In this document: piece after piece, positions 1-64,000 of the stretch
How the letters are laid out: the number at the start of each line of letters is the position of its first letter
How positions within the stretch are numbered: the first letter of the stretch is position 1
DNA from: Chitinophagaceae bacterium
GTDB taxonomy: Bacteria > Bacteroidota > Bacteroidia > Chitinophagales > Chitinophagaceae
Direction: 5' to 3'
Assembly (NCBI GenBank): GCA_044227095.1
Contig: JBGAFV010000001.1
Coordinates: forward strand, 1,625,127 to 1,689,126
DNA: 64,000 nucleotides
Notes under the pieces: generated by a model
What the model was told of the DNA's origin: nothing
The model's input: the letters and a program-made list of their open reading frames with translations, nothing else
Databases searched by the model: none
Translations under genes and position numbers: made by a program

Positions 1-367
1 ATTATTGCTGGCTGCGGCTTTAATAGCAGTAAAGCTTCATAATTTTAAATTGCACAAAGCGCTGATGATGACAGCTATGGTACTTTCTGTTATCTTCCTG
101 CTTTCTTATGTATGCCATCATTTATTTGCAGGAGATACTAAATACGGTGGCGTTGGCGGCATCCGCTATTTCTATTTCTTCATCCTCATTACACATATTT
201 TTCTTGCAGCGGTTATTATGCCTTTTGTATTGTTTACAGCATATCGGGCACTTATATCAGAATTTCCGCAGCATAAAAAACTGGCACGCATCACCTGGCC
301 AATTTGGTTTTATGTATCCATGACAGGTGTGTTGGTGTATTTATTCATCAGCCCTTATTATCATTAA
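1..367 (+). CDS. DUF420-family integral membrane protein, 5' partial (the reading frame is open to the window edge)
   Basis: Translation LSVIFLLSYVCHHLFAG...ITWPIWFYVSMTGVLVY matches the DUF420/YozB-like membrane family. The first codon in the track is TTG and the frame is open upstream, so the N-terminus lies outside the window. Confidence 0.55.
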   Translation, partial: LLLAAALIAVKLHNFKLHKALMMTAMVLSVIFLLSYVCHHLFAGDTKYGGVGGIRYFYFFILITHIFLAAVIMPFVLFTAYRALISEFPQHKKLARITWPIWFYVSMTGVLVYLFISPYYH

Positions 368-371
368 TATT

Positions 372-833
372 ATGGAACAGGTAAAAGGCAATTACATAAA
401 ATCTCTGAAAATAGTGCACAATGCATTGTTGATTGGCCAATTTTTATTTCTTGCAGTTTCAATATTTATAGTAGCAAAAAATTCTCCGGTAGTTTCTTCT
501 TCATTAGACAAAACACTGCAGGTAGCTGCTTTAGTAATTTCGTTTGCTGCTGTATTTGCATCTGCAAACATTTTTAAAAACAGGTTAGCTGCTATAAGTT
601 CAATAACTGAGGTTACAGATAAAGGCAATCAATACCGTGCAGCAAATATTATAAAATGGTCTTTAATAGAAGGTCCGGCAATCTTTGTAATTATTTGTTT
701 CTTTATAACCGGTAACTATTCTTTTGCGGCATTGGCATTGGCATTGATTATTTATTTTTTCTTATCGGGGCCTTCTAAAATAAAAATGATGCTGCAAACG
801 CAGTTGAGTGAGCAGGAGATAGATGATTTATAA
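372..833 (+). CDS. hypothetical multi-pass membrane protein
   Basis: ATG at 372 follows the upstream stop at 365-367. The product has hydrophobic helices (LLIGQFLFLAVSIFIVA, AIFVIICFFITG) and no recognisable domain. Confidence 0.4.
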   Translation: MEQVKGNYIKSLKIVHNALLIGQFLFLAVSIFIVAKNSPVVSSSLDKTLQVAALVISFAAVFASANIFKNRLAAISSITEVTDKGNQYRAANIIKWSLIEGPAIFVIICFFITGNYSFAALALALIIYFFLSGPSKIKMMLQTQLSEQEIDDL

Positions 834-1220
834 TAATTGTTCCGCAGGATCCCAGAATAGGTTTTTAAAATCTACTACAGTATCGTTTTTTACTTTTATA
901 CCTTCTTTCTTTAAGAGCATTTCCATTTTATTTCCACCAAAATGATGTTTGCCGCTAAGCATGCCATTGCGATTAACCACCCTGTGCGCAGGTACTTTTG
1001 GTTTTGCACTACCGGCACCATTCATTGCCCAGCCCACCATGCGTGCAGATAATTTTGTACCAAGACAATTGGCGATAGCTCCGTAAGATGTTACCCTGCC
1101 TTTTGGTATTTGCCTCGCAACTTCATACACCAGTTCAAAAAAAGAATGTTCTTTTTTACCTGAAGGATTTACCGCCACCAGTTTTTCTTTTACAACTACT
1201 TTCTTTTTTTTGATGGACAT
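828..1220 (-). CDS. MGMT-family DNA-binding protein (methylated-DNA-protein-cysteine methyltransferase C-terminal-like, Atl-like)
   Basis: Motif VARQIPKGRVTSYGAIANCLG...PAHRVVNRNG is typical of the Ada/Ogt C-terminal DNA-binding fold. The product is short (130 aa). Confidence 0.65.
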   Translation of the reverse strand: MSIKKKKVVVKEKLVAVNPSGKKEHSFFELVYEVARQIPKGRVTSYGAIANCLGTKLSARMVGWAMNGAGSAKPKVPAHRVVNRNGMLSGKHHFGGNKMEMLLKKEGIKVKNDTVVDFKNLFWDPAEQLL

Positions 1221-1257
1221 TTCTAAATTATTTTAGTGAATTGCTTATGCAACAAAT

Positions 1258-1310
1258 GGAACGCAGATTTTTATGATTTTTACAACGGGTGCTGATTTTT
1301 TTATGAACTC
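1258..1310. repeat. solo GGAACGCAGATTTTTATGATT module plus degenerate second copy
   Basis: Matches the terminal inverted-repeat module of the 12771 and 37231 elements. Confidence 0.45.
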
Positions 1311-1367
1311 AATTCATTCAACCTGTATTCGACTTATGCCTTTGCCTTTCACCTTATCTTCCACCTT

Positions 1368-1559
1368 TTACCCTCTACCTTTTTTCTTCCCTTTCATTAA
1401 TTCAGTTCTTTTTGGCTCAGGTACATTTTCATAATTATACGGACAATGCCTGCAACCATTACCACAGCAATAACCTTTGGAAAGATGATATTTTTCTGTA
1501 AATACCATCAGCCCGTTTTCGTAGTAAAAATCAATGCCATGTTTCAGCTCCGGTTTCAT
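1368..1559 (-). CDS. small cysteine-rich protein (DUF5522-like)
   Basis: 63-aa product with CCGNGCRHCPY motif. It overlaps the 3' end of trmB by 29 nt. Confidence 0.45.
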   Translation of the reverse strand: MKPELKHGIDFYYENGLMVFTEKYHLSKGYCCGNGCRHCPYNYENVPEPKRTELMKGKKKGRG

Positions 1560-2250
1560 CTTCTTTTAATTGCTCTTGTAATGATTTGTCAATATCAGGA
1601 AGTGGCGTTTCAGGAAGCTTGAATTTTAAGTAATGAATACGGCTGCTTTGCGCAATATCAAGACTTTCATAATAAGTTTTTATCTGCAATTCTGGCGAAA
1701 GATCTATTTGTGCATAAAGGTTGTTGTAATCTTCTGCTACTTCAAGCTTGTACAAAGCAATCACAAGTTTTGTAAAATTGTATAAAACCGGTGAATCTGT
1801 TTTTAAATGAATAAAACCATTGGGTTGTATGATTTGTTGATAAAGCCGCAAAAATTTTGGATGCGTCAATCTTTTTTTTGCTTTTGAAATGCGCAATTGC
1901 GGATCGGGAAATGTAATCCAGATATCTTCTACTTCAGCTTTTTTAAAATAATCTGTTACTTTATCAATATGGGAACGAACAAAAGCAGCGTTGCCTAAAC
2001 CCTCTGCCTGGCATTTTTTGGCACCGGTATAAATGCGATTGCCTTTCAAATCTATACCTATAAAATTCCTTTGCGTGTACATCCTGGCAAGGCCAACCGT
2101 ATATTCTCCCTTGCCGCACGCAAGTTCCAGCGTAACGGGATTATTATTTTTAAAAAAGTTATGCCACTGCCCCTGCATGTTTGCGGGGTACTCCAGCACA
2201 TTTGCAAATCCCTTAATTGCCTCAAAACGAATGAGTTTTTTATGTCCCAT
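1531..2250 (-). CDS. trmB: tRNA (guanine46-N7)-methyltransferase
   Basis: LELACGKGEYTVGLA...IGIDLKGNRI...ITFPDPQ are TrmB SAM-MTase motifs. The start was chosen at internal MGHKK (ATG rc at 2250), and the longer N-terminal extension is unlikely. Confidence 0.8.
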   Translation of the reverse strand: MGHKKLIRFEAIKGFANVLEYPANMQGQWHNFFKNNNPVTLELACGKGEYTVGLARMYTQRNFIGIDLKGNRIYTGAKKCQAEGLGNAAFVRSHIDKVTDYFKKAEVEDIWITFPDPQLRISKAKKRLTHPKFLRLYQQIIQPNGFIHLKTDSPVLYNFTKLVIALYKLEVAEDYNNLYAQIDLSPELQIKTYYESLDIAQSSRIHYLKFKLPETPLPDIDKSLQEQLKEDETGAETWH

Positions 2251-2404
2251 AAGCATGCAAATGTAAAACCCGGAAGCGGTAGGGCGAATTTTTATAGCAA
2301 AAGAATTGTTGCTGTTCGGCATTAACAAGCCAATACGTATTGGTTACAAATAAAATGAGGGGAAATACGTTTAAACTCTGGTAACATGAATTATTCCAAT
2401 ATCC

Positions 2405-3127
2405 GTGCCCTTAAAAACCCATATCAACCAGCTTATCTTCTGGCTTGCAGCAATATTTGTTGCGCAGATAGCTTCCGCACAGGATAAAGTTTCTTCACTT
2501 TCTATTAAGCCTACAACAGATTTTGACCAGCGTTTTTACTACACACCCGGCGATGTACAAAATGTTTGGGGTTATCGCATTGGTGTGCTGATAAAAGATA
2601 AATTCAAAACGGGTATTGGAGCTTATTATATGAATGAAACAAGCAAATTGGCATCGCCTATTAATTTGCTGAATGGTAGCACAACTAATGATGTTTATTC
2701 CATCAATAAAAAATTATACCTCGGCACCGTTTATTACGAGCCCTATCTTATACGCCGCAATTTGTGGGAAGCCAGTCTTGTTTTTGAAACTGGTTATGGA
2801 AGAACTTCCAACACTGTTAGCGACGAAAAAAATATTCAACCGGCGCAAGACATTAACGCATTATTCATTCCAGCCGGTGCAGGCCTTTCTGTAAATCTTA
2901 AACTTCCTGCATTGTTCCATATAGAATGTTTGCGCTGGATTGGCATTAATGCAATGGCAGGATACAGAACTGTAATTTACCAGGGCGATAAACAGTTTGA
3001 TTATAATGGCGCTTACTGGAGCATTAGCGGTGCAATCTTCCTGGATAGAGTGGTAGATGATGTTCACCACTGGAAAAAAGAAAGAGAGATTGCACGCAAC
3101 AAAAGAAAGACGGAGATTACTTTCTAA
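2405..3127 (+). CDS. secreted hypothetical protein with signal peptide (possible outer-membrane beta-barrel)
   Basis: GTG start, with N-terminus LIFWLAAIFVAQIASAQ as signal peptide. The product has alternating beta-strand-like segments rich in Y/G. Confidence 0.45.
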   Translation: MPLKTHINQLIFWLAAIFVAQIASAQDKVSSLSIKPTTDFDQRFYYTPGDVQNVWGYRIGVLIKDKFKTGIGAYYMNETSKLASPINLLNGSTTNDVYSINKKLYLGTVYYEPYLIRRNLWEASLVFETGYGRTSNTVSDEKNIQPAQDINALFIPAGAGLSVNLKLPALFHIECLRWIGINAMAGYRTVIYQGDKQFDYNGAYWSISGAIFLDRVVDDVHHWKKEREIARNKRKTEITF

Positions 3128-3157
3128 ATATTTCCAACTTTAATTCAGAATGTGTTA

Positions 3158-3433
3158 TTATGGAGATACCAATGCATTTTCGTTGATCTCATTCTTTACT
3201 TCTTCAATAATATCATCCAAACCTGCATACCAGTCTAAATGCGGACTGGAAGCTTTACAACCACCGGCATGTTGAATGCATTGTGTATATTCCCATTGTT
3301 TGCCACAGCCGGGGCAACGTGCAGCCGTTGAAAATGTATCCCAAACTGTTCCGCAAGTGCATTGCCAGTATGCTTCCCCATCAGGCTCCCATTTACATTT
3401 TGGGCAGCAAATTTGAATATCATCTAAAGCCAT
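3158..3433 (-). CDS. zinc-ribbon small protein
   Basis: CCPKCKW...CTCG...CPGCGKQW gives multiple CxxC pairs. The start was chosen at MALDD. Confidence 0.4.
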   Translation of the reverse strand: MALDDIQICCPKCKWEPDGEAYWQCTCGTVWDTFSTAARCPGCGKQWEYTQCIQHAGGCKASSPHLDWYAGLDDIIEEVKNEINENALVSP

Positions 3434-3472
3434 AGAAAACGTTTTAATAACGAATTCAAAATTAAACAAAAC

Positions 3473-3928
3473 TTACCAGTTGTTTTCCTGGTCTTTGTTA
3501 GTCCTTTCTAATTTTTTTGGGGGATGTATTTTCCATAACGGATCATACCACACAAAAAATGCCAGCCATCCTGTTCTGGAAATGCGCATCAACCACGGTT
3601 GTACAGCAATCATAAACACTGCATTAATGATTAACCAGTACAACAGGCTGTCTTCATTTTGAAAGCCAATAAATTTCCACCACAACAAAAAAGTAACAGC
3701 ACTTATAGCAACAGTTAATGCATAGCTTACATAACCTGCACCAAAATAAAAACCTACTTCTATATCTAGCGGTTGCTGGCATACGGGGCAGGTTTTATTC
3801 ATCTTTAATGTATTCTTTAGGTGCCAGGGATTTTTATCAATAAACATATTTCCTTTTCTGCACCTCGGGCATTTGCATGCAAGCAATTGCAAGGCGCTTG
3901 CGTTTTCTTTTTCTGTTTGTTGGTTCAT
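3473..3928 (-). CDS. DUF983-family membrane protein
   Basis: CPRCRKG...CPVCQQ zinc-ribbon followed by TM helices (FGAGYVSYALTVAISAVTFLLWW) is the DUF983 architecture. Confidence 0.55.
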   Translation of the reverse strand: MNQQTEKENASALQLLACKCPRCRKGNMFIDKNPWHLKNTLKMNKTCPVCQQPLDIEVGFYFGAGYVSYALTVAISAVTFLLWWKFIGFQNEDSLLYWLIINAVFMIAVQPWLMRISRTGWLAFFVWYDPLWKIHPPKKLERTNKDQENNW

Positions 3929-3971
3929 GTTTGTAGGATTAACCTGGTCTATAGTAATCATTATAATATTT

Positions 3972-4865
3972 TTAGTAGGTAATCATTTGTTTTCTGAATT
4001 CATCTGGCGTACAACCTTGGCTCTTTTTAAAAAAGCGGTTAAAGTAAGAATTGTCCTGGAAGTTGAGTGTGTACGCAATTTCGGTAACCGTCATATCCGC
4101 ATTGGTGAGTAATCTTTTTGCTTCCAATAATATTCTGTCTCGTATTAATTCGCCTGCTGTTTTACCCAGCAGATCTTTACACAGTGCATTAAGGTGGTTG
4201 GGCGTTACATACAACAGGTCTGCATATTCTTTTGGCAGTTTTACAGAGAGATAATGTTGATCTATCAACCGCCTGAAATTCCTAAGCAGCAATTGTTTCT
4301 GCTGCGGAATAATTTTTTTATGATTGTTTTTGCAGGCTTCTTCTACGCTAATAAAAAGATCAAGAAGTAATAACCTTATGGCATCAAGACTAAAATCATT
4401 TTCTTTTTTTTCTGCTGCCAGTATTTCTTCAAACAAGCCAATTATTTTGTTTTGAATAGTTGCAGGCAAATGACAAACACCGTCTTCACTTATTCCACTG
4501 AAAAAAGAAAACCGATCAAGATAGTTTGGGTTTAATAAAAAAGAACGAAAGATGTTTTCAGAAAAGTTAACAATATAGCCATCTGCTTCACCCGTAAAAT
4601 TCCAGCTATGCACCTGGCCGGGAACCATAAAATAAATATCAAAAGGCCTTACTTTAAATTGAGTAAAGTCTATGCTATGTGTTCCCGCACCTTTAGTAAA
4701 TAAAACAAAGTGATAAAACGAATGACGATGCGGTTTGTGCAATGATGGAGAATGACGTTTAAGATAATGGCCAAACCTTTCTGCCAGCAAATCATTTTTT
4801 TGCTGTTGTTTTTCAGACAGGCTGCATATATCGTAAACAGGTATTTTTTCTTTGCGCATAACCAA
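3972..4865 (-). CDS. AraC-family transcriptional regulator
   Basis: C-terminal HTH TVTEIAYTLNFQDNSYFNRFFKKSQGCTPDEFR is the AraC signature. The N-terminal region is a cupin-like sensor domain. Confidence 0.8.
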   Translation of the reverse strand: MVMRKEKIPVYDICSLSEKQQQKNDLLAERFGHYLKRHSPSLHKPHRHSFYHFVLFTKGAGTHSIDFTQFKVRPFDIYFMVPGQVHSWNFTGEADGYIVNFSENIFRSFLLNPNYLDRFSFFSGISEDGVCHLPATIQNKIIGLFEEILAAEKKENDFSLDAIRLLLLDLFISVEEACKNNHKKIIPQQKQLLLRNFRRLIDQHYLSVKLPKEYADLLYVTPNHLNALCKDLLGKTAGELIRDRILLEAKRLLTNADMTVTEIAYTLNFQDNSYFNRFFKKSQGCTPDEFRKQMITY

Positions 4866-4991
4866 CTTTATAACAAGGCAAAGGTAATCCTGCTTGTATA
4901 ATGGCTATAACACCATTTATTGGTTTTATGGTGTTTTTTACTGATCTGCGCTATTGCATATTATATAATTAAACAAGAATAAAGATGTCTT

Positions 4992-5028
4992 AAAAAAAGA
5001 AAACCCATTACATCATGTAATGGGTTTT
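4992..5028 (-). terminator. intrinsic terminator of the minus-strand ncRNA
   Basis: Perfect 14-bp hairpin AAAACCCATTACAT/ATGTAATGGGTTTT, followed on the minus strand by TTTTCTTTTTTT. Confidence 0.6.
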
Positions 5029-5032
5029 TAAA

Positions 5033-5190
5033 GCTGTAGGGGGAGGAGTCGAACCTCCACGGGGCAGTTAGCTATAGCACAAAGTTGAGTGGTCGACCCT
5101 GGTCGAACGAGTATCGCTACCCATTCGGCTCTATGCTACGTTTATCCTGTGACCCCCACCCCCGAGACAAGAGGGCATGTCTGCCAAAGA
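5033..5190 (-). ncRNA. unassigned structured small RNA (~150 nt) with tRNA-like T-arm at its 3' end
   Basis: The 3' end has GGAGG-TTCGACT-CCTCC (canonical T-loop). The 5' region TGTCTCGGGGGTGGGGGTC can pair with the 3' GACTCCTCCCCCTACA. An intrinsic terminator follows immediately, and an AT-rich promoter region lies upstream at 5195-5340. Confidence 0.4.
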
Positions 5191-5343
5191 TTTCATCACC
5201 CCACAGTATTTAAGAACGTTGGAGTGCAATATTAAAGAAAATACCCAATACGTTGAAAATATTTTAAACATTTTTTCAAAAAATTAGATATTTTATACGT
5301 TTTTTGCGTAAATTGTAGAATAATCTTAAAAATCAAACTAAAA

Positions 5344-5817
5344 ATGGGAACAAAATTAAATCTTGACAAACTGGACCTGCAAATCATCCAGGAAATGATG
5401 GAAAATGCAGGCATATCCTATGCAGATTTGGGGAAAAAGCTCTTTGTTTCAGGGGGAACTATACATGTCCGCATCAAAAAACTGCAGGATGTTGGTATAG
5501 TTAAAGGTACGAAACTCAATGTGGATATTAAGCAATTGGGTTATGATGTTATCGCTTTTATTGGAATTTATCTCGAAAAAAGCTCCTTATACGATTTTGT
5601 GGCAAAGGAATTGCGTAATATACCCCAAATTGTAAGGCTTAATTACACCACGGGCAATTACAGCATGTTTGCTGAAATTGTTTGCAAAGACATCAACCAG
5701 CTACGTTTTGTACTGCACGATGAACTGCAAAAAATAAAAGGCATAGAAAGAACAGAAACCTTTATTTCCCTGGAAGAAAGTTTTGTGCGCAATGTGCATG
5801 TGTACGATGAAAAATAA
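5344..5817 (+). CDS. Lrp/AsnC-family transcriptional regulator
   Basis: N-terminal HTH LDKLDLQIIQEMMENAGISYADLGKKLFVSGGTIHVRIKKL, plus a C-terminal RAM domain. Confidence 0.85.
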   Translation: MGTKLNLDKLDLQIIQEMMENAGISYADLGKKLFVSGGTIHVRIKKLQDVGIVKGTKLNVDIKQLGYDVIAFIGIYLEKSSLYDFVAKELRNIPQIVRLNYTTGNYSMFAEIVCKDINQLRFVLHDELQKIKGIERTETFISLEESFVRNVHVYDEK

Positions 5818-5892
5818 ATTAAGTGCCAAAGCGTTTTAAAAGCTGTGGTTAGTGTTAAGCTGTAGTCCAAATCCCTGAAAAATTAAATTGCT

Positions 5893-6300
5893 ATGAAAAA
5901 GTTTGTTCTTGTATTTGCATCTTTCCTGCTGCTTGTATCTGCGATTGTATTGCCTTCCTGCAAAAAAAGCAAAGCACCAACAGAACCTGTTCTAACGGTT
6001 GAAACAACGCCTGCCAATAAATCAAATAATCTAAATGTGCTTGGTCCAGATTTTCCGCTGAAAGTGGAAATTACTTCTGCTATGCCAGCAAGTGGTGTAA
6101 AAATTGAAGTTACTGCCAACACAGACGGTTCTACCGGGCCTGCATTTTTTACAGCTACAAATAATTCAACAGCACCACAGAATAATTATACCATTACAGG
6201 CACTCCCAATGGCGTTACCTGTGTGGTAAATATTACTGTATCTTCTCTTAGCACGCCTACTAATGTTTGGAAAGGAACTTATAAATACTCAAAGAAATAG
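5893..6300 (+). CDS. hypothetical lipoprotein
   Basis: Signal peptide plus lipobox LVSAIVLPSC. The mature part is Thr/Asn-rich. Confidence 0.45.
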   Translation: MKKFVLVFASFLLLVSAIVLPSCKKSKAPTEPVLTVETTPANKSNNLNVLGPDFPLKVEITSAMPASGVKIEVTANTDGSTGPAFFTATNNSTAPQNNYTITGTPNGVTCVVNITVSSLSTPTNVWKGTYKYSKK

Positions 6301-6548
6301 TCGCTAGTCGTTTGATGCAACAGAATTGATTTTTTGGAGCATACATTAGATCTGTATTCAACATCGTTGTGTCACTCACTTGTACTGCGGTAATACTGCT
6401 GATCAATTAATCGACCACTCCGCTTTGTCATGCTGTAATCATCTCGTGAAAATAGAACCGCAAGAATTGTAAGCAATAACATCATTGCCATTCCTTTACT
6501 ACCGACTACGAACTATCGACTCCTTACTCCCGACTGTCGACTCACGTC

Positions 6549-7628
6549 TCACGATTTTACATTCAATGCATCCCTTAAACCATTACCCAATAGATTAAAG
6601 GCAAGTACCAATAACATTATCGCAAAGCCCGGTGCAAGTGCCAGCATGGGGTTATGTGTAATGATAAAATTATAGTTCTCTTTTATCATTAGTCCCCAGC
6701 TTGGTTGTGGCGGTTGTACGCCAACACCCAAAAAGCTAAGACCTGCTTCAATAACAATAGCGGATGCAAAATTAGATGCACCAACTACCAGCACCGGCCC
6801 GGCAATATTGGGAAGTATATGCCGAAAAATAATCCTACCCGGCGCATAACCAAGTGCACGGGCAGCTTCTACATATTCAAGTTCGCGAACAGCAATTACC
6901 TGTCCTCTTACAATTCTTGCTACTGTAACCCACATGGTTAACCCTATTGCTACAAATACCTGCCAGAAACCTTTGCCCAGTAAAAAAGTAACAGCAAAAA
7001 CGAGTAATAAAGTTGGTATGCTCCAGATAACATTAATGAACCACATAATAATGTCGTCTGTTTTGCCACCAAAATAACCAGCCAGTGCACCCAATACAAT
7101 ACCGGTAGTAAGCGAAATAATTACTGCTATTAATCCCACACTTAAACTCACACGTGTACCTATAATAAGCCGGCTTAAAATATCCCTGCCATATTTATCT
7201 GTGCCCAATAAAAATTTTTTGCTAACAATATTCTTTTCCGGTGTTTGTGATGATGCAAATGCCATTCGTTCTTCTACACCATCATCAATAAATTTTTGTA
7301 CAACTATGCTATCCTTTTTTTGAACATAAGAGCTAACGGGCAACCATGTATAAGCATCGGCACGTCCATACAACAAGCGCATAAAAAAATTAGTATTGCC
7401 AGTTTGATTTTCTTTTTTTACCAGCAGGAACTGTTGTGTGTAACCTGGTTTTTTTCCGCCAATTTCTACCGTCATCCTGTTTGCAAAAGGAGAATCATCA
7501 GGCGCTATAAAGTAAGCGAGTATAGCAGTAAGCATAGTTATTGCTATACTCGCCATACCAAAAACAGCAGCTTTGTTTTTCTTAAGCCTTCGCCATGCAG
7601 CCTGTTGTATAGATTCGCTTACGGGCAT
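6549..7628 (-). CDS. ABC transporter permease (DppC/OppC-type), orphan
   Basis: The C-terminal half has the canonical EAA-loop region LEYVEAARALGYAPGRIIFRHILPNIAGPVLVV. The start is at MPVSESIQQ (ATG rc at 7628). No ATPase or substrate-binding partner gene is nearby. Confidence 0.75.
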   Translation of the reverse strand: MPVSESIQQAAWRRLKKNKAAVFGMASIAITMLTAILAYFIAPDDSPFANRMTVEIGGKKPGYTQQFLLVKKENQTGNTNFFMRLLYGRADAYTWLPVSSYVQKKDSIVVQKFIDDGVEERMAFASSQTPEKNIVSKKFLLGTDKYGRDILSRLIIGTRVSLSVGLIAVIISLTTGIVLGALAGYFGGKTDDIIMWFINVIWSIPTLLLVFAVTFLLGKGFWQVFVAIGLTMWVTVARIVRGQVIAVRELEYVEAARALGYAPGRIIFRHILPNIAGPVLVVGASNFASAIVIEAGLSFLGVGVQPPQPSWGLMIKENYNFIITHNPMLALAPGFAIMLLVLAFNLLGNGLRDALNVKS

Positions 7629-7761
7629 TGAAATGATTTTTATCGTGAATCGCCAATTGTGATACATGAGACGACAGTCGTGAGGTCTATCCGAAAATTC
7701 AAGCGGCTTTGCAGTTTTACTCACGTTTGCCGTCTCCCGACTAAAGACTCCTGACTCCCGA

Positions 7762-8895
7762 CTACTTCAACTTCCTTCCCTTCCATTCATAACTTTTAAA
7801 CTGTCCTAAAAAACCAGAAACAACAATATAAAAGATGTGCAATGGTTGTAACAAAAATAACCATGGCACTAATGACTGTTGTCCAAAAAATGCAGCCACA
7901 TCTTTTACAAAAAATACTTCCATAAAAAATTTTGCTACCCACAGCAATGCAAAGAATATTAATGCAAGCTTGCTGAAAATACCCATCAGCAAAAAACAAA
8001 AAATAAAAAGATTGGTGAGGTACACCAGCAATAGCGCAAAGAAAATTGCTTTCTGGTTATAATGCGTTGCTTTGCTTGCCCAGCGTATGCGTTGCTGAAA
8101 AAATGCTGCCCATGTTGCCGCAGGTAATGTTGTTACAATAGCTTCTGGCGATTTTATAAACCCAAGTTGTTCCGGGTATTGTTTTGAAATTTTATTCATC
8201 AGCAACATATCATCGCCACTGGCAATATTGTCAATACCAGTAAAACCATTTACCTGGTGAAACACTTGCTTTTCGTATGCAAGGTTAGCGCCATTGCACA
8301 TGTTGTGAAAGCGTTTAAAAACTGTACCTGCAGTTATGCCCTGCATGGTTAAAAAATCAAGTGCCTGGAATTTAGATAAAACCGAAGATCCATCTTTAAT
8401 TTTTACTGGTGCTGCTATAAAAACGTTGTTTGATTGCTGGTGAAAAGCCGCAATGTTTAATAGCCATGATGGCCCGGCAATACAATCTGCATCAGTAGTT
8501 ACAATTAATGTGCCGCTGGCCATCTCAATCCCTGCTTCTATTGCTCTTTTTTTTGGTGCAGTATTTTTATCAAGCGGAGGAAGTTTTGTACAAATGATTT
8601 GTATCCCTTCATAAGCAATACTATTCGCTATTGCAAAAGTATTATCAATAGAATTATCATCTATTACTATTACCTGGTAAAGATGAGCAGGATAATTTTG
8701 TTTGCAGATACTATGTAAACATGCTGCTATATTTTTTTCTTCATTCCTTGCAGGAACAATAACTGATATTTTTATTGAAGGTGTAAATGAACCAGCGCTA
8801 AAACCAGGAACTTCTTTCCACCAGCTACTATAAAACTGAAACAGAATGCCATACGCCAGCAATAAAAAAACAGCTATGTAAAAAGAAATTATCAT
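7762..8895 (-). CDS. family-2 glycosyltransferase with integral membrane domain
   Basis: VIVPARNEEKNIAACL...VIVIDDNSIDNT...TTDADC (DxD) is the GT-A signature. N- and C-terminal TM helices are present. ATG is at 8895. Confidence 0.8.
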   Translation of the reverse strand: MIISFYIAVFLLLAYGILFQFYSSWWKEVPGFSAGSFTPSIKISVIVPARNEEKNIAACLHSICKQNYPAHLYQVIVIDDNSIDNTFAIANSIAYEGIQIICTKLPPLDKNTAPKKRAIEAGIEMASGTLIVTTDADCIAGPSWLLNIAAFHQQSNNVFIAAPVKIKDGSSVLSKFQALDFLTMQGITAGTVFKRFHNMCNGANLAYEKQVFHQVNGFTGIDNIASGDDMLLMNKISKQYPEQLGFIKSPEAIVTTLPAATWAAFFQQRIRWASKATHYNQKAIFFALLLVYLTNLFIFCFLLMGIFSKLALIFFALLWVAKFFMEVFFVKDVAAFFGQQSLVPWLFLLQPLHIFYIVVSGFLGQFKSYEWKGRKLK

Positions 8896-9013
8896 AGCTG
8901 GCAAGATACCAAAATGAATTTATTATGGTGCGATGATTAGAAAACGATAAAAGCACAGGATATTCCCTGTGCTTAGTCCTGCAAGGACGATGTATTAGAA
9001 CGATGGGCAAATT

Positions 9014-10246
9014 CTATCTAATAAATGAAGCCGTCACTGTTTCGCCAGGTGTTGAAATTTTTACATGATAAATACCGTTGCTTAGTGGAGGGACAGTAAT
9101 ATACAGCATTGTTGTTCCTGCCGTAATTTTCTTAACTGTTTCGGTTACAACCATGCCCAGGTTGTTGAACAATTGTATGTGGGCATTTTGTGCATCTTTG
9201 TTTTCAAGTTCCAGTACAAGTTGTAGCGAAGAGCTTGTGTATGCTTTTAGCAGCGATAATTTTCCTGGATTATTATACAGCTTCATTACAGGCGATGGAT
9301 ATTTTTTTCCGTCTCTGTCTACAATTACAACTTTATAATAATCCCAGCCTTTTATGGGTTGATCGTCTGCGTATTGGTATTGCGTATTAGTTGTGCTGTT
9401 ATTGTTTGCAGGTATAGTTGCAATTTTCCAAAAACTTGCGCCATCTGTGCTGCGTTGAATTTCATAATTAACCACATCGGTTTCTTTGGCCACCAGCCAA
9501 CTGATAATATTCGCATCGTTTTTATAAACAGCATTGAATTGTAAAAAAGTAGCAGGCAATGCAGCAAGGAAAATATTCTTTGCCAATACCCGCTGGTACA
9601 TGGCATCATGCCCTGTTGCGTTCATGTGTATCTGGTCGCCTGAATCATATAATATAGAACTGTCTGCAGGATTAATAAGGCCGGTGTAAAAATCAAGCGC
9701 AAAACTTCCAAATTCCAATAATACACTGTCTTTTATTTCTGCAAGCTTCTTTTTTATTTCGGATGTATTAAAACTGGACGGACTTGTTCTTGGCTGACTT
9801 GTAGTTACAAAACATGGTACACCCTGTTTATTGGCAGAATCTCGCATGGTACGCAGGCAGTACATAATTTCTGGAACAGAAAGTACATCGTAAGCGTTGG
9901 TGGGATAATTTACAATAACTACATCGGGGTGAGCAGCTAAAGCAATGCTGATATTGGCGCCTGTATTGGGCTGGTACATAGGTTCGGGCCTTGGCGGAAC
10001 ATAGGTTGAAGGCATTCCATTATAGCAGTTGGCACCGCCGTAAGCAATGCTGCTAACCGTAGTATCGCCATTGCTATTTTTATCAAAAAAAGATCTTAGC
10101 CGGCCTACATAACATTCCGTAGTAGGATCTACATTATAGCAAGCAGAAGTGGAAGAACCAATAATAATTAATTTTTTTTGGGCGCAAACTGTAGTTGCGG
10201 AAGTAGCCAACGCTGTTAAAAACAGCAGGGCGATAGTGCATCTCAT
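9014..10246 (-). CDS. SGNH/GDSL-like hydrolase with T9SS C-terminal sorting domain
   Basis: Signal peptide. The C-terminal ~80 aa (IQLFNNLGMVV...GIYHVKISTPGETVTASFIR) matches Por secretion C-terminal domain. The N-terminal IIIGSSTS is a GDS-like motif. Confidence 0.65.
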   Translation of the reverse strand: MRCTIALLFLTALATSATTVCAQKKLIIIGSSTSACYNVDPTTECYVGRLRSFFDKNSNGDTTVSSIAYGGANCYNGMPSTYVPPRPEPMYQPNTGANISIALAAHPDVVIVNYPTNAYDVLSVPEIMYCLRTMRDSANKQGVPCFVTTSQPRTSPSSFNTSEIKKKLAEIKDSVLLEFGSFALDFYTGLINPADSSILYDSGDQIHMNATGHDAMYQRVLAKNIFLAALPATFLQFNAVYKNDANIISWLVAKETDVVNYEIQRSTDGASFWKIATIPANNNSTTNTQYQYADDQPIKGWDYYKVVIVDRDGKKYPSPVMKLYNNPGKLSLLKAYTSSSLQLVLELENKDAQNAHIQLFNNLGMVVTETVKKITAGTTMLYITVPPLSNGIYHVKISTPGETVTASFIR

Positions 10247-10442
10247 AAAAGGTGTTTTGGCGGTAAAAGCGAAACTTTACAAAGGGAAGGCGATCGATCA
10301 GTAATGGGTGAGGTTAGGCAAATATAACCCAAAGACCGGGCGGCCATGGTTAACCCATTATGATTTTTTTTAAAAAAGGGCCAGAAATATTTTTAAATCC
10401 GGGAAGGAAGGTATATTTTTATATAGTTGTTTATCTAACTAT

Positions 10443-10883
10443 ATGTCAAACAACCATTTTAAAAAAGGAGAACTATACAGTTTTATTACTGGCAAAGCTT
10501 CCACAGCTATTGCACGTCGGCTGCAGAAGAAATTCAATACAGCAGGCCTCAGTATTACCATAGAACAATGGAGTGTGCTCTATCATTTGTGGAAGGAAGA
10601 CGGTAAAAGTCAGCAGGAACTTTGCAATTATACCTTTAGGGATAAGCCGAGTATTACCAGGCTGGTAGATAATCTTGAAAAATTGAACCTCGTAAAAAGA
10701 GTGTCATCCAAAGAAGACAGGCGCATTAACAGGATATACCTTACGCCAGAAGCACTTACCCTGCAGGAGCAAACGATGGGCCTTGCCGAAGAAACTTTAA
10801 ACGAAGCGCTTCAGCTTGTGCCGCCCGACCAAATAGAAGTATGCAAAGCTGTTTTACAAATTGTGTACGATAACCTTAAATAA
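10443..10883 (+). CDS. MarR-family transcriptional regulator
   Basis: Winged HTH IEQWSVLYHLWKEDGKSQQELCNYTFRDKPSITRLVDNLEKLNLVKR. Confidence 0.8.
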   Translation: MSNNHFKKGELYSFITGKASTAIARRLQKKFNTAGLSITIEQWSVLYHLWKEDGKSQQELCNYTFRDKPSITRLVDNLEKLNLVKRVSSKEDRRINRIYLTPEALTLQEQTMGLAEETLNEALQLVPPDQIEVCKAVLQIVYDNLK

Positions 10884-10945
10884 AATTTCAGTTTACTAAC
10901 CTGTTCTATATAAAATAAAACCGTTCATTTTTTAAAACCATTTTT

Positions 10946-12739
10946 ATGGGTACCACAACACAGAAATCGAATGTATTAAAAGGTGGAGAATGGCTTGTAA
11001 AAGAAAGTACAGCTTTTGATGCCTTTATTCCGGAAGATTACAATGAAGAGCAACAAATGGTAAAAGACATGTGTGCAACATTTCTTGATACCGAAGTTTT
11101 GCCTGTTATTGATCGTATTGATAAACTGGAGCCTGGTTTAATGCCCGGTCTTGTGCAAAAAGCAGGAGAGCAGGGTTTGCTGGGCGTTTCAATTCCGGAA
11201 AGCCTGGGCGGCCTGGGTAAAGATTTTATTACATCCACTTTGGTGAATGAAGCATTGGGCGGAGGTTTTTCATTTTCTGTAGCCGTTGCTGCACATACGG
11301 GCATTGGCACATTGCCTATTCTATATTTTGGTACCGAAGCACAGAAACAAAAATATGTAACAAAGCTTGCTACCGGAGAATGGAAGGGTGCTTATGGTTT
11401 AACAGAACCAAACAGCGGAAGCGATGCGCTGGGTGCAAAAACAACAGCAAAGCTAAGTGCCGATGGCAAGCATTATATTTTGAATGGACAGAAATGCTGG
11501 ATTACCAATGGCGGTTTTGCAGATGTCTACACCGTATTTGCGAAAATAGATGGCGATAAATTTTCTGCGTTTATTGTTGAACGTGGGTTTGAAGGTTTTA
11601 CACAAGGCCCCGAAGAACATAAAATGGGTATTAAAGGATCTTCTACTGTTCAATTGTATTTCCAGGATTGTAAAGTACCTGTTGAAAATTTATTGGGCGA
11701 AGCAGGAAAGGGTCATATAATTGCATTTAACATCCTCAATATTGGCCGTTTAAAATTATGTGCTGCTGCTATGGGTGGTGCAAAAAGGGCCGGCACTACT
11801 TCAATTGAATATGCAAATACCAGGGAACAGTTTAAAACACCAATTGCAAATTTTGGCGCTATTAAAAGTAAAGTGGCTGATATTGGTATAAAAATATGGA
11901 TTGCCGAAACTGCATTGTACCGTACTGCAAAATGGATTGATGACAAAGAGCACGAACTGATGGAAGCTGGCAAACCATTTAACGAAGCATTGCTTGGTGC
12001 TGCAGAAGAATATGCTATTGAATGTGCAATGCTGAAGGTATTTGGCAGCGAAGTATTGGATTTTGTAGTGGATGAAGGTGTACAGATACACGGTGGTAAT
12101 GGTTTTAGCGATGAATATATTATTTCCAAAGCTTACCGCGATAGCCGCATCAACCGCATTTACGAAGGCACTAATGAAATTAACAGGCTGCTTACTGTAG
12201 ACATGGTTTTAAAACGTGCTATGAAGGGAAGACTTGACCTGATGGGTGCTGCTATGAGTGTACAAAAAGAACTAATGGCTATACCAGATTTTGGCAGTGG
12301 CGATGACGCAGCTTTTGCAAAAGAAAAGAAAGCTATTGCAGGATTTAAGAAAGCCATTTTAATGACTGCCGGTGCTGCCGTACAAAAATTAATGGCAAAG
12401 ATTGAAGGTGAGCAGGAAATACTGATGCACATTGCAGATATGGCTATAGAAACATTTAATGCAGAAAGCGCTTTATTGCGTGCAATGAAACTTACCGATC
12501 AGCGTGGCGAAGCAGCCTGCCAGTTTGAACTGGATATAACAAGAACTTATATCTACGATGCAGCTGATAAAATAAATAAGTACGGAAAAGATGCTATCAA
12601 TTCTTTTGCAGAAGGCGATGAACAACGCATGATGCTGCTGGGATTGAAACGTTTTACAAAAGTGGATGCATTTAATACTAAAGAAGCAAGAAGAAGAATT
12701 GCAGCAAAACTTTTAGGCGATAATAAATACCCGTTGTAG
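10946..12739 (+). CDS. acyl-CoA dehydrogenase family protein (long, ~600 aa form)
   Basis: YGLTEPNSGSDA, CWITNGGFADVYTVFA and QIHGGNGFSDEY are ACAD catalytic motifs. There is also a C-terminal extension domain. Confidence 0.85.
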   Translation: MGTTTQKSNVLKGGEWLVKESTAFDAFIPEDYNEEQQMVKDMCATFLDTEVLPVIDRIDKLEPGLMPGLVQKAGEQGLLGVSIPESLGGLGKDFITSTLVNEALGGGFSFSVAVAAHTGIGTLPILYFGTEAQKQKYVTKLATGEWKGAYGLTEPNSGSDALGAKTTAKLSADGKHYILNGQKCWITNGGFADVYTVFAKIDGDKFSAFIVERGFEGFTQGPEEHKMGIKGSSTVQLYFQDCKVPVENLLGEAGKGHIIAFNILNIGRLKLCAAAMGGAKRAGTTSIEYANTREQFKTPIANFGAIKSKVADIGIKIWIAETALYRTAKWIDDKEHELMEAGKPFNEALLGAAEEYAIECAMLKVFGSEVLDFVVDEGVQIHGGNGFSDEYIISKAYRDSRINRIYEGTNEINRLLTVDMVLKRAMKGRLDLMGAAMSVQKELMAIPDFGSGDDAAFAKEKKAIAGFKKAILMTAGAAVQKLMAKIEGEQEILMHIADMAIETFNAESALLRAMKLTDQRGEAACQFELDITRTYIYDAADKINKYGKDAINSFAEGDEQRMMLLGLKRFTKVDAFNTKEARRRIAAKLLGDNKYPL

Positions 12740-12770
12740 TTATATTTCGCTTTCGCGAATAATAATATTT

Positions 12771-12852
12771 GAACGCAGATTTTTATGATGGTTAAGATGA
12801 TTATGGTTCATGTATCATAATCTTTTGGAAACAGTCATAATTATCTGCGTTC
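12771..12852. repeat. MITE-like element with terminal inverted repeats GAACGCAGATTTTTATGAT / ATCATAA(TT)ATCTGCGTTC
   Basis: The ends are reverse complements of each other, and related copies occur at 1258, 24803, 37231/37427, 51577 and 61500. Confidence 0.5.
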
Positions 12853-13039
12853 TTTTTTTATGGATGGATGGGCTGCAGATTCGCAGATTAATTTGTAACC
12901 ATCTCATAAACATATTTATGATAATCAGCGTCCATTAACCTACTTTTTTAACACATAGGCGCAGTAGTAACAATAGAAACATAATAGTTGTAAGCCTATT
13001 TGAAACTATGTTTCTATGGTGCTATGTAGTAAATATTGC

Positions 13040-13201
13040 CTGAACCAGGATTTATGGGATTAATGGATTCTTAGGATGCTATTGAAAACTCCTTAAACGC
13101 TGTAAAAAACTCACACAACTCTGTGGTAAAAGAAATAATCTATGCATCTGCGGCTAAAGTATATCATAAGCTATCATCATACTCATAAAAATCAGTGTTC
13201 C
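13040..13201. repeat. composite intergenic repeat (modules shared with 24803-24925 and 51577-52010)
   Basis: Contains AAAACTCCTTAAACGCTGTAAAAAACTCACACAACTCTGTGGTAAA, AATCTATGCATCTGCGGCTAA and ATCATAAAAATCAGTGTTCC modules. Confidence 0.5.
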
Positions 13202-13258
13202 ACTTTTTTATCAACGCATCTGCTGCCAAAGATTATTTTTTCTTTTACCTTCATTGCA

Positions 13259-14433
13259 TGAAGCCTATTCTTAATTGTATAGCATTGTTATTGTGCATTC
13301 ACGTGGTTGCGCAAGATACCAGCCATAAATATTTTCTTGCAAAAACCACGGGCATGTTTCCCTTTCTTGAATATGGTTTGGGTGATGACAGGCTTGGTGG
13401 CGCAAAAATGACCTATCTCGATTCAAACATTATTGTAAAAGTTGTTGACTCATTTGGCATCGATTACAAAATTCAGCTTTCTAAATACCATACTGCCTAT
13501 ATAGATAAACAAAGTGTACAACGCTTACCAGGAAAAAAACCGCCTCCCTATTATCTTACCGGTAGCTGGAAAGTTTTTGGAGATGACAAGTGCGATTATG
13601 TAACCATTAACCTCGATGAAAAACTTCCTTACCGCAGCATACAACAAATCAATCCATCAAAAATTGTGGTAGATATTTTTGGCGCCACAAGCAATACCAA
13701 TTGGATTACACAATTGAAAACCACTAAAGAGATAAAAAATGTTTTTTATGAACAAACAGAAGATGATGTCTTTAGGGTTACAATTGAGCTGAAACACACG
13801 CAGCACTGGGGCCATAGTTTGTATTACGATACCGTAGGAAAAAAACTTGTAGTACAGGTGAAAAGGCAGCCAGCAGTTATGGACGTAAAAAAAATGAGAA
13901 TAGCTATAGACGCCGGGCATGGCGGTGATAACAGCGGCGCTTCGGGTGTAACATCAAACATTCTTGAAAAAGAGTACACTTTAAAAATTGCAAAGCAATT
14001 GCAACAGGTATTAAACAAAGCCGGAGTGAAAAATATATTTATGACGAGAACAAAAGATACCACACTGGATATGCCGCAAAGGTTGCAAATGCTAAAAGAG
14101 TATAACCCGGATTTTCTCATCAGCATTCATTTAAATTCTGCAGGCATAGACACTGTAAAAGGCACAAGTACCTATTACCGGTATATTGGGTATAAACCTT
14201 TAACAGTTGCTGTGCTAAACCAGATGCTAACCCTTGGTTTAAAGGAATATGGAAATGTGGGTAATTTTAATTTCTCTCTTAATGGGCCAACGGCTTATCC
14301 CAATTGCCTGGTAGAAGTGGCATTTTTAAGCAATAAAGACGATGAGAAAAAAATATTAGATCCAAAATTTCATAAAGCTGTGGCCGGAAAAATATATCTT
14401 GGCATTCAGGATTGGTTAAAAGCGATTAAGTAA
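13259..14433 (+). CDS. N-acetylmuramoyl-L-alanine amidase (Amidase_3 family) with N-terminal domain
   Basis: IAIDAGHGGDNSGASG...TRTKDTTLDMPQR...FLISIHLNS are zinc-amidase motifs. The signal-peptide start is at MKPILNCIALLL. Confidence 0.8.
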
Positions 14434-14450
14434 TTTTTAAAAAACAAAGC

Positions 14451-14753
14451 ATGTTTATACACCACGTTTATTTTTGGTTAAAAAACCCCGATTCGCAGGA
14501 AGATGCAAAAAAATTAAAAGAAGGATTGCAAAAACTTACTGTTATTGAAACCATTGGCATGTACCAGATAGGAACGCCAGCAGCTACCAATCGTGATGTT
14601 ATTGACAGATCTTATGCTGTATCATGGATGCTGATGTTTGATAACCTGGAAGATGAGGAAGTATACCAGCATCACCCATTGCATTTAAAGTTTGTTGAAG
14701 AATGTTCTCACCTGTGGACCAAAGTAATTGTTTACGATTCTGTAGACGAATAA
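14451..14753 (+). CDS. Dabb (stress-responsive dimeric alpha/beta-barrel) family protein
   Basis: HHVYFWLKN...ATNRDVIDRSY...HLKFVEECSHLWTKVIVYD. It is a paralogue of the gene at 15212. Confidence 0.7.
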   Translation: MFIHHVYFWLKNPDSQEDAKKLKEGLQKLTVIETIGMYQIGTPAATNRDVIDRSYAVSWMLMFDNLEDEEVYQHHPLHLKFVEECSHLWTKVIVYDSVDE

Positions 14754-14777
14754 TCATTGCTGTAGCATAAGAATATT

Positions 14778-15188
14778 ATGAAAGGTTATTTGCTGAAAGA
14801 ACAATTATTTACAGCAGGGGAAGAAACTTTTATTGAAAGCGGTTCTTCAGAAAATAATTATGCAGTAGTATTTGAAGATGATACAGAAACTGGTTATTTC
14901 TATGCTATTGAATTGAATAAAGAAACCGGTGAACAAAAAATACTCGATGCTGTTCATATTTACGAAGTAGAGGAGATTGAAGAAAGTAAACGGCCGGGGA
15001 TTATCAATATAATTTGGTCTGAAGACTGGCTAAAGTGCGGGTTGCTTGTAAATAAATATTGCTGCGCTGTTTTCGATTTTGAAAACCAGGGCGGCTATTG
15101 CCGAAATGAATTTCCTCCGCCAAACGATATCTGGACAAAAGGGCAACGAACGCTTACCGATGAAATGGTAACAAAATTCTTTACATAA
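14778..15188 (+). CDS. hypothetical protein (DUF2251-like)
   Basis: 136 aa, acidic, with no TM segments. It is flanked by the two Dabb paralogues. Confidence 0.45.
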   Translation: MKGYLLKEQLFTAGEETFIESGSSENNYAVVFEDDTETGYFYAIELNKETGEQKILDAVHIYEVEEIEESKRPGIINIIWSEDWLKCGLLVNKYCCAVFDFENQGGYCRNEFPPPNDIWTKGQRTLTDEMVTKFFT

Positions 15189-15211
15189 ACTTACCCTCAA
15201 ATTATTCTGCT

Positions 15212-15628
15212 ATGTCAAAACAATCACGCCGCAGTTTTATTACAAATGCTGGTAAAGCAGCTGTTGTTACAACGCTTGCAGCAATGCCTGCTGCGGCTAT
15301 TAATGCAGCATCTCCGGAAAAAAGATTATTTATCCATCATGTTTATTTCTGGCTAAAAAATCATGATAGCAAAGAAGACAAGGATAAGCTGGTTGCCGGC
15401 TTAAGAAAATTATCAACTGTTAAAACCATTCAGCAGTTTCATATTGGTGAGCCCGCCGCTACCAATCGTGATGTGATTGACAGATCTTACAATATATCAT
15501 GGTGCTTGTTTTTTAAAAACAAAGCGGACCAGGATAGTTATCAAACTGATCCTATTCACCTGAACTTTGTAAAAGAATGTTCTGATTTGTGGACGAAAGT
15601 AATTGTATATGATGCGGAGGACATTTAG
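15212..15628 (+). CDS. Dabb-family protein with twin-arginine (Tat) signal peptide
   Basis: N-terminus SRRSFITNAGKAAVVTTLAAMPAAAINAA is a Tat motif. The mature part is ~55% identical by eye to the 14451 product. Confidence 0.7.
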   Translation: MSKQSRRSFITNAGKAAVVTTLAAMPAAAINAASPEKRLFIHHVYFWLKNHDSKEDKDKLVAGLRKLSTVKTIQQFHIGEPAATNRDVIDRSYNISWCLFFKNKADQDSYQTDPIHLNFVKECSDLWTKVIVYDAEDI

Positions 15629-15703
15629 TAATTAGTTGATCTGTTTATTAGTTGCTTAATTAATTGGCCGGGAAACCAATAAACTGATCAACAAATCAAT
15701 TAT

Positions 15704-16435
15704 TTAACTAAGCAAAGCCGCTGCTGCTTCATCTACAAACCAATGCAGCTCTCCTGGTATTGGTTTTATTACCTGCGATGGGTATACATCAGGCTTGTAA
15801 TCTCCTTCAATTACCTGTTGCAATGCAGGCGCTTTGCCCGCACCTGTAGCAAGAAATGCAACACAGGATGCTTTATTTACAATAGGCGCAGTTAATGTAA
15901 CGCGGTACATATTCTGCTGTTTTAAAAATAATGATGTTGTAAGTGTATCTTCAATATGCATGGCATGCGTGCCAGGGAATAATGATAGTGTATGCCCATC
16001 ATCGCCCATACCAAGCAATACAAGATCAAAAGTAGGAGCGGGTGGAACTGCAGGAGGAAAATAAGCTTCTAATATTTTTTCATATTCCAGTGCGGATGCT
16101 TCCGGTGTAATGTCTGTTCTCATACGGTGTATTTGCGTAGCAGGAACAGGAACGTGATCAAGTAGTGTATCAAACGCCATTTTTGCATTGTTACGCTCAT
16201 CAGTATAAGGAACAAAGCGTTCGTCGCCCCAGAAAATATGCAACTTGCTCCAGTCAATTTTCTCTTTATAGGGCGATGTTGCCAGCAATGTATTTAATTT
16301 TTGAGGTGTGCCGCCACCAGATAAAACAAGTGTAAAACGATTTTTCTTTTTTAAAGTAGCAGCAATATAGTCAACCATCCATTCTGCCACTGCAACACTT
16401 AGTTCATCGTTATTCTTATAAATATGCAATTCCAT
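15704..16435 (-). CDS. pgl: 6-phosphogluconolactonase
   Basis: FTLVLSGGGTPQ...IFWGDERFVP...LLGMGDDGHTLSLFPG. Confidence 0.85.
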   Translation of the reverse strand: MELHIYKNNDELSVAVAEWMVDYIAATLKKKNRFTLVLSGGGTPQKLNTLLATSPYKEKIDWSKLHIFWGDERFVPYTDERNNAKMAFDTLLDHVPVPATQIHRMRTDITPEASALEYEKILEAYFPPAVPPAPTFDLVLLGMGDDGHTLSLFPGTHAMHIEDTLTTSLFLKQQNMYRVTLTAPIVNKASCVAFLATGAGKAPALQQVIEGDYKPDVYPSQVIKPIPGELHWFVDEAAAALLS

Positions 16436-16450
16436 ATTTTGTTGTAATTA

Positions 16451-17959
16451 TTATTTTGATGAAGAAAGTGTAATCCAGTTGTGGCCATCTTTTGCTATTA
16501 ATGCTTCAGCATCTTCTGGTCCCCAACTGTCTGGCGCATAGTTTGGAAAATCTATAGCAGCACGGTTTTGCCAGGATTCAAGAATTGGCATTACAATCTT
16601 CCATGCAGCTTCTACCTGGTCTGCACGCATAAACAATGTAGCATTTCCTTCCATCACATCTAGCAGCAATGTTTCATAAGCTTCGGGTTCTTGCCCTTCG
16701 TAAGAGTCTTTATAACTGAAAGCCATATCAACGGGATCGAGTATCAACGATTGACCGGGCTGTTTAGATTGAAAACGCAAGCGTATGTCCATTTCCGGTT
16801 GAATGCTTATTGTAAGCCGGTTAGAACGCCATGTTTCTGCTGCTTCCGGAGGAAATGCATAATTAGGCGCAGCTTTAAACTGAACAGTAATAGTGGTTGC
16901 TTTTTCATGCATGCGTTTGCCGGTGCGTACATAAAACGGCACATCCTGCCAGCGCCAGTTATCAATATAAAATTTTACTGCAGCAAACGTATCGTTTGAT
17001 GATGCAGGCGCTACATTTTTTTCTTTGCGGTATTCATTTACTTTTTCGCCTTTCATCCATCCGTCAGCGTATTGACCCCTTACTGCATATTGCGGTACCT
17101 GCTCAGGTGTTATTTTGCGGATGGCATGCAGCACATCAACTTTTTTATTTCTTATTTCATTGGCATCAAACGATACCGGAGCTTCCATAGCAACCATACA
17201 CATCAATTGCAAAATATGGTTCTGCACCATATCACGCAAAGCGCCGGAAGTTTCATAATAAGCACCCCGGCCTTCCATGCCAACAGTTTCTGATGCGGTT
17301 ATCTGCACATGCTCTATATAATTCCTGTTCCAGATAGGTTCAAACAATGCATTGGCAAAACGCAATGCAAGAATATTTTGAACAGTTTCTTTTCCAAGGT
17401 AATGATCTATGCGGTAGATCTGCTGCTCATCAAACATACTTGCCAGCAATGCATTCAGTTCATGTGCACTCTTAAGATCATGGCCAAATGGTTTTTCTAC
17501 AACAACCCTGGTACATTTTGTATCTGCACAAATGTTTAATGGGCCAAGCTTTTTAAGAATATCGGGCACTAGCCAGGGCGCAACCGCCATATAAAAAATT
17601 ACATTGGGATGCTCTCCGTATTCCTGTTCTTTTGCTTTAACTACCTCTGCAATTTTCTGGTATTCTTCTTCTTTTTCTGCATCCATTTGCAGGTAATGAA
17701 CATGCTTTTTAAACTCATCCCACTTGCCATTTTGTTCACCTTTTCTCCTGCTGAATTGTTTAATGCCATCAAGCAAATGTTCGTGATAAGCTTCCCCTGC
17801 ATATTCTGTGCGGCCAATACCAACAATGTCGAATTTTTCCGGCATCCATTCGTCAATAAATAAATTGAAAAGTGCAGGAGATAATTTTCTGTAATTCAGA
17901 TCGCCGCTGCCACCAAAAATAAATAAGAGTGATGCTGGCGGCCTTTTATGATTTTGCAT
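16451..17959 (-). CDS. zwf: glucose-6-phosphate 1-dehydrogenase
   Basis: IFGGSGDLNYRKL...RIDHYLGKE...VVEKPFGHDL. The start was chosen at MQNHK (ATG rc 17959). Confidence 0.9.
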   Translation of the reverse strand: MQNHKRPPASLLFIFGGSGDLNYRKLSPALFNLFIDEWMPEKFDIVGIGRTEYAGEAYHEHLLDGIKQFSRRKGEQNGKWDEFKKHVHYLQMDAEKEEEYQKIAEVVKAKEQEYGEHPNVIFYMAVAPWLVPDILKKLGPLNICADTKCTRVVVEKPFGHDLKSAHELNALLASMFDEQQIYRIDHYLGKETVQNILALRFANALFEPIWNRNYIEHVQITASETVGMEGRGAYYETSGALRDMVQNHILQLMCMVAMEAPVSFDANEIRNKKVDVLHAIRKITPEQVPQYAVRGQYADGWMKGEKVNEYRKEKNVAPASSNDTFAAVKFYIDNWRWQDVPFYVRTGKRMHEKATTITVQFKAAPNYAFPPEAAETWRSNRLTISIQPEMDIRLRFQSKQPGQSLILDPVDMAFSYKDSYEGQEPEAYETLLLDVMEGNATLFMRADQVEAAWKIVMPILESWQNRAAIDFPNYAPDSWGPEDAEALIAKDGHNWITLSSSK

Positions 17960-18063
17960 GGTTGTAAGTCGTTTATGAAATAATTTTTTGATCGTCAGTC
18001 GTGAGTATAAATCAACGTCGTCGATCACTCACGTCTGACGACTCACGATTGACATCAGGAACC

Positions 18064-19476
18064 TCACGATCCCCATTCAGTATGAAACGTTCCTTCCATA
18101 TCTGTACGCTGATAAGTATGTGCACCAAAATAATCACGTTGCGCCTGTATCAGGTTTACCGGCATAATGGCGCTGGTGTATGCTTCAAAATAACTCAACG
18201 AACTCATTAAAGCACCCGCAGGTATCTTGCTTTGCAACGATAACTTAAGAGCAGCCCTGAGGTTTTTTTCTTTTTTCTTTACCAGCTTAGCAACAGATTT
18301 ATCTGCCAGAATGTTTGGTAACTGTTTGTTCTTTTTAAATGCTTTGTAAAAAGTTTCCAGCGATGCTGAGCGGATAATGCAACCGCCTCTCCATATTTTT
18401 ACCACATCCTGCAATGGTATTTGCATGTCAAGCTCTGTAGATGCAATGTGCAGCATAGCTAATCCCTGCGCATAACACATCAGCGTAGCAAAATAAAGTG
18501 CGTCGTGTGTTTGTTTTATAACTACTTTCTTTTTTGCTTTAATGGGTTTAACCGATGGTTTGTATACATCTGCAGCAACAAGCCGCTCTTCTTTAAAGGA
18601 AGAAATATTTCTCATGGCAACAGCCATATCTATAACAGGAATAGGGGCAGGTAAGTTCATTGCATCCTGCGATGTCCATTTGCCAGTGCCTTTGGAACCT
18701 GCTTTATCAAGAATCATATCAACCAGCCTCTTGCCGGTCTTATCGTCTTTCTGTTTAAAAATATCGGCAGTTATTTCAATTAGGAAAGATTGCATTTCGC
18801 CTTCATTCCATTCTTTAAAAACTTCGTGCAGTTCATCATTGTCTAATCCAAGGCCACGATGCAGTATATCATATGCTTCGCTGATGAGTTGCATAATTGC
18901 ATACTCAATACCGTTATGTACCATTTTTACATAATGACCGGCAGCGCCTTTGCCCATGTATGCCACGCATGGTTCATTATTTACTTTTGCTGAAACTGCT
19001 TCCAGCATTGGTTTTATATGCGGGTAAGCTTCTGCATCGCCGCCGGGCATAATGCTTGGGCCTTTGCGTGCGCCTTCTTCTCCTCCTGAAACACCCATGC
19101 CCGTAAAATGAATGTTTTTGCTTTGTAAATAACTAACACGACGCAGTGTATCTGTAAAATGAGAATTGCCGCCATCTATAATAATATCGCCGGGCTGCAC
19201 CAATGGCAATAAACTTTCTATTACATCATCTACTATTTTTCCTGCGGGAACCAGCATCATAATTTTTCTTGGTGTTTCCAGCAGATCAATCATTTCTTTT
19301 AAAGTGCTTACACCTTTAACTATAGTGCCTTTAGTGGCAGCAGCTTCCAATGCAGCAGACTTCTGGCTATCTTTATCAAACCCAATAACTTTATAACCAT
19401 GGTCGGCCATGTTCAGTAAAAAATTACGACCCATTACGCCGAGACCAATCATTCCAAACTGGTAAGTATTATCCAT
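18064..19476 (-). CDS. gnd: 6-phosphogluconate dehydrogenase (decarboxylating)
   Basis: MIGLGVMGRNFLLNMADHG...IIDGGNSHF...GMGVSGGEEGA. Confidence 0.9.
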   Translation of the reverse strand: MDNTYQFGMIGLGVMGRNFLLNMADHGYKVIGFDKDSQKSAALEAAATKGTIVKGVSTLKEMIDLLETPRKIMMLVPAGKIVDDVIESLLPLVQPGDIIIDGGNSHFTDTLRRVSYLQSKNIHFTGMGVSGGEEGARKGPSIMPGGDAEAYPHIKPMLEAVSAKVNNEPCVAYMGKGAAGHYVKMVHNGIEYAIMQLISEAYDILHRGLGLDNDELHEVFKEWNEGEMQSFLIEITADIFKQKDDKTGKRLVDMILDKAGSKGTGKWTSQDAMNLPAPIPVIDMAVAMRNISSFKEERLVAADVYKPSVKPIKAKKKVVIKQTHDALYFATLMCYAQGLAMLHIASTELDMQIPLQDVVKIWRGGCIIRSASLETFYKAFKKNKQLPNILADKSVAKLVKKKEKNLRAALKLSLQSKIPAGALMSSLSYFEAYTSAIMPVNLIQAQRDYFGAHTYQRTDMEGTFHTEWGS

Positions 19477-19688
19477 ATTGTAAATTGTTAAGGAGGCGTA
19501 AAATTAGGCAATATTTGATAGTCAATAGTCAGTAGTTAAATAGTCTATAGCCAGTATTCAATTGTTAACAGATAAATAATCGTAAAGCGATAGCCAGAAA
19601 TCAGTTTTGACTAAAGACTCACGGCTGTTGGCTACAGACTGCAGACTATCGACTTTTCTCTATTACTTTGCATTAATTCCAAAACATT

Positions 19689-20945
19689 ATGAGAGAAAAA
19701 CGGTCCGCCGCAATAGGATTTATTTTTATTACGGTGCTGGTAGACGTAATAGGCTGGGGATTAATAATACCAGTTATGCCGCGTTTGATTGCAGAGATGA
19801 AGCATATTCCTGTTAACGAAGCAAGTAAATACGGCGGCACTTTGTTAATGGTGTATGCACTAATGCAGTTTGTTTTTGCACCTGTGCTGGGCAACCTTAG
19901 TGATAAATATGGAAGAAGGCCTGTGTTGTTGTTTTCTCTTTTTGGTTTTGGCATTGATTATTTGCTGGTAGCATTTGCGCCAACGTTTGGATGGTTTTTT
20001 GTTGCACGGATTATTTCTGGTATTACAGGCGCAAGCTTTACAACTGCATCAGCCTATATAGCAGATATAAGTTCAGCAGAAACCCGAGCAAAGAATTTTG
20101 GTATGCTTGGTGCCGCTTTCGGGTTAGGTTTTATTATTGGCCCTGCACTTGGTGGTTTGCTTACGGGTTTTGGTATACGCGGACCATTTTATGCAGCAGC
20201 AATTCTTACATTATTAAACTGGTTATACGGTTATTTTGTTTTACCAGAATCATTAAGCAAAGAAAACCGTCGTCCGTTCTCGTGGTCGAGGGCTAATCCA
20301 CTTGGTTCATTACTGCATTTACAAAAATATCCTGCAATAGCAGGATTGGTGTTTTCGCTTGTACTGGTATATCTTGGGGCACATGCAGTACAAAGCAACT
20401 GGAGTTTTTTTACAGTATACCAGTTTAAATGGAGCGAAAAAATGGTAGGTATCTCGCTGGCAGTTGTTGGTGTAATGGTAGCATTGGTACAGGGTGGTCT
20501 TATAAGAGTTATTAATCCTAAACTTGGTAACGAAAAAAGTGTTTATGCAGGCCTTGGCATGTATGCCATAGGAATGTTCCTGTTTGCTTTTGCCACACAA
20601 AGCTGGATGATGTTTGCTTTTTTAATACCGTATTGTATGGGCGGTATTGCAGGCCCGGCATTGCAATCAATTATTGCCGGGCATGTACCAGCTAATGAGC
20701 AGGGAGAATTGCAAGGCGGCCTTACATCATTAATGAGCCTTACTTCTATTATTGGCCCTTATATAATGACACACTTGTTTTATTTTTTTACAAAAGACAA
20801 TGCGCCTGTTCATTTTCCCGGTGTATCGTTTTTATTAGGGGGAATATTAATGCTGGCAAGCGCTGTTATTGCGTATATAGTGCTTCGGAATGAAAAGGCT
20901 GCTACTGAACTGAATACGGCCGTTAACAAAATCTTTGAGAAATAA
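19689..20945 (+). CDS. MFS transporter (TetA/drug-efflux-like, 12 TM)
   Basis: Motif A-like [14 protein letters not shown] and 12 predicted TM segments. Confidence 0.8.
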
Positions 20946-21111
20946 AAGTTTTATTACTGATTTAAAGGGTTACCTTTGCATTGCAATATTTGAGTTAGTC
21001 AGTTAGTAAGTGAACGATTTTTTCTGCTACGCAATTTCTGCTTTTAGTTAGTCTTCTTTATTTACGCTGTTTTTTCTCAGATCTTTTTTAATATTAAAGT
21101 ATTTTACAAAC

Positions 21112-21429
21112 ATGAACATTTATGTTTCAAATTTAAGCTTCAACGTACAGGATGAAGACTTAAGAGAGTTTTTCGCAGAGTACGGAGAAGTTACATCTGC
21201 AAAAGTTATTCTTGACAAATTCACTAACAAAAGCCGTGGCTTTGGTTTTGTTGAAATGTCTGATGACACTGCAGGACAAAAAGCTATCCAGGAACTTGAT
21301 GGTGCACAGGTTGAAGGCCGTGCTATCACAGTTACTGTAGCTAAACCAAGAGAAGAAAGAACAGGCGGCGGCAATGGCGGCGGCAGACGTTCTTTTTCTG
21401 GTTCTAACAATGGTGGAAGCCGTTGGTAA
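21112..21429 (+). CDS. RNA-binding protein with RRM domain and Gly-rich tail
   Basis: RNP2 IYVSNL and RNP1 RGFGFVEM, then GGGNGGGRRSFSGSNNGGSRW. Confidence 0.85.
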   Translation: MNIYVSNLSFNVQDEDLREFFAEYGEVTSAKVILDKFTNKSRGFGFVEMSDDTAGQKAIQELDGAQVEGRAITVTVAKPREERTGGGNGGGRRSFSGSNNGGSRW

Positions 21430-21468
21430 TCCAGTAGCGTATTTAAACAGTTAATTTGTTTCGATACT

Positions 21469-21502
21469 AAAAGAGGGCCTTATGGCCCTCTTTCTTTTTT
21501 TA
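21469..21502 (+). terminator. intrinsic terminator after the RRM gene
   Basis: AAAGAGGGCCTTATGGCCCTCTTT followed by CTTTTTTT. Confidence 0.7.
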
Positions 21503-21589
21503 ATCTAGTTGATCTTAATTGCCTGCATCCAATACTTTTCTTGGCTATTGTATCATTTCAATAAAAACAGTTTTTTATTGGTGCCATTA

Positions 21590-21877
21590 TTATCTCCAGT
21601 GTCCGCGGTTCCAACGGTATCCTTTTCTTGTTTGCGTCCAGCCTCCATCGTGCCATACACGGCCAGGTCTTGGTCTGTCCCATCTTCCTTCACGCCAGGT
21701 ATATCTTCCGCCACTCCAGTACCAGTCGCCACCAATCCATACATAATTAGGTCCGGGTGCTACAGGCCTTGTATAAATTACATCTGCCGGCCTTGATGCC
21801 ACTACTTCTGTTGGGCCACATGAATTGAATGTTAACGCAGTTGCTAATAATGCTATAGCTATCAAATAATTTTTCAT
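21590..21877 (-). CDS. small W/R/G-rich lipoprotein, hypothetical
   Basis: Lipobox LTFNSC. The mature region is VWIGGDWYWSGGRYTWREGRWDRPRPGRVWHDGGW. Confidence 0.5.
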   Translation of the reverse strand: MKNYLIAIALLATALTFNSCGPTEVVASRPADVIYTRPVAPGPNYVWIGGDWYWSGGRYTWREGRWDRPRPGRVWHDGGWTQTRKGYRWNRGHWR

Positions 21878-22055
21878 TGTTGTTTTTTTAATGAAGAATA
21901 ATTACTTCAATAAAAAAACTGTGCCGTTTGCCGAAGCGTTGTATACTATTGATTATGATGTTTAAAATGTTTTCATTACTAGGAATAAAGATGCCGGTTG
22001 TAGACAGATTTCTACAACCGGCATGCTCATTAAAATAGTATTATTAAAATAATTT

Positions 22056-22520
22056 TTATTGTTTTTCCGCAGGAGGTGGCGGCGGAGGATTATGATGCTC
22101 TTCTTCGTTCATTTCCGGCGCTTCCGGATGTGGTTCACCGTGATGGCAGGTGACACATGTTATTTCCAACTGTCCGCCAAATGAAGGATTTTTTACTGCA
22201 AAGAATTTCTTATTGATGTTCAGTGTCATCTTCATCATAGCTCTTGCAATACTTTTTTCTGGTTTATCATCGCTTGCAAAATCGGGCCATTTGGAAACAG
22301 TAGTATCTTTTGAAGGTGCGTGACAAAATCCGCATTTAACACCAAGTGCATTGTTAAACTGTTTCATTACTTTATGAAGATCTTCGTGGCTGATGTCTTT
22401 GGGAAGAATCTTAAGATTTTTATAACCAGGATCATCTGCAGGCGGGGTTGTAAATGCTACTGCTGTTGTAACTACAATGGCCATTGCAACCATTACTATC
22501 ATTTTTCTGTTCATGTGCAT
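22056..22520 (-). CDS. c-type cytochrome (two CxxCH haem-binding motifs), Pro-rich C-terminus
   Basis: CGFCHAP and CVTCHHG. N-terminal TM/signal. Confidence 0.7.
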   Translation of the reverse strand: MHMNRKMIVMVAMAIVVTTAVAFTTPPADDPGYKNLKILPKDISHEDLHKVMKQFNNALGVKCGFCHAPSKDTTVSKWPDFASDDKPEKSIARAMMKMTLNINKKFFAVKNPSFGGQLEITCVTCHHGEPHPEAPEMNEEEHHNPPPPPPAEKQ

Positions 22521-22606
22521 AAGAAGTATTTATGATTCGATAAATTTATAAAATTATCTCTATCGTTTTGTAATTGTACTGGTTGTTTCTTTTTTTCTGA
22601 AGCCAT

Positions 22607-24763
22607 TTATTTTTTTATGTACCTGTCAAAGAACTCCCATGTGCGCAGCATCTGATCTATACGTTGCCTGTTGTTGCCACTGCGTGTAAGTTCATGCGTG
22701 CCGCCGGGGTGCCTCACATATTCAACAGGCCTTCCTAATACTTTTAAACTGCGGTATAACATTTCACTTTGTACAAAACCAGTGCGCCTGTCATTGTCTC
22801 CATGAAAAATAATATACGGCGTTGTTATGTTTTGAACATAATTGATTGGCGATTCCCTTTCAAGATTAGCTTTTGCTGCTTCCTCCCATGGATAACCGCC
22901 AAAATAATTGGGCACCAATCTCCATGCATTGCCTTCACCAAAAAATGTTGCAAGGTCGTATACACCACGCTGGCTGCAGGCTGCTTTAAACCGGTGATCA
23001 TGTGCTATAATCCAAGCCACAAGATAACCAGCATAAGAACCACCGGTAACCACTAACCGAGAAGTATCAGCCCAACCTTCTGCAACTGCTTTGTCAAGCG
23101 CAGTAAGTACATCGCTTGTTGGCCCCGTGCCCCAGTCGTTTATATTGGCACGTAAGAAATCCATGCCATAGCCACCGCTTCCGCGTGGGTTGCAGTATAC
23201 TACACCGTAGCCCTTGCTGCACCAGAATTGAAACTCATGCCACATGCTTGTTTCGCCGGGGCCCCACATAGCAGACGGCCCACCGTGTATGTTTAGCAAC
23301 AATGGAAACTTTTTGCCGGCCTGGTAGTTTAATGGTTTCATTACCCAATACTCAATTGTTTGCCCTTTGCTGTTGGTAAAAGTTTTTTTCTCAGGAAATG
23401 ACAATTGTTTTTTCTGCACCCAGTCAAAATTTATACTGCTGATGCGTTTGGCATTTTTTGCGCTGGCATCTGCTAAGTATACTTCATATGGATCTGCAGG
23501 TTCTGTTTTTGCATAAACAAGTTTATTGTTTACAATATCAAAACTTACAATACCGCTGTTATAGTCTGTAAGCTGTTCTACCTGTTTTGTTTTTACATCA
23601 GCTCTATATATAGGAGCTCCACCATTGCTTTGCGCAGTAAAATAAATATACTTTTCGTCGTTGCTCCATACAAAACCAGCTTTGCTACGATCCATAGGAA
23701 TAACCATTGCATCTGCAGCCGTGCCATTTACCGGCATAACATTAAGTGAAGGTATGTTTACAAAAGAAGTGGTGCCAGATATAAATGCAAGCCATTTACC
23801 AGAAGGAGAGATTTTTGGCGAGCCAAAGCTTTTTCCTTCTTCTCCCAATATTTTTTTTAATTGCGTGCCATCAGTGTTTACAATAAATATTTCGTTTTCC
23901 TGTGAACGATCTGCATTTTGCAATGAATCTACATCGCCTGAAAGCAGCAGTTGTTTTCCATCTGGCGTAAAATCTGCACTGTTGAAACTATAAAAGCCTT
24001 TGCTTACTTCAACAGGTGCAGCACCTTGTTGTGCAGCTACAATAAAAAAATGATTGAAACGAATTTCCGTTGAGACATCCATTTCATCCTGGAAAACAAG
24101 TTTATTAACCACTTTTGCTTTTTTGTCTGTTACATTGTTGTCGAGATAGGCCCTTATCTCATCAATGTTTCCATCAGGATCTGCTTTGGCTGTATTGTTT
24201 TCTAACTGCTGATTTTTTTCAAAACCAGGTTTTTCGAACGGCCATGCAGGTATAGCATGTGTTGGATTTAAAACGGAATCTTTTAAAAGTTCTTTCAAAC
24301 CGATATTAGAAGAAAATAAAATTGATTTTCCATCGGGGCTCCATTTAGGCGTACCTGCACCGTATTTGTATTTGGTAAGCTGAATGGCTTCGCCGCCATC
24401 GAGTGCTATTAAAAAGATCTGTGGCTTTGCATCTGCAATGCGTACAAAAGCAATTTGTTTACCATCTGGGCTGAAAGCAGGTTGCGAAGAACTTTCTTTT
24501 CCTGTAAGCTGCTTCGGCATTGCGGTACCGTCAGTGCCCGTTACCCAAACCTGGTTTACGTATTTGTATTCCCATTTTGTATCGCCATCCGGTTCTATAG
24601 CAGTAACTGTAAAAGCTGCTTTGCTGCCATCGTTGCTAAGTGTAACACCGCTGATGGATTTTATCTTTAGCATGTCTGTTACTTTAACAGGGTCTTTAGC
24701 CGGTTGTGCAAATGCGAAGGAAGTAATTGAAAAAACAATAAGGGTTAAAACAATTTTTCTCAT
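22607..24763 (-). CDS. S9-family serine peptidase (beta-propeller + prolyl-oligopeptidase-type alpha/beta hydrolase)
   Basis: The C-terminal catalytic domain has GGSYAGYL (GxSxGG) and HGDNDRR...HPGGTHEL. The signal-peptide start is at MRKIVLTLIVFS. Confidence 0.85.
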   Translation of the reverse strand: MRKIVLTLIVFSITSFAFAQPAKDPVKVTDMLKIKSISGVTLSNDGSKAAFTVTAIEPDGDTKWEYKYVNQVWVTGTDGTAMPKQLTGKESSSQPAFSPDGKQIAFVRIADAKPQIFLIALDGGEAIQLTKYKYGAGTPKWSPDGKSILFSSNIGLKELLKDSVLNPTHAIPAWPFEKPGFEKNQQLENNTAKADPDGNIDEIRAYLDNNVTDKKAKVVNKLVFQDEMDVSTEIRFNHFFIVAAQQGAAPVEVSKGFYSFNSADFTPDGKQLLLSGDVDSLQNADRSQENEIFIVNTDGTQLKKILGEEGKSFGSPKISPSGKWLAFISGTTSFVNIPSLNVMPVNGTAADAMVIPMDRSKAGFVWSNDEKYIYFTAQSNGGAPIYRADVKTKQVEQLTDYNSGIVSFDIVNNKLVYAKTEPADPYEVYLADASAKNAKRISSINFDWVQKKQLSFPEKKTFTNSKGQTIEYWVMKPLNYQAGKKFPLLLNIHGGPSAMWGPGETSMWHEFQFWCSKGYGVVYCNPRGSGGYGMDFLRANINDWGTGPTSDVLTALDKAVAEGWADTSRLVVTGGSYAGYLVAWIIAHDHRFKAACSQRGVYDLATFFGEGNAWRLVPNYFGGYPWEEAAKANLERESPINYVQNITTPYIIFHGDNDRRTGFVQSEMLYRSLKVLGRPVEYVRHPGGTHELTRSGNNRQRIDQMLRTWEFFDRYIKK

Positions 24764-24802
24764 GACAGTAGTTTGAATACTGAATGTACGAATTGATTGC
24801 AA

Positions 24803-24925
24803 TGGAACGCTGATTTTTATGATTATGATGCTCTCTTTTACCACAGCGTTGTATGAGTTTTTCAAAGCGTTAAAAGAGTTTTTCTTTGCGTTCGCTACAT
24901 CTTTGCGTCCTTGCGTAAAACAATA
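24803..24925. repeat. composite intergenic repeat, inverted copy of the 13084/51660 module
   Basis: GGAACGCTGATTTTTATGATT followed by the reverse complement of CACGCAAAGGACGCAA...AAAAACTCC...CTGTGG. Confidence 0.5.
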
Positions 24926-25005
24926 AGAATTAAACCGCAAGAAATGTTAGCCATAGCATCGTGCCTTAATTATAATCCTATTTTTGAAGCCTAAACAATT
25001 TTACC

Positions 25006-25353
25006 ATGAGCAACTTAGTGCAGGAATTTAATGACTACCGTACAAAAATGAATGAGGTGATATTAAGCAAGGAAAACCTTGTAATGAAACGCCTCTGGAA
25101 CCTTGATACCAACACCTATGCAGAAGGTGCCCTTGATACAAAAACCAAAGAAATGCTAGGCCTTGTAGCCAGCATGGTATTGCGCTGCGATGATTGCATT
25201 AAATATCATCTTGGTAAATGCCATGAACTGGCTATAACTACCGAACAGGTGTATGAAATTTTTGCAGTAGCAAATATTGTAGGCGGTACCATAGTTATTC
25301 CGCATACAAGAAGGGCTGCAGAGTATTGGGAAGAATTGATTGGCAGAAGCTGA
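25006..25353 (+). CDS. carboxymuconolactone decarboxylase (AhpD-like) family protein
   Basis: LDTKTKEMLGLVASMVLRCDDCIKYH is the CMD core helix pair with CxxC. Confidence 0.7.
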   Translation: MSNLVQEFNDYRTKMNEVILSKENLVMKRLWNLDTNTYAEGALDTKTKEMLGLVASMVLRCDDCIKYHLGKCHELAITTEQVYEIFAVANIVGGTIVIPHTRRAAEYWEELIGRS

Positions 25354-25449
25354 TGAGCCGTCTTCTTCGTTAAAAACAATTAAAATACCCATTTAAAGTT
25401 TATAATTATTAGCGAACTTTGTACATTGTAACAATAATGCCTGTTTGAA

Positions 25450-26487
25450 ATGAGTGAAACAACAACGACCCCATTGCCGGCCCTAACCGCAAAAGATTTT
25501 GCTACAGACCAGGAAGTACGCTGGTGCCCTGGTTGCGGAGATTACTCTATACTAGCCCAGGTGCAAAAAATTATGCCCGGCATTGGTGTTCCCAAAGAAA
25601 ACATTGTAATTGTATCGGGTATTGGCTGCAGCAGCCGTTTTCCGTATTACATGAATACATATGGCATGCACTCTATTCACGGTCGTGCTACTGCCATTGC
25701 CAGTGGACTAAAAGCTGCCCGCCCGGAACTGAGTGTTTGGATTGTAACTGGTGATGGCGATAGCCTTAGTATTGGCGGCAACCATACCATTCATTTGCTG
25801 CGCAGAAATTTTGATGTAAACGTATTGCTCTTTAATAACCAGATTTATGGTTTAACAAAAGGACAGTATTCGCCTACTTCCGAAGAAAAGAAAATAACCA
25901 AAAGCACTCCATTTGGAAGCATCGATCATCCGTTTAATCCATTAGCACTTGCTATGGGCGCAGATGCTACTTTTATTGCCCGCAGTATGGACCGAGATCC
26001 AAAACATTTGCAGGAACTTTTAACCCGCAGTCATAAACACAAAGGCGCTTCTTTTCTTGAAATATACCAGAACTGCAACATCTTTAATGATGGTGCTTTT
26101 GAAGTATTTACCGAAAAGAGTAGCAAGCTTGATGAAACATTATTTGTTGAACAAGGAAAGCCACTCATTTTTGGCGCACAAAAAAATAAAGGCATTAAGC
26201 TGGATGGGTTTCGCCCAATAATTGTTGATTTAAACAATGGCGCCAGTGCAGATGATTTATGGGTGCATGACGAAAGGGATTTCTTTAAAGCGCAGATTCT
26301 TACACGTATGTTTGATAACCCGCAGCTTGAAGGTCACATGCCTCGTCCGTTTGGTGTGTTTTATGAAACCGACAGACCTTGCTATGAAGATGTAATGGCT
26401 ATGCAGATTGAAGAAGTGCAGGCTACCAAAGGAAAAGGCAATCTTGATAAATTGCTAAGAGGAAATGAAACATGGACGATTAGCTAA
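25450..26487 (+). CDS. korB: 2-oxoacid:ferredoxin oxidoreductase subunit beta (TPP-binding)
   Basis: WCPGCGDYSI...GIGCSSRF...VTGDGDSLSIGGNH is the TPP/Fe-S beta-subunit signature. No alpha subunit is adjacent. Confidence 0.85.
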   Translation: MSETTTTPLPALTAKDFATDQEVRWCPGCGDYSILAQVQKIMPGIGVPKENIVIVSGIGCSSRFPYYMNTYGMHSIHGRATAIASGLKAARPELSVWIVTGDGDSLSIGGNHTIHLLRRNFDVNVLLFNNQIYGLTKGQYSPTSEEKKITKSTPFGSIDHPFNPLALAMGADATFIARSMDRDPKHLQELLTRSHKHKGASFLEIYQNCNIFNDGAFEVFTEKSSKLDETLFVEQGKPLIFGAQKNKGIKLDGFRPIIVDLNNGASADDLWVHDERDFFKAQILTRMFDNPQLEGHMPRPFGVFYETDRPCYEDVMAMQIEEVQATKGKGNLDKLLRGNETWTIS

Positions 26488-26596
26488 GCCCCCCTGTCCC
26501 CCTAAAGGGGAAACTTAGATCGAACTGCGTATTGTTTATTTAGACATGCTTTATTTGAAAATAATTTAAAGAGCGATTTAGTGTAAATAAATTTAC

Positions 26597-26625
26597 AGGC
26601 CTTCCAATTGGAAGGCTATTTTTTT
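26597..26625 (+). terminator. intrinsic terminator after korB
   Basis: AGGCCTTCCAATTGGAAGGCT followed by ATTTTTTT. Confidence 0.65.
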
Positions 26626-26868
26626 GCAAAGTGAACAAAGAGAAAAGGGAATCAATAGCGGGGAAATAAAAACGCATACTGCAGCTCAATAAATATATCT
26701 TGTACAAGTGTGCGACGCAACAATGTTGATAGCATTTAGGTGGTTGGTTCAAAAAAAAAATTAAGTTTTTGATGAGATGATTATCAAAAAGCGTAAAAGA
26801 TTTTACTTGAGAAATGCTAAAAGAAGATCATAGTAATTAATCCATATCTCCCCTTTAGGGGCGGGGGC

Positions 26869-26900
26869 AAAAAAAAGTGCCGGCGATAGAAATCGCCGGC
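26869..26900 (-). terminator. minus-strand intrinsic terminator ~440 nt downstream of the cupin gene
   Basis: GCCGGCGATTTCTATCGCCGGC followed on the minus strand by ACTTTTTTTT. Confidence 0.5.
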
Positions 26901-27317
26901 CTGTGCTTACCTCTGAAACCACAAAAAGAAAACGTTTATGCTGATGAACAACAATTAATTTTTTGAACCACCTGTTAATTGATTGATTAGTTACTACCAG
27001 AATGGTAGCTGCAAATGGTTAACAGGGTTATTGTTATAAAGGGTGGAAGAAGACGGTTATTGGGGGATATTGAAAACAAATATGACGTTCAGCACAGTAA
27101 AAGCGCTGTAATTGATTACATTATAATAGTGAGGAGATTTGGAAATTAGCGTTCTGCTTATGGAAATTGGATGATAGAAAAGGGGGATCAGGATTATCAA
27201 GCCGGGCTTGAATGCTTACAATATAAATATTTATTATTTGTAAGAGGGCTTAAAAGTAAAGACTGTTAACGTAATAAACAATATTTTTCTATGTTTTTTG
27301 AAAAATAATCTTAAAAT

Positions 27318-28217
27318 CTAATTAAAGCCTTGCTGGTATTGGCTTTGCAGTTTACCTGCCGCTTCAAAGGCTTTCTCTTTTTTGTTTTTATACCACCATT
27401 CCGGGAAGCTTTTCTTCATTAATGTATCAATATTGCGCATGGCAAAAAGGTTCCAGGCGCCCTTTAATTTTCCACTGAAAGTGTTTTGTAAAGCCCTTAG
27501 GCTCATGGCAAAACCGCTTTCTATATACTCCATATGGTGCCAGTAACCTGCGGGCATAAAAAGTGTATCTCCATGTTCCAGTATAATTTCATAACCCTCT
27601 GCCTGCTCTACGGCCGGGAACTGTACAGTATCCAGCTGACTTTTACCCGGGTCTGCATAATTGGCAAAATTGGCAAAGCTTAATACTTCATATGGTTTGC
27701 GGTAAAGCTTATGCTGCTCTTCATAAGGAAAAAGCAGCACTCTTTTTTTGCCGGCAAACTGTGTGTGCAGAATATGAGAAAGGTCAATATCAAAATGCAT
27801 GTGCGTAATAGAACCCTGGCCACCAGTAAACAACATAGGGAAGCGTTTTACAAAACCATGCATCAGATCATCGGGCCATGAAAAATCTTTTACCAGTTCT
27901 GGTGCATGCTGAAAAATATTGAAAAGAAAAATGCGCAGTTCAACAGGGCCTTGCTTAATCATGTCCAGGTATTCTCCAAACTTCATATAACCATCAGCTT
28001 TATTTATTGGTGTATAGGCATCGCTCTTTACATTATCGTATACACCAACTTTTGTGTTGCCGGTTACTTCTTTAAAATAATCCCAGTTCCATTTATGGTA
28101 AGCAGGCCATTGTTTTGCCAGTTCTGTAATTACAACAGGCTTCATAGTGTTGTAATATTTTTCCCTGAAGATTGCAGGTTCAATACTGGAGACTTTATCA
28201 ACCGGTCTTAAATTCAT
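27318..28217 (-). CDS. cupin-like/JmjC-domain protein
   Basis: HxD...H core (ITHMHFDID ... HHMEY) in a double-stranded beta-helix. Typical of Bacteroidota 'cupin-like domain' proteins. Confidence 0.65.
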   Translation of the reverse strand: MNLRPVDKVSSIEPAIFREKYYNTMKPVVITELAKQWPAYHKWNWDYFKEVTGNTKVGVYDNVKSDAYTPINKADGYMKFGEYLDMIKQGPVELRIFLFNIFQHAPELVKDFSWPDDLMHGFVKRFPMLFTGGQGSITHMHFDIDLSHILHTQFAGKKRVLLFPYEEQHKLYRKPYEVLSFANFANYADPGKSQLDTVQFPAVEQAEGYEIILEHGDTLFMPAGYWHHMEYIESGFAMSLRALQNTFSGKLKGAWNLFAMRNIDTLMKKSFPEWWYKNKKEKAFEAAGKLQSQYQQGFN

Positions 28218-28526
28218 GCTTTCAGAATTTAAAGCAAATTTAGTATGAATTGGATGTTAACAGAACCCAGTTTGAATTTTTTAACTACTGCATGTATTGA
28301 ACAGTATAATTTTTAGGTAACCAGCAGTAGTAACGCTATTCAACTTTGCTTGCCCACCCGGATGAACAAACAAAAATATTTTTTTCCGTTCGGACGGGCG
28401 TCGCACACTTCAACTATTGCTGCACACGTGATCTTTTCTTTTTTTAATTAAGCAATATTATCTGTAAAAATTATTTTCTTTAAGAGCATTATCTAACAAC
28501 TGGTATTTTATGTTTAATTTACAAGC

Positions 28527-29150
28527 ATGTTGTTACAGGTTCACCCGGATAATCCGCAACCAAGAAACATAAGAATGATTATAGACTGTTTGCTTAGTGG
28601 CGGTATTATTATTTATCCAACAGATACTATTTACGGTTTGGGTTGCGATATTTTTCAGCATAAAGCTATTGAACGTATTTGCCAGATAAAAAATGTTGAT
28701 CCAAAAAAAGCGCAGCTTTCATTTGTTTGTCACGATTTGAGTGATCTTAGCAAATACACAAAAAGTATTTCAACACCTTTATACCGGATGCTTAAAAATT
28801 ATCTACCCGGTCCGTATACATTTATATTACCTGCCAGTAAAGAAGTGCCTAAAATTTTAAAAAGTAAAAAAGATACTATTGGCCTGCGCATACCAAAAAA
28901 CAATATTGCCTGGACCATTATTAAAGAATTGCAACACCCGGTATTAAGCACATCACTACCCGGGCAAAACGTAGAAGAGTATACAGATCCTGAAATTATT
29001 TATGCTAATTTTAAAAATGTAGCAGACATTGTAGTAGATGGTGGCATAGGAGGGATAGTGCCTTCTACAATTGTAGATTGTACTGCAGAACCGCCATTGC
29101 TGGTAAGACAAGGACTAGGTGTTTGGACGGATGAAGAAGAACACAATTAA
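28527..29150 (+). CDS. tsaC: L-threonylcarbamoyladenylate synthase (YrdC/Sua5 family)
   Basis: YPTDTIYGLGCD...IGLRIP...STS. Confidence 0.8.
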   Translation: MLLQVHPDNPQPRNIRMIIDCLLSGGIIIYPTDTIYGLGCDIFQHKAIERICQIKNVDPKKAQLSFVCHDLSDLSKYTKSISTPLYRMLKNYLPGPYTFILPASKEVPKILKSKKDTIGLRIPKNNIAWTIIKELQHPVLSTSLPGQNVEEYTDPEIIYANFKNVADIVVDGGIGGIVPSTIVDCTAEPPLLVRQGLGVWTDEEEHN

Positions 29151-29159
29151 TTAAATTTT

Positions 29160-29765
29160 ATGCAGAAAGAATACGCAAAATTTTTTAAAGACACATTGGT
29201 ATTGGAAACCACAAGGGTGATGCTGCGCTTAATGCAGCCATCAGATATGGAAGCATTGTTTTCTATTGCAGGCCCCGATGAAATTTGGAAATACTTTACG
29301 TTTGAACTAAATAAAAAAGAAGAGCTGCTGCAATGGATGGATACGGCAATGCGTGAAAGGGAAGAGGGCAAACGCATGCCTTTTGTTATTGTTGATAAAA
29401 GCACTGATAAAGTTTGCGGCTGCACCAGCTTTGGTAATATTTCTTTTTACGACAAAAGAATAGAAATAGGCTGGACATGGCTCGGCACTGCCACTATGGG
29501 CACAGGTATTAACCACCATGCAAAATTTGTTTTGCTCTGTTATGCATTTGATGCCATGGGTTTTGAACGTGTAGAAATAAAAACCGATAACCTTAATGAA
29601 CGTGCAAAAAAAGCACTGGTGCATATTGGCGCAAGAGAAGAAGGTGTGTTGCGCAGCCATATGCTAATGCCGCATGGCCGCCGGAGGGACAGTGTTTATT
29701 ATTCTATATTGAAAGAAGACTGGGAGACGATTAAGATGTTGTATTTTTCTGATGTTGCTGGATAA
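29160..29765 (+). CDS. GNAT-family N-acetyltransferase (RimJ/RimL-like)
   Basis: IGWTWLGTATMGTGINHHAKFVLLCYAFDAMGFERVEIKTD is the acetyl-CoA binding motif A/B region. Confidence 0.7.
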   Translation: MQKEYAKFFKDTLVLETTRVMLRLMQPSDMEALFSIAGPDEIWKYFTFELNKKEELLQWMDTAMREREEGKRMPFVIVDKSTDKVCGCTSFGNISFYDKRIEIGWTWLGTATMGTGINHHAKFVLLCYAFDAMGFERVEIKTDNLNERAKKALVHIGAREEGVLRSHMLMPHGRRRDSVYYSILKEDWETIKMLYFSDVAG

Positions 29766-29821
29766 TAAAAAATTATACCCGTAGTTTTTTAAAACTACGG
29801 GTATGCATGATTAAAACTCAT

Positions 29822-31267
29822 TTATTCACCTTCCACTGCATTTTTTTCTTTCTTCCATGATCTGTGTTTGGCGCCATCCATCTTTACAATTTTTGGCGTA
29901 AACCTTCCTACAATGTCTACCAAGGATTTCTGAGATTGCATTACTACTTCAATATCCTTGTACGCAAAAGGCGATTCGTCTAATCCGCCACCAAGCAGTT
30001 TTACACCAAACTTTTTCAGTTCGTCTTTAAACTGTTTATCTGTTACAGATGCAATGGCACGTGTACGGCTCATTTTTCTTCCTGCACCATGCGATGCAGA
30101 ATTTACAGATGCAGCCTCTCCTTTACCTTTTACAATAAAACCATCTGCCGTCATAGAACCAGGTATAATACCTAATACATCTTTGCCTGCAGGTGTAGCA
30201 CCTTTACGATGAACAATCACATCACGCCCTTCCCATTTTTCTTTCCACGCAAAGTTGTGGTGGTTTTCTACCATCTTCATTGCTTTACGCCCTAATTGTT
30301 TGGCTATCTTGGCATGTATTACATGATGACATGCAGAAGCGTAATCACCCGCAAGGTTCATCGCATTCCAGTATTCTATACCTTCTTCTTCATCTAAACT
30401 TAACCATGCAAGGTTTTTTGCTTCTTGTGGTAAACGTCTTTTGCTAATAGCCAACTTTGTATAGTGGTTAGCAATGTTTGCACCCAATGCCCTGGAACCA
30501 GAATGCGTTAGAAAACCAACATACTTTCCTGCACTAATACCAAGCATTGCATCTTTTTCTGCCACTTCAATAATACCAAACTCAGCAAAGTGGTTACCAG
30601 AACCAGAAGAACCCAATTGTTTCCATACACGGCCATGCATTTTCTTAAGCAATGGCAATTGGTAAAACAGTTCATTGTCCATCACTTCATGATCAGCTGC
30701 TCTATCAAACTGCGCACCGCTTCCAAATAATGTGGCTTCACTTAATTCTCTCGCAAAAAATGCTTCCTTGTCTGTAAGATCTTTTGGGTTGATATCAAAA
30801 ATACTTAAACACATTCTGCAACCAATATCCACGCCTACTCCATAAGGAATAACCGAGTTCTCTGTCGCCAGCACTCCACCTATCGGTAATCCATAGCCGC
30901 TGTGGGCGTCTGGCATTAATGCACCGGCTATACTCACGGGAAGTTTTGCTGCCTGGTACATCTGGTGCATAGCGCCTTCTTCAATATGTTCCTGCCCAAA
31001 TACATTAAACTGTATACCGTTTTGGTTCAGCGATATTTCTGCACCCTCTGTTGCAGCCTTAGGTATTAATTGCTGCGCAATCAAACCCAGCACAGCATCA
31101 TTTTCATATTCTACCGGCGCAGCCAGTATTTTTTTTAATAGTTCCATCACTTCTTCTTTTCCACTGTGTTTATAATTCTTTTCCATCACATTCATAGCAA
31201 TGCTTACTACCGGTCCTTCCGGGAAGCCAATTGCCCTGATTTCTTTTCCTGATATTTTTAGTTTCAT
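29822..31267 (-). CDS. rtcB: RNA-splicing ligase RtcB (3'-phosphate/5'-OH RNA ligase)
   Basis: Full-length 481 aa. Metal and GTP-binding motifs PDAHSGYG, GSGNHF, NHHNFAW, SHGAGR and the catalytic His region are present. Confidence 0.9.
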   Translation of the reverse strand: MKLKISGKEIRAIGFPEGPVVSIAMNVMEKNYKHSGKEEVMELLKKILAAPVEYENDAVLGLIAQQLIPKAATEGAEISLNQNGIQFNVFGQEHIEEGAMHQMYQAAKLPVSIAGALMPDAHSGYGLPIGGVLATENSVIPYGVGVDIGCRMCLSIFDINPKDLTDKEAFFARELSEATLFGSGAQFDRAADHEVMDNELFYQLPLLKKMHGRVWKQLGSSGSGNHFAEFGIIEVAEKDAMLGISAGKYVGFLTHSGSRALGANIANHYTKLAISKRRLPQEAKNLAWLSLDEEEGIEYWNAMNLAGDYASACHHVIHAKIAKQLGRKAMKMVENHHNFAWKEKWEGRDVIVHRKGATPAGKDVLGIIPGSMTADGFIVKGKGEAASVNSASHGAGRKMSRTRAIASVTDKQFKDELKKFGVKLLGGGLDESPFAYKDIEVVMQSQKSLVDIVGRFTPKIVKMDGAKHRSWKKEKNAVEGE

Positions 31268-31410
31268 ACCCCAACCCCTAAAGGGGCTATTTAAGTTTTA
31301 ATAATATTTTTTTTGATACCAGCATTTGTTTTCATGGCGGCATCGTTGTGTCACTCACTTGTATAGTAAATCAATTATCAACGCAGACACTTAAATTAAT
31401 AATCATTTTT

Positions 31411-31447
31411 ATTAACATCCGGCATCCTGTTAATGCCGGATGTTAAT
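31411..31447 (-). promoter_or_regulatory. 14-bp perfect inverted repeat immediately after the SPFH stop codon, upstream of rtcB
   Basis: ATTAACATCCGGCAT-cctgtta-ATGCCGGATGTTAAT. It is not followed by a clean U-tract, so it may be an attenuator or processing/regulatory hairpin between the SPFH gene and rtcB. Confidence 0.4.
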
Positions 31448-32554
31448 TTAACCATTCTTATTTGCCGGTACAAAGATCTGCTTCAACTGTTCTACCAAAG
31501 CACCGTTGCCACTTACACTGATATTACTGATTTTATCTGCAATCTTCTCTACGTATTCCATCTCTTTCAATTTCCACAACATCGCATTTTCTTCCATCAA
31601 TTTAGCAGTGTTTAGCAAACTACGGGTGCTGGCTGTTTCTTCACGGCGCATGATTGTATTTGCCTGCGCTTTCTTTTCTGCAATCAATACCTGGTTCATA
31701 ATCTCTTTCACATCGCCCGGCAAAATAATATCGCGTATACCAAAGCCGGTTACTTCCACACCCAATGCTGCAGCTTCGGCTTTTGCCCGCTGCAATATAT
31801 AAGGTGCGATGGTTTCTTTTTTTTCCAGCAATTCATCAAAGCTGAAACCGGCAATGTATTCACGCAAAGCCAATTGAAAGGCTACATACAATTGCTTGTC
31901 ATAGTCTTTGTTTTGCAACAAAGCTTTTTCAATGTCAGCCACTTTGTATTGCGCCCATGCATTAATACGCAAAGCCGCTTTGTCTTTGGTCAGGATTTCC
32001 TGGCCGTTTACTTCCAGTTGCTGCTGACGGATATCAACTTTGCCTACATGAATAGCGATGCTGTTCTTCCACCATGTATAAATGCCACTTTGCAAGGTTT
32101 GCACATACTTACCGTCTACAAACAATAGTGCTTTTTCATAACTCTCTACACTATAAGTACGCACATAGCCAATTACAGGCCGGCTCAACAAAACAGTGCG
32201 ATCAATGTTTTCAGTGATCTCAATCTTACTGATGTCTGCATGTACAAATTGGTAGTCAATCATTCCCTTCCAATATGTATAACGGCCGGCATTCAATACT
32301 AGCTTCAGCAAACCATTTTCGTATTGCAAAACAATTTCATTGTCTTTTACATCCACTACATGCAATGCATCAGCCAGCATAGTATCTTGCAAAAGAATAT
32401 TCAGTTCTATAGGAGCAACAAATGGTTTATTCAAGTCATAAACGATGGCTGTTTCATTCCACAACCAGTATTTACCTTCTTTCAGCATTCGCTGATAAGT
32501 TCCATTCTTAAACACCAAACCAACCTGGTAGGCATTTACTTTTACCTGTTTCAT
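31448..32554 (-). CDS. SPFH/band-7 (slipin/prohibitin-like) domain protein
   Basis: Band-7 core ...GFGIRDIILPGDVKEIMNQVLIAEKKAQANTIMRREE... plus an N-terminal extension. The start is at MKQVKV. Confidence 0.7.
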   Translation of the reverse strand: MKQVKVNAYQVGLVFKNGTYQRMLKEGKYWLWNETAIVYDLNKPFVAPIELNILLQDTMLADALHVVDVKDNEIVLQYENGLLKLVLNAGRYTYWKGMIDYQFVHADISKIEITENIDRTVLLSRPVIGYVRTYSVESYEKALLFVDGKYVQTLQSGIYTWWKNSIAIHVGKVDIRQQQLEVNGQEILTKDKAALRINAWAQYKVADIEKALLQNKDYDKQLYVAFQLALREYIAGFSFDELLEKKETIAPYILQRAKAEAAALGVEVTGFGIRDIILPGDVKEIMNQVLIAEKKAQANTIMRREETASTRSLLNTAKLMEENAMLWKLKEMEYVEKIADKISNISVSGNGALVEQLKQIFVPANKNG

Positions 32555-32937
32555 TTTCTTATATTTAAAGTTTTCAATTATTTGTAAAAAAGTCAGCACT
32601 GCCTGCACTCCGTAATCACGGAAGCGGGTTTTAGAAAATGTTTTTTGTAACAGTTTACCAGGGAGTGTTCGCCTGATAAAGTGAAACGAGCTGCATTCCT
32701 GCTGCCAGCCTGCAGATGCTTACTGAGTTGCACACTTCCAAAACTTTCCCTGTCAAAAAAGGTACTCGTTCTTTCAAGTCTTTCTTGCTGCATTGATGCA
32801 GCAAAAAAGAGTCATAGGCCGTGTGCCCGCAGGCAGCACCAACTTTTTTTATCTGGTCACCTTTTTTAAGAAGCGGTGGACTTCTCCTTTTGAAGCATTA
32901 TCAGTGCTTTGCTAGACCATTTAGCTTCACCGCCAAA

Positions 32938-33052
32938 GGCGATGACAGGATTCGAACCTGCATATTTCTGTTGCTCTACCACTGAGCTATTCCGTTTGCA
33001 ACGGAAAGAGGAATTGAACCCCTGACCCACAGGTTATGGAGGGCATTGCACC
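32938..33052 (-). ncRNA. candidate tRNA-mimic ncRNA (YrlA/Y-RNA-like tRNA-like module) upstream of the SPFH-rtcB genes
   Basis: The minus strand reads ...AGGGG-TTCAATT-CCTCT (T-arm) TTCCGTT-GCA-AACGGAA (acceptor-like 7-bp stem closed by a 3-nt loop) TA-GCTC-AGTGGTAGA-GAGC (D-arm with G18G19)... The ends GGTGCAATG / CATCGCC can pair. There is no anticodon arm. A second T-arm-like hairpin CAGG-TTCGAAT-CCTG lies near the 3' end. Confidence 0.45.
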
Positions 33053-33230
33053 ATTGAAATAACAGCATACAGAAAGTTTACTAACTCTGCACTATGGTGT
33101 TTTTGAAACACACATCCGGTTTACTGTCAACAGGCAGTTGCCCTTCTTGCCGTTAAGCAAGCTTTTGTGTTGAACTAGTCAACAATTTATTTATCTAAAG
33201 AATTTTCGGAGCATTGTATTATGGAAGAAG

Positions 33231-33962
33231 TTAATCATCCAGCCTATCCAAAATCTGCGGTAGCGGAATATTGTACAATGGATTTCTTTCCCTGTCTCTT
33301 TGTTCCCTGTAGCGCCATTTGTAACTATCACCTAAAATTTTAGCCTGACGTGCGTCATACTTATTCCATTCAAGGTAATTGCTAATTTCTTCGAGGCGTT
33401 TTTCAATGTCCACATCTTTTATCTTGATTTTATCAATTATGTTTGGACTTACACGCAATACAAAACGCCAGGGCTCATTAAAGACATATCTTTTAACCGG
33501 TTGCTTTTTCCAGTCATGCTCCCAAACCTCATGAAAACATTGCATTTCGCTATCAGAAAAGGCAAACCTTTTAAGCTCATATGAATATGGCTTTAGCAAC
33601 TGCTGCCCTTTAATAACATAGATCTTCCTTCCATACTTTCTTTTCCTGATGCGGAAGTCTTTTCTGTAACTCCAGGCGCTGGTATTTATTTTTTTCAAAA
33701 TAGCCTCAAAGAACTCTGCCTGTTTGCTTCTTGCTACGTCATCACGTAAAACAAAACAACGTTTCCATCCTTTTTGTACAGGTGGCAATAAGGGTTCCCA
33801 ACCTAAATTATTTTTTCTTGCCCACAACCCACGTTGTTCTTTCCATAATTGAATCAACTGTTTATCAAAATCTTTATACTGCATTCTTTTTTTCTGCCTG
33901 GCAGTACGCAGGCGGTAGCAGAGAATATCTTCTCCGTGCTGTTGAATAAGTTTTGTGTCCAT
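33231..33962 (-). CDS. hypothetical basic protein (243 aa, R/K-rich), no recognisable domain
   Basis: Clean ORF and ATG start. Its 5' UTR contains a D-arm-like hairpin GGTGCAATGGCACC (33990-34010). Confidence 0.5.
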   Translation of the reverse strand: MDTKLIQQHGEDILCYRLRTARQKKRMQYKDFDKQLIQLWKEQRGLWARKNNLGWEPLLPPVQKGWKRCFVLRDDVARSKQAEFFEAILKKINTSAWSYRKDFRIRKRKYGRKIYVIKGQQLLKPYSYELKRFAFSDSEMQCFHEVWEHDWKKQPVKRYVFNEPWRFVLRVSPNIIDKIKIKDVDIEKRLEEISNYLEWNKYDARQAKILGDSYKWRYREQRDRERNPLYNIPLPQILDRLDD

Positions 33963-34102
33963 AATGATTTATTTGGTTTCGATCGGTAACTCCGGTGCCA
34001 TTGCACCATTCCTTTCCGTATTGTCATTATGAACCCTGAAGTTTTTTTCATTTCGCTAAGGTTATTTTAATAAATTATTTTTAATCTTTCAGAAAGCTCG
34101 TT

Positions 34103-34588
34103 TCACTGCACCACTTTATTAGCACAGCTAGAACTTGCAAATGCTTCTGGCTTGGCTTTAAAAGCAAAACCCATCCCCATTATATAACCCATCGCTTCTT
34201 TCAAAGCATCATTGCTTTTAAAATTTGGATTGGTGTTGATATCGGCATGTACTTCCATTTCTACATCATATAAAGTGAATAGCCTGCACAATTCATAGGC
34301 AATGTCAATACTCTTCGATACTTCCAGCAACATCCTTTGCTTTATGCTCATCTTCTGTTGCGTAACTTCATTGCTGATATACATGAAACCACCTTTTCCT
34401 TTTCTTATAAAAACAATTACGGTTGCAAATTCTGTTTCCCGCCCTTTAACCTGGCTATCGGTACCAATACATACTTTCAAATCATTGCCCAATTGTTTTT
34501 CACGAACAATAGCCGAACGCACTTCATCAACAATAGATTGCTGCAACCTTTGTCCGTTCAGTTTTCTCCATTTTTGTTGCTGTTCCAT
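34103..34588 (-). CDS. YkuK/DUF458-family RNase H-like protein
   Basis: IGTDSQVKGRETEFATVIVF...NTNPNFKSNDAL resembles the DUF458 predicted RNase-H-fold nuclease. The start is at MEQQQKW, and the longer upstream extension overlaps tRNA-Phe. Confidence 0.5.
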   Translation of the reverse strand: MEQQQKWRKLNGQRLQQSIVDEVRSAIVREKQLGNDLKVCIGTDSQVKGRETEFATVIVFIRKGKGGFMYISNEVTQQKMSIKQRMLLEVSKSIDIAYELCRLFTLYDVEMEVHADINTNPNFKSNDALKEAMGYIMGMGFAFKAKPEAFASSSCANKVVQ

Positions 34589-34604
34589 TGTTTTGTTTTT
34601 AATG

Positions 34605-34679
34605 TGGTGCCTTAAGGAATCGAACCTTAATTGCTGGTTCTTCAAACCAGTGCAATAGAACCATCTCTGCCAAAGCACC
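34605..34679 (-). tRNA. tRNA-Phe (GAA)
   Basis: Manual fold: acceptor GGTGCTT/AGGCACC, D-arm GCAG...TTGC, anticodon stem CTGGT/ACCAG with loop TTGAAGA, T-arm TAAGG-TTCGATT-CCTTA, discriminator A. Confidence 0.7.
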
Positions 34680-34684
34680 ATTTT

Positions 34685-34776
34685 GTCTGAACCAGGATTT
34701 TGAAGGATTTTTTGGATTAATAGGATGTACACTTCTCTGCTAAATCTTTTAAATCATTTTAAATCCTGGTTTAGAT
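34685..34776. repeat. ~95-bp palindromic unit immediately 5' of tRNA-Phe (family also at 35110-35204, 35465-35637, 13040-13080)
   Basis: Terminal inverted repeats GTCTGAACCAGGATTTTGAAGGATTT ... AAATCCTGGTTTAGAT. Confidence 0.6.
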
Positions 34777-34876
34777 TTTTTTTGTTATTAACTGTAGTAA
34801 CACTATTAAGCATCGTTGCGTCGCACACTTCAGCTTTTTGTTATTTATTCATCATATCTCCCAATATAGTCTTCTT

Positions 34877-34948
34877 GCGGATGAAGAAAGGTTCGAACTT
34901 TCAACCTGGGGCTTAACAAGCCACTGCTCTGCCATTGAGCTATTCATC
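34877..34948 (-). tRNA. tRNA-Asn (GTT)
   Basis: Manual fold: acceptor GGATGAA/TTCATCC, D-arm GCTC-AATGGCA-GAGC, anticodon loop TTGTTAA (one mismatch in the anticodon stem), T-arm GAAAG-TTCGAAC-CTTTC, discriminator G. Confidence 0.6.
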
Positions 34949-34951
34949 CAT

Positions 34952-35025
34952 GAGTCGCGCAGAAGATTCGAACTTCTTTATTCCGGTTTGCAGCCGGATG
35001 CATACAGCCATGTCTGCCAGCGCGA
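34952..35025 (-). tRNA. tRNA-Cys (GCA), unusual D-arm
   Basis: Acceptor GTCGCGC/GCGCGAC, anticodon stem TCCGG/CCGGA with loop CTGCAAA, T-arm AGAAG-TTCGAAT-CTTCT, discriminator T. The D-region is 21 nt with a non-canonical stem. Confidence 0.55.
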
Positions 35026-35033
35026 CTTTTATT

Positions 35034-35109
35034 GTTGGCCCGGTGAGACTCGAACTCACAACTCCCGGTGTAAAAGACCGGTACTCTGCATCCAATTGAG
35101 TTACGAACC
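35034..35109 (-). tRNA. tRNA-Lys (TTT)
   Basis: Acceptor TGGTTCG/CGGGCCA (two G-U pairs), D-arm ACTC...GAGT, anticodon stem CCGGT/ACCGG with loop CTTTTAC, T-arm GTGAG-TTCGAGT-CTCAC, discriminator A. Confidence 0.65.
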
Positions 35110-35204
35110 AGTGTCTGAACCAGGATTTTGAAGGATTTTTCAGATTAATAAGATGTAAATTTTTCTGACGAATCTTTTTAATCCTTTTAAATCCTGGTTC
35201 AGAT
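35110..35204. repeat. ~95-bp palindromic unit immediately 5' of tRNA-Lys
   Basis: GTGTCTGAACCAGGATTTTGAAGGATTT ... AAATCCTGGTTCAGAT. It is ~85% identical to the 34685-34776 unit. Confidence 0.6.
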
Positions 35205-35211
35205 ATTTTTT

Positions 35212-35306
35212 GTACGACTTTCAGAATCGAACTGAATACGCCAAACTTATGTTTACCTCTCAGAAAGAGCAGGAAGCTTAGCATGTTGCCATTACACCCA
35301 GCCGTA
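35212..35306 (-). ncRNA. 95-nt tRNA-like element with canonical acceptor, D-arm and T-arm but no anticodon stem-loop (tRNA pseudogene or tRNA-mimic RNA)
   Basis: Acceptor TACGGCT/AGTCGTA, D-arm GTGT-AATGGCA-ACAT, T-arm TTCAG-TTCGATT-CTGAA. The 46-nt internal segment contains no 5-bp/7-nt-loop anticodon arm in any register (checked manually). Confidence 0.4.
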
Positions 35307-35309
35307 TTG

Positions 35310-35381
35310 GTTGACTTCGGGACTTGAACCCTGTTCTTCACATTCACAGTGTGACACTTTACCAGTTAAGCTAAAGCCAAC
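35310..35381 (-). tRNA. tRNA-His (GTG)-like, with G-1:C73 and irregular T-arm
   Basis: G-1 + TTGGCTT / AAGTCAA + C73 gives the 8-bp His-type acceptor. D-arm GCTT-AACTGGTA-AAGT, anticodon stem TCACA/TGTGA with loop CTGTGAA. The T-stem has only 3-4 bp (GGG-TTCAAGT-CCC). Confidence 0.5.
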
Positions 35382-35386
35382 GTTTG

Positions 35387-35459
35387 TTGTTAAGGATAGA
35401 TTCGAACTATCATCATCAGTGTCAAAGACTGATATGCTGAGCCATTGCACCACTTAACA
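35387..35459 (-). tRNA. tRNA-Gln (TTG)
   Basis: U1-A72 acceptor TGTTAAG/CTTAACA, D-arm GTGC-AATGGCTCA-GCAT, anticodon stem TCAGT/ACTGA with loop CTTTGAC, T-arm GATAG-TTCGAAT-CTATC. Confidence 0.7.
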
Positions 35460-35464
35460 ATTTG

Positions 35465-35637
35465 TCTTAACCACGATTCATAAGATTTATGGGATTGATA
35501 CGATATGTCTAACTAATCTTTTCAATCATTTTTAATCCCAGTTCAGACATTTTTCATATTTGGTTTAATGGTTCTGCACTCAATTTTTTTATTTAATCCT
35601 GACAATCCGTTTAATCTTACAAATCATGGTTCAGACA
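35465..35637. repeat. two degenerate copies of the tRNA-upstream palindromic unit, 5' of tRNA-Gln
   Basis: ...AATCTTTTCAATCATTTTTAATCCCAGTTCAGACATTTTT... and ...AATCCTGACAATCCGTTTAATCTTACAAATCATGGTTCAGACAATTTT. Confidence 0.45.
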
Positions 35638-35892
35638 ATTTTGGAAAAGCATCCCCGCTGCATCTCGCGGGGAGTGCTTATGTTCCTCCTTTCTGCAACT
35701 AATGATTTAGCCTCCTCCCGACCTCCTCCAATAGAGGAGGCCATCAACGCACAAGGCCAGCTTTTCACAAAGCCATAATTATTTTATTCTTTTTTTATCA
35801 ATTTACTGATCAGTTGAAGGGCAAACCGCATCATAAATACCATCACTATAAATTTCATTATGCCTGTTTTATATTTTTATAAAAGCGGGCAT

Positions 35893-35927
35893 AAAAAAAC
35901 CCGGTCGTTTTTTGCGACCGGGTTTTT
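35893..35927. terminator. bidirectional intrinsic terminator-like hairpin in the 1-kb non-coding region
   Basis: AAAAAAACCCGGTCG-ttttttg-CGACCGGGTTTTT. Confidence 0.5.
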
Positions 35928-36206
35928 ACGTTCAGCTGTGTAACACAGCTAATCATTACAATACCACGGTCGTATATTTTTATTATTTCTTTGCTCACCT
36001 ATGAGCATAAAACTCCTGCCTGTTTGCGCATACCAATAACATCCTGCTAATGTCAGCAGATTGTTGCTTGTCAGAATTATAAATCGTTTATGTTGTTTAT
36101 TTTTCGACATTTATATTTTTAAGTTTATAATTTTTTTATCACAGACCACTAAAAATCCTATCCTTCCAGGATATTTTTTCTCCCTTTCAGGGGTTGGGGT
36201 AACAAA

Positions 36207-36243
36207 TAAAAAACCCCGCAATCTCTTGCGGGGCTTATATTTC
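36207..36243 (-). terminator. intrinsic terminator-like hairpin (stronger on minus strand)
   Basis: CCCCGCAAtctcTTGCGGGG with a T-run on the minus strand. Confidence 0.45.
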
Positions 36244-36499
36244 AGCGATTTTGTTTTTCAACTAATCTGCAGCACTACATGCCCCGCGAACGCTATAGTC
36301 TCCTTTGGGACTAAAGCCATTCAGTGATTCAATATGTATCATTGCGGTGCGCTGCATAAATTTATTTTACATCGCAAAGATGCAATTATTTTTTTGATAC
36401 TGCCAAATGTTTTTATAAAAATTTTTAAAATAAATTTTTTATATGCGTGCAGTAGTATAAAATGAAAGTAGAATTATAAGGAGCGTAAAGAAAAGTTGT

Positions 36500-37216
36500 T
36501 TATGGAAACATAGCTTCTGCTATTGCAACGGATTCTGGTTTTCCTACATCAGAAAATTTATCACCGGTATGATCGTAGCCAAGTATAAGATGATCTTTTG
36601 CAAGGGAAAGATAAGTTTCTACAAGTGAGAACTTTCCGCGTTGTGGGATGAGCGAAAAAATTTTTGGTTCAAAAACAACAACACAGCTGTAAGCTCTTTC
36701 TACCAATTTCTTTTTTGGAATAGCAATAATTTCATCTTCCGTTTTTTTATTGCGCCAGCCACAAAGCCGATCGTATTCATCAAATAAAAAATAACGAGAT
36801 GTTTTTCTGTTGGTTACTGCAAATGAAATAAGTGGTTTGTAATCTTTATGATAGTCTATTAATCTTTTAAGACTAAGATCGGTAAGTATATCTGCATTGA
36901 TGGTTACAAAAGGTTCGTCTCCTTCCAACAAAGGCCTTGCTTTTAATAAGCCGCCACCGGTTTCCAATACTTCATTGGTTTCATCGCTGATTATAATTTT
37001 ACTTCCCCAACCATCATTTTGTTTTACTGCGTCTATAATTTGATCTGCAAAATGATGCACGTTTACTACTACTTCAGTAATTCCATATTTCTGAAGGTAT
37101 TCAATGTTTCTTTGTAATAAGCTTTTTCCGTTTACTAGTGCAAGCGCTTTTGGATGTGTATCTGTCCAGGGTTTAAAACGTGTACCCAGGCCCGCCGCGA
37201 AAATCATTCCTTTCAT
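36500..37216 (-). CDS. sugar-1-phosphate nucleotidyltransferase (MurU-like MurNAc-alpha-1-P uridylyltransferase)
   Basis: MKGMIFAAGLGTRFKPWTDTHPKALALVNGKSLL is the NTP-transferase G-loop. It is adjacent to an anomeric sugar kinase-like gene, as in the amgK-murU recycling pair. Confidence 0.7.
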   Translation of the reverse strand: MKGMIFAAGLGTRFKPWTDTHPKALALVNGKSLLQRNIEYLQKYGITEVVVNVHHFADQIIDAVKQNDGWGSKIIISDETNEVLETGGGLLKARPLLEGDEPFVTINADILTDLSLKRLIDYHKDYKPLISFAVTNRKTSRYFLFDEYDRLCGWRNKKTEDEIIAIPKKKLVERAYSCVVVFEPKIFSLIPQRGKFSLVETYLSLAKDHLILGYDHTGDKFSDVGKPESVAIAEAMFP

Positions 37217-37230
37217 ATTGTTTTATTTAT

Positions 37231-37427
37231 GGAACGCTGATTTTTATGATTGTTAAGATGAACTATGATTTACTTCGTGCCAGTACTTAATTTGCGAATC
37301 TGCGCCCAAGGTTTTTTTCAATAGCGATTTGTTGTACAAGTGAGTGACACAACAATGTTTAATAGCGAACTGCTGCCTGCCAAACAAAAAATCTTACTAA
37401 TCATAATCATCATAAAAATCTGCGTTC
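37231..37427. repeat. MITE-like element with GGAACGCTGATTTTTATGATT / ATCATAAAAATCTGCGTTC terminal inverted repeats enclosing a TTGTTGTACAAGTGAGTGACACAACAA palindrome
   Basis: Located between the MurU-like and kinase genes. Both end modules match the 12771-12852 element. Confidence 0.5.
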
Positions 37428-37452
37428 TATTCTTCAAATGCGAAGCATGCAT

Positions 37453-38958
37453 TTAATTCACCCAGTTTTTTTCATCCTGCACTTTATGGTGCAATGCTAC
37501 TTTTACTTTAAACTTATTTTTTAAATGCCTGGCCAATGCATCTGCGGCATAAACGCTACGGTGCTGTCCGCCAGTGCACCCAAAATTTATAATCAAATGA
37601 CTGAAATCTCTTTTAATGTAGTCGGCTACAGAAATATCCACTATGTCAAAAACACTATTGAGAAAATCTGGCATTTTGGTACGCTGTTCTAAAAAATCTT
37701 TTACTGGTTTATCCCTACCGGTTAATTTTTTGTATTCATCAAAACGACCGGGGTTGAGTATACCACGACAATCAAACACAAAGCCGCCGCCGTTGTCTGT
37801 TTCATCGTGCGGAATTCCTTTGCGGTAAGAAAAACTGTTTATCTCTACTACTAAAGGTGTTTTTTCGGTTGCCTGCAAAGGCTCGAACCTATTAATTACT
37901 TCATCGGTTACACAAAAGCGCAGGCATTTTTCAAAAGTAGGCACGGCTATACCCATGCGTTGGTTTTCTGTAAGCGATTTTAGATTGCGCAAAGCCAACG
38001 GTATGCTGGTAAGAAAGTGCGCCTTTCTTTCAAACAAGCCACGAAACCCGTACGCTCCCATTACTTGTAAAAGCCGTATCAGCACATAGCCATTATACTG
38101 TGCAATAAAAATATTTTTATCTGCAGGGGTTTCCAGTAATTTATTGGCTTCATCAATGTAATATTCAAGTAAACCTGTTTTCCATTCTTCCGGTAATTCT
38201 GCTCTTGCCTGCCATAGCAATGAAGCCACATCGTATTGTAAAGCGCCACGCATACCTCCCTGGTAATCTATAAAATGAACTTTATCGTCCTTCACCATTA
38301 CGTTCCTGCTTTGAAAATCGCGGAACATAAAATGTTTATTCTCTGTATGCGTAAGATAATTGCTCAACGCTTCAAAGTCATCTAGCAATGCCTGTTTATC
38401 ATAAGCATATTTAAGTGTGTCAAGAAAATAATATTTAAAATACAATAGATCGGAAAGGATGGCCTGCTTGCCAAACTCTTTTGCAGTGAGGCTATAGTTA
38501 TAATCAATACCATTGCCGCCTTTAATTTGCAGCCATGCAAGATTTTTCAGGCTTTGCTGAAACAAGCTGTACACATAATCATTATAACCATGTTCTTCCA
38601 GTTTGTTTAATAGTGAAGTATCGCCAAAATCTTCCTGTATATAAATTGTGTGTGCATCGTTTACACAGAATATTTCAGGAACTGAACAACCATTTTTTTT
38701 AAAATACCTGCTGAAGTAGATAAAGGTTTCGTTCTCTTTAATATTGTGTCCGTATGTAGCAATATAAGTTTTTGTGCCTGTGTTGATACGGTAATAAATT
38801 CTGTCGCTGCCCGACTGTGGTATTTTTTCAACGTCAGAAACTGGTTCATTCCTGGTAGTGGCAAACAATGCTTTAATGTCTTCTGTAATCTGCTGCATGA
38901 AAGTAAAAATAAAGTAAATTTTTATGACATTGTGGGCTCGTTTATAATGCCCCTGCAC
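37453..38958 (-). CDS. phosphotransferase (APH/AmgK-like sugar kinase) fused to a RapZ-like C-terminal domain
   Basis: The N-terminal two-thirds has kinase-fold motifs (Brenner-like HRDFQSRNVMV, DxxGG region IDYQGG). The C-terminal ~130 aa has GCTGGQHRSV, which resembles the RapZ/YhbJ C-terminal domain. The start is probably at MQQITED. Confidence 0.6.
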   Translation of the reverse strand: MQGHYKRAHNVIKIYFIFTFMQQITEDIKALFATTRNEPVSDVEKIPQSGSDRIYYRINTGTKTYIATYGHNIKENETFIYFSRYFKKNGCSVPEIFCVNDAHTIYIQEDFGDTSLLNKLEEHGYNDYVYSLFQQSLKNLAWLQIKGGNGIDYNYSLTAKEFGKQAILSDLLYFKYYFLDTLKYAYDKQALLDDFEALSNYLTHTENKHFMFRDFQSRNVMVKDDKVHFIDYQGGMRGALQYDVASLLWQARAELPEEWKTGLLEYYIDEANKLLETPADKNIFIAQYNGYVLIRLLQVMGAYGFRGLFERKAHFLTSIPLALRNLKSLTENQRMGIAVPTFEKCLRFCVTDEVINRFEPLQATEKTPLVVEINSFSYRKGIPHDETDNGGGFVFDCRGILNPGRFDEYKKLTGRDKPVKDFLEQRTKMPDFLNSVFDIVDISVADYIKRDFSHLIINFGCTGGQHRSVYAADALARHLKNKFKVKVALHHKVQDEKNWVN

Positions 38959-39151
38959 CTACTGTAAAGTTTACGGCAGTTAAAAGCGTTCATTTCATTT
39001 ATAGGAGTTATATTTGACAAACAGAGAGCTTCGCCATCACTAAATTGTTACCTTTTTATTACGTCATTTTTAATTTAGGGTACATCCATTTTATTTTTAA
39101 ATGAGCCGGCTGTAATGCAGCTGCCCATATATAATCACCAAAACAGCGTTT

Positions 39152-42022
39152 ATGAAGCTACACAAATCTCTCATGGTTATTGTGATGATGCTTATTTCTT
39201 CACAACTCCTCTTTTCACAAAAACAAACTATTACCGGTAAGGTAACAGATGCCAAAACTGGTGAACCAATCAGTGGTGTATCTGTAAAGATTAGGGCCAC
39301 AAAAACAGGAACAGTTACCAACAAAGAAGGTGTGTTTACTATTTCTGCTGCACCCAATGATGTGCTGGAAATAAGTTCTGTTGGTTTTAAAACAGAAACT
39401 GTAACACCAAATGGCCAAACAAACATTTCAATTAATCTTGCAGCTGCTTCATCGGAATTAACGGAAGTAGTATTTGTGGGCTCTCGTGGTGCTGCAAGGG
39501 CAAAAATTGAAACGCCTGTTCCTGTAGACGTTATTAAAATAAACCAGGTAGGATTGCCAACAGCTAAAATGGATCTTACTTCTGTATTAAATTATGCTGC
39601 CCCTTCTTTTAACTATAACAAACAGAGCGGTGCCGATGGTGCAGACCACGTTGATTTGGGCACACTAAGAGGCCTTGGCCCAGACCAAACATTGGTTCTT
39701 ATTAATGGCAAAAGAAGACATCAAACAGCTTTTGTTGGATTGTTTGGTACAAGAGGCCGTGGAAATTCTGGTGTTGACTTAAATGCTTTTCCTGAAGCCT
39801 CAGTAGATCGCATAGAAATATTAAGAGATGGTGCTTCTGCACAATACGGTTCGGATGCAATGGCCGGCGTTATCAATATCATTCTTAAAAAAGACATTAA
39901 CCACTGGACGATTAATACAGGTTGGAGCGGTTATTACGATACAAAGAATAACGCAAGAAAATACAATGCAGGCAATCAATATTACTCCGGCAATGCTGTT
40001 GATGGCAATACTTTCACATTGTCTGTTAACAATGGATTTGCTATTGGTAAAAATGGCGGGTTTGTAAATATCTCTGCAGATTTTTTAAAACAAGGGAAAA
40101 CATACAGGCAGGCAGATACTACCAATTACCAGCTTAATAAAAATTCATTGCCTTATTTAAATACAGGTCGCAGGGCTTTTGGGGATGGTTCTATTACTAC
40201 TAGTGGTATTATGTACAATATGGAAATACCTTTTAGTGCTTCTGGCAAGACAAGTTTTTATTCTTTTGGCGGATATAATTATAAGTCGTCTGATGCTTAT
40301 GCATATTCCCGTAATTACAGCGCCAAGCCAGAACGTTTTCCTGTAAATTCTAATGGTACTTTAATAAATGCCCCTGACATTTTACGTACAGCAAATGATG
40401 GTGAAATTTATTACAACCCGCATATACAAACACATATACAGGACATATCATTAGCACTGGGTGTAAAAGGAGATGCAGGTAATGGATGGGGTTGGGATTT
40501 GAGCAATACAATTGGAAGAAATGATTTTCATTATTATGGTGATAAAACATTCAATGCTTCTAATGTAGGAAAAGCAACACCTAACCATTTTGATGATGGT
40601 GGTTTCAATTTTTTACAAAATACTACCAACTTAGATTTTAATAAAACATTTAAATCTGTTGGACAGGGTTTGAATCTTGGACTTGGAGCAGAATTCAGGT
40701 ATGAAAGATATTCAATTTACCAGGGGGAAGATGCTTCTTACAAAAGCCTTACCAATCAGCAAATCATTTATCCCAACCAGGTAGGAACGGGTAATTATGA
40801 TTCATTGAGATCCCCAGCAGCGGGATCGCAAGGGTTTCCTGGTTTTAGCAATACAGATGCTGTAGCAGCAAACCGTACCAACTTTGCATTATATGCAGAT
40901 GCGGCGCTTGATGTAACAAAAGAATGGTTGCTTGATGGAGCTGTTCGCTTTGAAAACTATTCAGACTTTGGTTCTGTATTAACCGGCAAACTGGCTACAC
41001 GTTATAAAGTTGCCGACAACTTTAATATAAGAGGTTCTGTAAGCACTGGCTTTAGGGCGCCATCTTTACAGCAAATACATTTTAGCAACACACTTACATC
41101 ATTTAGCGGTGGTAAACTTGTGCAATCTCTTATTGCACCAAATACCAGCAGCATTGCAAAAGCTGCGGGCATCCCGGATTTAAAAGAAGAAACATCAATA
41201 AACGGAAGCCTTGGTTTTTCTTGGAAAGTAACAAAAGAATTTACACTTACACTTGATGGCTATATTGTTAAAGTAAAAGACAGGATTGTGCTTTCTGGTT
41301 TGTTTAGCAAAGACGATCCAACACTGCCTCCTTCATTTACTTCGCAATTCCCATCAGATGTAGCTACTGCACAATTCTTTGCTAATGCAGTAAGCACAAC
41401 CAATTATGGACTTGACATTGTGGCCGACTACACACACAGGTGGAACAAAAACACTATCAAAATTTTATTAGCCGGAAACCTCCAGCATGTAAATATTGAT
41501 GACATTCATATTCCATCTGCGTTAAGCGATAGCAAACTTCATCAGAAAACATTTTATAGCGACAGGGAAGAAGCTTTCTTAAAAGCATCAGCACCTAAAG
41601 CTAAATTCTCTCTTGGTATTGATTATACAAAAGATAAATTAGGCTTTGGCGCACACTTTACCTACTATGGAAAAATTGTGTTACTTGGCTTTGGTGATTC
41701 TAATGCACCTTCTGGCGATAACCCTAATGGTTCTGGTATAAACCCGCAGGTGCCCAGTGATGCAGATGGAAATGTGTATGTTCCGGAAGTGTTTAATTAC
41801 AATGCTAAAGTAACTACAGACATTTATGCATCATACAAACTCTGCAAAAGAGCAACGTTGTTTATTGGTGCAGATAATATATTTAATGTGCACCCTAACC
41901 TTGGTGTAAACCCGCTTGCAAAAGGATGGGCTGGTGATAATGAAAGTGGTGGCCCATGGGATTCTGTACAAATGGGTTTTAATGGAAGAAGATTGTTTGG
42001 CAAACTTGCATTTAGTTTCTAA
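39152..42022 (+). CDS. TonB-dependent outer-membrane receptor (CarboxypepD_reg + plug + 22-strand barrel)
   Basis: Signal peptide. ITGKVTDAKTGEPISGVSVKI is CarboxypepD_reg. The TonB box/plug region is EVVFVGSRG...DRIEILRDGASAQYGSDAMAGVINIILK. C-terminal aromatic ...LAFSF. No SusD partner. Confidence 0.85.
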   Translation: MKLHKSLMVIVMMLISSQLLFSQKQTITGKVTDAKTGEPISGVSVKIRATKTGTVTNKEGVFTISAAPNDVLEISSVGFKTETVTPNGQTNISINLAAASSELTEVVFVGSRGAARAKIETPVPVDVIKINQVGLPTAKMDLTSVLNYAAPSFNYNKQSGADGADHVDLGTLRGLGPDQTLVLINGKRRHQTAFVGLFGTRGRGNSGVDLNAFPEASVDRIEILRDGASAQYGSDAMAGVINIILKKDINHWTINTGWSGYYDTKNNARKYNAGNQYYSGNAVDGNTFTLSVNNGFAIGKNGGFVNISADFLKQGKTYRQADTTNYQLNKNSLPYLNTGRRAFGDGSITTSGIMYNMEIPFSASGKTSFYSFGGYNYKSSDAYAYSRNYSAKPERFPVNSNGTLINAPDILRTANDGEIYYNPHIQTHIQDISLALGVKGDAGNGWGWDLSNTIGRNDFHYYGDKTFNASNVGKATPNHFDDGGFNFLQNTTNLDFNKTFKSVGQGLNLGLGAEFRYERYSIYQGEDASYKSLTNQQIIYPNQVGTGNYDSLRSPAAGSQGFPGFSNTDAVAANRTNFALYADAALDVTKEWLLDGAVRFENYSDFGSVLTGKLATRYKVADNFNIRGSVSTGFRAPSLQQIHFSNTLTSFSGGKLVQSLIAPNTSSIAKAAGIPDLKEETSINGSLGFSWKVTKEFTLTLDGYIVKVKDRIVLSGLFSKDDPTLPPSFTSQFPSDVATAQFFANAVSTTNYGLDIVADYTHRWNKNTIKILLAGNLQHVNIDDIHIPSALSDSKLHQKTFYSDREEAFLKASAPKAKFSLGIDYTKDKLGFGAHFTYYGKIVLLGFGDSNAPSGDNPNGSGINPQVPSDADGNVYVPEVFNYNAKVTTDIYASYKLCKRATLFIGADNIFNVHPNLGVNPLAKGWAGDNESGGPWDSVQMGFNGRRLFGKLAFSF

Positions 42023-42040
42023 GATTATTTTGCAATAATA

Positions 42041-42077
42041 AAGAAGCCTCCTTATTGAAAGGAGGCTTCTTTGTTTT
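42041..42077 (+). terminator. intrinsic terminator after the TonB-dependent receptor gene
   Basis: AAGAAGCCTCCtTATTGAAAGGAGGCTTCTT followed by TGTTTT. Confidence 0.65.
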
Positions 42078-42093
42078 ATGGCTATGGTTAGTA

Positions 42094-42771
42094 TTATTTT
42101 ATTGTTGCAGAATACAAATCGTTTTTAATAGCATAGATAATTATGCCGGCAGTGTTTTTTGCATTCATCTTCTCCAGCATTTTCATACGCAGGCCTTCTA
42201 CTGTACGCACACTTAAAAATACTTTTGCTGCAATTTCTTTGTTGGTAAGCCCATCGCAGATATAAACAATCATTTCTTTTTCCCTATCTGTAAATTCTGG
42301 TTTTACCTGGTGTTTATATGGATTGAATTTGCTTCTCGCCACCATTTGCGCCAGTTTGTGCGATGTGTGTTTGCAATAATAAGGTTCGTCTTTATAAACA
42401 GCTTTTACGGCTTCTATCATTTCATTTTTGTCTGCATTTTTAAGAAGATATCCTTTGGCGCCTGCTTCAAGCATATCTATTATAAGATCATCTTCATCAA
42501 ACATGGTAAGCGCAATAATGCCAATAGTAGGGTAGTGCTCTGCAATATGTTTGGCAGCAGAAGCCCCATCCATACGTGGCATTTTAATATCTGTTATTAC
42601 AACATCGGGCTTTAGCTGTTTAATCTGCTCAATCAGTTCTTTTCCATCTTCTGCTTCGCCAAGCAAATCAATCTCTGGTTGTTTTTGCAGCATTAGGCGC
42701 AAACCATCCCTGAAGATCTCATGATCATCTGCAATAACAACTTTAATAGTACCATATCTGTCCATAAACAA
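42094..42771 (-). CDS. LuxR/NarL-family response regulator
   Basis: The receiver has VVIADDHEIFRDGL...DVVITDIKMPRMDG. C-terminal HTH LTNKEIAAKVFLSVRTVEGLR. Confidence 0.85.
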   Translation of the reverse strand: MFMDRYGTIKVVIADDHEIFRDGLRLMLQKQPEIDLLGEAEDGKELIEQIKQLKPDVVITDIKMPRMDGASAAKHIAEHYPTIGIIALTMFDEDDLIIDMLEAGAKGYLLKNADKNEMIEAVKAVYKDEPYYCKHTSHKLAQMVARSKFNPYKHQVKPEFTDREKEMIVYICDGLTNKEIAAKVFLSVRTVEGLRMKMLEKMNAKNTAGIIIYAIKNDLYSATIK

Positions 42772-42778
42772 ACAATTT

Positions 42779-43525
42779 CTAAAGAGGAATTTCTATGGTA
42801 TAGGCAGTTCCTTTCTCTGGGGTTGAAGTGCAATTGAATTCGCCGCCCATTACTTCTGTACGGCTCTGCAAATTACGAAGTCCGAGGCCTGAATTGTCAC
42901 GAATCTTGGAAAAATAATCAAAACCTATTCCATTATCCGCTGTCATAAGAAAAAGACGCTCATCTTGTATGCTGATTTTAATGATTAGCATACTGGCTTT
43001 TGCATGTTTGAGTGTATTGTGGGTTATTTCTTGTACAATGCGGTAGAGATTGATTTCTTTATCCAGCGACAGGTGAAGATCCTGCTCGCAGATAAATTTT
43101 ACGGGTAGTTTATACGTATCCTGGCTATTGTCTATAAATTCTACAATAGCATTTTTTAAACCTTTGCGCAAAAGTGTATTGGGCATCAGGTCGTTTGATA
43201 TTTCGCGGAGTTTTGTAATTATACTGTCTATATAATTGCTGGATTTATTAATGATCTGCAAATCCTGCGGATCTTTTGTATCGAGGTTGTTTATCTGCAG
43301 TTTAACTGCTGATAGTAATGGGCCCAATTCATCGTGCAAATCTGCTGCAATACGTTTACGTTCATTTTCAAGTGTATCAATTTCAGCCTGTATTTTTTCT
43401 TTGTGCATGCGCAGGCTTCTCCGCTGGTAGCGGATTGCTGTTATAATAAAGTAGAGCAGCACTAGTGCTACTATTACTACTACTATTATAAGAGACTCGT
43501 AATATTCTTTTTCTTTGGGATCCAT
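42779..43525 (-). CDS. sensor histidine kinase (HisKA_3 + HATPase_c), single TM
   Basis: H-box AADLHDELGPLLSAVK. N, G1 and G2 boxes ...DNGIGF...GLGLRNLQSRTEVMGGEF. Confidence 0.8.
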   Translation of the reverse strand: MDPKEKEYYESLIIVVVIVALVLLYFIITAIRYQRRSLRMHKEKIQAEIDTLENERKRIAADLHDELGPLLSAVKLQINNLDTKDPQDLQIINKSSNYIDSIITKLREISNDLMPNTLLRKGLKNAIVEFIDNSQDTYKLPVKFICEQDLHLSLDKEINLYRIVQEITHNTLKHAKASMLIIKISIQDERLFLMTADNGIGFDYFSKIRDNSGLGLRNLQSRTEVMGGEFNCTSTPEKGTAYTIEIPL

Positions 43526-44145
43526 ATTACTGCAGCTGCATACAACAGGTTAACCAATACATTTGAATAGTTATTTATTTTTTGCAAACTCCGTAAGAAT
43601 GGCTGGCTTATTTGGAGTAGCATATGTGCAGACAAATCTGTTGCACGGGTTACTATGAAAAATGAATAGAAAATGATGATGCCAATGCATATCCAGAATT
43701 TTGCGTTTGTAAAAATGTTTATTCTTTCCTGCACTACTATTTTATTAAAAGTGGTTACGCTGAAAATAATAAGCGCAAAAGAATAAATAAGGAGAAATGG
43801 GTTATTGATTTTTGTAAAACCTGTTATAAAAAAAGTGATGACAAACCAGGTAACACAAAACGAGACGATAAGTATAGAAAATTGTTTTTTATTATGGTTA
43901 AAAAGCCCCCAGTTGTGAAAAAGCCACGCAAAAGTGCAAAAATCAATAATAGAAAATATGTTGAGTACTTCATTGGTAAGTGCCGAATACTCGTGAGTGG
44001 CATTTATAATTTCAACCAGCAAAACAACAATAACGTTGTATATAAAGGGATAGTAGGCGGCGTCTATTACACGCCACCTTACTATACCAATAATAACAGA
44101 AAAGATAATACTCATACTGAGTACGAACCTTAATAAATCGTGCAT
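43486..44145 (-). CDS. multi-pass membrane protein, possible detached sensor domain of the downstream kinase
   Basis: ~6 TM helices. It overlaps the kinase ORF by 40 nt in a different frame. Confidence 0.45.
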   Translation of the reverse strand: MHDLLRFVLSMSIIFSVIIGIVRWRVIDAAYYPFIYNVIVVLLVEIINATHEYSALTNEVLNIFSIIDFCTFAWLFHNWGLFNHNKKQFSILIVSFCVTWFVITFFITGFTKINNPFLLIYSFALIIFSVTTFNKIVVQERINIFTNAKFWICIGIIIFYSFFIVTRATDLSAHMLLQISQPFLRSLQKINNYSNVLVNLLYAAAVIWIPKKKNITSLL

Positions 44146-44183
44146 GTGTTGCTGATGAAGCTGTTATTGTAATTTGTTAGGGT

Positions 44184-44678
44184 TTATTGGTCATTGTTAG
44201 AACCAACGCAACATTGGCCGTATTCAAGTCCATAACCTTCCTGTGTTACATCGGCGGCAGCTGCAGATTTTTCAATCAAAAGATCTTTGCCCTGGCTGTC
44301 GGTTCCTACAATAATCATTTTTAGTTCTTTTTGGTTTGCACCTTTGGTAACGCCATAATAAATGCGTAAGCCAACACATTTAGGATCTTTCAATAGTTCA
44401 AGCAAAGCAGGTTTATTAAATCCTTCAGATTCGGTTATAAAAAGATCGGGGTATTTTATTTTCAGGCTATCCCTTTCTGTGTTAAAAGAACGCCTGAATT
44501 GTTTTATCTGCGCAGCGTTGATGTGGTGATCAATTTTGCTGAGTGCAGAAGTGTCTTTTGGAACTGGAATAAGTACGCCATCTTTTGGCGTACCACATGA
44601 TGTGATTGCCACAGTTATGACAAACAGGATAAGCAAAATAGCAGCAGCAGAGGCAAATGGTTTTGTAATCTTTGACAT
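44184..44678 (-). CDS. hypothetical lipoprotein
   Basis: Signal peptide plus lipobox ITSCG. Confidence 0.45.
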   Translation of the reverse strand: MSKITKPFASAAAILLILFVITVAITSCGTPKDGVLIPVPKDTSALSKIDHHINAAQIKQFRRSFNTERDSLKIKYPDLFITESEGFNKPALLELLKDPKCVGLRIYYGVTKGANQKELKMIIVGTDSQGKDLLIEKSAAAADVTQEGYGLEYGQCCVGSNNDQ

Positions 44679-44914
44679 AAAAGTAGTTTTAAAAGTTATT
44701 AGTCATTAAAAATACCCATATGCCTTTGGGTTATCATGCGTAGAACTACGTTAATTAAACGGTGTCAATACGTCTCAATTTCAGTAATACCAGCCTAGCA
44801 GGAGAAATTTTAAAACTTCAATTTTGAAAAAGCATAGCAGCACTACGTTTGCTGATGTGTTTTAAACCCAACAACTGGCAGAAGGCCTGTAACTTTTTCT
44901 ACAAACTTTTAAAT

Positions 44915-45193
44915 TTCTTTTTTATGAGACAGCAACCTGCTACAGCAACACAAAGAATTAGTGTAAAAGAAACAACACCAGATTATCTCCGTACGTTGGT
45001 AAAACCAGTTTTGGCAGATTCTGTTGAAGTAAAAGAATTGTATTATAAAGAACGCATCCAATCGTTTAAAAGCATGCTTGATCATCTCAATCTGCTGGAA
45101 GATGCCTCGGAAATAGAATTTCTTTGCCGTGAAATTGTAGAGGGCAGGGCCATATTAATTAAACTTGCTGCGCAGAAAAGATATTCAGCCTGA
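44915..45193 (+). CDS. hypothetical protein
   Basis: ORF from MRQQPATA, no domain recognised, followed by a strong terminator. Confidence 0.35.
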   Translation, partial: FFFMRQQPATATQRISVKETTPDYLRTLVKPVLADSVEVKELYYKERIQSFKSMLDHLNLLEDASEIEFLCREIVEGRAILIKLAAQKRYSA

Positions 45194-45257
45194 TTAAATA
45201 TTCCGTTACCAGTTTTAAACATACTGTACTTACTATGATACTTGTTGGTCTTACACA

Positions 45258-45293
45258 AATACGCCCCGTTTTTTAAACGGGGCGTATTTTTTA
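45258..45293. terminator. bidirectional intrinsic terminator
   Basis: AAATACGCCCCGTTTttttAAACGGGGCGTATTTTTT. Confidence 0.7.
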
Positions 45294-45308
45294 TTATAGG
45301 AACTAACA

Positions 45309-46022
45309 TTAAAAACTAATTGACGGCATTTCGTCGTAAGTTCTTCCGCCTAACTCACGTCCTGCTTTCTTTTTATTTATGCCGCCCCATTGTTTAAAGA
45401 AAAAAGCAACACCTTGTTCGGAACATTGCTGGCGAATGTCCCAAACCCACCACTCTTGCATGGGTCTGGCTTTACGTCCACTTTCACCGCCAGTAATTAC
45501 CCAATCAATATTTTCAAGGTTCATGTTCATTAAAGGGCCTATCAGTGGTTCACAGGAAAGAAATTTTGTTTTGGCATTAGTCTTTCTCAAAAAATCAATT
45601 CTTCCTGCCACCCTTTGGTCTTCAACGGAAACACCCATCCATATGTTCTTAGTCCATGTAAGTTGTTCATGTAATTCAAAAAGTCGTTCTGCTCTTTTAG
45701 TTAATACCTGGTAAGTATGCTGTGGCGTATCATTCATCACTGCAAATACTTTTTTGATAAACTCCAGAGGAACCTCGGGATGAAATAAATCACTCATAGA
45801 ATTTACAAAAACAATTTTTGAACCTTTCCAACCATAAGGAATATCTATTGCATCATCATGCGTCCTTACAGCAAAACCATCTTTGTATTTTTCTATTCCC
45901 ATTGCTTCAAGACGCCGTGTCATTACTTCGGCATAACAATACTTACAACCTGCAGATATTTTAGAGCAGCCTGTTGTAGGATTCCAGGTCATTTCGGTCC
46001 ATTCTATGGAAGATTGTGACAT
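45309..46022 (-). CDS. phage Gp37/Gp68-family (DUF5131) three-Cys-motif protein
   Basis: N-terminus MSQSSIEWTEMTWNPTTGCSKISAGCKYCYAE is the Cx6CxxC three-Cys motif characteristic of PF07505. Confidence 0.65.
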   Translation of the reverse strand: MSQSSIEWTEMTWNPTTGCSKISAGCKYCYAEVMTRRLEAMGIEKYKDGFAVRTHDDAIDIPYGWKGSKIVFVNSMSDLFHPEVPLEFIKKVFAVMNDTPQHTYQVLTKRAERLFELHEQLTWTKNIWMGVSVEDQRVAGRIDFLRKTNAKTKFLSCEPLIGPLMNMNLENIDWVITGGESGRKARPMQEWWVWDIRQQCSEQGVAFFFKQWGGINKKKAGRELGGRTYDEMPSISF

Positions 46023-46024
46023 GA

Positions 46025-46303
46025 TTATTTAATTTTAATTTCAGAAGCGTTTTTAATTTTATGAATATCGGAACCTGTGAGTTTGAAATCTATAATTATT
46101 TTCCCTTCTTTATTTAAGTCCTTTAGAATGGTATTTGCATCTTTTAATAAAAACCCTTCTGATAAAGTGAATAAGTAAACTTCCACATCAGTTTTTAAAT
46201 TTCTGTTTAATATATCTTCTTTTAAAGTATTAGTGAATACCTGCTTTTGTTGGAACATTATATTCCTCAAAAAAACTTGGTTGATTAATATTGATTTTTT
46301 CAT
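46025..46303 (-). CDS. small hypothetical ORF between the TcmP-like and Gp37/Gp68 genes
   Basis: It ends 3 nt before the Gp37/Gp68 start and overlaps the 3' end of the upstream gene. Coding status is uncertain. Confidence 0.25.
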   Translation of the reverse strand: MKKSILINQVFLRNIMFQQKQVFTNTLKEDILNRNLKTDVEVYLFTLSEGFLLKDANTILKDLNKEGKIIIDFKLTGSDIHKIKNASEIKIK

Positions 46304-47108
46304 TGTCTATATCGAAATTTGCTTCGCCTGTTAATTTGTCGTGTTTCCAGCATACATGTAGAAATTTTTCAATTCCCAATGTGTGATTTGTTCCAAAAAT
46401 TAAACCATAAATACCACTAGGTTTTTTTATTGAAAATGGAGCTAAGAAATAGCTCTTTCGATCAGCTATTTTTGATCTATAGTAGTCTAAAACAAACCTA
46501 TGAATATGATAATAACTTTTTCCTTCTAGATCCTGCTTGTTGATTTTCAAATATTTTTTAAACTCCTCAACTTCCGAGAATCTTTTTATGTAAGACGATG
46601 AGATGAAGAATAAAAAATCTGTTTGCTTTAAACTAATTAATTTACTAAATACCTCTTCAGTTATTTGTTTTATGCCATTCTGGTCTAAGAATAAAAAATT
46701 AGCTGTTCTTTTCATTGTATCAAAATACTTATTGAATATTACTATGAAATCATCATTGTAGTATTCAATAACATATAGTGAATTGTCTGCAATTGAATTC
46801 AAATTATCAGTAAGTATGGTAAATTTATCACTGTCAAATTCATTGATTACTATTCGAATTTTTACTCTACTTTTTTTAATCAATTCTTTATTTTCATTGA
46901 GGATTGATATAATTCGCATAGGGCTACCGAAAGTGCCGTTAATATCTTTGCCTTCTCCAGCAAATAAGTCAAAAATTTGAATTTCAGACCATATGATTTC
47001 CTTTCTTGCAATAAATACCGGTAGCCATTCCTTAAAATAGTCTTCAAAAATTTTAAGTTTATCAATAGTCCCGTCATCAAACGGTTTTCGGAATAGGTTT
47101 CTTCCCAT
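46230..47108 (-). CDS. putative three-Cys-motif partner protein (TcmP-like)
   Basis: 292-aa product immediately upstream of the Gp37/Gp68-family gene, which is the conserved pairing. The call is by context and size only, since no diagnostic motif could be verified by eye. Confidence 0.4.
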   Translation of the reverse strand: MGRNLFRKPFDDGTIDKLKIFEDYFKEWLPVFIARKEIIWSEIQIFDLFAGEGKDINGTFGSPMRIISILNENKELIKKSRVKIRIVINEFDSDKFTILTDNLNSIADNSLYVIEYYNDDFIVIFNKYFDTMKRTANFLFLDQNGIKQITEEVFSKLISLKQTDFLFFISSSYIKRFSEVEEFKKYLKINKQDLEGKSYYHIHRFVLDYYRSKIADRKSYFLAPFSIKKPSGIYGLIFGTNHTLGIEKFLHVCWKHDKLTGEANFDIDNEKININQPSFFEEYNVPTKAGIH

Positions 47109-47150
47109 GGCAAGGTTTATAAGTTTATGCTAAGATAGAAACAATGTCCC

Positions 47151-48260
47151 TTAAAACAACTTCCCCTGCCCGCCCGGCACCCTGAATATGCTTGTATTCA
47201 AACTCCAGTCTTCTGCATTCATACCATAGAGCTTGCCGTATTTTTTATACTGCTGTGCTACCATTTGCGCAATATTCCCTTCACCCCGCATGCGTACGCC
47301 CCAGCGGGTATCGTTTACTTTTCCATCATGACTTTGTTCTATTAAATGCCACACCTTATCTGCACGGTCTGGAAAATTTTTATACAGCCAATCGTGAAAC
47401 AGTAATTTAATAGCACCATTTAAACGGATAAATGTATAAGCGGTAAACGTAGCACCATTATCTCGTGCGGCTTTCATAATGCGCTGCATCTCGTGTTCGT
47501 TTAGTCCGGGAATCATTGGCCCCATCATAATACCCATACGCACACCAGCATTGCTTAGTTCTTCAATTACTTTTAATTTTTGCTTTGCGGTAGTAGTGCG
47601 TGGCTCCATAACCCTGCGCAGATCTTCATTAAAAGAAGTAATAGATACCATGGCAGATACCAGTCGCTTCTTTGCCATTTCCTGCAATACATCTTTGTCT
47701 TTTAGTATCCAAGAGTTTTTAGTGAGTATGCCTACAGGCTGATTAAATTCGTTGCAAACTTCCAGCAGGCCTCTTGTAAGCCGGTATTTCTGTTCTGCAG
47801 GCTGGTAACAATCTGTGTTGCCGCTAAGCATTATAGGATAGCATTCATACTTCGGGTGCATCAGGTATTTGCGCAATAGCTGTGGTGCATTTTTTTTCAC
47901 TATTATTTTTTGCTCAAAATCCATTCCTGCACTGTAGCCCCAGTACTCGTGCACATTGCGTGCATAGCAATAAATGCAGCCATGCTCACAACCGGCGTAT
48001 GGGTTCATGCTAAAGCCCATGCCAACATCAGGGCTTTCTACTTTGTTTACTATCGTTTTAGATTCCTGTTCTATGTATTGTGTAGGCAATGCTGTTTCTT
48101 CCCATTCGTCAATGCCTTCAATATGTTCTTTTGTTACTTCGGTTTTTAAAAAACGGTTGCGTGTGTTTATTTGAGCGCCGCGGCCAGCATGGTATTGGGT
48201 TTGTTCGTCCTGGTTTTTTACAGCTACTTTATAGTGGTCTTGTTGCAGTTTGTCTGACAT
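47151..48260 (-). CDS. radical SAM protein, SplB-like DNA-repair-photolyase (PA0069) family
   Basis: CEHGCIYCYA is the CxxxCxxC motif with the family architecture. The start is at MSDKLQQD. Confidence 0.8.
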   Translation of the reverse strand: MSDKLQQDHYKVAVKNQDEQTQYHAGRGAQINTRNRFLKTEVTKEHIEGIDEWEETALPTQYIEQESKTIVNKVESPDVGMGFSMNPYAGCEHGCIYCYARNVHEYWGYSAGMDFEQKIIVKKNAPQLLRKYLMHPKYECYPIMLSGNTDCYQPAEQKYRLTRGLLEVCNEFNQPVGILTKNSWILKDKDVLQEMAKKRLVSAMVSITSFNEDLRRVMEPRTTTAKQKLKVIEELSNAGVRMGIMMGPMIPGLNEHEMQRIMKAARDNGATFTAYTFIRLNGAIKLLFHDWLYKNFPDRADKVWHLIEQSHDGKVNDTRWGVRMRGEGNIAQMVAQQYKKYGKLYGMNAEDWSLNTSIFRVPGGQGKLF

Positions 48261-48285
48261 GATTTCTAATTTTTTGTTTTTACAA

Positions 48286-48856
48286 CCACGGAGACAGGGA
48301 GGACACAAAGATGCACAGCGATTTTTTATACAGACCCGGAGGGGAGAAAAGTACACGGAGTTAGCATTAATTGAAGATCATTCGTTTGATTCCATCTTTC
48401 ATTAATGGAGTATGAAAGTTTAAAATATAGCCTAGGCGCTTGCCTGTTAATCTTAAATAACTTAATAATTGCGCTTCCCAAAGAATACAATAATCTTCCT
48501 GGGCTTTTAATTCAATAATAATTAAGTTGTCTATAAGAATACCAACCCGCAATCCACCTTCTATTATCATTGTTTCATAAACTATATTCACGCACTTTTG
48601 TTTTTCAAAAGGGATATTTCTTTTAGCCAGTTCGTAACAAAAACATTTCTCATAAATGCTTTCCAATAAACCAGCGCCTAATTTTTTGTGAACTGTAATG
48701 GCAATGTTTACAATTTGTCCTGTTAACCATCTTTCTCTTTCAGTAATAGGTTTAAAACCATTTTGCTGAATTTCATTTGTATCAGTTTTTAGCGTCATTT
48801 TCTAATAAAGTTTTATCATCTCCCTTTGCATCTTTGTGTCCTCTCTGTCTCTGTGG
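48286..48856. mobile_element. GxxExxY-gene cassette bounded by ~30-bp inverted repeats
   Basis: 48286-48315 CCACGGAGACAGGGAGGACACAAAGATGCA versus the reverse complement of 48827-48856, CCACAGAGACAGAGAGGACACAAAGATGCA (27/30 identical). A related fragment is at 50150-50190. Confidence 0.5.
48367..48798 (-). CDS. GxxExxY-family (PDDEXK_3-like) protein
   Basis: GAGLLESIYEKC contains GxxExxY. ~140 aa, which is typical of this family. Confidence 0.7.
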   Translation of the reverse strand: MTLKTDTNEIQQNGFKPITERERWLTGQIVNIAITVHKKLGAGLLESIYEKCFCYELAKRNIPFEKQKCVNIVYETMIIEGGLRVGILIDNLIIIELKAQEDYCILWEAQLLSYLRLTGKRLGYILNFHTPLMKDGIKRMIFN

Positions 48857-48864
48857 TTATGTCT

Positions 48865-49476
48865 TCACCCAAATAACTCACCCTGCTTTGTACTCACCGG
48901 CAAATTCATAAATTCAAAACGCCTTAATATCTGGTAAGGATTATCGCCCACCTGCCTTCTTAGCAAAAGCATACTGTCTGCAATAAAGCGACCGGTAAAA
49001 TGTTTCTGGCTGTATTCCAACCAGCCTTTTTCATATTGCCAGGGCAGCAGTTTACGTGCTACAGTAAGGTGCGGCTCGTCTATAAAATGTGGTTTGTTGT
49101 CTTTGTTCAGTTTCATTAACTGTTGAAAAGGGCGCATTTCTTTTACCAGGTTGCGTATAGGATCTTTGGTAGTTACATTTATAAAAATGGTGTGCGATGG
49201 AAAGCTGCCAAAATCTTTTAGTTCTACTTTAAAAGGATGATAGCCCATACCCACCGTTTTTAAGCGGTTAATAATGCGTTCTTCCATCATTGCGTACTGT
49301 AGAAAATTAACCAGTGTAATATGCGGCTTCCCCCAGCGGGCATTAGGTGCTTTATACGTTTCGTAAAAATCTTCTTTTACTTCTTTTATTTTATTGCGCA
49401 ATTCCTCATGCGGGTTTAGTACAAGCAGGTATTCATTTATTTTATAGCCGGGCAACGTAAGCGCTGATGGTTTCAT
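48865..49476 (-). CDS. 2H phosphoesterase superfamily protein (LigT-like RNA 2',3'-cyclic phosphodiesterase / 2'-5' RNA ligase family)
   Basis: Two H-x-T-x motifs (PHITLV and PHLTVA) spaced as in LigT. Confidence 0.6.
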   Translation of the reverse strand: MKPSALTLPGYKINEYLLVLNPHEELRNKIKEVKEDFYETYKAPNARWGKPHITLVNFLQYAMMEERIINRLKTVGMGYHPFKVELKDFGSFPSHTIFINVTTKDPIRNLVKEMRPFQQLMKLNKDNKPHFIDEPHLTVARKLLPWQYEKGWLEYSQKHFTGRFIADSMLLLRRQVGDNPYQILRRFEFMNLPVSTKQGELFG

Positions 49477-49521
49477 AACTGTATTTTTTTATTTCATTAA
49501 AAATTGTCATTGATTAAATAT

Positions 49522-49550
49522 TTAGTATAAATTTACTAAATAATTTAGTA
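49522..49550. promoter_or_regulatory. candidate operator: palindrome TTAGTA-N6-TACTAA plus a third TTAGTA half-site in the divergent LigT/umuD promoter
   Basis: TTAGTATAAATTTACTAAATAATTTAGTA, located 70-100 nt upstream of umuD. Confidence 0.3.
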
Positions 49551-49620
49551 TTTCAAAAAATAATTTTTCACCTTCTTTTTGGCATCATTAGCGACGCCTG
49601 AATGAAATAAAAACTATACT

Positions 49621-50055
49621 ATGGATGGAGAAATGTTTTACGGGGCCGCTTATAAAGGCTCTAAACAATACGGACAGCAAAATATAAGAACTGCCGATGC
49701 AACAGGCTTTGGTGCCGCTGCCGACGATTATGCAGAACGCGGCATTGATTTAAATGAACAACTGGTGCGCAACAAACCCGCTACATTTTTTATGCGTGTA
49801 CGCGGTGATGCCATGATTGGCGCCGGCATACACGATGGCGATATTGTAATTGTAGACAGATCATTAAAAGTTGCAAGCGGCAAAGTGGTAATTGCTATTT
49901 TAAATGGAGAAATGCTAATCCGAAGACTGGAAAAAACATTCAACAAAATTCGGTTGCTGCCAGAAACCAATAAACTATCGCCAATAGAGGTGGATACATC
50001 CAGTACTGAGTTTGCTATTTGGGGAATAGTAACTTATGTCATTCATACTGTATAA
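49621..50055 (+). CDS. umuD: UmuD-like S24 peptidase (LexA-like autoprotease)
   Basis: RVRGDAMIGAGIHDGDIVIVDRSLKVASGKVVIA contains the Ser-Lys dyad region (GDAM...K). Confidence 0.75.
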   Translation: MDGEMFYGAAYKGSKQYGQQNIRTADATGFGAAADDYAERGIDLNEQLVRNKPATFFMRVRGDAMIGAGIHDGDIVIVDRSLKVASGKVVIAILNGEMLIRRLEKTFNKIRLLPETNKLSPIEVDTSSTEFAIWGIVTYVIHTV

Positions 50056-50266
50056 AGAAGCGAGCAATATTTTTTTAGCCAAACAGTTGCGCACTATTCA
50101 GCATTGTTGCGTCGCACACTTGTACAGTATATCAGCAGGCGAGTTTTTTTGAACCACAGCGACACAGAAAACACAGAGAAGCACGGAGCTTTGATCAACG
50201 CATTGTATCATATAAGCAAATGCTATGTGCTTATATTTTTCTATGATTCTATGTGGTAAATAATTT

Positions 50267-51562
50267 TTGTACAGATTTATGAAAGCCATTATTGATTGCA
50301 ATAGTTTTTATTGTTCTGCAGAACGGGTGTTCCGCCCCGATTTGTTGAGTAAACCTGTTGTTGTACTAAGCAATAATGATGGTTGTATAATTTCCCGCAG
50401 CGATGAAGCAAAAGCTTTTGGCGTAGGCATGGCCGGTCCTTATTTTATGGCAAAGCCATTAATAGATAAACATGGTATTGAAGCTTTTTCTTCCAATTAT
50501 AATTTATATGGCGATATGAGCATGCGGGTAATGGATACTTTGCGTGCACTTTCTCCTTCGCCATCACTGGTAGAAGTATATTCTGTTGATGAAGCTTTTA
50601 TGGATCTCAGCCATATTAGTGCAAAAGATCTTCCTGAGTTTAGCAAGCATATAAAAGAAACAGTAGAGCAATGGACAGGTATTTCTGTTTCGGTTGGTGT
50701 GGCGCCTACAAAAACGCTGGCTAAGCTGGCCAATAATCTTGCTAAAAAAAATAAAAAAGAAAGCAATTGCGTGTACGTTATTGCTACTGAAGAAGAGCAG
50801 CGCATTGCATTGCAGCAAACCCGTGTTGGCAATATATGGGGTGTGGGTGGTGCATATGCAAACAAGTTGCTGAACCTTGGCATCATCAGCGCCTGGGAGC
50901 TACGCAATATGAGCGAAGAATGGGCACATAAACATTTAGGTGGCGTGGTAGGCGTACGCCTTATAAAAGAATTGCGGGGAGAGCCGTGTATAGAAATGAA
51001 AGATCCGCTGGAAACAAAAAAGATGATTGCTACTACGCGGATGTTTGGCGATCCTGTAAGTGATATAACTTCTATAAAAGAAGCAGTGGCTACTTATACT
51101 TCACGGGCGGCAGAAAAATTGCGCAGACAGTATAGTGCTGCTACTATGGTGAGTGTGTTTATTGTGGCAAAAGAACAAAACCATAATATAGATTTCAGGC
51201 ATGGGCCAAATATTGGCACTTATACTACATTGCCTGCTGCCACTTCTATTACCAATGAATTGATAAAGCCAGCCGTAAAGCTAATAGATCGGTTATACGA
51301 GCCCGGTACCTGGTATAAAAAAGCCGGTGTTATGCTTAGCGGACTTGTGCCCGATGCTTCTGTACAGGCCAATATGTTTTTACCTGATGTGAAAAATAGC
51401 GGCCGAAAGCTAATGGGCATGATAGACAATGTAAACTTTAGCATGCGTGATGATGTATTGAAGTTTGCAGCTTCTGGTACCACCCGCGACTGGAAAATGC
51501 GCCAGGAACTGCGCAGTCCACGCTATACCACACGTTGGGATGAATTGTATGAAGTGAAATAA
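50267..51562 (+). CDS. umuC: Y-family translesion DNA polymerase (UmuC-like)
   Basis: N-terminus IIDCNSFYCSAERVFRPDL...VVVLSNNDGC, the palm/fingers signature of UmuC/DinB. Confidence 0.85.
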   Translation: MYRFMKAIIDCNSFYCSAERVFRPDLLSKPVVVLSNNDGCIISRSDEAKAFGVGMAGPYFMAKPLIDKHGIEAFSSNYNLYGDMSMRVMDTLRALSPSPSLVEVYSVDEAFMDLSHISAKDLPEFSKHIKETVEQWTGISVSVGVAPTKTLAKLANNLAKKNKKESNCVYVIATEEEQRIALQQTRVGNIWGVGGAYANKLLNLGIISAWELRNMSEEWAHKHLGGVVGVRLIKELRGEPCIEMKDPLETKKMIATTRMFGDPVSDITSIKEAVATYTSRAAEKLRRQYSAATMVSVFIVAKEQNHNIDFRHGPNIGTYTTLPAATSITNELIKPAVKLIDRLYEPGTWYKKAGVMLSGLVPDASVQANMFLPDVKNSGRKLMGMIDNVNFSMRDDVLKFAASGTTRDWKMRQELRSPRYTTRWDELYEVK

Positions 51563-51576
51563 TTTTTAGAAGACAT

Positions 51577-52010
51577 GGAACGCAGATTTTTATGATTGTT
51601 ATGATTGACGCGGATTGCATTTATAATCTGCGCATTTGCGGCTAATTTTTATAGTTTCACGCAAAGGACGCAACAAAGCAGCGAACGCAAAGAAAAACTC
51701 CTTAAACTCTGTGAAAAAACTCACACAACTCTGTGGTAAATTAAATTGTCGCGCAGGGCTAGCAGAGTAAAAGAGGTAATCTGCGCATTTGCGGCTAATT
51801 TTTATAGTTTCACGCAAAGGACGCAACAAAGCAGCGAACGCAAAGAAAAACTCCTTAAGCTCTGTAAAAAAACTCATACGACTCTATGGTAAATTAAATT
51901 GTCGCGTAGATCTAGCAGAGTAAAAAAGGTAATCTGCGCATCTGCGGCTAAGATCATTTTCCGCAAAAAAATCATAGCTAATCAGCTTAATCCTAAGAAT
52001 CTGTGTTCCA
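51577..52010. repeat. tandem array (2 x ~145 bp plus flanking modules) of the modular intergenic repeat family
   Basis: Unit AATCTGCGCATTTGCGGCTAATTTTTATAGTTTCACGCAAAGGACGCAACAAAGCAGCGAACGCAAAGAAAAACTCCTTAAACTCTGTGAAAAAACTCACACAACTCTGTGGTAAATTAAATTGTCGCG... repeated at 51638 and 51778. Bounded by GGAACGCAGATTTTTATGATT and ATCCTAAGAATCTGTGTTCC. Confidence 0.7.
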
Positions 52011-52066
52011 TTATTAACCTGCAGTTATTAAAACGTATATTTATATACTACCAAAAAACAACGGAC

Positions 52067-53359
52067 ATGAGAAAGATTTTCCTCTTTTCAGCATTTCTCC
52101 TATTTGCAATTGTAACATTAGCACAAAAAACAATTGCTATTAAATGCGGAAAGTTGCTGGATACACGTAGCGGACAAACACTCAGTAACCAGGTGATTGT
52201 TGTAAAAGTAAACATTATTGAAAGCATTACACCTGCTGCAAACTTTACACAAAAAACAGACAGTGTTATTGATCTTTCTGCTTATTACGTATTGCCTGGT
52301 TTAATAGATTGTCACACGCATGTATTGTTGCAGGGAGATATTACCAGTGAAGATTATGACGTGCAATTACTAAAAGAATCTATTCCTTACCGTACACTGC
52401 GGGCATCTCGCAGTGCAAAGATTGCATTGGAAAATGGTTTTACCAGTATCCGCGATTTAGAAACAGAAGGAGCATTATATGCAGATGTAGATGTAAAAAG
52501 AGCAATCAACAATCATGTTATACCTGGTCCGCGTATGCAAGTGGCTACACGTTCAATCAATTCGTATGGGCATTACCCCATTCTTCCTAAAGAAACCAAT
52601 TGGGAATTGGATTGGCCAAAAGGTGTACAGGAAATTAATGGTGCAGATGAAGCAAGAAAAGCAGTACGTGAACAATTGGCGCATGGCGCCGACTGGATAA
52701 AAATTTATGCAGACCGCGGTTATTATCGTTTGCCTGATGGTAGTTACAGAAGCCGCCCAAATTTTACTGCTGAAGAAATTAATGCTATTGGCGATGAAAC
52801 CATTCGTTCCGGAAAAAAGATGGCAGCACATGCTGTTACAAGAGACGGTATCATTGCTTCTATTAATGCTGGTGTTAGTACTATTGAGCATGGCTTTGGT
52901 ATGGATGATGAATGCATGCAACTAATGGTTAAGAGAAATATTTTCTGGTGCCCTACCATTTATGTTTGCGATTATGTAGCAGAGGGGAGGGCCAAAGCAG
53001 GATCGCCTATCAATAAATACTTTATGGAGAGTATGCCAGCTTTGTTTAAAAAAGCAATGAATGCAGGGATAAAAATTGCCTACGGCACAGATATCGGCGG
53101 CTATAGTTGGGATGAGCCACAGGCAAAAGATTTTGAATACATGGTAAAATATGGAATGACGAACATACAGGCTATTCAAACAGCTACAACAGTTGCTGCA
53201 CAATTGTTTGATATGGAAGGAAAGATTGGCGAAATAAAAACCGGTGCTTTTGCAGACATTATTGCAGTAAAACAAGATCCATTAAAAGATATAAAAGCAT
53301 TACAGCACGTACAATGGGTAATGAAAGATGGAGTAGTATATAAAGTTGCGGGGTATTAA
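52067..53359 (+). CDS. amidohydrolase-family metallohydrolase (secreted)
   Basis: LIDCHTHV is the metal-binding HxH, then ...HAV...TIEHGF...GTDIG. The signal-peptide start is at MRKIFLFSAF. Confidence 0.8.
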   Translation: MRKIFLFSAFLLFAIVTLAQKTIAIKCGKLLDTRSGQTLSNQVIVVKVNIIESITPAANFTQKTDSVIDLSAYYVLPGLIDCHTHVLLQGDITSEDYDVQLLKESIPYRTLRASRSAKIALENGFTSIRDLETEGALYADVDVKRAINNHVIPGPRMQVATRSINSYGHYPILPKETNWELDWPKGVQEINGADEARKAVREQLAHGADWIKIYADRGYYRLPDGSYRSRPNFTAEEINAIGDETIRSGKKMAAHAVTRDGIIASINAGVSTIEHGFGMDDECMQLMVKRNIFWCPTIYVCDYVAEGRAKAGSPINKYFMESMPALFKKAMNAGIKIAYGTDIGGYSWDEPQAKDFEYMVKYGMTNIQAIQTATTVAAQLFDMEGKIGEIKTGAFADIIAVKQDPLKDIKALQHVQWVMKDGVVYKVAGY

Positions 53360-53391
53360 TAGCATTGCATCAAAAATTCCCCTGCATTATT

Positions 53392-53765
53392 AATCTGCGC
53401 ATCTACGGCTAAGATTATTTTCTGCCAAAAAATCATACCTATCTGCTCAATCATAAATCAGCGTTCTATTCCTGTCTGCGCATCTGCGGCTAAGATTATT
53501 TTCTACAAAAAATCATAGCTAATCAGCTTAATCATAAAAATCTGCGTTCTATTCCTATCCGCACATCTGCGGCTAAGATTATTTTCTGCAAAAAAATCAT
53601 AGCTATCTGCTCAATCATAAAAATCTGCGTTCTATTCCTATCTGCGCATCTGCGGCTAAGAATTTCCCCGCGGATTTATACGGGCTTAAAATGCAGATGA
53701 ATTGCAAAAGACAATCATAGCTTATCTTAATAATCATGACAATCTGTGTTCTATCTCACTATTCA
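53392..53765. repeat. tandem array of ~80-bp units (about 4 copies) of the same repeat family
   Basis: Unit TCTGCGCATCTGCGGCTAAGATTATTTTCTGCAAAAAAATCATAGCTATCTGCTCAATCATAAAAATCTGCGTTCTATTCCTATC at ~53389, 53470, 53552 and 53632. Copies are contiguous, with no unique spacers. Confidence 0.7.
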
Positions 53766-53845
53766 CCGGTCGCCACAGGCATTCTGCCGGAAAAAATCAG
53801 CCTCCTTAAAATATAATACCTTGCCACCCGTCTACCTCCTTATAC

Positions 53846-54424
53846 ATGGAGGAGTTACTGACGATACCGGCACAAATGACAACAGAGCAGAAAAGCAATA
53901 TCACACGTGTAATTAACGACTACAGCAGGCGCCTGCTGGGTTTTATACGCAAGCGGGTGACCAATGAGGCTGATGCTGAAGATATTCTGCAGGATGTTTT
54001 CTACCAGTTTATTGGTAATACCCAGCCGATTGAGCAGTTAACTGCCTGGTTGTTTACAGTAGCCCGCAATAAAATTACCGACAAACAACGCAAAAAGAAA
54101 CCCGAAGCCATTGAAGACTTGTATGCTTCCACAGAAGAAGAAATAGCTTTCGACTGGACGGAAATATTCTTTGATGATACAGGCAATCCTGAAACAGCTT
54201 ACCTGCGGAATTTATTTTGGGAAGCCCTTGATAATGCATTGAACGAATTACCACAGGAGCAAAGGGAAGTGTTTGTAATGAATGAAATTGAAGGTATCCC
54301 TTTTAAGGAAATTGCCGAAAAAACAGGACAGTCAGTAAATACATTATTGTCGAGAAAAAGATACGCAGTATTGCACCTCCGCGACAGGCTTAGTGTATTA
54401 AAAGATGAATTACTAAATTATTAA
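53846..54424 (+). CDS. ECF-subfamily RNA polymerase sigma-70 factor
   Basis: Region 2 DAEDILQDVFYQF, and region 4 HTH FKEIAEKTGQSVNTLLSRKRYAVLHLR. Confidence 0.85.
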   Translation: MEELLTIPAQMTTEQKSNITRVINDYSRRLLGFIRKRVTNEADAEDILQDVFYQFIGNTQPIEQLTAWLFTVARNKITDKQRKKKPEAIEDLYASTEEEIAFDWTEIFFDDTGNPETAYLRNLFWEALDNALNELPQEQREVFVMNEIEGIPFKEIAEKTGQSVNTLLSRKRYAVLHLRDRLSVLKDELLNY

Positions 54425-54434
54425 AATAAAAAAA

Positions 54435-54809
54435 ATGAGAAAGCAGTTTTTTGTGAAGAAGGCAATTGCCATACTTGTATTTGTATCTGCCTTTATTGTG
54501 GGATTGAGTTTTGCAGTAATGGCATTATGGAACAATATACTGGTTCAGGTGTTACACGTAAGTACAATTAGTTTCTGGCAGGCACTTGGCATTTTTGGCC
54601 TTGCTAAAATATTATTCGGAGGTTTTCCTGGTCCGCGTGGAAGATGGGGTGGTGGCCACGGAAGGTGGAAACAAATGGGTGAAGGAATGAAAGAAAAATG
54701 GATGAACATGACACCGGAAGAAAGAGAAAAGTTTAAACACGAGTGGAAAGCCCGCTGTGGCGGATGGAAAAGACCATCTGCGAGTGAAACAAACAAGACC
54801 TCTGAGTAA
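54435..54809 (+). CDS. small membrane protein co-transcribed with the ECF sigma factor (possible anti-sigma-like partner)
   Basis: It starts 10 nt after the sigma stop. Two TM helices, then a G/W/R/K-rich tail GGFPGPRGRWGGGHGRWKQMGEGMKEKW. Confidence 0.4.
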   Translation: MRKQFFVKKAIAILVFVSAFIVGLSFAVMALWNNILVQVLHVSTISFWQALGIFGLAKILFGGFPGPRGRWGGGHGRWKQMGEGMKEKWMNMTPEEREKFKHEWKARCGGWKRPSASETNKTSE

Positions 54810-55380
54810 ATTATCTGAAGTTGCTGCAAATAATTGCAGCAACTTTTTTATTTCACGCTAATGTATACGTATAGCCAAAAGATTCATTTAGTTCTTTGTC
54901 CTGCCAGCTGAAAACGTTAGACATTACCCGACTTTTTACCAATCAAAACCTTTATATGGAAATTCTCGTTTTTAAAACAGACGCACGAAACAAAAAACGT
55001 GTAAACGCTTTATCTAAGCATCTTGCAAACATACAGGGCATTATTAAGTGGAATGTAGATCTAAAAGATATTGATAATGTGCTGCGCATTGAAAGCGCAA
55101 GCCTTGCACCTGCCTTTATAGAAGAAAGTTTACAACACGCAGGATATTATTGTAAAGAATTGCAGGGATAAAGTATTTAAAAATTGGTTAGGTTTTTTAA
55201 CTGAATTCTTTTTGAGGTGCAAGCATTTGTTCTTTGTACATCATTGTTGCCCGTCCGAATGCCAGCCCGAAAGATTCATTCTGGCGGGGCTTAGCCGGGC
55301 GGACGTCGCACTCCTATAGTGCGAATCTTCACTGAGCCGTATTCGTCATGCAAAGGAGCAGCTCAAATAAGAAAACTCCT

Positions 55381-55425
55381 TTTACTCTGTGATAAAAAAT
55401 AATCTGCGAATCTGCGGCTAAAAAG
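55381..55425. repeat. solo copy of the AATCTGCG(A/C)ATCTGCGGCTAA module
   Basis: TACTCTGTGATAAAAAATAATCTGCGAATCTGCGGCTAAAAAG. Confidence 0.5.
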
Positions 55426-55449
55426 TTGACATTGGTATTTACGAGTCAA

Positions 55450-58128
55450 TTATTTTACAGTTCCCACTATCATTGCCGGATCTTGTTTTACTGACTCGCT
55501 TTCAGCTACTTTTTTGTTTCCATACTCGCTAATCAATTCTGCTACCAGCGCTGTCCAACCGGTTTGGTGATTTGCGCCAAGACCCTTGCCGCTGTCTCCA
55601 TGAAAATATTCATAAAACAATACAAGATGTTCATTGCCCGGTTGCTGATAAAACCAATTATATTCACCATATAAGCGACGTTTGCCGTTTGCATCTTTTT
55701 CAAACAAAGAAATAACACGCCTTGTTAGCTCATCTGCCACAGAATCTAAATTCATTTTATTGCCAGAGCCAGTTGGATATTCTACCAGTAAGTTATCGCC
55801 ATAAAACTCACCGTATTTGCGAATAGACTGTATAATTAAAAAATTGATGGGTATCCAAACTGGTCCACGCCAGTTGCTGTTGCCGCCAAACATATCGGAG
55901 GTAGAATCACCCGGGTCGTAATGAATGCTGTACACAATTCCATCAACAGTTACAGAGTAAGGATGTTCTTCGTGGTATTTTGATAAAGCACGTACGCCGC
56001 CTTCAGACAAAAACCCTTTTTCATCCAGTATCCTTACCAGCAATGCTTCCAGCCTGTCTTTTGGTACCAGCGATAGTAATAGTTCTTCGCCATCACCTCT
56101 TTCTTCATTGGGCCAGAACTTTTTATTTTTTTTGCGGTATTGCTCAAACCAGGTAATACGTTTTTTAAAATCCTGTAGTTTATTAAGCGTTTTTTTACTG
56201 ATGGTAGACACTGCATACAATGAGGTAAGTCCTACAATAGATTGTATACGTAATGAAATAGGGTCTGCGCCTGTTATACAAAGTACATCGTAAAAGAATT
56301 TGTCTTCATCGTTCCATAGACCATGTTCGTTTAATGCTTCTGCTACCAGTACAAAGTGTTCAAAAAATTTAGTTGCAGTATCTTCAAAAGCTTCATCGTG
56401 CATAGCAATCTCCAGTGCAATATCCATCATGTCTAACGCATAAGTTCCCATCCAACTGGTACCATCAGCCTGCTCAAGTTGCATCTCACCAGAAAAATGA
56501 AAACTGCGGTTGAACACACCAATATTATCAAGGCCGAGGAAGCCACCTTCAAATATATTGTTGCCGTTTACATCTTTACGGTTTATCCACCATGTAAAAT
56601 TGATAAGCAATTTCTGAAAAACTTTTTTCAGGAATACAATATCACCTACACCACCTTTTTGTTTCTTTTCAATATTATATACCTGCATAGCAGCCCATGC
56701 TTGTACCGGTGGATTTACGTCGCTAAAATTCCATTCGTATGCAGGCAACTGGCCATCAGGCTTCATATACCATTCACGCATTATCAGTAGCAACTGGTGT
56801 TTGGCAAATGTTGGATCTGCTACAGCCATCGATATACATTGAAAAGCAAGATCCCATGCTGCATACCAGGGATATTCCCATTTGTCTGGCATGGAAATAA
56901 TATCCTGGTTTTTCAGGTGTTTCCAATCATTATTGCGGCCGGTTTGTTTGCCCACACTTATTTGCGTTATACCATCATCTGTAGAAAGCCAGCGCTCCAC
57001 ATCAAAATGATAATATTGTTTGCTCCATAGCAAACCGGCCAATGCCTGCCGTTGAATATTGGCCATATCATCGCTCATGCCTTTTGGTAAGATGGCTGCA
57101 TAATAATCGTTGGCTTCTTCTTTTCTTGTAACAAATATTTTTTCAAAACCAGTAACAAAAGCATTGTCTATATCTTTATTGCTGAGGCGGCAATAGATGG
57201 TTTTGGTTTCGCCACCTGCAATTTTCATTTTATATGCAGCGGCAAATTTTGTCCCGGTTTTTTTCTCACGCAAAGCTGCCAGGTTTTTGCCCTGTATAAT
57301 AGCATCGTGAAAAGCATCTTTTACAAAAATGCTCTGGTTGGGCGTATTGGTTATTTTTTCTGTATTGGTTTCATTCTCCGTAAAAAAGCGGTCGCTTGGT
57401 GGCTGAAAATAAAAAAAATAATTTTCAAGTCGTTCGTGTTCTGCCCTTACAGATGTTTTGCCAACAGAAGTAAGAATTGGTTTTTTGTCAACACCACCAT
57501 AATTCCAGCGATTATAAAACCATAGCGTAGGCAGCACCGTTATATCTGCCGCCCTTGTATATCGATTGGTGACGTTTATCCTTATAAATATATCCTGTAC
57601 ACCCTGCTTTGCATAGGTAACATGCACATCAAAATACTGGTTGTTGTCAAACACACCGGTATCCAGCAATTCATATTCAGGATCGTTCTTTCCGCGTTTG
57701 CGATTTTCGTCTTTTAGTTTATCGTATGGAAAAGCCTGCTGGGGATACTTATACAATATTTCCATATAAGAATGCGTGGGAATATTGTCTAAATAATAGT
57801 ACAACTCTTTTACATCCTCACCATGGTTTCCCTGGCTATTGCCCAGGCCAAACAAGCGTTCTTTAAGAATAGGGTCTTTGCCATTCCATAATGCAACGGC
57901 AAAGCAAAGATTTTGAAAAAAGTCTGAAATGCCGGCCAGTCCGTCCTCGCCCCAGCGGTATACGCGGCTATGTGCATGATCAAAAGGGAAATAATGCCAT
58001 GCATCGCCGTTAGAACTGTAGTCTTCACGAACGGTTCCCCATTGGCGTTCACTAAGATAAGGTCCCCATTGTACAAGAGGTATATCACGGGTTGCGTTAA
58101 CCGCAAGTCGCTGATGTTCTGCTGTCAT
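55450..58128 (-). CDS. large cytoplasmic glycoside hydrolase, GH63-like (glucosidase/mannosylglycerate-hydrolase-like) (alpha/alpha)6-barrel protein
   Basis: 892 aa with no signal peptide. Conserved acidic segments (YPWYAAWDLAF, FHGDSGKGLGANHQTGWT) resemble GH63/GH37-type toroid domains. Family assignment is tentative. Confidence 0.5.
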   Translation of the reverse strand: MTAEHQRLAVNATRDIPLVQWGPYLSERQWGTVREDYSSNGDAWHYFPFDHAHSRVYRWGEDGLAGISDFFQNLCFAVALWNGKDPILKERLFGLGNSQGNHGEDVKELYYYLDNIPTHSYMEILYKYPQQAFPYDKLKDENRKRGKNDPEYELLDTGVFDNNQYFDVHVTYAKQGVQDIFIRINVTNRYTRAADITVLPTLWFYNRWNYGGVDKKPILTSVGKTSVRAEHERLENYFFYFQPPSDRFFTENETNTEKITNTPNQSIFVKDAFHDAIIQGKNLAALREKKTGTKFAAAYKMKIAGGETKTIYCRLSNKDIDNAFVTGFEKIFVTRKEEANDYYAAILPKGMSDDMANIQRQALAGLLWSKQYYHFDVERWLSTDDGITQISVGKQTGRNNDWKHLKNQDIISMPDKWEYPWYAAWDLAFQCISMAVADPTFAKHQLLLIMREWYMKPDGQLPAYEWNFSDVNPPVQAWAAMQVYNIEKKQKGGVGDIVFLKKVFQKLLINFTWWINRKDVNGNNIFEGGFLGLDNIGVFNRSFHFSGEMQLEQADGTSWMGTYALDMMDIALEIAMHDEAFEDTATKFFEHFVLVAEALNEHGLWNDEDKFFYDVLCITGADPISLRIQSIVGLTSLYAVSTISKKTLNKLQDFKKRITWFEQYRKKNKKFWPNEERGDGEELLLSLVPKDRLEALLVRILDEKGFLSEGGVRALSKYHEEHPYSVTVDGIVYSIHYDPGDSTSDMFGGNSNWRGPVWIPINFLIIQSIRKYGEFYGDNLLVEYPTGSGNKMNLDSVADELTRRVISLFEKDANGKRRLYGEYNWFYQQPGNEHLVLFYEYFHGDSGKGLGANHQTGWTALVAELISEYGNKKVAESESVKQDPAMIVGTVK

Positions 58129-58361
58129 GCTGTTGATTTAGTACAAACATTGTCGTAAAAAGGCAGGCAATCGTTTCAATCTGCAATATCTTCAATATAG
58201 CATTATTGCGGTAAAGAACCAATAATAAAACTCTGGTCTTTATTATTGTGGGTACAAATTATACATAGCCTGGAACTTTTACGGCATTTGTTTATATAGA
58301 AAATGTAAACCGGTATTAAGCGGAATGCGCAAATTTAATTAATACAGGTCATAGAGATATG

Positions 58362-59189
58362 TTATTGATATTTTTTCATCAGCTCAAATAGTATTTTTTT
58401 ATCTGTGTCTGCAATCATTTTTGATGAGTCTGATTGTACAAAATGTAATTTGAATGAATATACAGCTGAAGCACTGTCCTGTACATTGTATCCAATAATC
58501 CGCAAAGCCTGCATGGCATTAAAGTTGCCGGGCACTTGCGTATAGGTTGTATCGTACCAATAGCCATAACCATTTATTGCCAGTTGCTGCCAGGGAAAAT
58601 TTCTGTTGGGATCTACTTTACGGCCTGGGGCAATATCTGCATGACCAACAAAATTAGCCGCAGGTATATTGTATTCTTTTTTTAATACTGAAAGTAAGTG
58701 GAGCAAACTGTTTATCTGGAGATCTGTAAATGCTTCGTAACCGTTGTTGTCTATTTCTATGCCGATGCTGTTGCTGTTAATATCTGTACTGTTTCCCCAT
58801 TTGCCGGCACCTCCATGCCATGCACGCAGGTAATCGTTAAGCATGTGATGAACAGTACCATCTTTACAAATAACATAATGGGCACTTACCTGTGTTTGAG
58901 GATTGGTAAATGTTTTCAATGTTTGTTCGCAACTATTTTGTGCAGTGTGATGAATGACAACAAAGTTTGGTTTTCTTAAATTAAAATTTGTTGTGCCAAC
59001 TGCATAGGGTGGTGGTTGTACAGAATCTAAACCGGGTAAGGCCCGCAACTGCTTTGTAAGATCTTTTGCCTGTTGTTTGTATAATTTATTGGAGCTTTTA
59101 TATGGATTGCCTGCACAAGACCAAACAAGGCAAATGATTGCAAAGTACAACCCAACTTTGCCCCTAGTTTTGTTTAAAGCCAACCGCAT
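58362..59189 (-). CDS. N-acetylmuramoyl-L-alanine amidase (Amidase_2/PGRP family), secreted
   Basis: VVIHHTAQ...AHYVICKDGTVHHM...WHGG...GIEIDNNG...GHADIAPGRKVDP are zinc-binding His/Cys positions. The signal-peptide start is at MRLALNK. Confidence 0.8.
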   Translation of the reverse strand: MRLALNKTRGKVGLYFAIICLVWSCAGNPYKSSNKLYKQQAKDLTKQLRALPGLDSVQPPPYAVGTTNFNLRKPNFVVIHHTAQNSCEQTLKTFTNPQTQVSAHYVICKDGTVHHMLNDYLRAWHGGAGKWGNSTDINSNSIGIEIDNNGYEAFTDLQINSLLHLLSVLKKEYNIPAANFVGHADIAPGRKVDPNRNFPWQQLAINGYGYWYDTTYTQVPGNFNAMQALRIIGYNVQDSASAVYSFKLHFVQSDSSKMIADTDKKILFELMKKYQ

Positions 59190-59293
59190 GCTAATAATAT
59201 TTTTGTAAATATAATTAAAGCTGTTTGCAAGCAGATTGTTAATTAGTGCGGTCATCAACATACATACTGCTACCTTTGATTAAATTACCTTTT

Positions 59294-59626
59294 ATGAAAA
59301 AGATATTTTTATTGCTTGCGCTGATATGCGTTACGGCAATTGGTTTTTCACAACAATCGCCAACTACAGATACTGCAAAAACCGTAAAGCAAAAACAAAA
59401 TTCTGCAGCATGGGCTTGCCCGGCATGTTTTAAAATAACCAAAGAGGGTGGTAAATGTGCAGATGATAAATCTGAGAAAATACAATTGGGTACATACTAT
59501 TGCCAGCATTGTATGAAAGCAACAGGCGATAAACCCGGCACCTGTTCTATGTGCAAGGGGGCTACTACACAAATGACACGTAAACTTTGTAAAGAACATA
59601 CCAGTAATGTGAAAAAGATAGCATAA
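59294..59626 (+). CDS. secreted cysteine-rich small protein (CxxC x3), hypothetical
   Basis: Signal peptide MKKIFLLLALICVTAIGFSQ. CPAC, CQHC and CSMC pairs. Confidence 0.45.
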   Translation: MKKIFLLLALICVTAIGFSQQSPTTDTAKTVKQKQNSAAWACPACFKITKEGGKCADDKSEKIQLGTYYCQHCMKATGDKPGTCSMCKGATTQMTRKLCKEHTSNVKKIA

Positions 59627-59650
59627 TAAAGTTTTCTTTCAATTTATTTA

Positions 59651-59672
59651 CCCCGCATAGCGGGGTTTTTTA
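59651..59672 (+). terminator. intrinsic terminator
   Basis: CCCCGCatagCGGGG followed by TTTTTTA. Confidence 0.65.
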
Positions 59673-59872
59673 TTGCTGGTGCACATTGTAACCACTGCCG
59701 GTATTGTTTATAAAACCATCGCGTAGCAACACTTATTTTTTCCAAAAAAACATAAAATCTTCCCGATGCGGGAATAATTCCACTGCGCTTCCTCTCTTAA
59801 TTCCCTGCATTTCAACTATCTGCAAATTGGTATTATGATTGAAAAACTATTTCAGATTAGAATAACATACCC

Positions 59873-61402
59873 ATGAAAAAATTTTACTTATTAATAAAAC
59901 AGGTAATTATTATTGAGACAGCAATTTTGCTGAGTTTATCTAATGATGGTAACGCACAATCATGTACACCGCAGGGTAACCAAACAGCCTATGGCACAAG
60001 CAATACATGGATTGGATATGTATACCAGGGTAAAAATTTTGACACCTATAAAGGATATATTAATGAAGGCGGCAGCACGGCAAATTTTGATGAAAGCTTT
60101 ACAGGGGCGCAGGTAAATTTTGCTACCAATGGTTGCCCGGTGTATACAGACAACTTCAGCGTTCGTTTCAAACTTACAAAAACATTTACGGCAGCAAATT
60201 ATACAATAACAGTTGGTGGAGATGATGGTTATCGTTTAAGCCTTGATGGCGGCGCTACATGGGCAATCAATAACTGGAACGATCATTCTTATACTACTTC
60301 TTCTTATACTGCTAATTTAAGTGGCTCTTATAATATGGTGCTTGAGTTTTATGAGAACGGCGGAGATAACAGGGTTTCATTTACTGCAGTTGCCAATTGT
60401 ACAGGAAACGGAGATCCTTCAGCGTATGGTACCAATAATGTATGGATTGGTTATTTATACCAGGGAATGAATTTTGATGCCTACAAAGGATATGTAAACA
60501 AAGGAACTGCCAGCAATTCAAATTTCGATGACAACTTTGGTGGTGGTAGTTCGCCTGTTACAGTAAATACAAGTAACTGTTCTATTCAAACGCAGGCTTT
60601 CAGTGCTCGTTATCGTTTGAAAAAAACACTTGCTGCCGGTAAATATGTAATTACAGTTGGTGGCGATGATGGTTACCGTTTAAGTATTGATGGCGGTGCT
60701 ACATGGGTTATTAACAAATGGGGTGACCAATCTTATAATGCTACCACCATTACACCCACACTCAGCGCTGGCACTTACAATTTTGTACTGGAGTATTACC
60801 AGAATGGCGGTTATTCACGTGTTAGCTTTGATATGAGCGTTACTTCTTTGCTTCCTGTAAAATTAACCAGCTTTACTGCTGCTTTTACTGCGCCTTCAAA
60901 AGCACAGCTTAACTGGACAAGCAGTGAAACAAGCGGGTTTAAAAACTTTACCGTGCAACGCAGTAATGATGGAAACAATTTCAGCAACTTAGAAGTGATA
61001 GCGGCACAAAACAGCAACAGCAGCTTACCACAATCGTATGCTTATACCGATGCGCAGGCTGCAGGTAATGATCTTTATTATCGTTTAGCTATGACCGATA
61101 TAGACGGAACAGTTACATATTCTTCTGTAATCCATTTGCAGAATACGGTTGTTAGCGGAATAAAAATTTATCCAACATTAGTAGAGAGCAACAATGTTTA
61201 TATAGAATCAGGTAAATCAATCAATCATTCAAAAGCCATTGTTTATGACATGAATGGTAAAAAGCTAACCGAAAAATTGCTGGAAAATATTCAGGGCCGC
61301 CAGGCGATTACGCTGAATGGCGTTGTAAAAAGCGGTTCTTATATAGTTAGTGTAACAGATGGCAACAACCTGCTTGCAAAACAAATTATCATCGTAAAAT
61401 AA
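59873..61402 (+). CDS. secreted protein with two tandem PA14-like domains and T9SS C-terminal sorting domain
   Basis: Two ~160-aa internal repeats (AYGTSNTWIGYVYQGKNFDTYKGYINEG / AYGTNNVWIGYLYQGMNFDAYKGYVNKG...VITVGGDDGYRLS). The C-terminus is KIYPTLVESNNVYIE...GSYIVSVTDGNNLLAKQIIIVK. Confidence 0.65.
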   Translation: MKKFYLLIKQVIIIETAILLSLSNDGNAQSCTPQGNQTAYGTSNTWIGYVYQGKNFDTYKGYINEGGSTANFDESFTGAQVNFATNGCPVYTDNFSVRFKLTKTFTAANYTITVGGDDGYRLSLDGGATWAINNWNDHSYTTSSYTANLSGSYNMVLEFYENGGDNRVSFTAVANCTGNGDPSAYGTNNVWIGYLYQGMNFDAYKGYVNKGTASNSNFDDNFGGGSSPVTVNTSNCSIQTQAFSARYRLKKTLAAGKYVITVGGDDGYRLSIDGGATWVINKWGDQSYNATTITPTLSAGTYNFVLEYYQNGGYSRVSFDMSVTSLLPVKLTSFTAAFTAPSKAQLNWTSSETSGFKNFTVQRSNDGNNFSNLEVIAAQNSNSSLPQSYAYTDAQAAGNDLYYRLAMTDIDGTVTYSSVIHLQNTVVSGIKIYPTLVESNNVYIESGKSINHSKAIVYDMNGKKLTEKLLENIQGRQAITLNGVVKSGSYIVSVTDGNNLLAKQIIIVK

Positions 61403-61485
61403 TAAACTTTTTTTCGTACAGTTTGAGAACCTCTAATCCCGGGGCCACGCTATTAAAAGAATAGCTGGCCCTTTTTGTAAGGAGA

Positions 61486-61900
61486 TAGCCGCAGATTTGC
61501 AGATTAATATTGAACGCAGATTTTTATGATGGAGCAGATAGCTATGATTTTTTAGGTGCTTTTAGCTGCAGATGCGCAAATTATTCTTTTACCATATAGA
61601 ACATAGTTTCACATAGGCTTAAACTATTGTGTTTCTATCTTTCCTATTGTTTCTATGTGGTGAAAAAATAGATTTAAATTGAACGCAGATTTTTTATGAT
61701 GGAGCAGAGAGCTATGATTTTTTAGGTACTTTTTAGCTGCAGATGCGCAAATTATTCTTTTACCATATGGAAATATAGTTTCACATAGGCTTCAGCTATT
61801 GTGTTTCTATCTTTCCTATTGTTTCTATGTGGTGAAAAAATAGATTTACATTGAACGCAGATTTTTATGAGTAAGTAGATAGTTATCAGCCGCAAATTAA
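61486..61900. repeat. tandem array (2 x ~185 bp + partial third) of the modular repeat family
   Basis: Unit TTGAACGCAGATTTTTATGATGGAGCAGATAGCTATGATTTTTTAGGTGCTTTTAGCTGCAGATGCGCAAATTATTC...TTTCACATAGGCTT...GTGGTGAAAAAATAGATTTA at 61500 and 61683. Flanked by TAGCCGCAGATTTGCAGATT-type modules. Confidence 0.7.
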
Positions 61901-62019
61901 TATATCAGTAAGGAAATATTTGCGTCGAAATCTTAAAACAATACCGTACGTCACGTTCTTTATACATTTCTTCAAATCTTCAACATTTATTCAGAATTCT
62001 GTCCCATTTTTGCAGCCTC

Positions 62020-64000
62020 ATGCGAAAACAACCAACTGCCGGATTTATTGCAATATTCAGTATAGCATTGCTAACTATTTTTTCTGTTTCGGCACAAACA
62101 AAAACGCCATCAGGCAGAACAGGAAGTATTTCCGGCAAAGTTGCAGACCTGGCTTCCAAATCTGCTGTAGAGTATGCCAGCATTGCGGTATTTGTATATG
62201 GCAATAAGAAACCTGTACATGGAACTACCACAGATGCAAAAGGCAATTTTTTAATTGATGGTCTCGATACAGGCAGTTATCGTATTGTAATAGATTTTAT
62301 TGGCTACCAACCAGATACTGTTATTGCCCGCCTTAGCACTAAACAATTACAATTAAAGCTTGACGAGATATTGCTCACAAAAAAATCGCAGACACTCCAG
62401 GGCGTAGTAGTGGTAGCACAAAAACCACTTATAGAAAACAAGATTGATAAAATGGTATACAATGCAGAGAAAGATGTAACTGCGCAGGGCGGCGTAGCTA
62501 CAGATTTGCTAAAGAAAATACCACAGGTATCTGTAGACGCAGATGGAAACGTAGAACTGCAGGGTAATGCCAACATCCGCTTTCTTATTAATGGAAAGCC
62601 CAGCAGCATATTCGGTAATTCGCTTGCAGAAGCACTGCAATCTATACCCGCCAGCCAGATAAAAACCATTGAAGTAATTACCAGCCCCGGTGCCAAATAT
62701 GATGCAGAAGGAACCGGTGGCATAATTAATATTATTTTAAAAGACAGCAGGGTGCGTGGCATTAATGGCAATGTAAATTTATCTGTTGGCAGCCGTCTTG
62801 AAAACGGATCGCTTAACCTGCATGCCCGCAAAGGAAAATTTGGATTGAATGGATACTTCAGCGCAAATGGGCAGCTTACTTCTACTACACTAAAAACCCT
62901 CAACCGCGATGCTATTGATACTGCACAGAAAATGCACAGCAAATTATTGCAGGATGGCTATAGCAAATTTCACCGCAGTGGTATGGATGCAGGTCTTGGT
63001 TTTGAATGGGAGATCAACAAAAAAAATAATCTTTCTGCCAGTTTTGGGTATGATAATTTCGGCAACCAGGGTACAGGCATAAACCAGCAGCAACAACTTA
63101 CAGAAAGTTTGCCGCTTCCTGGTTCGTTATTAAGTGACGTACAAAACAGGTTTGTTCCCAATAACCGTTTTAGAATAAGTTCTTACGATTATAGCCTTGC
63201 CTATAAAAAGACTTTTGTTAAAGAAGGGCAGGAGTTCTCTGCGCAGTACAATACCAGCTATGCAATTTCTAATCAGAACTATACACAGGATCAATATAAC
63301 GCTGCCGGCGATACGCTTTTCAGTTCATTAAAAACCGGAAACCCTGGCAGGGAACATACAGGAGAAATTCTTTTGGATTATGTGCAGCCACTTGCCAGTA
63401 ATGTAAAACTGGAAACTGGTGCAAAATGGGGCTTCCGCGATATCAGGAGCACTTCCGATGTGTATTGGCAAAGGCCGCCGGCTACGGATTATACATTCGA
63501 TAGTTTGCAATCGAGCTCATTGCACTACAAACGCCAGGTGTATGCAGCATACGCATCTGTAACATTTCCCATAGGCAAATGGCTGGAAGTAAAAACAGGA
63601 TTGCGTTATGAAAGAACAGCAACCCAGCCCGATTTTTCTAAAACAGGCCCAACACATGTTCCCGGCTACGGTACATTTGCGCCTTCATTATTACTCGCCC
63701 ATCATTTTGATGAGAGGCAAACTATAAAACTGAGTTATACACGCCGTATTCAAAGACCAGGTTACCAGTTTTTAAATCCATTCATAAATGCGCTAGATCC
63801 AAAAAATATTACACAAGGTAATCCTGCACTGCAACCCGAACTGGGCGATAATGCTGAACTTGGTTACAGCCGCAATTTTGAGAAAGGCGGATCGCTGAAC
63901 GTGAATTTATTTTATCGTGGCAGTCACGGTGATATACAACCGTATATTATTTATTATCCGTCCTTTAAAATTGGCGATTCTGTTTACACTAATGTTTCTG
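62020..64000 (+). CDS. TonB-dependent outer-membrane receptor (CarboxypepD_reg-like N-terminus), 3' partial at window edge
   Basis: ATG at 62020 and the frame is open to 64000. It was not in the ORF track because no stop lies in the window. Signal peptide FIAIFSIALLTIFSVSAQ, CarboxypepD_reg SISGKVADLASKSAVEYASIAVFV, and plug region DGNVELQGNANIRFLINGKPS...GTGGIINIILK. Confidence 0.8.
   Translation, partial: MRKQPTAGFIAIFSIALLTIFSVSAQTKTPSGRTGSISGKVADLASKSAVEYASIAVFVYGNKKPVHGTTTDAKGNFLIDGLDTGSYRIVIDFIGYQPDTVIARLSTKQLQLKLDEILLTKKSQTLQGVVVVAQKPLIENKIDKMVYNAEKDVTAQGGVATDLLKKIPQVSVDADGNVELQGNANIRFLINGKPSSIFGNSLAEALQSIPASQIKTIEVITSPGAKYDAEGTGGIINIILKDSRVRGINGNVNLSVGSRLENGSLNLHARKGKFGLNGYFSANGQLTSTTLKTLNRDAIDTAQKMHSKLLQDGYSKFHRSGMDAGLGFEWEINKKNNLSASFGYDNFGNQGTGINQQQQLTESLPLPGSLLSDVQNRFVPNNRFRISSYDYSLAYKKTFVKEGQEFSAQYNTSYAISNQNYTQDQYNAAGDTLFSSLKTGNPGREHTGEILLDYVQPLASNVKLETGAKWGFRDIRSTSDVYWQRPPATDYTFDSLQSSSLHYKRQVYAAYASVTFPIGKWLEVKTGLRYERTATQPDFSKTGPTHVPGYGTFAPSLLLAHHFDERQTIKLSYTRRIQRPGYQFLNPFINALDPKNITQGNPALQPELGDNAELGYSRNFEKGGSLNVNLFYRGSHGDIQPYIIYYPSFKIGDSVYTNVS

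What the first reader, a model, noticed from the sequence alone, without database searches (positions are those of the whole stretch)
5033..5190. Unassigned ~150-nt structured RNA with tRNA-like T-arm 3' end and its own intrinsic terminator
A minus-strand stretch between the AraC and Lrp genes ends in GGAGG-TTCGACT-CCTCC + CCCTACAGC. A perfect 14-bp hairpin and U-tract terminator (4992-5028) follows, and a ~140-bp AT-rich putative promoter region precedes it. The 5' segment TGTCTCGGGGGTGGGGGTC is complementary to the 3' end, giving a closed, 6S-like or tRNA-like end-to-end helix. It is too short for tmRNA and has no SRP or RNase P motifs.
Basis: seen in the sequence. Interest (0 to 1): 0.55.

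Follow-up and report, generated by a model that had tools for sequence, protein, structure and literature searches.

The report
Giant-armed aspartate-type tRNA-like RNA gene
This is a real, conserved 172-nt RNA gene: a complete tRNA cloverleaf with a 97-nt structured domain in its variable arm, found in many soil and freshwater Bacteroidota and their phages, which looks like an aspartate-accepting tRNA kept out of normal translation and paired with an asparagine-sensing regulator gene.

Summary
It runs 5205→5034 on the minus strand (172 nt). It is a full class-II tRNA cloverleaf with a 97-nt variable arm, its own promoter box and its own terminator.

Rfam and ARAGORN miss it. I collected 290 distinct relatives (about 80-230 nt) from Chitinophagaceae, Saprospiraceae, Pedobacter and phages. 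Covariation supports every helix.

**What never changes**
- U1:A72, G2:C71, G73 and C74.
- Anticodon-loop bases G34 U35 C36 U37 C38.
- G49:C65, and A51:U63 or U:A.

**What this implies (inferred, not tested)**
- These bases include the five strong published aspartate identity determinants.
- U1:A72 is the published recognition pair for the amidotransferase GatCAB.
- G49:C65 and A51:U63 are the T-stem pairs that make EF-Tu reject Asp-tRNAAsn.
- U37 is atypical for a decoding tRNA.
- Ordinary tRNA-Asp genes sit beside it in several phage contigs.

**Neighbour**
- In 123 of 155 bacterial loci an AsnC-type regulator gene lies divergently about 150 bp upstream.

**Best reading:** a non-elongator, aspartate-accepting tRNA-like RNA tied to asparagine/aspartate metabolism, possibly a scaffold for making asparagine. 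Its function is untested. I found no prior description.

The parts
5034..5205 (-). The RNA gene, tRNA positions 1-73 (172 nt). C74 is encoded at 5033; CA is not encoded.
   Evidence: Covariance model R1 scores it 141 bits, E=2e-35, over the full model.
5199..5205 (-). Acceptor stem, 5' strand UGUGGGG. It pairs with 5035-5041.
   Evidence: All 7 pairs are kept in 60/60 sequences, and pairs 4-7 covary. U1:A72 occurs in 150/152 sequences found without constraining the acceptor.
5177..5196 (-). D arm: a 3-bp stem AUG/CAU and a 14-nt loop with G18 G19 (GGCAG). This is the class-II, tRNA-Leu-like type.
   Evidence: Pairs 10:25 and 11:24 covary: AU/GC/CG and UA/CG.
5159..5175 (-). Anticodon arm CCCUC-UUGUCUC-GGGGG: G34 U35 C36 (Asp anticodon), U37, C38.
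   Evidence: The stem covaries. GUCUC is kept in scans that did not specify the loop.
5061..5157 (-). Variable arm domain (97 nt). It contains helix V1 (5154-5157/5061-5064), helix V2 (5147-5149/5065-5067), a conserved internal loop GAUAAAC/AGCUAA, helix V3 (5129-5139/5074-5084), a variable hairpin V4 (5104-5127) and a conserved hairpin V5, AGGG-UCGA-CCaCU (5088-5100).
   Evidence: V1, V2, V3 and the closing pair of V5 all show compensatory changes. The motifs GAUAAA, GGGUYGACCAC and CUAA are nearly invariant.
5042..5058 (-). T arm GGAGG-UUCGACU-CCUCC, with G49:C65 and A51:U63.
   Evidence: Across 290 sequences, 49:65 is G:C in 287. 51:63 is A:U in 266 and U:A in 17, and never G:C. 50:64 covaries freely.
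5035..5041 (-). Acceptor stem, 3' strand CCCUACA. The discriminator G73 is at 5034.
5000..5028 (-). Intrinsic terminator hairpin (13 bp, 3-nt loop), followed by a T run at 4990-4999.
   Evidence: A terminator-like site follows the gene in 62/105 bacterial loci, against 9/297 random control segments.
5227..5234 (-). Candidate Bacteroidota-type -7 promoter box TAATATTG (consensus TAnnTTTG), 29 nt upstream of U1.
   Evidence: An exact TAnnTTTG occurs within 90 nt upstream in 62/105 loci, most often at -30/-29. Only consensus and position are conserved; this was not tested.
5252..5269 (.). Near-palindrome GTTTAAAATATTTTCAAC in the shared spacer, a candidate operator for the AsnC-type regulator.
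   Evidence: Read from the sequence. Similar AAATATTT-rich motifs recur in the spacers of relatives. This is a weak inference only.
5344..5817 (+). Divergent AsnC-type transcriptional regulator gene (157 aa).
   Evidence: NCBIfam AsnC model NF008384 scores 157.7 bits and the next family 63.8. E. coli AsnC structure 2cg4 matches at E=2.6e-32, 40% identity over 145 ungapped residues. JGI names its homologues 'regulator for asnA, asnC and gidA'. It lies divergently upstream of the RNA in 123/155 bacterial or metagenome loci.

Best explanation
The locus encodes a specialised tRNA-derived RNA. The steps below are marked as shown or inferred.

1. **Transcription (sequence-level evidence).** It is made as its own unit. 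A Bacteroidota-type promoter sits in the 138-bp spacer shared with a divergent AsnC-type regulator gene, and an intrinsic terminator lies 5 nt after C74.
2. **Processing (inferred).** It is matured like a tRNA: RNase P cuts at U1, and the 3' end is trimmed to C74 and completed to CCA.
3. **Fold (shown by covariation).** It is a class-II tRNA cloverleaf whose variable arm has grown into a 97-nt domain of conserved helices and loops.
4. **Charging (inferred).** The invariant G73, G2:C71, G34-U35-C36 and C38 are the published identity set of aspartyl-tRNA synthetase. I infer it is charged with aspartate.
5. **Exclusion from decoding (inferred).** G49:C65 and A51:U63 are the pairs that make EF-Tu reject aspartylated tRNAAsn, and U37 replaces the usual purine. 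As Asp-RNA it probably does not act as an elongator tRNA.
6. **Link to asparagine (most speculative).** U1:A72 is the determinant of the amidotransferase GatCAB. The conserved partner gene is AsnC-like, and in E. coli AsnC switches on asparagine synthetase A when asparagine is low. The most specific mechanism consistent with all this is that aspartate carried on the RNA is converted to asparagine, or is otherwise used or sensed, under AsnC control.

Phages of these bacteria carry their own versions, often with shorter arms.
For: **A real gene family**
- I collected 290 distinct relatives. Four scans used different parts of the molecule as bait: T arm plus acceptor, D loop plus anticodon arm, T loop plus acceptor end and variable-arm motifs.
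- Each scan recovered the same architecture.

**Structure**
- 91.3% of cells pair, against 79.8% in shuffles.
- 31 of 42 pairs show changes on both sides.
- The covariation score is 0.399, against 0.173 in shuffles (0/500 reach it) and 0.09-0.13 in slid controls.
- RNAalifold independently returns the cloverleaf plus variable-arm helices V1-V3; V5 rests on the pair counts.

**Independent transcription unit**
- A -7 box is conserved near -30.
- A terminator follows in 62/105 loci, against 3% of controls.

**tRNA-type ends**
- Position -1 is a pyrimidine in 84% of sequences and C74 is present in 150/152.
- The six ordinary tRNA genes in the window also encode C74 but not CA.

**Identity set**
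- Published Asp determinants are G73, G34, U35, C36 and C38, plus G2:C71. U1-A72 is the amidotransferase determinant (PMC9976931).

**EF-Tu**
- G49-C65 and A51-U63 prevent binding of aspartylated tRNAAsn (PMC1904265).
- An A:U pair at 51-63 costs about +1.1 kcal/mol (PMC3239215).

**Not simply the tRNA-Asp**
- Canonical tRNA-Asp genes lie in the same phage or metagenome contigs as the long RNA: L220, L243, L250, L255, L305 and L308. They have G1:C72, A37 and G51:C63.

**AsnC link**
- The regulator is specifically AsnC-like.
- It is divergent in 123 of 123 cases, with a median gap of 148 bp. The pairing holds even where the regulator is only 38-56% identical to the window's, and while other neighbours differ.
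- E. coli AsnC activates asnA, and asparagine abolishes the activation (PMC4482635).

**GatCAB is present**
- Chitinophaga, Niastella, Haliscomenobacter and Pedobacter keep gatCAB although they have both asnS and glnS.
- None of them has asnA, and P. heparinus also lacks asnB.
- The listed Flavobacteriales and Bacteroidales lack gatCAB (PMC4206432 Table S1).
Against: - Nothing here shows a transcript, aminoacylation or amidation.
- The D loop is large and has extra nucleotides at 20a/20b. An extra D-loop base (U20a) is a published anti-determinant for the amidotransferase.
- Position 10 is A rather than the Asp determinant G10 in most bacterial members. G1:C72, reported as crucial in bacterial tRNA-Asp, is replaced by U1:A72.
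- A class II synthetase approaches from the variable-arm side (my own recollection, not checked here), so a 97-nt arm could clash with AspRS.
- If asparagine were made on this RNA, it would then fit EF-Tu and could misread Asp codons unless U37 or the big arm blocks decoding. A release step would also be needed, and none is known.
- C. pinensis and relatives already have a tRNAAsn with U1-A72, so the ordinary indirect pathway may explain their gatCAB.
- Saprospiraceae-type loci lack the AsnC neighbour. Cytophagales with gatCAB, asnS and glnS did not appear among the 120 listed genome hits.
- The weak-type T stem could be inherited from a tRNA-Tyr/Leu-like ancestor rather than selected for exclusion.
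- Why phages would carry such an RNA is not explained.
Confidence: 0.42

Rival explanations
1. It is an elongator tRNA-Asp isoacceptor used in translation. It might be a back-up copy whose altered anticodon loop and bulky arm make it resistant to tRNA-cleaving toxins or defence nucleases. Hosts and phages would then both benefit from carrying it.
For: - ARAGORN calls the shortest phage members tRNA-Asp(gtc), and one reaches the Rfam tRNA threshold.
- Phage copies lie in tRNA arrays.
- Two canonical-length phage tRNA-Asp genes also have U37, so U37 may be tolerated in decoding.
- All tertiary tRNA features are kept: U8, A14, G18 G19, the T loop and A15-U48.
Against: - Pyrimidine 37 is nearly invariant, and position 33 is not always U.
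- The T stem is of the type that EF-Tu rejects when the amino acid is Asp.
- U1:A72 replaces the G1:C72 of bacterial tRNA-Asp.
- Canonical tRNA-Asp coexists in the same contigs.
- Arms of up to about 130 nt and D-loop insertions are hard to fit in the ribosome.
- The conserved AsnC partner is not explained.
Confidence: 0.15
2. It is a non-proteinogenic aminoacyl carrier. It is charged with aspartate and donates it to a process outside translation, such as the cell envelope, a lipid or a natural product. The Staphylococcus tRNA-Gly used for peptidoglycan is the model. No amidation is involved.
For: - It has the same Asp identity set and weak EF-Tu T stem as above.
- Published work treats weak-binding outlier tRNAs that coexist with a normal copy as candidate donors outside translation (PMC3239215).
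- A canonical tRNA-Asp coexists with it.
Against: - No transferase gene (Fem-type, DUF2156, LanB-like and so on) is a conserved neighbour. The only conserved partner is AsnC.
- Phage carriage is unexplained.
- The invariance of U1:A72 is not required by this model.
Confidence: 0.15
3. It is a tRNA mimic that is never charged. It would work as a regulatory or scaffold RNA that binds a protein through the invariant GUCUC loop, the acceptor end and the variable-arm domain. Possible roles are titrating AspRS/GatCAB, acting as a decoy for an anticodon nuclease, or sensing a metabolite with the arm domain.
For: - The variable arm holds near-invariant loops (GAUAAA/CUAA, GGGUYGACCAC) of the kind typical of protein- or ligand-binding sites.
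- Some phage members repeat the UUGUCUC/AUCUCAG motif in a hairpin inserted in the D loop, which suggests a loop-binding factor.
- Position 33 is variable while 34-38 are fixed.
Against: - Members with an ordinary short variable arm keep the same invariants, so the core function does not need the arm domain.
- The invariant discriminator, first three acceptor pairs and encoded C74 point to use of the 3' end.
- No partner protein is encoded nearby.
Confidence: 0.2
4. It is a decaying tRNA gene, a phage attachment-site relic, or a tRNA gene interrupted by an inserted element. It has no function of its own.
For: - Two phage contigs carry only the 3' part of the gene, as attachment sites do (L441, L483).
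- One locus has a degenerate extra copy (L160).
Against: - There are hundreds of intact copies with compensatory changes in every helix, including inside the 'insert'.
- Promoter, terminator and gene neighbour are conserved across two bacterial orders.
- The sequence invariants are strict.
Confidence: 0.02

Closest known systems
Class II tRNAs (bacterial tRNA-Leu, tRNA-Ser, tRNA-Tyr)
   Same: - Cloverleaf with a 3-bp D stem, a long D loop with G18 G19, and A15-U48.
- A helical variable arm that starts right after position 44.
- The D arm sequence UGGUGAAAUUGGCAGACACG is close to E. coli tRNA-Leu, and the T arm GAAGGUUCGAAUCCUUC is the same as E. coli tRNA-Tyr. Both comparisons are from memory of those sequences.
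   Different: - The variable arm is 40-130 nt in most members, against about 13-21 nt. It has internal loops and a junction.
- The anticodon is GUC (Asp), a class I tRNA specificity.
- It has U37, U1:A72 and G73.
tRNAAsn of the indirect (ND-AspRS + GatCAB) pathway, and more generally tRNAs on which an amino acid is made (tRNAGln, tRNASec)
   Same: - U1:A72, G73, G49:C65 and A51:U63. This is the acceptor/T-arm signature that lets GatCAB act and makes EF-Tu reject the Asp-charged form.
- Like tRNASec, it has a long variable arm and a weak EF-Tu body.
   Different: - The anticodon is GUC, not GUU, so a discriminating AspRS could charge it.
- It has U37.
- The D loop is large, with extra 20a/20b nucleotides.
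- The variable arm is giant.
- The gene is paired with AsnC.
Non-proteinogenic tRNA-Gly of Staphylococcus (peptidoglycan donor)
   Same: - A tRNA with the normal synthetase identity but T-stem pairs that weaken EF-Tu binding.
- It coexists with a canonical isoacceptor.
   Different: - That tRNA is normal in size and belongs to a different amino acid system.
- Its partner transferases are known. No transferase is linked here.
tmRNA (SsrA)
   Same: - A tRNA-like acceptor and T arm joined to a large functional domain.
- It is aminoacylated.
- Phages also carry it.
   Different: - tmRNA lacks an anticodon arm and carries its domain there. It has a G3·U70 alanine identity and a tag reading frame.
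- This RNA keeps a complete anticodon arm and has no conserved reading frame, because hairpin lengths vary out of frame.
- ARAGORN and Rfam give no tmRNA match.
allo-tRNAs and other non-canonical tRNAs found in metagenomes (PMC5389517)
   Same: tRNA variants with long variable arms and unexpected anticodons, found by sequence mining and partly phage-associated.
   Different: - allo-tRNAs have 8/4 or 9/3 acceptor/T-stem geometry and serine identity.
- This family has the normal 7/5 geometry, the Asp identity set and a far larger arm.

Membership tests
tRNA (Rfam RF00005 / ARAGORN definition) | Four-arm cloverleaf with a 7-bp acceptor stem, a 5-bp T stem, a UUCRA T loop and G18 G19 in the D loop | tested here: met
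   Covariation supports all four arms. The T loop is UUCGA or UUCAA in 290/290 sequences.
tRNA (Rfam RF00005 / ARAGORN definition) | Score at or above the RF00005 gathering threshold (29 bits), or a call by ARAGORN | tested here: not met
   The window copy has no RF00005 hit even at E<=10 and no ARAGORN call. Only the shortest phage relatives are called: L013, L036 and L021 by ARAGORN, and L021 at 39.9 bits by Rfam.
tRNA (Rfam RF00005 / ARAGORN definition) | Canonical 7-nt anticodon loop with U33 and a purine at position 37 | tested here: not met
   The loop has 7 nt and the window copy has U33. Position 37 is U (rarely C or A) throughout the family, and position 33 is C, A or G in some members.
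Elongator tRNA-Asp | Asp identity determinants G73, G34, U35, C36 and C38 | tested here: met
   All are invariant or nearly so. The determinants are listed in PMC9976931.
Elongator tRNA-Asp | G1:C72 and a tight EF-Tu T stem (G49·U65 or A:U at 49-65, and G51:C63) | tested here: not met
   The family has U1:A72, G49:C65 and A51:U63. The canonical tRNA-Asp genes in the same contigs do have G1:C72, and most have G51:C63.
tRNAAsn of the transamidation pathway | U1:A72, G73 and the weak T stem G49:C65 / A51:U63 | tested here: met
   with the literature.
tRNAAsn of the transamidation pathway | Anticodon GUU and a small D loop without extra 20a nucleotides | tested here: not met
   The anticodon is GUC in all but 3 of 297 loci that carry the RNA. 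The D loop has 14 nt, with extra bases after G19.
tRNAAsn of the transamidation pathway | Substrate of GatCAB | not testable with these tools
   This needs biochemistry. Per published tables, gatCAB is present in the host genera.
tmRNA | tRNA-like domain without an anticodon arm, a G3·U70 pair, a tag reading frame, pseudoknots | tested here: not met
   ARAGORN and Rfam give nothing. Pair 3:70 is U:A. A complete anticodon arm is present, and no reading frame is conserved.
6S RNA | A long, largely double-stranded rod with a central bubble; a match to the 6S or 6S-Flavo models | tested here: not met
   Rfam gives no match at E<=10. The conserved structure is a branched cloverleaf.
Bacterial Y RNA (YrlA) | The 5'/3' ends form a Ro-binding stem with an internal tRNA-like module; the gene lies next to rsr | tested here: not met
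   The ends form a tRNA acceptor stem. No Rfam match was found. No TROVE/rsr gene is among the conserved neighbours.
Non-proteinogenic (non-elongator) tRNAs, a functional class | Normal synthetase identity, a T stem predicted to bind EF-Tu weakly, and coexistence with a canonical isoacceptor | tested here: met
   This is a sequence-level prediction only.
Non-proteinogenic (non-elongator) tRNAs, a functional class | Demonstrated aminoacylation and use outside ribosomal elongation | not testable with these tools
   This needs experiments.

The most novel reading that the evidence does not exclude
This RNA is a dedicated, non-decoding tRNA scaffold for making asparagine. A normal, discriminating aspartyl-tRNA synthetase charges it, because it keeps the GUC anticodon. 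GatCAB then converts the aspartate to asparagine, because it keeps U1:A72. U37 and the giant arm keep it off the ribosome. The asparagine sensor AsnC controls its gene, which sits where asnA sits in E. coli. This would be the first tRNA-dependent amino-acid synthesis uncoupled from decoding. It would also explain why bacteria that have both AsnRS and GlnRS keep GatCAB, and it would show that phages carry the RNA.
Probability: 0.2. Interest if true: 0.9.

Novelty: new variant of a known kind. Interest (0 to 1): 0.78.

Why it matters
- **Gene finders miss it.** tRNA finders and Rfam miss almost every member of this abundant family. Genome annotations of Chitinophagales, Sphingobacteriales and their phages therefore lack a conserved RNA gene.
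- **The molecule is unusual.** It combines the aspartate identity set with the acceptor and T-arm signature of transamidation-pathway tRNAAsn, and adds a structured expansion domain. This makes it a natural candidate for a tRNA working outside ordinary decoding.
- **It makes an open question testable.** Its tight pairing with an AsnC orthologue gives a direct hypothesis for why some Bacteroidota keep GatCAB although they have AsnRS and GlnRS, and how Pedobacter heparinus makes asparagine without asnA or asnB.
- **The arm is a new RNA module.** The conserved variable-arm domain has no assigned ligand or partner.

Tried and rejected
**Searches that found nothing**
- Rfam at gathering thresholds and at E<=10 gave nothing in 5034-5205. 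The only nearby hits were terminator look-alikes.
- ARAGORN gave nothing at the locus.
- BLASTN of the window copy and two phage copies against cultured-phage GenBank records gave no match.
- The single-sequence fold is not significant (z=-1.4 on the minus strand, -0.5 on the plus strand). The case rests on comparative data.
- Seven literature searches in all found no description of this RNA (four looked for one directly).

**Readings considered and dropped**
- A tmRNA-like reading frame. The window arm contains AUG...UAA, but hairpin lengths differ out of frame between relatives and the short forms read AUG GGU UGA. Dropped.
- A kink-turn at the GAUAAA/CUAA loop. The tandem G·A positions do not fit. 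A UAA/GAN-type loop is possible but untested.
- An 8-bp acceptor stem with N-1:G73. Position -1 is U or C in 84% but A in 15%. It is more simply the usual RNase P preference for a pyrimidine at -1.
- A C74 specific to this RNA. Rejected, because all six ordinary tRNA genes in the window also encode C74.
- A conserved protein partner other than AsnC. None was found in Saprospiraceae loci or in phages. The phage neighbours are the large terminase, the portal protein, an exonuclease and unknown small ORFs.
- gatCAB, aspS, asnS, asnA or asnB near the gene. Pfam scans of the larger ORFs of the window found none.

**Tests that could not be completed**
- Whether AsnC orthologues of asnA-bearing Bacteroidota sit next to asnA.
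- The AsnC structure paper (PMC1401507) is not held, so the asparagine-binding residues were not checked.
Full report
**1. What is in the sequence**

Read on the minus strand, the stretch 5205→5034 is a 172-nt tRNA cloverleaf.

| Element | Sequence | Window coordinates |
|---|---|---|
| Acceptor stem | UGUGGGG / CCCUACA | 5205-5199 / 5041-5035 |
| Positions 8-9 | U8 G9 | 5198-5197 |
| D arm | 3-bp stem AUG/CAU, 14-nt loop with GG | 5196-5177 |
| Anticodon arm | CCCUC-UUGUCUC-GGGGG | 5175-5159 |
| Variable arm | 97 nt | 5157-5061 |
| T arm | GGAGG-UUCGACU-CCUCC | 5058-5042 |
| Discriminator, C74 | G73, C74 | 5034, 5033 |

A 13-bp hairpin with a T run follows at 5028-4990.

Rfam finds nothing here even at E<=10. 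ARAGORN calls only six ordinary tRNAs elsewhere in the window. A single-sequence fold is not significant.

**2. Relatives**

The exact 25-mer of the T arm plus acceptor occurs in 7 IMG/VR phage contigs. These have the same cloverleaf but different variable arms. I then ran scans that each used a different part of the molecule as bait.

| Bait | Collection | Result |
|---|---|---|
| D loop + anticodon arm | viral contigs | 66 stretches |
| Variable-arm motifs only | viral contigs | 97 stretches |

- The genome hits are almost all Chitinophagaceae (Chitinophaga, Niabella, Niastella, Hanamia, Ferruginibacter, Sediminibacterium), Saprospiraceae/Lewinellaceae/Haliscomenobacter and Pedobacter.
- Together the scans give 290 distinct sequences of about 80-230 nt.
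- The shortest phage members have an ordinary class-II variable arm. ARAGORN calls them tRNA-Asp(gtc), and one reaches the Rfam tRNA threshold (L021, 39.9 bits).
- Cultured-phage GenBank records have no match.
- Some genomes have 2-3 tandem copies.

**3. Structure**

I aligned 60 sequences that are less than 82% identical to each other (A2).

| Measure | Proposed structure | Shuffled control | Slid controls |
|---|---|---|---|
| Cells forming a standard pair | 91.3% | 79.8% | 48-58% |
| Pairs with changes on both sides | 31 of 42 | 18.6 | 10-19 |
| Covariation score | 0.399 | 0.173 (0/500 reach it) | 0.09-0.13 |

RNAalifold independently predicts the four tRNA arms and variable-arm helices V1-V3, and it fixed the register of the first arm helix; hairpin V5 rests on the pair counts.

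The variable arm has these parts:
- Helix V1 (4 bp) and helix V2 (3 bp).
- A near-invariant asymmetric loop, GAUAAA opposite CUAA.
- Helix V3 (6-11 bp).
- A junction with an optional variable hairpin V4.
- A conserved hairpin V5, x-GGG-UYGA-CC(A)C-x', whose closing pair covaries (A:U, G:C, U:A).

Model R1, built from this alignment, scores the window copy 141 bits (E=2e-35). It finds no second copy in the window. The next hits are the ordinary tRNA-Asn (23.8 bits) and tRNA-Cys (21.9 bits).

**4. What never changes**

- In sequences found without constraining the acceptor: U1:A72 in 150/152, G73 in 150/152, C74 in 150/152, and position -1 is U or C in 84%.
- In scans that did not constrain the anticodon loop, positions 34-38 are GUCUC almost always. 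GUCCC is rare, and GUU and AUC each occur in one lineage. Position 33 is usually U but can be C, A or G.
- In the T stem, 49:65 is G:C in 287/290. 51:63 is A:U in 266 and U:A in 17, and never G:C. 50:64 changes freely with compensation.
- All six ordinary tRNA genes in the window also encode C74 without CA. The 3' end therefore looks like that of a normal tRNA gene in this organism.

**5. Reading the invariants against published biochemistry**

- The review of tRNA identity lists G73, G34, U35, C36 and C38 as the five strong, evolutionarily conserved aspartate determinants. G2:C71 and G10 also contribute in bacteria. The same review gives U1-A72 as the pair that lets the amidotransferase act on Asp-tRNAAsn, with G1-C72 and U20a of tRNAAsp as anti-determinants (PMC9976931).
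[quoted passage not shown] Aspartylated tRNAs need G49-U65 and G51-C63 (PMC1904265).
- Schrader and Uhlenbeck give about +1.1 kcal/mol for A:U at 51-63. They regard weak-binding tRNAs with a normal second copy as candidate amino-acid donors outside translation (PMC3239215).
- Six contigs (five phage, one metagenome) hold both the long RNA and a canonical tRNA-Asp with G1:C72 and loop CUGUCAC, most with G51:C63.

My inference, which is not a demonstration: the RNA is probably charged with aspartate, and as Asp-RNA it is not an elongator substrate.

**6. Transcription unit and neighbour**

- In bacterial loci a Bacteroidota-type -7 box (TAnnTTTG) sits most often 29-30 nt upstream of U1. The window has TAATATTG at 5234-5227.
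- A terminator-like site starts a median 7 nt after G73 in 62/105 loci, against 9/297 control segments. Phage copies mostly lack one (4/94).
- Upstream and divergent lies a 157-aa regulator gene (5344-5817).
  - Its best NCBIfam model is AsnC at 157.7 bits, below the 227-bit equivalog cut-off but far above the next family at 63.8.
  - Its best solved relative is E. coli AsnC: E=2.6e-32, 40% identity over 145 ungapped residues, against 70 bits for the next structure.
  - JGI names its homologues 'regulator for asnA, asnC and gidA'.
- Among loci with at least 750 bp upstream, 68/87 genome loci and 55/68 metagenome loci have this gene. It is divergent in all 123, with a median gap of 148 bp. Its identity to the window protein ranges from 38% to 97%. 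No phage locus has it.
- The other neighbours differ between Chitinophaga, Niabella, Pedobacter and others, so the pair travels as a unit. Saprospiraceae-type loci lack it.
- In E. coli, AsnC activates asnA and asparagine abolishes the activation (PMC4482635).

**7. Is the amidotransferase there?**

A published survey (PMC4206432 Table S1) lists gene counts per genome.

| Genome | asnA | asnB | gatCAB | asnS | glnS |
|---|---|---|---|---|---|
| Chitinophaga pinensis | 0 | 3 | 1 | 1 | 1 |
| Niastella koreensis | 0 | 1 | 1 | 1 | 1 |
| Haliscomenobacter hydrossis | 0 | 3 | 1 | 1 | 1 |
| Pedobacter heparinus | 0 | 0 | 1 | 1 | 1 |

- In these genomes GatCAB has no obligatory role in charging.
- The listed Flavobacteriales and Bacteroidales have no gatCAB.
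- This agrees with GatCAB acting on this RNA, but it does not prove it. The same table notes a U1-A72 tRNAAsn in these genomes, so the ordinary indirect pathway is an alternative explanation.

**8. Mechanism proposed, with its weak points**

- *Shown by sequence and comparison:* a conserved, independently transcribed, tRNA-shaped RNA with a structured arm domain and a fixed set of nucleotides at both ends of the L shape.
- *Inferred from published identity rules:* charging by AspRS and rejection of the Asp form by EF-Tu.
- *Speculative:* amidation to asparagine by GatCAB under AsnC control, or another asparagine/aspartate-linked use.
- *Against the speculative step:*
  - The D loop is large and has extra nucleotides, which is an anti-determinant for the amidotransferase.
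  - Most bacterial members have A10.
  - A release step for asparagine would be needed.
  - Asn-RNA would fit EF-Tu and might misread Asp codons.
  - Phage carriage is unexplained.
  - Saprospiraceae lack the AsnC partner.
- *Rivals:* a nuclease-resistant elongator tRNA-Asp, an aspartate donor for a non-ribosomal process, an uncharged tRNA mimic, and a relic (excluded by the covariation).

**9. Novelty**

Seven full-text searches and three papers read for background mention no such RNA (44, 47, 72). Rfam 15 has no model for it. It is best filed as a new variant of a known kind: a non-canonical tRNA related in concept to tRNAAsn/tRNASec, the Staphylococcus cell-wall tRNA-Gly and tmRNA. It is not a member of any of these by their defining features.

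Noticed in passing
window 35212-35306 (-): A 95-nt tRNA-like stretch lies between tRNA-His and tRNA-Lys. It has a 7-bp acceptor stem (UACGGCU/AGUCGUA) and a T arm (UUCAG-UUCGAUU-CUGAA), but a long irregular central hairpin instead of a normal anticodon arm. ARAGORN and Rfam do not call it.
   Followed up: partly
window 29822-35554: The array of six tRNA genes (34604-35459, minus) is interspersed with ~100-nt palindromic elements at 34684-34785 and 35112-35213, with a partial copy at 35508-35554. It lies a few kb from an RtcB RNA ligase gene (29822-31267, minus) and an SPFH/Band 7 gene (31448-32608, minus). This may be a tRNA repair or back-up island.
   Followed up: partly
L441 and L483 (phage contigs), around the variable-arm motif match: These contigs carry only the 3' part of the RNA gene, from the 3' strand of the anticodon stem to the end, joined to unrelated upstream sequence. 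This looks like a phage attachment-site fragment, so the gene may be an integration target.
   Followed up: no
L070 and L150 (Pedobacter), spacer between asnC and the long RNA copy; L160: Pedobacter has two tandem copies downstream of asnC: a ~110-nt copy with a short arm lacking the GGGUYGACCAC hairpin, then the ~145-nt copy. L160 has a degenerate extra copy upstream of the intact one.
   Followed up: no
L193, L198, L203, L218, L219, L230, L242, L261, L263 and others (phage contigs): Many phage members have a hairpin inserted in the D loop. In several it repeats the anticodon-loop motif (UUGUCUC or AUCUCAG), giving two such loops on one RNA.
   Followed up: no
L015 1781-1854; L207 1811-1886: Two canonical-length phage tRNA-Asp genes also have U at position 37 (loop CUGUCUA). 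A pyrimidine at 37 next to GUC therefore recurs in these phages outside the long family.
   Followed up: no
window 1531-2328 (-): A TrmB gene (tRNA m7G46 methyltransferase, which acts on the variable region) lies on the same strand downstream. In 22 related loci it follows the RNA gene directly; in the window AraC and DUF983 genes lie between them.
   Followed up: partly
phage loci such as L005, L007, L038, L198: In one phage lineage, about half of the viral loci, the RNA always sits between a 170-aa ORF of unknown function and a ~80-aa ORF, just upstream of the large terminase and portal genes.
   Followed up: partly

Follow-up and report, generated by a model that had tools for sequence, protein, structure and literature searches.

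The RNA ligase RtcB has been described in several genomic settings. In one class its companions are a Band-7 protein and the 'b7a-tRNA', a predicted tRNA-like RNA; YrlA is occasionally found beside Band-7. This class is known here from two papers (bioRxiv 10.1101/312249; PMC6514570) that cite Burroughs and Aravind (NAR 2016) for it. Another is the Rsr (Ro60)-YrlA Y RNA-RtcB operon, exemplified by rsr-yrlBA-rtcBA of Salmonella (Chen et al., 2014, PMC4201824). Long tRNA arrays of cyanobacteria, including Anabaena, adjoin or are co-regulated with rtcB, and it has been proposed that the array tRNAs act as replacements or sponges under translational stress (Santamaria-Gomez et al., 2021, PMC8421152). 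The RtcB2-PrfH module serves ribosome rescue or repair and has accreted 'RFR' proteins (PMC6514570; PMC9304027), including a charged, homolog-less protein noted in the first of these papers. Finally, an RtcB-type ligase takes part in the maturation of circularly permuted tRNA genes, which are known from Cyanidioschyzon merolae and some archaea (PMC3978253).

Elements reminiscent of all these systems meet in a 64,000-nt stretch of a Chitinophagaceae bacterium (GCA_044227095.1, contig JBGAFV010000001.1, 1,625,127-1,689,126), hereafter the window, whose positions serve as coordinates throughout. The island, entirely on the minus strand, consists of six tRNA genes, a 94-nt tRNA-like RNA, genes for a DUF458 protein and a basic 243-aa protein (P243), a larger tRNA-like RNA, and genes for an SPFH (Band-7) protein and RtcB. 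A first-pass annotation of this DNA had listed these co-directional elements, all of which are present where it placed them, and had suggested that they form an undescribed module. That novelty has to be given up for the core, since Band-7, b7a-tRNA and RtcB are already attributed to the 2016 work in bioRxiv 10.1101/312249. The annotation had also treated an arrangement unique to this strain as grounds for abandoning its reading, and the neighbourhood comparison went against uniqueness: of 36 Bacteroidota genomes with P243, 27 link it to RtcB, and the larger RNA lies upstream of SPFH in all 11 related loci whose SPFH gene has kept its 5' part. This supports a conserved and functionally coherent cluster for RNA repair. 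It is reasonably probable that we are dealing with a chromosomal island for the response to RNA damage, a Bacteroidota-specific extended form of the Band-7(SPFH)/tRNA-like-RNA/RtcB class that works as set out below.

As far as the citing papers describe that class, the likeness lies in an SPFH gene that is preceded by a tRNA-like non-coding RNA and sits with RtcB, in the RlaP nucleotidyltransferases of loci related to the window's, and in the interchangeability of SPFH plus RNA with Rsr plus Y RNA. Beyond the class as predicted in 2016, the window has the tRNA array, the DUF458 nuclease, P243 and a large RNA built of two rearranged tRNA-like units, whereas it has no RlaP; nor were RtcA, RtcR, archease or any sensor found in it. 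The cluster is real and conserved in Bacteroidota and would serve to repair or replace damaged tRNA; to judge from the same papers, its class was already predicted and these further parts are additions to it.

The SPFH-associated RNA has a conserved structured core of ~330 nt with predicted ends (32858-33185, minus strand), delimited with Rfam, alignments, RNAalifold, covariation and a model termed R1. A 5' multi-helix domain (~33185-33040) containing the invariant CUGUAUGCU is followed by two circularly permuted tRNA-like bodies (together 32890-33036) and by a 3' H-type pseudoknot (32858-32885) that covariation supports. Body 1 runs from a T-arm through a 7-bp closed acceptor hairpin to a D-arm and is closed by CUGU/ACAG; body 2 has the same order and continues with a complete anticodon arm whose loop is CUGAUAA. 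One of the two bodies has, in the predicted structure, the shape of a tRNA whose anticodon loop has been opened. RNAalifold gives 69 pairs, of which 52 covary; 95.7% of cells are paired as against 38-48% in slid controls, and compensatory changes occur in 28 of 36 pairs. The Rfam YrlA model matches 32936-33054 at 40.2 bits (E 2e-7), under its gathering score of 69, and the 64 nt next to this match fit the Rfam tRNA model at 33.1 bits. The window RNA scores 140.8 bits with R1 and its counterparts in the 11 loci 91-144 bits; the sole locus with just a 3' SPFH remnant (L004) has no R1 match above 60 bits.

The order of T-arm, closed acceptor-like hairpin and D-arm in body 1 is that of YrlA, and like YrlA the RNA adjoins RtcB, but the 3' strand that closes the Y stem is replaced here by the second tRNA-like body. 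The first-pass annotation had called it a candidate Y-like RNA; identity with a Ro-type Y RNA was rejected because the 64-kb window contains no Rsr/TROVE gene and the RNA lacks a Ro-binding stem. The locus differs from rsr-yrlBA-rtcBA on both counts, and in having neither RtcA nor RtcR. With permuted tRNA genes the RNA shares a 3' half placed ahead of the 5' half and a loop-closed acceptor stem; in contrast to them, it shows neither an evident bulge-helix-bulge motif nor an evident splicing endonuclease, and body 1 has no anticodon loop. It is likened to them by predicted structure and not as a mature tRNA. Its ~330-nt core, with 5' domain, two permuted bodies and pseudoknot, also makes it more than a simple tRNA look-alike; the b7a-tRNA, its counterpart in the 2016 class, is known here through the citing papers.

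The RNA is always directly upstream of SPFH and co-directional with it, terminator prediction places no canonical terminator between them, and conserved blocks run on from the pseudoknot to ~40 nt before the SPFH ATG, among them a conserved hairpin and then CUUUAUUU. Such an arrangement would suit a cis-acting leader of the SPFH mRNA that senses damage or tRNA status and controls SPFH, rather than a trans-acting scaffold. We nonetheless think a leader unlikely. Both acceptor-like hairpins, closed and of 7 bp, look like substrates of RNase P, and by analogy with the YrlA of Mycobacterium smegmatis (bioRxiv 10.1101/312249) the RNA may be released from the mRNA; one locus (L002) keeps the RNA beside a truncated SPFH gene; and the equivalent Y RNAs of Rsr-type loci are free-standing, interspersed among tRNA genes.

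These Rsr-type loci show that the two RNA-protein pairs are used in a mutually exclusive manner. Rsr/TROVE and true Y RNAs occur in four loci (L010, L020, L034 and L035, with the TROVE domain of L034 confirmed by Pfam), all devoid of SPFH, and Rsr is found neither in the SPFH-bearing loci nor in the window. The SPFH ('slipin') protein itself (368 aa; 31448-32554, minus strand; PF01145, 8.4e-31) has an N-terminal domain of ~130 aa outside the SPFH match and no predicted transmembrane helix (maximum 19-residue hydropathy 1.19). Proteins 37-41% identical to it occur in E. coli, Burkholderia and Subdoligranulum; an E. coli locus has the order RNA, SPFH, RlaP, and a Firmicutes locus the order RNA (two T-arms and a closed hairpin), SPFH, RtcB, RlaP. 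At the equivalent place, relatives carry further, classic RNA-repair genes, namely paired RlaP nucleotidyltransferases (PF10127), an RNA ligase (PF09414), a kinase/HD protein and HEPN/AbiV.

RtcB (481 aa; 29822-31267, minus strand; PF01139, 4.7e-80) retains all metal- and GMP-binding motifs (DxxC, GSGNHF, HSGSR, NHHN and SHGAGR) when aligned to RtcB structures in the PDB. Immediately 3' of the SPFH stop codon stands a perfect hairpin (31411-31447, minus strand; -25.4 kcal/mol, z -7.8), which the first-pass annotation had placed correctly but counted as 14 bp instead of 15. It has no U tract and is possibly a terminator, an attenuator or a processing signal. Since the 180-nt gap between SPFH and rtcB contains this strong hairpin and a dispersed repeat, the two genes may be separate transcription units; in relatives they stand 0.1 to 4 kb apart, mostly with further genes in the interval. 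A terminator-like hairpin 3' of rtcB (29775-29804, minus strand), found in the repeat and terminator search, closes the island.

P243 (33231-33962, minus strand) has no recognisable family or fold, with no match in Pfam, NCBIfam, PDB, PHROG or PADLOC; 814 representative homologs were collected, and relatives are present in 36 Bacteroidota genomes. It is RtcB's most faithful neighbour in this phylum: in the 27 linked genomes RtcB lies no more than 10 kb away and on the same strand, and where the two genes are direct neighbours (15 pairs), 13 of the gaps measure -25 to +30 nt and four pairs overlap. The structure model reaches a pTM of only 0.50. With 22.6% K+R, a net charge of +21 and family-wide conservation of hydrophobic residues, R/K, N and Q, the proposal of the first-pass annotation that P243 is an RNA-binding partner is plausible from its sequence; no set of acidic, His, Cys or Ser residues is conserved across the family.

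P243 is likewise found with RtcB systems of the Rsr/Y-RNA and PrfH types. The known target of RtcB-PrfH is 16S rRNA, not tRNA, and the occurrence of P243 with these systems is an observation that speaks against a tRNA-repair reading. Ten loci from Chryseobacterium, Flavobacterium and Bacteroidales (Flavobacteriia and Bacteroidia) have P243 just upstream of RtcB-PrfH, together with a nucleotidyltransferase-like and a TPR gene where examined. This matches what has been published on a charged protein without homologs in RtcB-PrfH modules, and P243 may be that 'RFR' protein, going by its description. The island might on these grounds repair or rescue ribosomes, with RtcB and P243 resealing cut rRNA to which the charged helices of P243 bind; rRNA binding has been suggested for the accreted protein on account of its highly charged helical regions (PMC6514570). 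We hold this to be distinctly unlikely for the window, which has no PrfH, TPR or nucleotidyltransferase-like gene and whose RtcB scores 144 against a cutoff of 271.8 for the PrfH-type NCBIfam. RtcB's local partners here are tRNAs and tRNA-like RNAs, and on a phage contig a homolog of P243 (hhalign probability 99.6%, E 4e-24) is embedded in an array of 25 tRNAs, with neither RtcB nor PrfH within 8 kb.

The array opens with tRNA-Gln(UUG) (35386-35459; 65 bits with Rfam) and tRNA-His(GUG) (35309-35381; 50.5 bits) and continues with tRNA-Lys(UUU) (35034-35110), tRNA-Cys(GCA) (34952-35026), tRNA-Asn(GUU) (34877-34949) and tRNA-Phe(GAA) (34604-34679), all on the minus strand and called by ARAGORN and Rfam. 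The last ends 15 nt ahead of the start codon of DUF458/YkuK, a predicted RNase-H-like nuclease (161 aa; 34103-34588, minus strand; PF04308, 1.7e-37) that adjoins P243 in 15 of 36 loci. The first-pass annotation had counted seven tRNA or tRNA-like genes. Six are tRNAs, among them the supposedly 'His-like' gene, whose sequence is that of a normal tRNA-His: it has G-1:C73, and its CCA is encoded. The seventh is tRNA-like but has 94 nt, not 95 (35213-35306, minus strand), and is called as a tRNA by neither ARAGORN nor Rfam. Seven further genomes have it directly after their tRNA-His (nhmmer E 1e-12 to 7e-10). RNAalifold gives it a cloverleaf-like fold in which 13 of 28 pairs covary; the acceptor stem has 7 bp, and besides a T-arm there is an extended arm of 10 bp that ends in an invariant CCU..UUCUUUCUGAAAGG hairpin. 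As in cyanobacteria, the array adjoins an rtcB cluster; unlike the cyanobacterial arrays of up to 43 genes, it has six, is physically fused to the DUF458/P243 pair and includes a structured element that is not a tRNA.

For such an island we infer the following steps, substrates and contacts. Ribotoxins such as anticodon nucleases would cut tRNAs to leave 2',3'-cyclic-phosphate and 5'-OH ends, which RtcB would reseal. A soluble SPFH oligomer with the adjacent RNA would serve as scaffold or cofactor of the ligase, as Ro60 and Y RNA do in other RtcB systems, while P243, basic and probably not an enzyme, would bind RNA and work with RtcB. The DUF458 protein would trim or process RNA ends, and the upstream array would provide replacement or decoy tRNAs for Gln, His, Lys, Cys, Asn and Phe, species typically hit by ribotoxins.

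It is very unlikely that the cluster is instead mobile-element cargo or a phage remnant devoid of an integrated cellular role. RtcB and DUF458 do have phage families (phrog_1075 and phrog_11311), a P243 homolog occurs in the phage tRNA array already mentioned, related arrays vary from 3 to 15 tRNAs, and the genes flanking the island are common to few loci and rearranged. The array also holds dispersed repeats and MITE/REP-like hairpins: a long-hairpin repeat of ~100 nt (35112-35213; fold z -9.4) has a second copy at 34684-34785 and half copies at 35508-35554 and 35616-35642, and its motif occurs 12 times in place of the 2 expected. However, no integrase, transposase or phage structural gene is found among the scanned window ORFs, the flanks are ordinary metabolic genes, only one IMG/VR viral contig has a P243 relative, and an SPFH identity of 78-89% across many Chitinophagaceae fits long vertical residence.

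That the six tRNA genes, which score 50-65 bits and look functional from their sequences, with correct His and Gln identity features, are an ordinary housekeeping operon beside unrelated genes by chance is scarcely credible, given that same-strand arrays recur with P243 in 16 genomes, mostly immediately upstream of the protein genes, with varying content that includes Ile(UAU), Ile(AAU), a SeC-like gene, members of no assigned identity, the conserved 94-nt RNA and, in Rsr-type loci, interspersed Y RNAs. Further away, the 2H phosphoesterase that the first-pass annotation had put at 18 kb is indeed encoded at 48865-49476 (PF13563, 5e-17), ~17.6 kb from rtcB.

The island occupies 29822-35640 on the minus strand of the window, between terminator-like hairpins at 35652-35673 and 29775-29804. 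Read 5' to 3', it opens with an array of tRNA-Gln, tRNA-His, a 94-nt element, a ~100-nt hairpin repeat, tRNA-Lys, tRNA-Cys, tRNA-Asn, a second copy of the repeat and tRNA-Phe. A DUF458 gene (PF04308, 1.7e-37) starts 15 nt past tRNA-Phe and is followed by the gene for a basic 243-aa protein that belongs to no family (33231-33962; hereafter P243; Lys plus Arg 22.6%, net charge +21), a 676-nt non-coding stretch, an SPFH/Band-7 gene (PF01145, 8.4e-31), a perfect 15-bp hairpin and rtcB (PF01139, 4.7e-80), which starts 180 nt past the SPFH stop codon. The encoded RtcB keeps all metal- and GMP-binding motifs of the solved RtcBs, and no hydrophobic segment fit for a membrane anchor was found in the SPFH protein. 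Every element that the first-pass annotation had listed is present, in order and on this strand, and the 2H phosphoesterase it named is the LigT-type gene at 48865-49476; the inverted repeat it placed at the SPFH/rtcB junction is indeed a perfect hairpin, of 15 bp and not the 14 bp claimed. Beside the phosphoesterase gene, a DUF5131 gene, a 292-aa ORF of no assigned family, a radical-SAM gene and a 143-aa ORF form what looks like a compact cluster (45309-48798).

Searches with P243 returned 450 close homologs in a 90%-clustered collection and 814 representatives at E <= 0.001 in a 50%-identity library, nearly all of them stand-alone proteins of ~245 aa. A genome scan yielded 36 P243 loci, without exception from Bacteroidota (Chitinophagaceae, Cytophagales, Chryseobacterium, Flavobacterium, Parabacteroides and Bacteroidales). 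In 27 of these, RtcB is encoded no more than 10 kb away and on the same strand. Of 15 directly adjacent pairs, 13 are separated by -25 to +30 nt and four overlap, which is the signature of a co-translated pair. A strain-specific arrangement, which the first-pass annotation had named as fatal to its own reading, is ruled out. Other neighbours recur among the 36 loci, namely DUF458 (15 loci), an AAA ATPase (14 loci) and same-strand arrays of 3-15 tRNAs, mostly immediately upstream of the protein genes (16 loci). In eight genomes (those of loci L002, L004, L007, L008, L009, L014, L019 and L020), orthologs of the 2H phosphoesterase (51-72% identity) are encoded on the strand of P243, 5-9.5 kb upstream of it; this association is loose though recurrent, and may be explained by shared ancestry alone. 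The arrays of loci L001-L009 resemble a one-per-amino-acid minimal set apart from members unusual for bacteria, which are tRNA-Ile(UAU), tRNA-Ile(AAU), a SeC-like tRNA(UCA) and tRNAs with undetermined anticodons.

Across 61 diverse members of the family, G65, R68, L89, N93, F103, F143, R22, R26, K34, Q120, W165, R166 and several hydrophobic positions are invariant or nearly so, and no conserved constellation of Asp, Glu, His, Cys or Ser was found. This pattern of residues argues for P243 being a binding or adaptor protein rather than an enzyme. Among viruses, a single relative was found (hhalign probability 99.6%, E 4e-24), encoded at 7974-8639 of an 81.5-kb phage contig (L041, IMG/VR UViG_3300033121_001080), between tRNA-Asn and tRNA-Arg inside a 25-tRNA array, with no RtcB found within 8 kb; its position in a tRNA array lends independent support to the tRNA connection.

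The stretch between P243 and the SPFH gene holds a tRNA-like non-coding RNA (core 32858-33185, minus strand), here termed the SPFH-associated RNA, for which there is no Rfam family. A homologous RNA lies upstream of SPFH in each of the 11 related loci whose SPFH gene retains its 5' part, and conservation in the resulting alignment of 12 sequences spans ~330 nt. Of the 69 pairs that RNAalifold predicts, 52 carry compensatory changes. In a core structure specified by hand (36 pairs in eight helices), 95.7% of cells are paired, against 38-48% when the partners are slid by 1-3 columns, and double changes occur in 28/36 pairs; the observed values were reached in 0/500 shuffles. A multi-helix 5' domain, which includes the invariant CUGUAUGCU, precedes two tRNA-like bodies. 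In body 1, a CUGU strand leads into GGGUC, 5 nt that resemble a variable loop, and then into T-arm 1, a closed acceptor-like hairpin (7 bp in the window), UA and D-arm 1, after which an ACAG strand pairs back with CUGU; this is a tRNA with its circular permutation point in the anticodon loop, in the manner of the Y RNA YrlA. Body 2 runs from T-arm 2 through another closed acceptor-like hairpin (also 7 bp in the window) and D-arm 2 to a complete anticodon arm; here the permutation point of the tRNA is the variable loop. The 7-nt anticodon loop of body 2 has U33 in 10/11 of the sequences read and a purine at position 37 in 11/11, and the 'anticodon' differs by genome (GAU, UCA, UAG, AAG, GUU, GAG, GUA). 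A compact H-type pseudoknot follows at the 3' side (AGAAG/CUUCU, an A-rich loop and a pairing of loop and tail with six covarying versions). Because conserved blocks run on to ~40 nt before the SPFH start, the 3' end given here for the RNA is provisional. A conserved hairpin UUCCGUGAUUACGGAA and CUUUAUUU tract stand 40-90 nt upstream of the SPFH start (window 32560-32660; equivalents in 10 loci), a possible attenuator or RNA 3' end.

Two other readings of this region were rejected. Rfam proposes a tRNA at 32871-32934, the acceptor pairing of which (GGCGGUG/CACCGCU) exists in the window only; covariation supports, instead, a closed hairpin formed by GGCGGUG and the CAUCGCC upstream of it. The 3' pseudoknot might be taken for a preQ1-I riboswitch, yet it lacks the L2 loop and gave 0 Rfam matches at E <= 1.

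The first-pass annotation had called this element a candidate Y-like RNA, and the likeness is real in so far as the RNA shares the permuted domain (T-arm, closed acceptor hairpin, D-arm; seen in the Rfam alignment and as helices 2-4 of the hand-specified core) with YrlA of the Rsr/Ro60 ribonucleoprotein. Rfam gives a YrlA match and, next along the sequence, a tRNA match of 33.1 bits that lacks the T-arm; the YrlA score of 40.2 bits (E 2e-7) falls below the RF02553 gathering score of 69, a cutoff that does not discriminate here, since Y RNAs next to Rsr in related loci fail it too. A tblastn search of the 64-kb window with the Rsr protein of locus L034 gave no match below E 5, the Ro60-binding motif GYCGUAGA..UUACUUCG is absent from the window and occurs 16 times in Rsr-bearing loci, and the 3' partner position of the Ro60-binding stem is occupied by T-arm 2. 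With neither Rsr nor the Ro-binding stem, the element does not belong to the Ro-type Y RNAs and is instead their SPFH-associated counterpart. R1, a covariance model of the window-type RNA, gives 91-144 bits for its 12 cognates, 65-80 bits for Y-RNA/tRNA composites in two Rsr-type loci (L035 and L020) and 47.5 bits for the Y RNA beside Rsr in L034; tandem tRNAs score lower. This pattern fits a derivation of the SPFH-associated RNA from dimeric tRNA transcripts, an origin proposed for YrlA (bioRxiv 10.1101/312249). The search for SPFH homologs gave close relatives only; distant ones came from a plasmid collection. At slipin loci outside the phylum, R1 matches are weak (E. coli E 0.2, Subdoligranulum E 0.001). 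In the Subdoligranulum locus, an RNA that has two T-arms plus a closed hairpin is followed by SPFH, RtcB and RlaP, and in that of E. coli, SPFH and RlaP follow an RNA in which one T-arm and one closed hairpin were seen. In some E. coli (L039, E. coli pSTEC639_1, 611-614 kb), the slipin and RlaP-like nucleotidyltransferase genes lie between a DUF3811 gene (next to rluF) and lysC, and the 530-nt region upstream of slipin that holds the T-arm and closed hairpin has no annotated RNA.

P243 accompanies three types of RtcB system. The SPFH type has a full-length SPFH gene in the window and 10 related loci, while L002 and L004 keep mere remnants of it; related loci of this type carry further genes, namely paired RlaP nucleotidyltransferases (a gene pair in seven loci), an ATP-dependent RNA ligase, HEPN/AbiV and Fic. 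None of these was found in the window (tblastn for RlaP), which is therefore a minimal version. The Rsr type encodes a Ro60 relative in L010, L020, L034 and L035 (TROVE confirmed by Pfam for L034), and all four loci are without SPFH. Each has 2-6 copies of RNAs with the 5' motif GYCGUAGA..UUACUUCG, interspersed with tRNA genes, that we read as Y RNAs; all of them score below the gathering threshold of Rfam YrlA, so that Rfam under-detects the Y RNAs of Bacteroidota. Three to six such copies stand in tandem among tRNA genes at 7650-8500 of L010, 7760-8900 of L035 and 6040-8400 of L020. In the PrfH type, PrfH follows P243-RtcB in 10 loci, and nucleotidyltransferase-like and TPR genes come next where examined. 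P243 fits the description and context of a charged protein without homologs said to accrete onto RtcB-PrfH (PMC6514570), as compared by description. The family, of at least 814 representative clusters, tracks RtcB across three system types and occurs in a phage tRNA array.

Among known RtcB systems, the window corresponds to that of Band-7, b7a-tRNA (a predicted tRNA-like RNA beside Band-7 genes) and RtcB. It has the Band-7 gene, an adjoining, covariation-supported tRNA-like RNA and a nearby RtcB, and lacks RlaP, a frequent though not universal component; it is a compact 5.7-kb version of the system with each part defined. Neither the RtcA cyclase nor the sigma-54 activator RtcR of the rtcBA-rtcR operon was found among the scanned window ORFs, and rtcB is flanked by SPFH and a GNAT/Sua5 pair. 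Nor was PrfH found in the window (tblastn), where RtcB scores below the TIGR03073 cutoff. By the definition of a tRNA array unit (at least 20 tRNA genes, at least two per kb; Tran et al., 2015), six tRNA genes in 856 nt are dense enough but too few.

From the observed parts, linkage and RNA structure, and with biochemical roles suggested throughout by family knowledge and gene context, the island is probably a tRNA-centred RNA-damage response. Cleaved RNAs would be resealed by RtcB, with SPFH and its RNA as scaffold or cofactor, P243 as the RNA-binding partner of RtcB and the array as a source of spare or decoy tRNAs. That the RNA is a cis-regulatory leader is unlikely, and would be compatible with this explanation. 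Ribosome repair as the task of the island is distinctly unlikely. We also entertain, as a speculation of low probability, that the RNA, far from being a passive scaffold, has an active part as bait or sensor and with SPFH and P243 would capture anticodon nucleases or nicked tRNAs for RtcB, or alternatively that it is a permuted bacterial pre-tRNA processed by RNase P and RtcB. As bait, body 2 would display a canonical 7-nt anticodon loop with a genome-variable 'anticodon', and body 1 would mimic a tRNA whose anticodon loop has already been opened; in that case P243 would represent a new class of RtcB cofactor that binds tRNA, common to the Band-7, Ro60 and PrfH types and the phage tRNA array. 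That the genes are cargo of a mobile element is very unlikely, and coincidence is scarcely credible.

RtcB ligases are mostly bacterial, and to our knowledge their substrates, cofactors and regulation beyond the enterobacterial rtcBA-rtcR operon are largely unknown. The parts of the damage-response island in the window, the covariation-supported RNA structure being one of its concrete assets, offer reagents and predictions for how bacteria survive tRNA-cleaving toxins, with spare tRNA genes physically linked to repair enzymes. The class itself is known, so that the first-pass description of an undescribed module cannot stand. According to bioRxiv 10.1101/312249, the combination of Band-7, b7a-tRNA and RtcB was predicted by Burroughs and Aravind (2016), who held Band-7/b7a-tRNA to be interchangeable with Ro60/YrlA and proposed the ligase cofactor idea, and b7a-tRNA was without experimental validation as of 2018; no mention of it was found in later papers of the literature searched. 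Long tRNA arrays lie beside, or are co-regulated with, rtcB in cyanobacteria, where replacement or sponge roles have been proposed (PMC8421152), and an SPFH gene lies within the Pseudomonas rtc locus (PMC13086221). In the literature examined, which covers b7a-tRNA through citing papers only, four things appear to be new or at least undocumented: the Bacteroidota configuration of tRNA array, DUF458, P243, RNA, SPFH and RtcB, the fidelity of P243 to RtcB across system types, its homolog in a phage array and the resolved RNA structure.

The 94-nt element of the array (35213-35306) is conserved in seven further arrays, each time directly behind tRNA-His. Besides a 7-bp acceptor stem and a canonical T-arm, it forms a 10-bp arm with an invariant hairpin at its tip; it is not recognised as a tRNA. 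The ~100-nt long-hairpin repeats between tRNA genes (TCTGAACCAGGATTT ... AAATCCTGGTTCAGA; 35112-35213 and 34684-34785; fold z -9.4) look like MITE or REP elements, with half copies at 35508-35554 and 35616-35642 and 12 occurrences of their end motif in the window against two expected.

A 21-nt motif, AAGTGNGNGACRCAACGATGC, found once between SPFH and rtcB and once inside the tRNA array, was considered as a common operator and rejected as a dispersed repeat. It has six intergenic copies in the window on both strands, against 0.02 expected (6361-6381(-), 26706-26726(+), 31340-31360(-), 34810-34830(-), 37338-37358(+), 50101-50121(-)), is part of a ~80-nt element ending in GGTAnCAAAAAA, and has many copies at unrelated positions in other Chitinophagaceae loci. 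Inverted copies of CCCYTTNAGGGGTTGGGGTA at 31255-31286 (-) and 36182-36213 (+) flank the segment from the array to SPFH. They were rejected as terminal inverted repeats, there being two copies only and rtcB falling outside them; in shuffles, two matches at two mismatches were reached in 15/100. One copy directly adjoins the start codon of rtcB, and the related loci L012 and L005 have a small hairpin of similar kind ahead of rtcB.

Follow-up and report, generated by a model that had tools for sequence, protein, structure and literature searches.

A conserved non-coding RNA with tRNA-like modules, one of them circularly permuted, encoded upstream of slipin genes in Chitinophagaceae

INTRODUCTION

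In bacterial Y RNAs of the YrlA class, the 5' and 3' ends pair into a stem that is bound by Ro60 and carries the motif GNCGAAN0-1G (Chen et al. 2014, PMC4201824). Another tRNA-like RNA, b7a-tRNA, has been predicted beside Band-7/SPFH genes of RtcB/RlaP repair systems. In the passages of 10.1101/312249 that present it, citing Burroughs & Aravind 2016, this non-coding RNA is described as "strongly resembling an authentic tRNA," and YrlA-like matches are mentioned that occasionally adjoin Band-7 genes. RlaP repairs damaged tRNA ends (PMC12776372). In Anabaena, long arrays of tRNA genes are co-regulated with rtcB; the RNAs described there are genuine tRNAs, and neither a tRNA mimic nor a slipin features in that work (PMC8421152).

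Here, we analyze a locus within a 64,000-nt stretch of Chitinophagaceae DNA (hereinafter, the window) in which a first-pass annotation had marked positions 32938-33052 of the minus strand as a candidate Y RNA-like element. The marked stretch is the middle part (module 1) of a conserved, structured non-coding RNA of ~310 nt, a genuine tRNA mimic and not a tRNA gene. Its resemblance to bacterial Y RNAs is partial, and it is not a Y RNA. Its best class fit, judging from the passages cited above, is the Band-7-associated tRNA-like RNA predicted in 2016; it probably belongs to that class, within which its architecture would be a new variant. The findings bear on the role of RtcB-type RNA-repair islands in bacteria and of their tRNA-like RNAs.

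RESULTS AND DISCUSSION

Architecture of the RNA

On the minus strand, the RNA spans about 33161-32858 and consists of five parts: a 5' three-way-junction domain, module 1, module 2, a hairpin, and an H-type pseudoknot formed with the loop of that hairpin. The structure alignment included 59 relatives with a mean column identity of 62%, and conservation was seen in more than 100 Chitinophagaceae sequences from many genera. Cultivable carriers include Lacibacter sediminis, Terrimonas sp., Niastella sp., and Longitalea arenae. From 5' to 3', the parts are as follows (double changes are counted over proposed pairs).

33169..33183, minus strand: P0 hairpin GTTGA-CTAGT-TCAAC, directly 5' of the conserved core
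33146..33161, minus strand: P1 hairpin CUUGCU-UAAC-GGCAAG (helix 1; 92.6% of cells paired, double changes in 5/6 pairs)
33040..33144, minus strand: 5' domain (helices 2-6; 81-99% paired, double changes in 26/39 pairs)
33144-33116 with 33065-33040, minus strand: P2, a long interrupted stem enclosing hairpins P3 and P4
33115-33094, minus strand: P3 hairpin, inside P2
33092-33067, minus strand: P4 hairpin, inside P2
33033..33039, minus strand: conserved single-stranded CCNCCA-type joint between the 5' domain and module 1
32968..33032, minus strand: module 1, a YrlA-like tRNA mimic (helices 7-10; 89-100% paired, double changes in 16/19 pairs)
33032-33029 with 32971-32968, minus strand: P5, CUGU/ACAG, the 4-bp anticodon-stem equivalent of module 1
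33023-33007, minus strand: module 1 T-arm, AGGGG-TTCAATT-CCTCT, preceded by a 5-nt variable loop
33006-32990, minus strand: module 1 closed acceptor, TTCCGTT-GCA-AACGGAA, perfect 7 bp
32989-32988, minus strand: module 1 U8A9 (TA)
32987-32973, minus strand: module 1 D-arm, GCTC-AGTGGTA-GAGC, followed by A26 at 32972
32962..32967, minus strand: inter-module linker, the variable loop of module 2
32893..32961, minus strand: module 2, a circularly permuted complete tRNA shape (helices 11-14; 88-100% paired, double changes in 17/19 pairs)
32961-32945, minus strand: module 2 T-arm
32944-32928, minus strand: module 2 closed acceptor, CAUCGCC-UUU-GGCGGUG, followed by AA at 32927-32926
32925-32911, minus strand: module 2 D-arm, followed by A at 32910
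32909-32893, minus strand: module 2 anticodon-like arm, AAGCA-CUGAUAA-UGCUU
32858..32885, minus strand: 3' H-type pseudoknot, whose hairpin is helix 15
32885-32869, minus strand: pseudoknot hairpin, AGAAGU-CCACC-GCUUCU, followed by an A-rich linker
32861-32858 with 32878-32875, minus strand: pseudoknot pairing of GGUG with loop CACC

At the place of P0, most relatives have a hairpin of differing sequence (GTTGATG..CATCAAC, CCCC..GGGG, and GCCAGAC..GTCTGGC; a qualitative observation), which either caps the RNA at its 5' end or marks where the transcript of the upstream gene stops. The 5' domain carries a near-invariant GUGCAG...CUGUAUGCUGUU. In the joint that follows, C29, C32, and A34 are conserved in at least 90% of the sequences of alignment A1; no supported pairing partner of this CCNCCA-type segment was found. 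A long-range CCA/UGG pairing proposed by RNAalifold was weak and was dropped, being explained better by the pseudoknot. The latter has 4-5 bp at the expected position in ~55 of the 59 relatives on a sequence-by-sequence check, and its compensatory variants include CAGCG/UGCUG, CAUCG/UGAUG, CGCCG/UGGCG, GGCCG/UGGCC, and UGCCA/UGGCA.

The RNA of the window contains two tRNA look-alikes. Relatives have 1, 2, or 3 modules, next to a 5' domain, an AC2 hairpin, and a pseudoknot that stay in place. Both modules keep the tertiary signature of tRNA (U8, A14, G18G19, R15:Y48, and T-loop). In module 1, the chain leaves the tRNA body via the anticodon stem, as in YrlA; the UA junction, A14, and A21 are each found in 59/59 sequences, and the T-loop is the canonical UUCRANU. 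In module 2, the permutation point lies in the variable loop; the tRNA shape is complete, with all four arms and the nucleotides of the tertiary pairs, in permuted order. The last nucleotide of the linker covaries with nucleotide 15 of the D2 loop (G-C in 28, A-U in 27, G-U in 3, and G-G in 1 of the 59 sequences); this pair is the tRNA Levitt pair R15:Y48, here spanning the permutation point. At the window RNA, CM R1, a covariance model built in this analysis, scores 97.8 bits.

The acceptor loops are 2-17 nt long, many of them only 2-4 nt, unconserved, often GNRA-like, and never CCA. Closed by these short loops, an acceptor offers a 3' end for charging only if its loop is cut. The acceptor stem of module 2 is most often 7 bp, with no sequence conservation. 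Its anticodon-like loop has 7 nt in 57/59 sequences and mostly conforms to C32 U33 NNN R37 A38; the triplet itself is not conserved (~35 different triplets among 59 sequences). With neither the triplet nor the acceptor sequence conserved, module 2 has no stable tRNA identity. This bears on the reading of the RNA as a permuted or split tRNA precursor, in which RNase P and CCA addition would open the module 2 acceptor loop and RtcB would join the ends at the variable loop. Such processing has a parallel in the M. smegmatis YrlA, with its 7-bp stem, a substrate of RNase P to which CCA is added (PMC4201824); furthermore, every tRNA arm is represented in module 2, in permuted order and with an acceptor of the usual length, and RtcB is encoded nearby. 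Considering the missing identity, the many minimal acceptor loops, the lack of any bulge-helix-bulge-like motif visible by eye in the RNA, and a relative (L011) that has no T, acceptor, and D arms in module 2, we regard a precursor role as very improbable.

Covariation and tRNA gene-like alternatives

Over the 93 proposed pairs, 90.7% were paired in the alignment vs 76.8% in shuffles, and none of the 500 shuffles reached the observed level; with the partners slid, the same 93 pairs were only 36-47% paired. Double changes occur in 70 of the 93 pairs. In particular, the T-arm, acceptor, and D-arm helices of module 1 keep their pairing through double changes across the 59 aligned relatives. When the window sequence was folded by itself, the MFE structures (z = -0.7 and -1.2) carried no information and were in part misleading.

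The first-pass annotation had correctly placed a T-arm, a perfect 7-bp stem closed by GCA, TA, and a D-arm in this order on the minus strand, and conservation of the arrangement, with compensatory changes, holds across the more than 100 Chitinophagaceae sequences. The D-arm is real, although as transcribed there (AGTGGTAGA-GAGC) it counts GA twice. The flanking segments were proposed to pair into a long stem. The inner part of this stem, CTGT/ACAG (P5), covaries, with CAAC/GTTG and CAGC/GCTG variants. Its continuation through CATA/TATG and the outer pairing GGTGCAATG/CATCGCC found no support, with 45.6% of cells paired vs 45.8% in shuffles. Instead, GGTGCAATG is part of the 3' strand of P2, GGTGCAATGCCC pairs with the upstream AGGGCAAC...TG, and CATCGCC pairs with the downstream GGCGGTG to form the second closed acceptor. 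Thus, the self-contained 115-nt Y RNA closed by a terminal stem dissolves into one module of a ~310-nt RNA, the terminal stem being absent in the relatives.

The contiguous-cloverleaf pairing GGCGGTG/CACCGCT was present in 48.5% of cells among relatives, vs 48.4% in shuffles, which does not indicate a tRNA gene; GGCGGTG is engaged with the upstream CATCGCC instead. ARAGORN detected no tRNA at the element, including module 2, and RF00005 (tRNA) gave only partial matches of 27-33 bits. The best of these, a "T-armless tRNA-Ile" at 32934-32871 (33.1 bits, T-arm skipped), was rejected: the strand taken for its 3' acceptor belongs to the conserved pseudoknot hairpin and lacks covariation.

The annotation had also allowed for a tRNA-gene fossil. 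Functionless decay of tandem tRNA genes from the adjacent array could account for arms that look like ordinary tRNA arms and for an AC2 consensus resembling tRNA-Ile(GAU); tandem tRNAs are a known source of false YrlA hits (Chen et al., PMC4201824), and tandem junctions in the arrays give weak matches to CM R1 (15-38 bits). This reading is refuted because covariation preserves pairings foreign to tRNA, with acceptor strands paired across modules. The non-tRNA 5' domain and pseudoknot are likewise maintained in >100 sequences from many genera, the aligned sequences are not near-identical, family members score 59-122 bits, well apart from the junctions, and ARAGORN is negative at the element. 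Decay has next to no probability left.

Relationship to Y RNAs

The core of module 1 shows the YrlA topology without an anticodon loop, that is, a T-arm, a loop-closed acceptor, and a D-arm, as first proposed. YrlA (RF02553) was also the only matching Rfam family. The alignment is full length, including the AAUGC and CUGUC segments, and above chance (E=2.7e-7 in an 800-nt search), but the score of 40.2 bits is below the gathering threshold of 69. For membership in the YrlA class, we considered the gathering score, a Ro-binding stem with its motif, and rsr within ~4 kb. No RF02553 match at the gathering threshold was found in the window or in 8 relatives. The GNCGAAN0-1G motif occurs in 7/59 sequences, where chance alone would give 8.7, and none of its occurrences is in a terminal stem. 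As the first-pass annotation noted, the RtcB/SPFH context comes without Ro: no TROVE (Rsr) match was found among 15 window ORFs scanned or among the scanned ORFs of at least 400 aa (11/14), and across 80 loci, no TROVE gene family recurred in the 8 kb around the slipin gene.

A true YrlA RNA whose Ro60/Rsr is encoded elsewhere in the genome would fit the end-to-end alignment to the Rfam model. Given the shortfall in score (with 0/8 relatives reaching the threshold), a terminal stem that is not conserved, a Ro motif at chance rate, and no TROVE gene in the neighborhoods or window ORFs scanned, we find this extremely improbable.

Genomic neighborhood and linkage to slipin

The features of the neighborhood are as follows.

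29822..31267, minus strand: RtcB RNA ligase gene (Pfam RtcB, 4.7e-80)
31448..32554, minus strand: slipin/SPFH (Band-7) gene, 368 aa (Pfam Band_7, 8.5e-31), the constant downstream partner of the RNA
32555..32857, minus strand: partly conserved spacer/leader between the RNA core and the slipin start codon
34103..34588, minus strand: PF04308 RNase H-like gene, 161 aa (Pfam, 1.7e-37)
34604..35459, minus strand: six-tRNA array (Gln, His, Lys, Cys, Asn, and Phe; ARAGORN and Rfam)

The slipin is stomatin-like by a PDB sequence search, and an identical protein starting with MKQ is on record; no hydrophobic segment was evident by eye. An AlphaFold model from a shallow alignment (pLDDT 55) was too poor for use. 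PADLOC, NCBIfam, and PHROGs searches with four island proteins yielded nothing beyond the RtcB and SPFH names. A 243-aa ORF without a family match is a variable insert.

The obligate partner of the RNA is the slipin gene rather than RtcB. CM R1 has exactly one match of at least 59 bits in 79 of 80 slipin-anchored genome loci, located 270-400 nt 5' of the gene; in the sole exception, there is no upstream DNA. Conversely, in a metagenome sample anchored only on the RNA motif, the slipin gene is present on 52/52 contigs with enough downstream DNA. Over the two independent samples, the distance from the RNA to the slipin gene is 250-560 nt. RtcB, found within 8 kb in 55/80 relatives, and tRNA arrays, with 2-17 tRNAs in 25 of the 33 relatives examined, are less constant. 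The PF04308 gene is present in 52/80 loci, usually directly 5' of the RNA, and further neighbors in relatives encode RlaP, a 2H phosphoesterase, and an AAA ATPase.

The distance between the 3' end of the marked element (32938) and the slipin ATG (32554) is 384 nt, and not ~180 nt as first estimated. In 65 loci, the RNA and slipin are co-oriented and separated by a spacer of 247-556 nt (median 282). The spacer has conserved patches and recurrent pairing potential, and in many loci, a short hairpin and a U-run just 5' of the ATG; no convincing covariation was found in the last 200 nt before the ATG. A window-specific insertion in the spacer contains a 14-bp hairpin at 32810-32779. For the putative discrete transcript of ~310 nt, no consistent Bacteroidetes TAnnTTTG promoter was found 5' of P1, and a search for an intrinsic terminator beyond the pseudoknot likewise gave nothing consistent.

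A strictly upstream position is just as compatible with a leader acting in cis as with a separate RNA. Under the leader reading, the modules would belong to the 5' UTR of the slipin(-rtcB) mRNA and control its expression, for example, as a damage sensor cleaved by anticodon-loop nucleases, RNase P, or the PF04308 protein, or else through autoregulation by bound slipin, such that the repair genes are made upon tRNA attack. The constant position, orientation, and bounded distance of the RNA, the apparent lack of a terminator, the partly conserved spacer with its hairpin and U-run, the generic 7-nt anticodon loop of module 2, and a T-arm/closed-stem element between a sigma-54-like motif and the ATG in an E. 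coli slipin island all agree with it. However, a tuned expression platform would not usually vary between 1, 2, and 3 modules or tolerate spacer insertions, the start region showed no alternative pairing with the modules, and Salmonella YrlA is not cleaved by a stress-induced anticodon nuclease (PMC7790460). On balance, the leader is a possible explanation, on the doubtful side. In a further reading, the RNA would be a cis-encoded, tRNA-shaped bait reporting tRNA damage: cleavage of the exposed module 2 loop by anticodon-loop toxins or the PF04308 nuclease would detach the structured 5' part from the slipin-rtcB message and turn the repair genes on, and RtcB would reseal the cut and end the response. 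If true, a circularly permuted tRNA would here serve as a self-resetting RNA sensor, and a quarter of E. coli strains would offer a relative in which to test it; we deem this distinctly unlikely.

A possible slipin-RNA repair particle

The explanation that we favor, at even odds, is that the RNA is the RNA partner or subunit of a slipin-centered tRNA-repair particle, with the tRNA shapes as handles or mimics. The RNA would be made with, or just ahead of, the slipin mRNA. Its invariant 5' domain might, purely conjecturally, bind the slipin oligomer, and the inert tRNA-shaped modules could serve as handles or mimic substrates, uniting tRNA-recognizing repair enzymes with damaged tRNAs. The enzymes so gathered would be RtcB and, in relatives, also RlaP, the 2H phosphoesterase, and the AAA ATPase. 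Slipin and RNA would then form the Band-7 counterpart of the Ro-Y RNA pair, with precedents in the rsr-yrlBA-rtcBA operon and in the Band-7-associated RNA predicted by Burroughs & Aravind 2016, as presented in the cited passages of 10.1101/312249. The structural, Levitt pair, and pseudoknot covariation, the linkage to slipin, the repair-gene context, the varying number of modules, and the short, unconserved acceptor loops speak for a particle; a scaffold role leaves the retained anticodon-like loop unexplained.

In another reading, the non-chargeable tRNA shapes, alongside the array, would act as a decoy or sponge for tRNA-targeting toxins, such as anticodon nucleases, and spare the real tRNAs. 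The exposed loop of module 2, with a triplet that changes freely among species, would suit such an arms race. The tRNA tertiary signature is fully kept in both modules, and related roles have been proposed, namely, competitive inhibition for YrlA (PMC7790460) and a sponge for array tRNAs (PMC8421152). Yet, 1-3 modules per transcript make a small sink relative to the cellular tRNA pool, the invariant 5' domain, pseudoknot, and strict link to slipin are left without an explanation, and the L011 RNA has dispensed with the module 2 T, acceptor, and D arms. A decoy function is, accordingly, rather unlikely.

The slipin-RNA particle is now open to testable predictions. With this RNA, the Band-7-associated class, so far a prediction, would gain a concrete, covariation-backed architecture in one large family, which CM R1 separates cleanly from tandem tRNAs. 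In E. coli, where experiments would be easy, an unannotated island may hold a relative in its leader.

Comparison with known systems

Module 1 and YrlA share the T-arm, the loop-closed acceptor-like stem, UA, and the D-arm, with the chain entering and leaving via the anticodon-stem position, and both RNAs are encoded in RtcB repair islands (YrlA structure: 10.1101/312249). Unlike YrlA, the window RNA has no 5'/3' terminal stem, Ro motif, or nearby rsr and scores below the family threshold; it is ~310 nt long, with another 5' domain, a second, permuted module, and a pseudoknot, and its partner is slipin instead of Ro.

Of the vault proteins, MVP folds like SPFH in its shoulder domain, and TEP1 contains a TROVE domain. 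Vaults and Ro60-Y RNA particles resemble the system described here in that an oligomeric scaffold protein and a small structured RNA are encoded or assembled alongside each other, in RNA surveillance or repair. Those are particles, whereas the slipin-RNA contact is one that we infer.

Circularly permuted tRNA genes occur in the red alga Cyanidioschyzon merolae, and split tRNAs in Nanoarchaeum. In permuted and split tRNA systems, bulge-helix-bulge cleavage, circularization, and joining by an RtcB-type ligase yield real tRNAs of conserved identity. Like these genes, module 2 has the 3' part (T-arm and 3' acceptor strand) ahead of the 5' part (5' acceptor strand, D-arm, and anticodon arm), but its anticodon and acceptor drift freely, and its loops are too short and variable. 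The Anabaena arrays share with the window, and with the relatives that have an array 5' of the RNA, the association of extra tRNAs with RtcB and a stress or repair role.

Outside the Chitinophagaceae, an unannotated E. coli slipin island has the T-arm/closed-stem element mentioned above, between the sigma-54-like promoter motif and the ATG. Rfam gave no match to the E. coli and Subdoligranulum leaders, and CM R1 scored only 20.8 and 26.6 bits, respectively; these values are inside the tandem-tRNA background, so cross-phylum homology is suggested only. A viral scan for the pattern of a D-arm too close to a T-arm retrieved mostly ordinary phage tRNA arrays, along with one unrelated phage contig with the same tandem layout.

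The architecture has no counterpart in Rfam, which contains no b7a-tRNA family. Compared by description only, b7a-tRNA may differ from the window RNA, which has no contiguous cloverleaf; the cited passages mention no 5' domain, no modules in tandem or in permuted order, no varying number of modules, and no pseudoknot. What the two share, on the same description, is the defining association, a tRNA-like RNA adjoining a Band-7/SPFH gene, which was encountered in 79/79 genome loci and 52/52 metagenome contigs.

A loop-closed tRNA-like module on the minus strand

On the minus strand, the element (33052-32938) contains GGUC AGGGG-UUCAAUU-CCUCU UUCCGUU-GCA-AACGGAA UA GCUC-AGUGGUA-GAGC A ACAG. Inspection found its T-arm, its perfect stem of 7 bp closed by a loop, its UA dinucleotide and its D-arm at the positions given in the first-pass annotation; only the D-loop sequence had been misread, with GA counted twice. 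ARAGORN predicted six tRNAs in the window, none at the element, and no Rfam family matched there at its gathering score. Searches with the Rfam YrlA and tRNA models, proposed in the same annotation, were run sensitively on 32600-33400: YrlA (RF02553) aligned over its full length to 33054-32936 with 40.2 bits (E=2.7e-7), below its threshold of 69, and RF00005 gave two partial matches, of 33.1 bits at 32934-32871 (T-arm skipped) and 27.5 bits. Folding of the window sequence alone was uninformative (z = -0.7 and -1.2).

Covariation defines a larger RNA

A search with the slipin (SPFH/Band-7) protein encoded downstream recovered 80 loci in different species of Chitinophagaceae, whose slipin proteins are 73-83% identical to it. 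An nhmmer search found a region of about 210 nt around the element in nearly all 80, at the same site upstream of the slipin gene. In an alignment of these relatives (A1), RNAalifold detected covariation in seven helices, compared with the three expected from the core originally described:

33032-32968, minus strand, module 1: T-arm 1, closed acceptor 1 and D-arm 1
32961-32893, minus strand, module 2: second T-arm, CAGG-UUCGAAU-CCUG
same module, minus strand: second closed acceptor, CAUCGCC-UUU-GGCGGUG
same module, minus strand: second D-arm and anticodon-like arm

A conserved hairpin follows these helices, and conservation reaches about 115 nt further 5' than the element as first drawn; this additional stretch folds into a hairpin and a long interrupted stem around two more hairpins. 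The complete structure, 93 pairs in 16 helices, was evaluated on A2, an alignment of 59 sequences spanning the entire RNA. Of the alignment cells, 90.7% were paired, compared with 76.8% in column shuffles (none of 500 reached the observed value) and 36-47% when partners were slid by 1-3 columns; both sides changed in 70 of the 93 pairs, and the covariation score was 0.451 against 0.07-0.11 for slid partners. The core observation of the first-pass annotation, a real RNA, is confirmed, and the probability that the modules are tRNA fossils is negligible.

The closed acceptor, in which that annotation proposed to look for covariation, does covary in relatives, as do the T- and D-arms. The long terminal stem it proposed, formed by GGTGCAATG/CATCGCC and CATA/TATG, is paired at shuffle level (45.6% of cells versus 45.8%); GGUGCAAUGCCC is the 3' strand of the long 5'-domain stem, and closed acceptor 2 uses CAUCGCC as its 5' strand. 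Among its flank pairings, CUGU/ACAG, the anticodon-stem equivalent of module 1, survives and all others fall away. A "T-armless tRNA" acceptor, GGCGGTG/CACCGCT, was also considered and rejected, its pairing across relatives being at shuffle level.

The best-conserved part of the whole RNA, above the tRNA-like arms, is the P4 hairpin of the 5' domain (33067-33092, minus strand); its GUGCAG/CUGUAU stem includes two G-U pairs that never vary, and its (G)UAGUAAC loop hardly varies. From this conservation pattern, P4 looks like a specific recognition site.

tRNA-like character of the modules and the 3' pseudoknot

The T-loops are canonical (UUCRANU), the consensus D-loops contain the GG dinucleotide, A14 is present in 59/59 sequences in module 1 and 58/59 in module 2, and U8A9 of module 1 is UA in 59/59. 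Nucleotide 15 of the second D-loop covaries with the nucleotide directly 5' of T-arm 2 (G-C 28, A-U 27, G-U 3, G-G 1). This is the R15:Y48 Levitt pair, which implies a tRNA L-shape for module 2, the linker between the modules taking the place of the variable loop. Module 2 thus amounts to an entire tRNA in circularly permuted order, with the permutation point in the variable loop. In its anticodon-like loop, 7 nt long in 57/59 sequences and mostly C-U-NNN-R-A, the triplet is not conserved. The acceptor stems are most often 7 bp long, and their loops (2-17 nt) are unconserved, often GNRA-like and never CCA. The modules look like deliberately closed mimics that could not be charged unless the loop were cut. 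That the RNA is a precursor of a permuted tRNA is very unlikely.

Downstream of module 2, the loop CACC[G] of the 3' hairpin pairs with [U]GGUG beyond an A-rich linker. Compensatory variants (CAGCG/UGCUG, CAUCG/UGAUG, CGCCG/UGGCG, GGCCG/UGGCC and UGCCA/UGGCA) occur, and a pairing of 4-5 bp lies at the expected position in about 55 of 59 sequences; the 3' element is an H-type pseudoknot. No consistent terminator was found 3' of it. The spacer that leads from the pseudoknot to the slipin ATG (32555-32857, minus strand) contains patches conserved in relatives (AAAGCCGGGU..., ACCNGGUAAUUACCNGCAGGC and GCUUCCGU) and may be a further structured domain; in the window it also has an insertion of its own, about 64 nt long and including a 14-bp hairpin (32779-32810).

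Linkage to slipin within a tRNA-repair island

In the window, the RNA is flanked by the following features:

35459-34604, minus strand: array of six extra tRNA genes, on the same strand 5' of the island, with modest Rfam scores (50-65 bits)
34588-34103, minus strand: PF04308 RNase H-like (DUF458) gene, 161 aa
33231-33962, minus strand: 243-aa basic ORF between the PF04308 gene and the RNA
32554-31448, minus strand: slipin/SPFH gene, downstream of the RNA
31267-29822, minus strand: RtcB gene, downstream of the slipin gene

R1, a covariance model built on module 2 and the hairpin, scored 97.8 bits in the window and 15-38 bits on tandem-tRNA junctions. In 79 of the 80 genome loci it matched exactly once at 59 bits or more, in every case 270-400 nt 5' of the slipin gene; the sole locus without a match lacks upstream DNA. 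A metagenome scan anchored only on a 5'-domain motif yielded 120 loci, 84 of which matched the family HMM, and a same-strand slipin gene was present in all 52 metagenome loci with at least 700 nt of downstream DNA (median gap, 287 nt). Other neighbors are less constant: RtcB within 8 kb (55/80 loci), an AAA ATPase between the PF04308 gene and the RNA (43/80), the nucleotidyltransferase RlaP (about 30/80), recently shown to rebuild damaged tRNA 3' ends (PMC12776372), a radical-SAM protein (20/80), DUF5131 (12/80) and a 2'-5' ligase/2H phosphoesterase (11/80). No TROVE gene family recurs within 8 kb in the 80 loci. Given this constant linkage, slipin is the obligate partner of the RNA. The first-pass annotation had likewise seen no Rsr gene, and the 11 ORFs scanned among the window's 14 of at least 400 aa contain no TROVE domain.

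Further repair-type genes are inserted around the RNA in relatives:

5997-7241 in L057
9168-9974 in L045
11145-12224 in L068
386-1024 in L062

The window itself has none of the AAA ATPase, RlaP, 2H phosphoesterase, radical-SAM or DUF5131 genes found around the RNA in relatives. The PF04308 gene, for which a sequence search gave no relative of solved structure, is kept in 52/80 loci, mostly directly 5' of the RNA. The 243-aa ORF had no match in Pfam, NCBIfam, PHROG or PADLOC; no more than about 10 of 80 relatives have it, and its position differs among them, so it looks like a mobile or accessory insert. Arrays of 2-17 tRNA genes are present in 25 of 33 loci examined, those of up to 17 lying at the same position in L004, L006, L008, L025, L039, L054 and others. 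Set against Anabaena, the window's array resembles rtcB-linked "long arrays" in its modest Rfam scores (PMC8421152).

Natural variants and possible distant relatives

Two T-loops occur in 95 of 113 complete RNAs and a single one in the other 18. The variants include:

L067, 770-945: 5' domain, one permuted module and pseudoknot
L074 (7470-7640), L076 and L081: plain anticodon-arm-like hairpin GCUGU-CUGAAAA-ACAGC in place of module 1
L011, 7480-7690: module 1 kept, module 2 reduced to the anticodon-like (AC2) hairpin
L029, 2960-3265: three modules

Every variant retains the 5' domain, AC2 hairpin and pseudoknot, plus one or more T/acceptor/D units.

E. coli, Citrobacter, Burkholderia and Subdoligranulum also have slipins, with 37-41% identity. 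In E. coli, an island located between yjbD and lysC encodes slipin, a nucleotidyltransferase and a zeta-toxin-like protein; 1425/5426 complete genomes carry it, with no RNA annotated. Its leader (L322 5684-5878, CP061233.1; also L324) contains a sigma-54-like promoter motif, TGGCACGCTTCTCGCA, and, roughly 190 nt ahead of the ATG, a T-arm that runs into a closed stem of 7 perfect base pairs. This leader is a possible minimal relative, found in a model organism. At the slipin-RtcB locus of the Firmicute Subdoligranulum variabile (L323 5600-5800, OY725857.1), the leader of about 470 nt has a pair of T-arms, a closed stem resembling an acceptor, a D-like arm of 3 bp and two hairpins with the stem sequence GCCGC/GCGGC in common. 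R1 scored 20.8 bits on the E. coli leader and 26.6 bits on the Subdoligranulum leader, within the tandem-tRNA range, and Rfam found nothing in either; homology is therefore only suggested.

Separately, a GC-rich phage contig (L137 5130-5290, IMGVR_UViG_3300027869_000035; also L183) contains the T-arm/closed acceptor/TA/D-arm order twice, between SSB and portal genes. R1 scored 45.9 bits on L137, above the tandem-tRNA background; no ARAGORN tRNA, Rfam family, or slipin, RtcB or TROVE gene was found on that contig.

Possible function

The RNA encoded here is conserved, rich in structure and equipped with inert tRNA shapes, and it accompanies a slipin gene in a tRNA-repair island. The favored reading, given about an even chance, is that slipin and the RNA form a particle analogous to Ro-Y RNA. 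In it, the slipin oligomer would provide the docking site for the 5' domain, and the modules shaped like tRNAs would either bring in substrates of RtcB and its helpers or imitate them. A role as cis-acting leader or sensor is a possible but doubtful alternative: the strict upstream position, the absence of a terminator and the E. coli arrangement fit it, whereas the variable number of modules fits less well. A third role for the closed tRNA shapes, as a toxin decoy, is unlikely.

Comparison with YrlA and Band-7-associated tRNA

The defining features of YrlA RNAs are a tRNA-like domain, a terminal stem that binds Ro and carries GNCGAAN0-1G, and proximity to rsr (PMC4201824). The tRNA-like domain is present here too, whereas the terminal stem is absent, GNCGAAN0-1G occurs at chance rate (7/59 versus 8.7 expected) and rsr is not nearby; the 40-bit match falls short of the threshold of 69, which none of 8 relatives examined reached. 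The RNA thus works like YrlA in part and is not a member of that family. The initial YrlA reading holds in spirit for module 1 and fails for the whole unit, which is three times larger and differently closed; a true Ro-dependent YrlA is very unlikely indeed.

As reported in a passage of Wang et al. (10.1101/312249), Burroughs and Aravind (2016) predicted a "band 7-associated tRNA" beside Band-7 genes in RtcB systems, described there as never validated; the same passage states that YrlA occasionally adjoins Band-7. Compared with that description, the RNA most likely belongs to the predicted class, although its architecture is not a simple tRNA-like cloverleaf. This architecture is absent from Rfam 15, and the RNA is best regarded as an architecturally new variant among the tRNA-mimic RNAs in bacterial RNA-repair systems.
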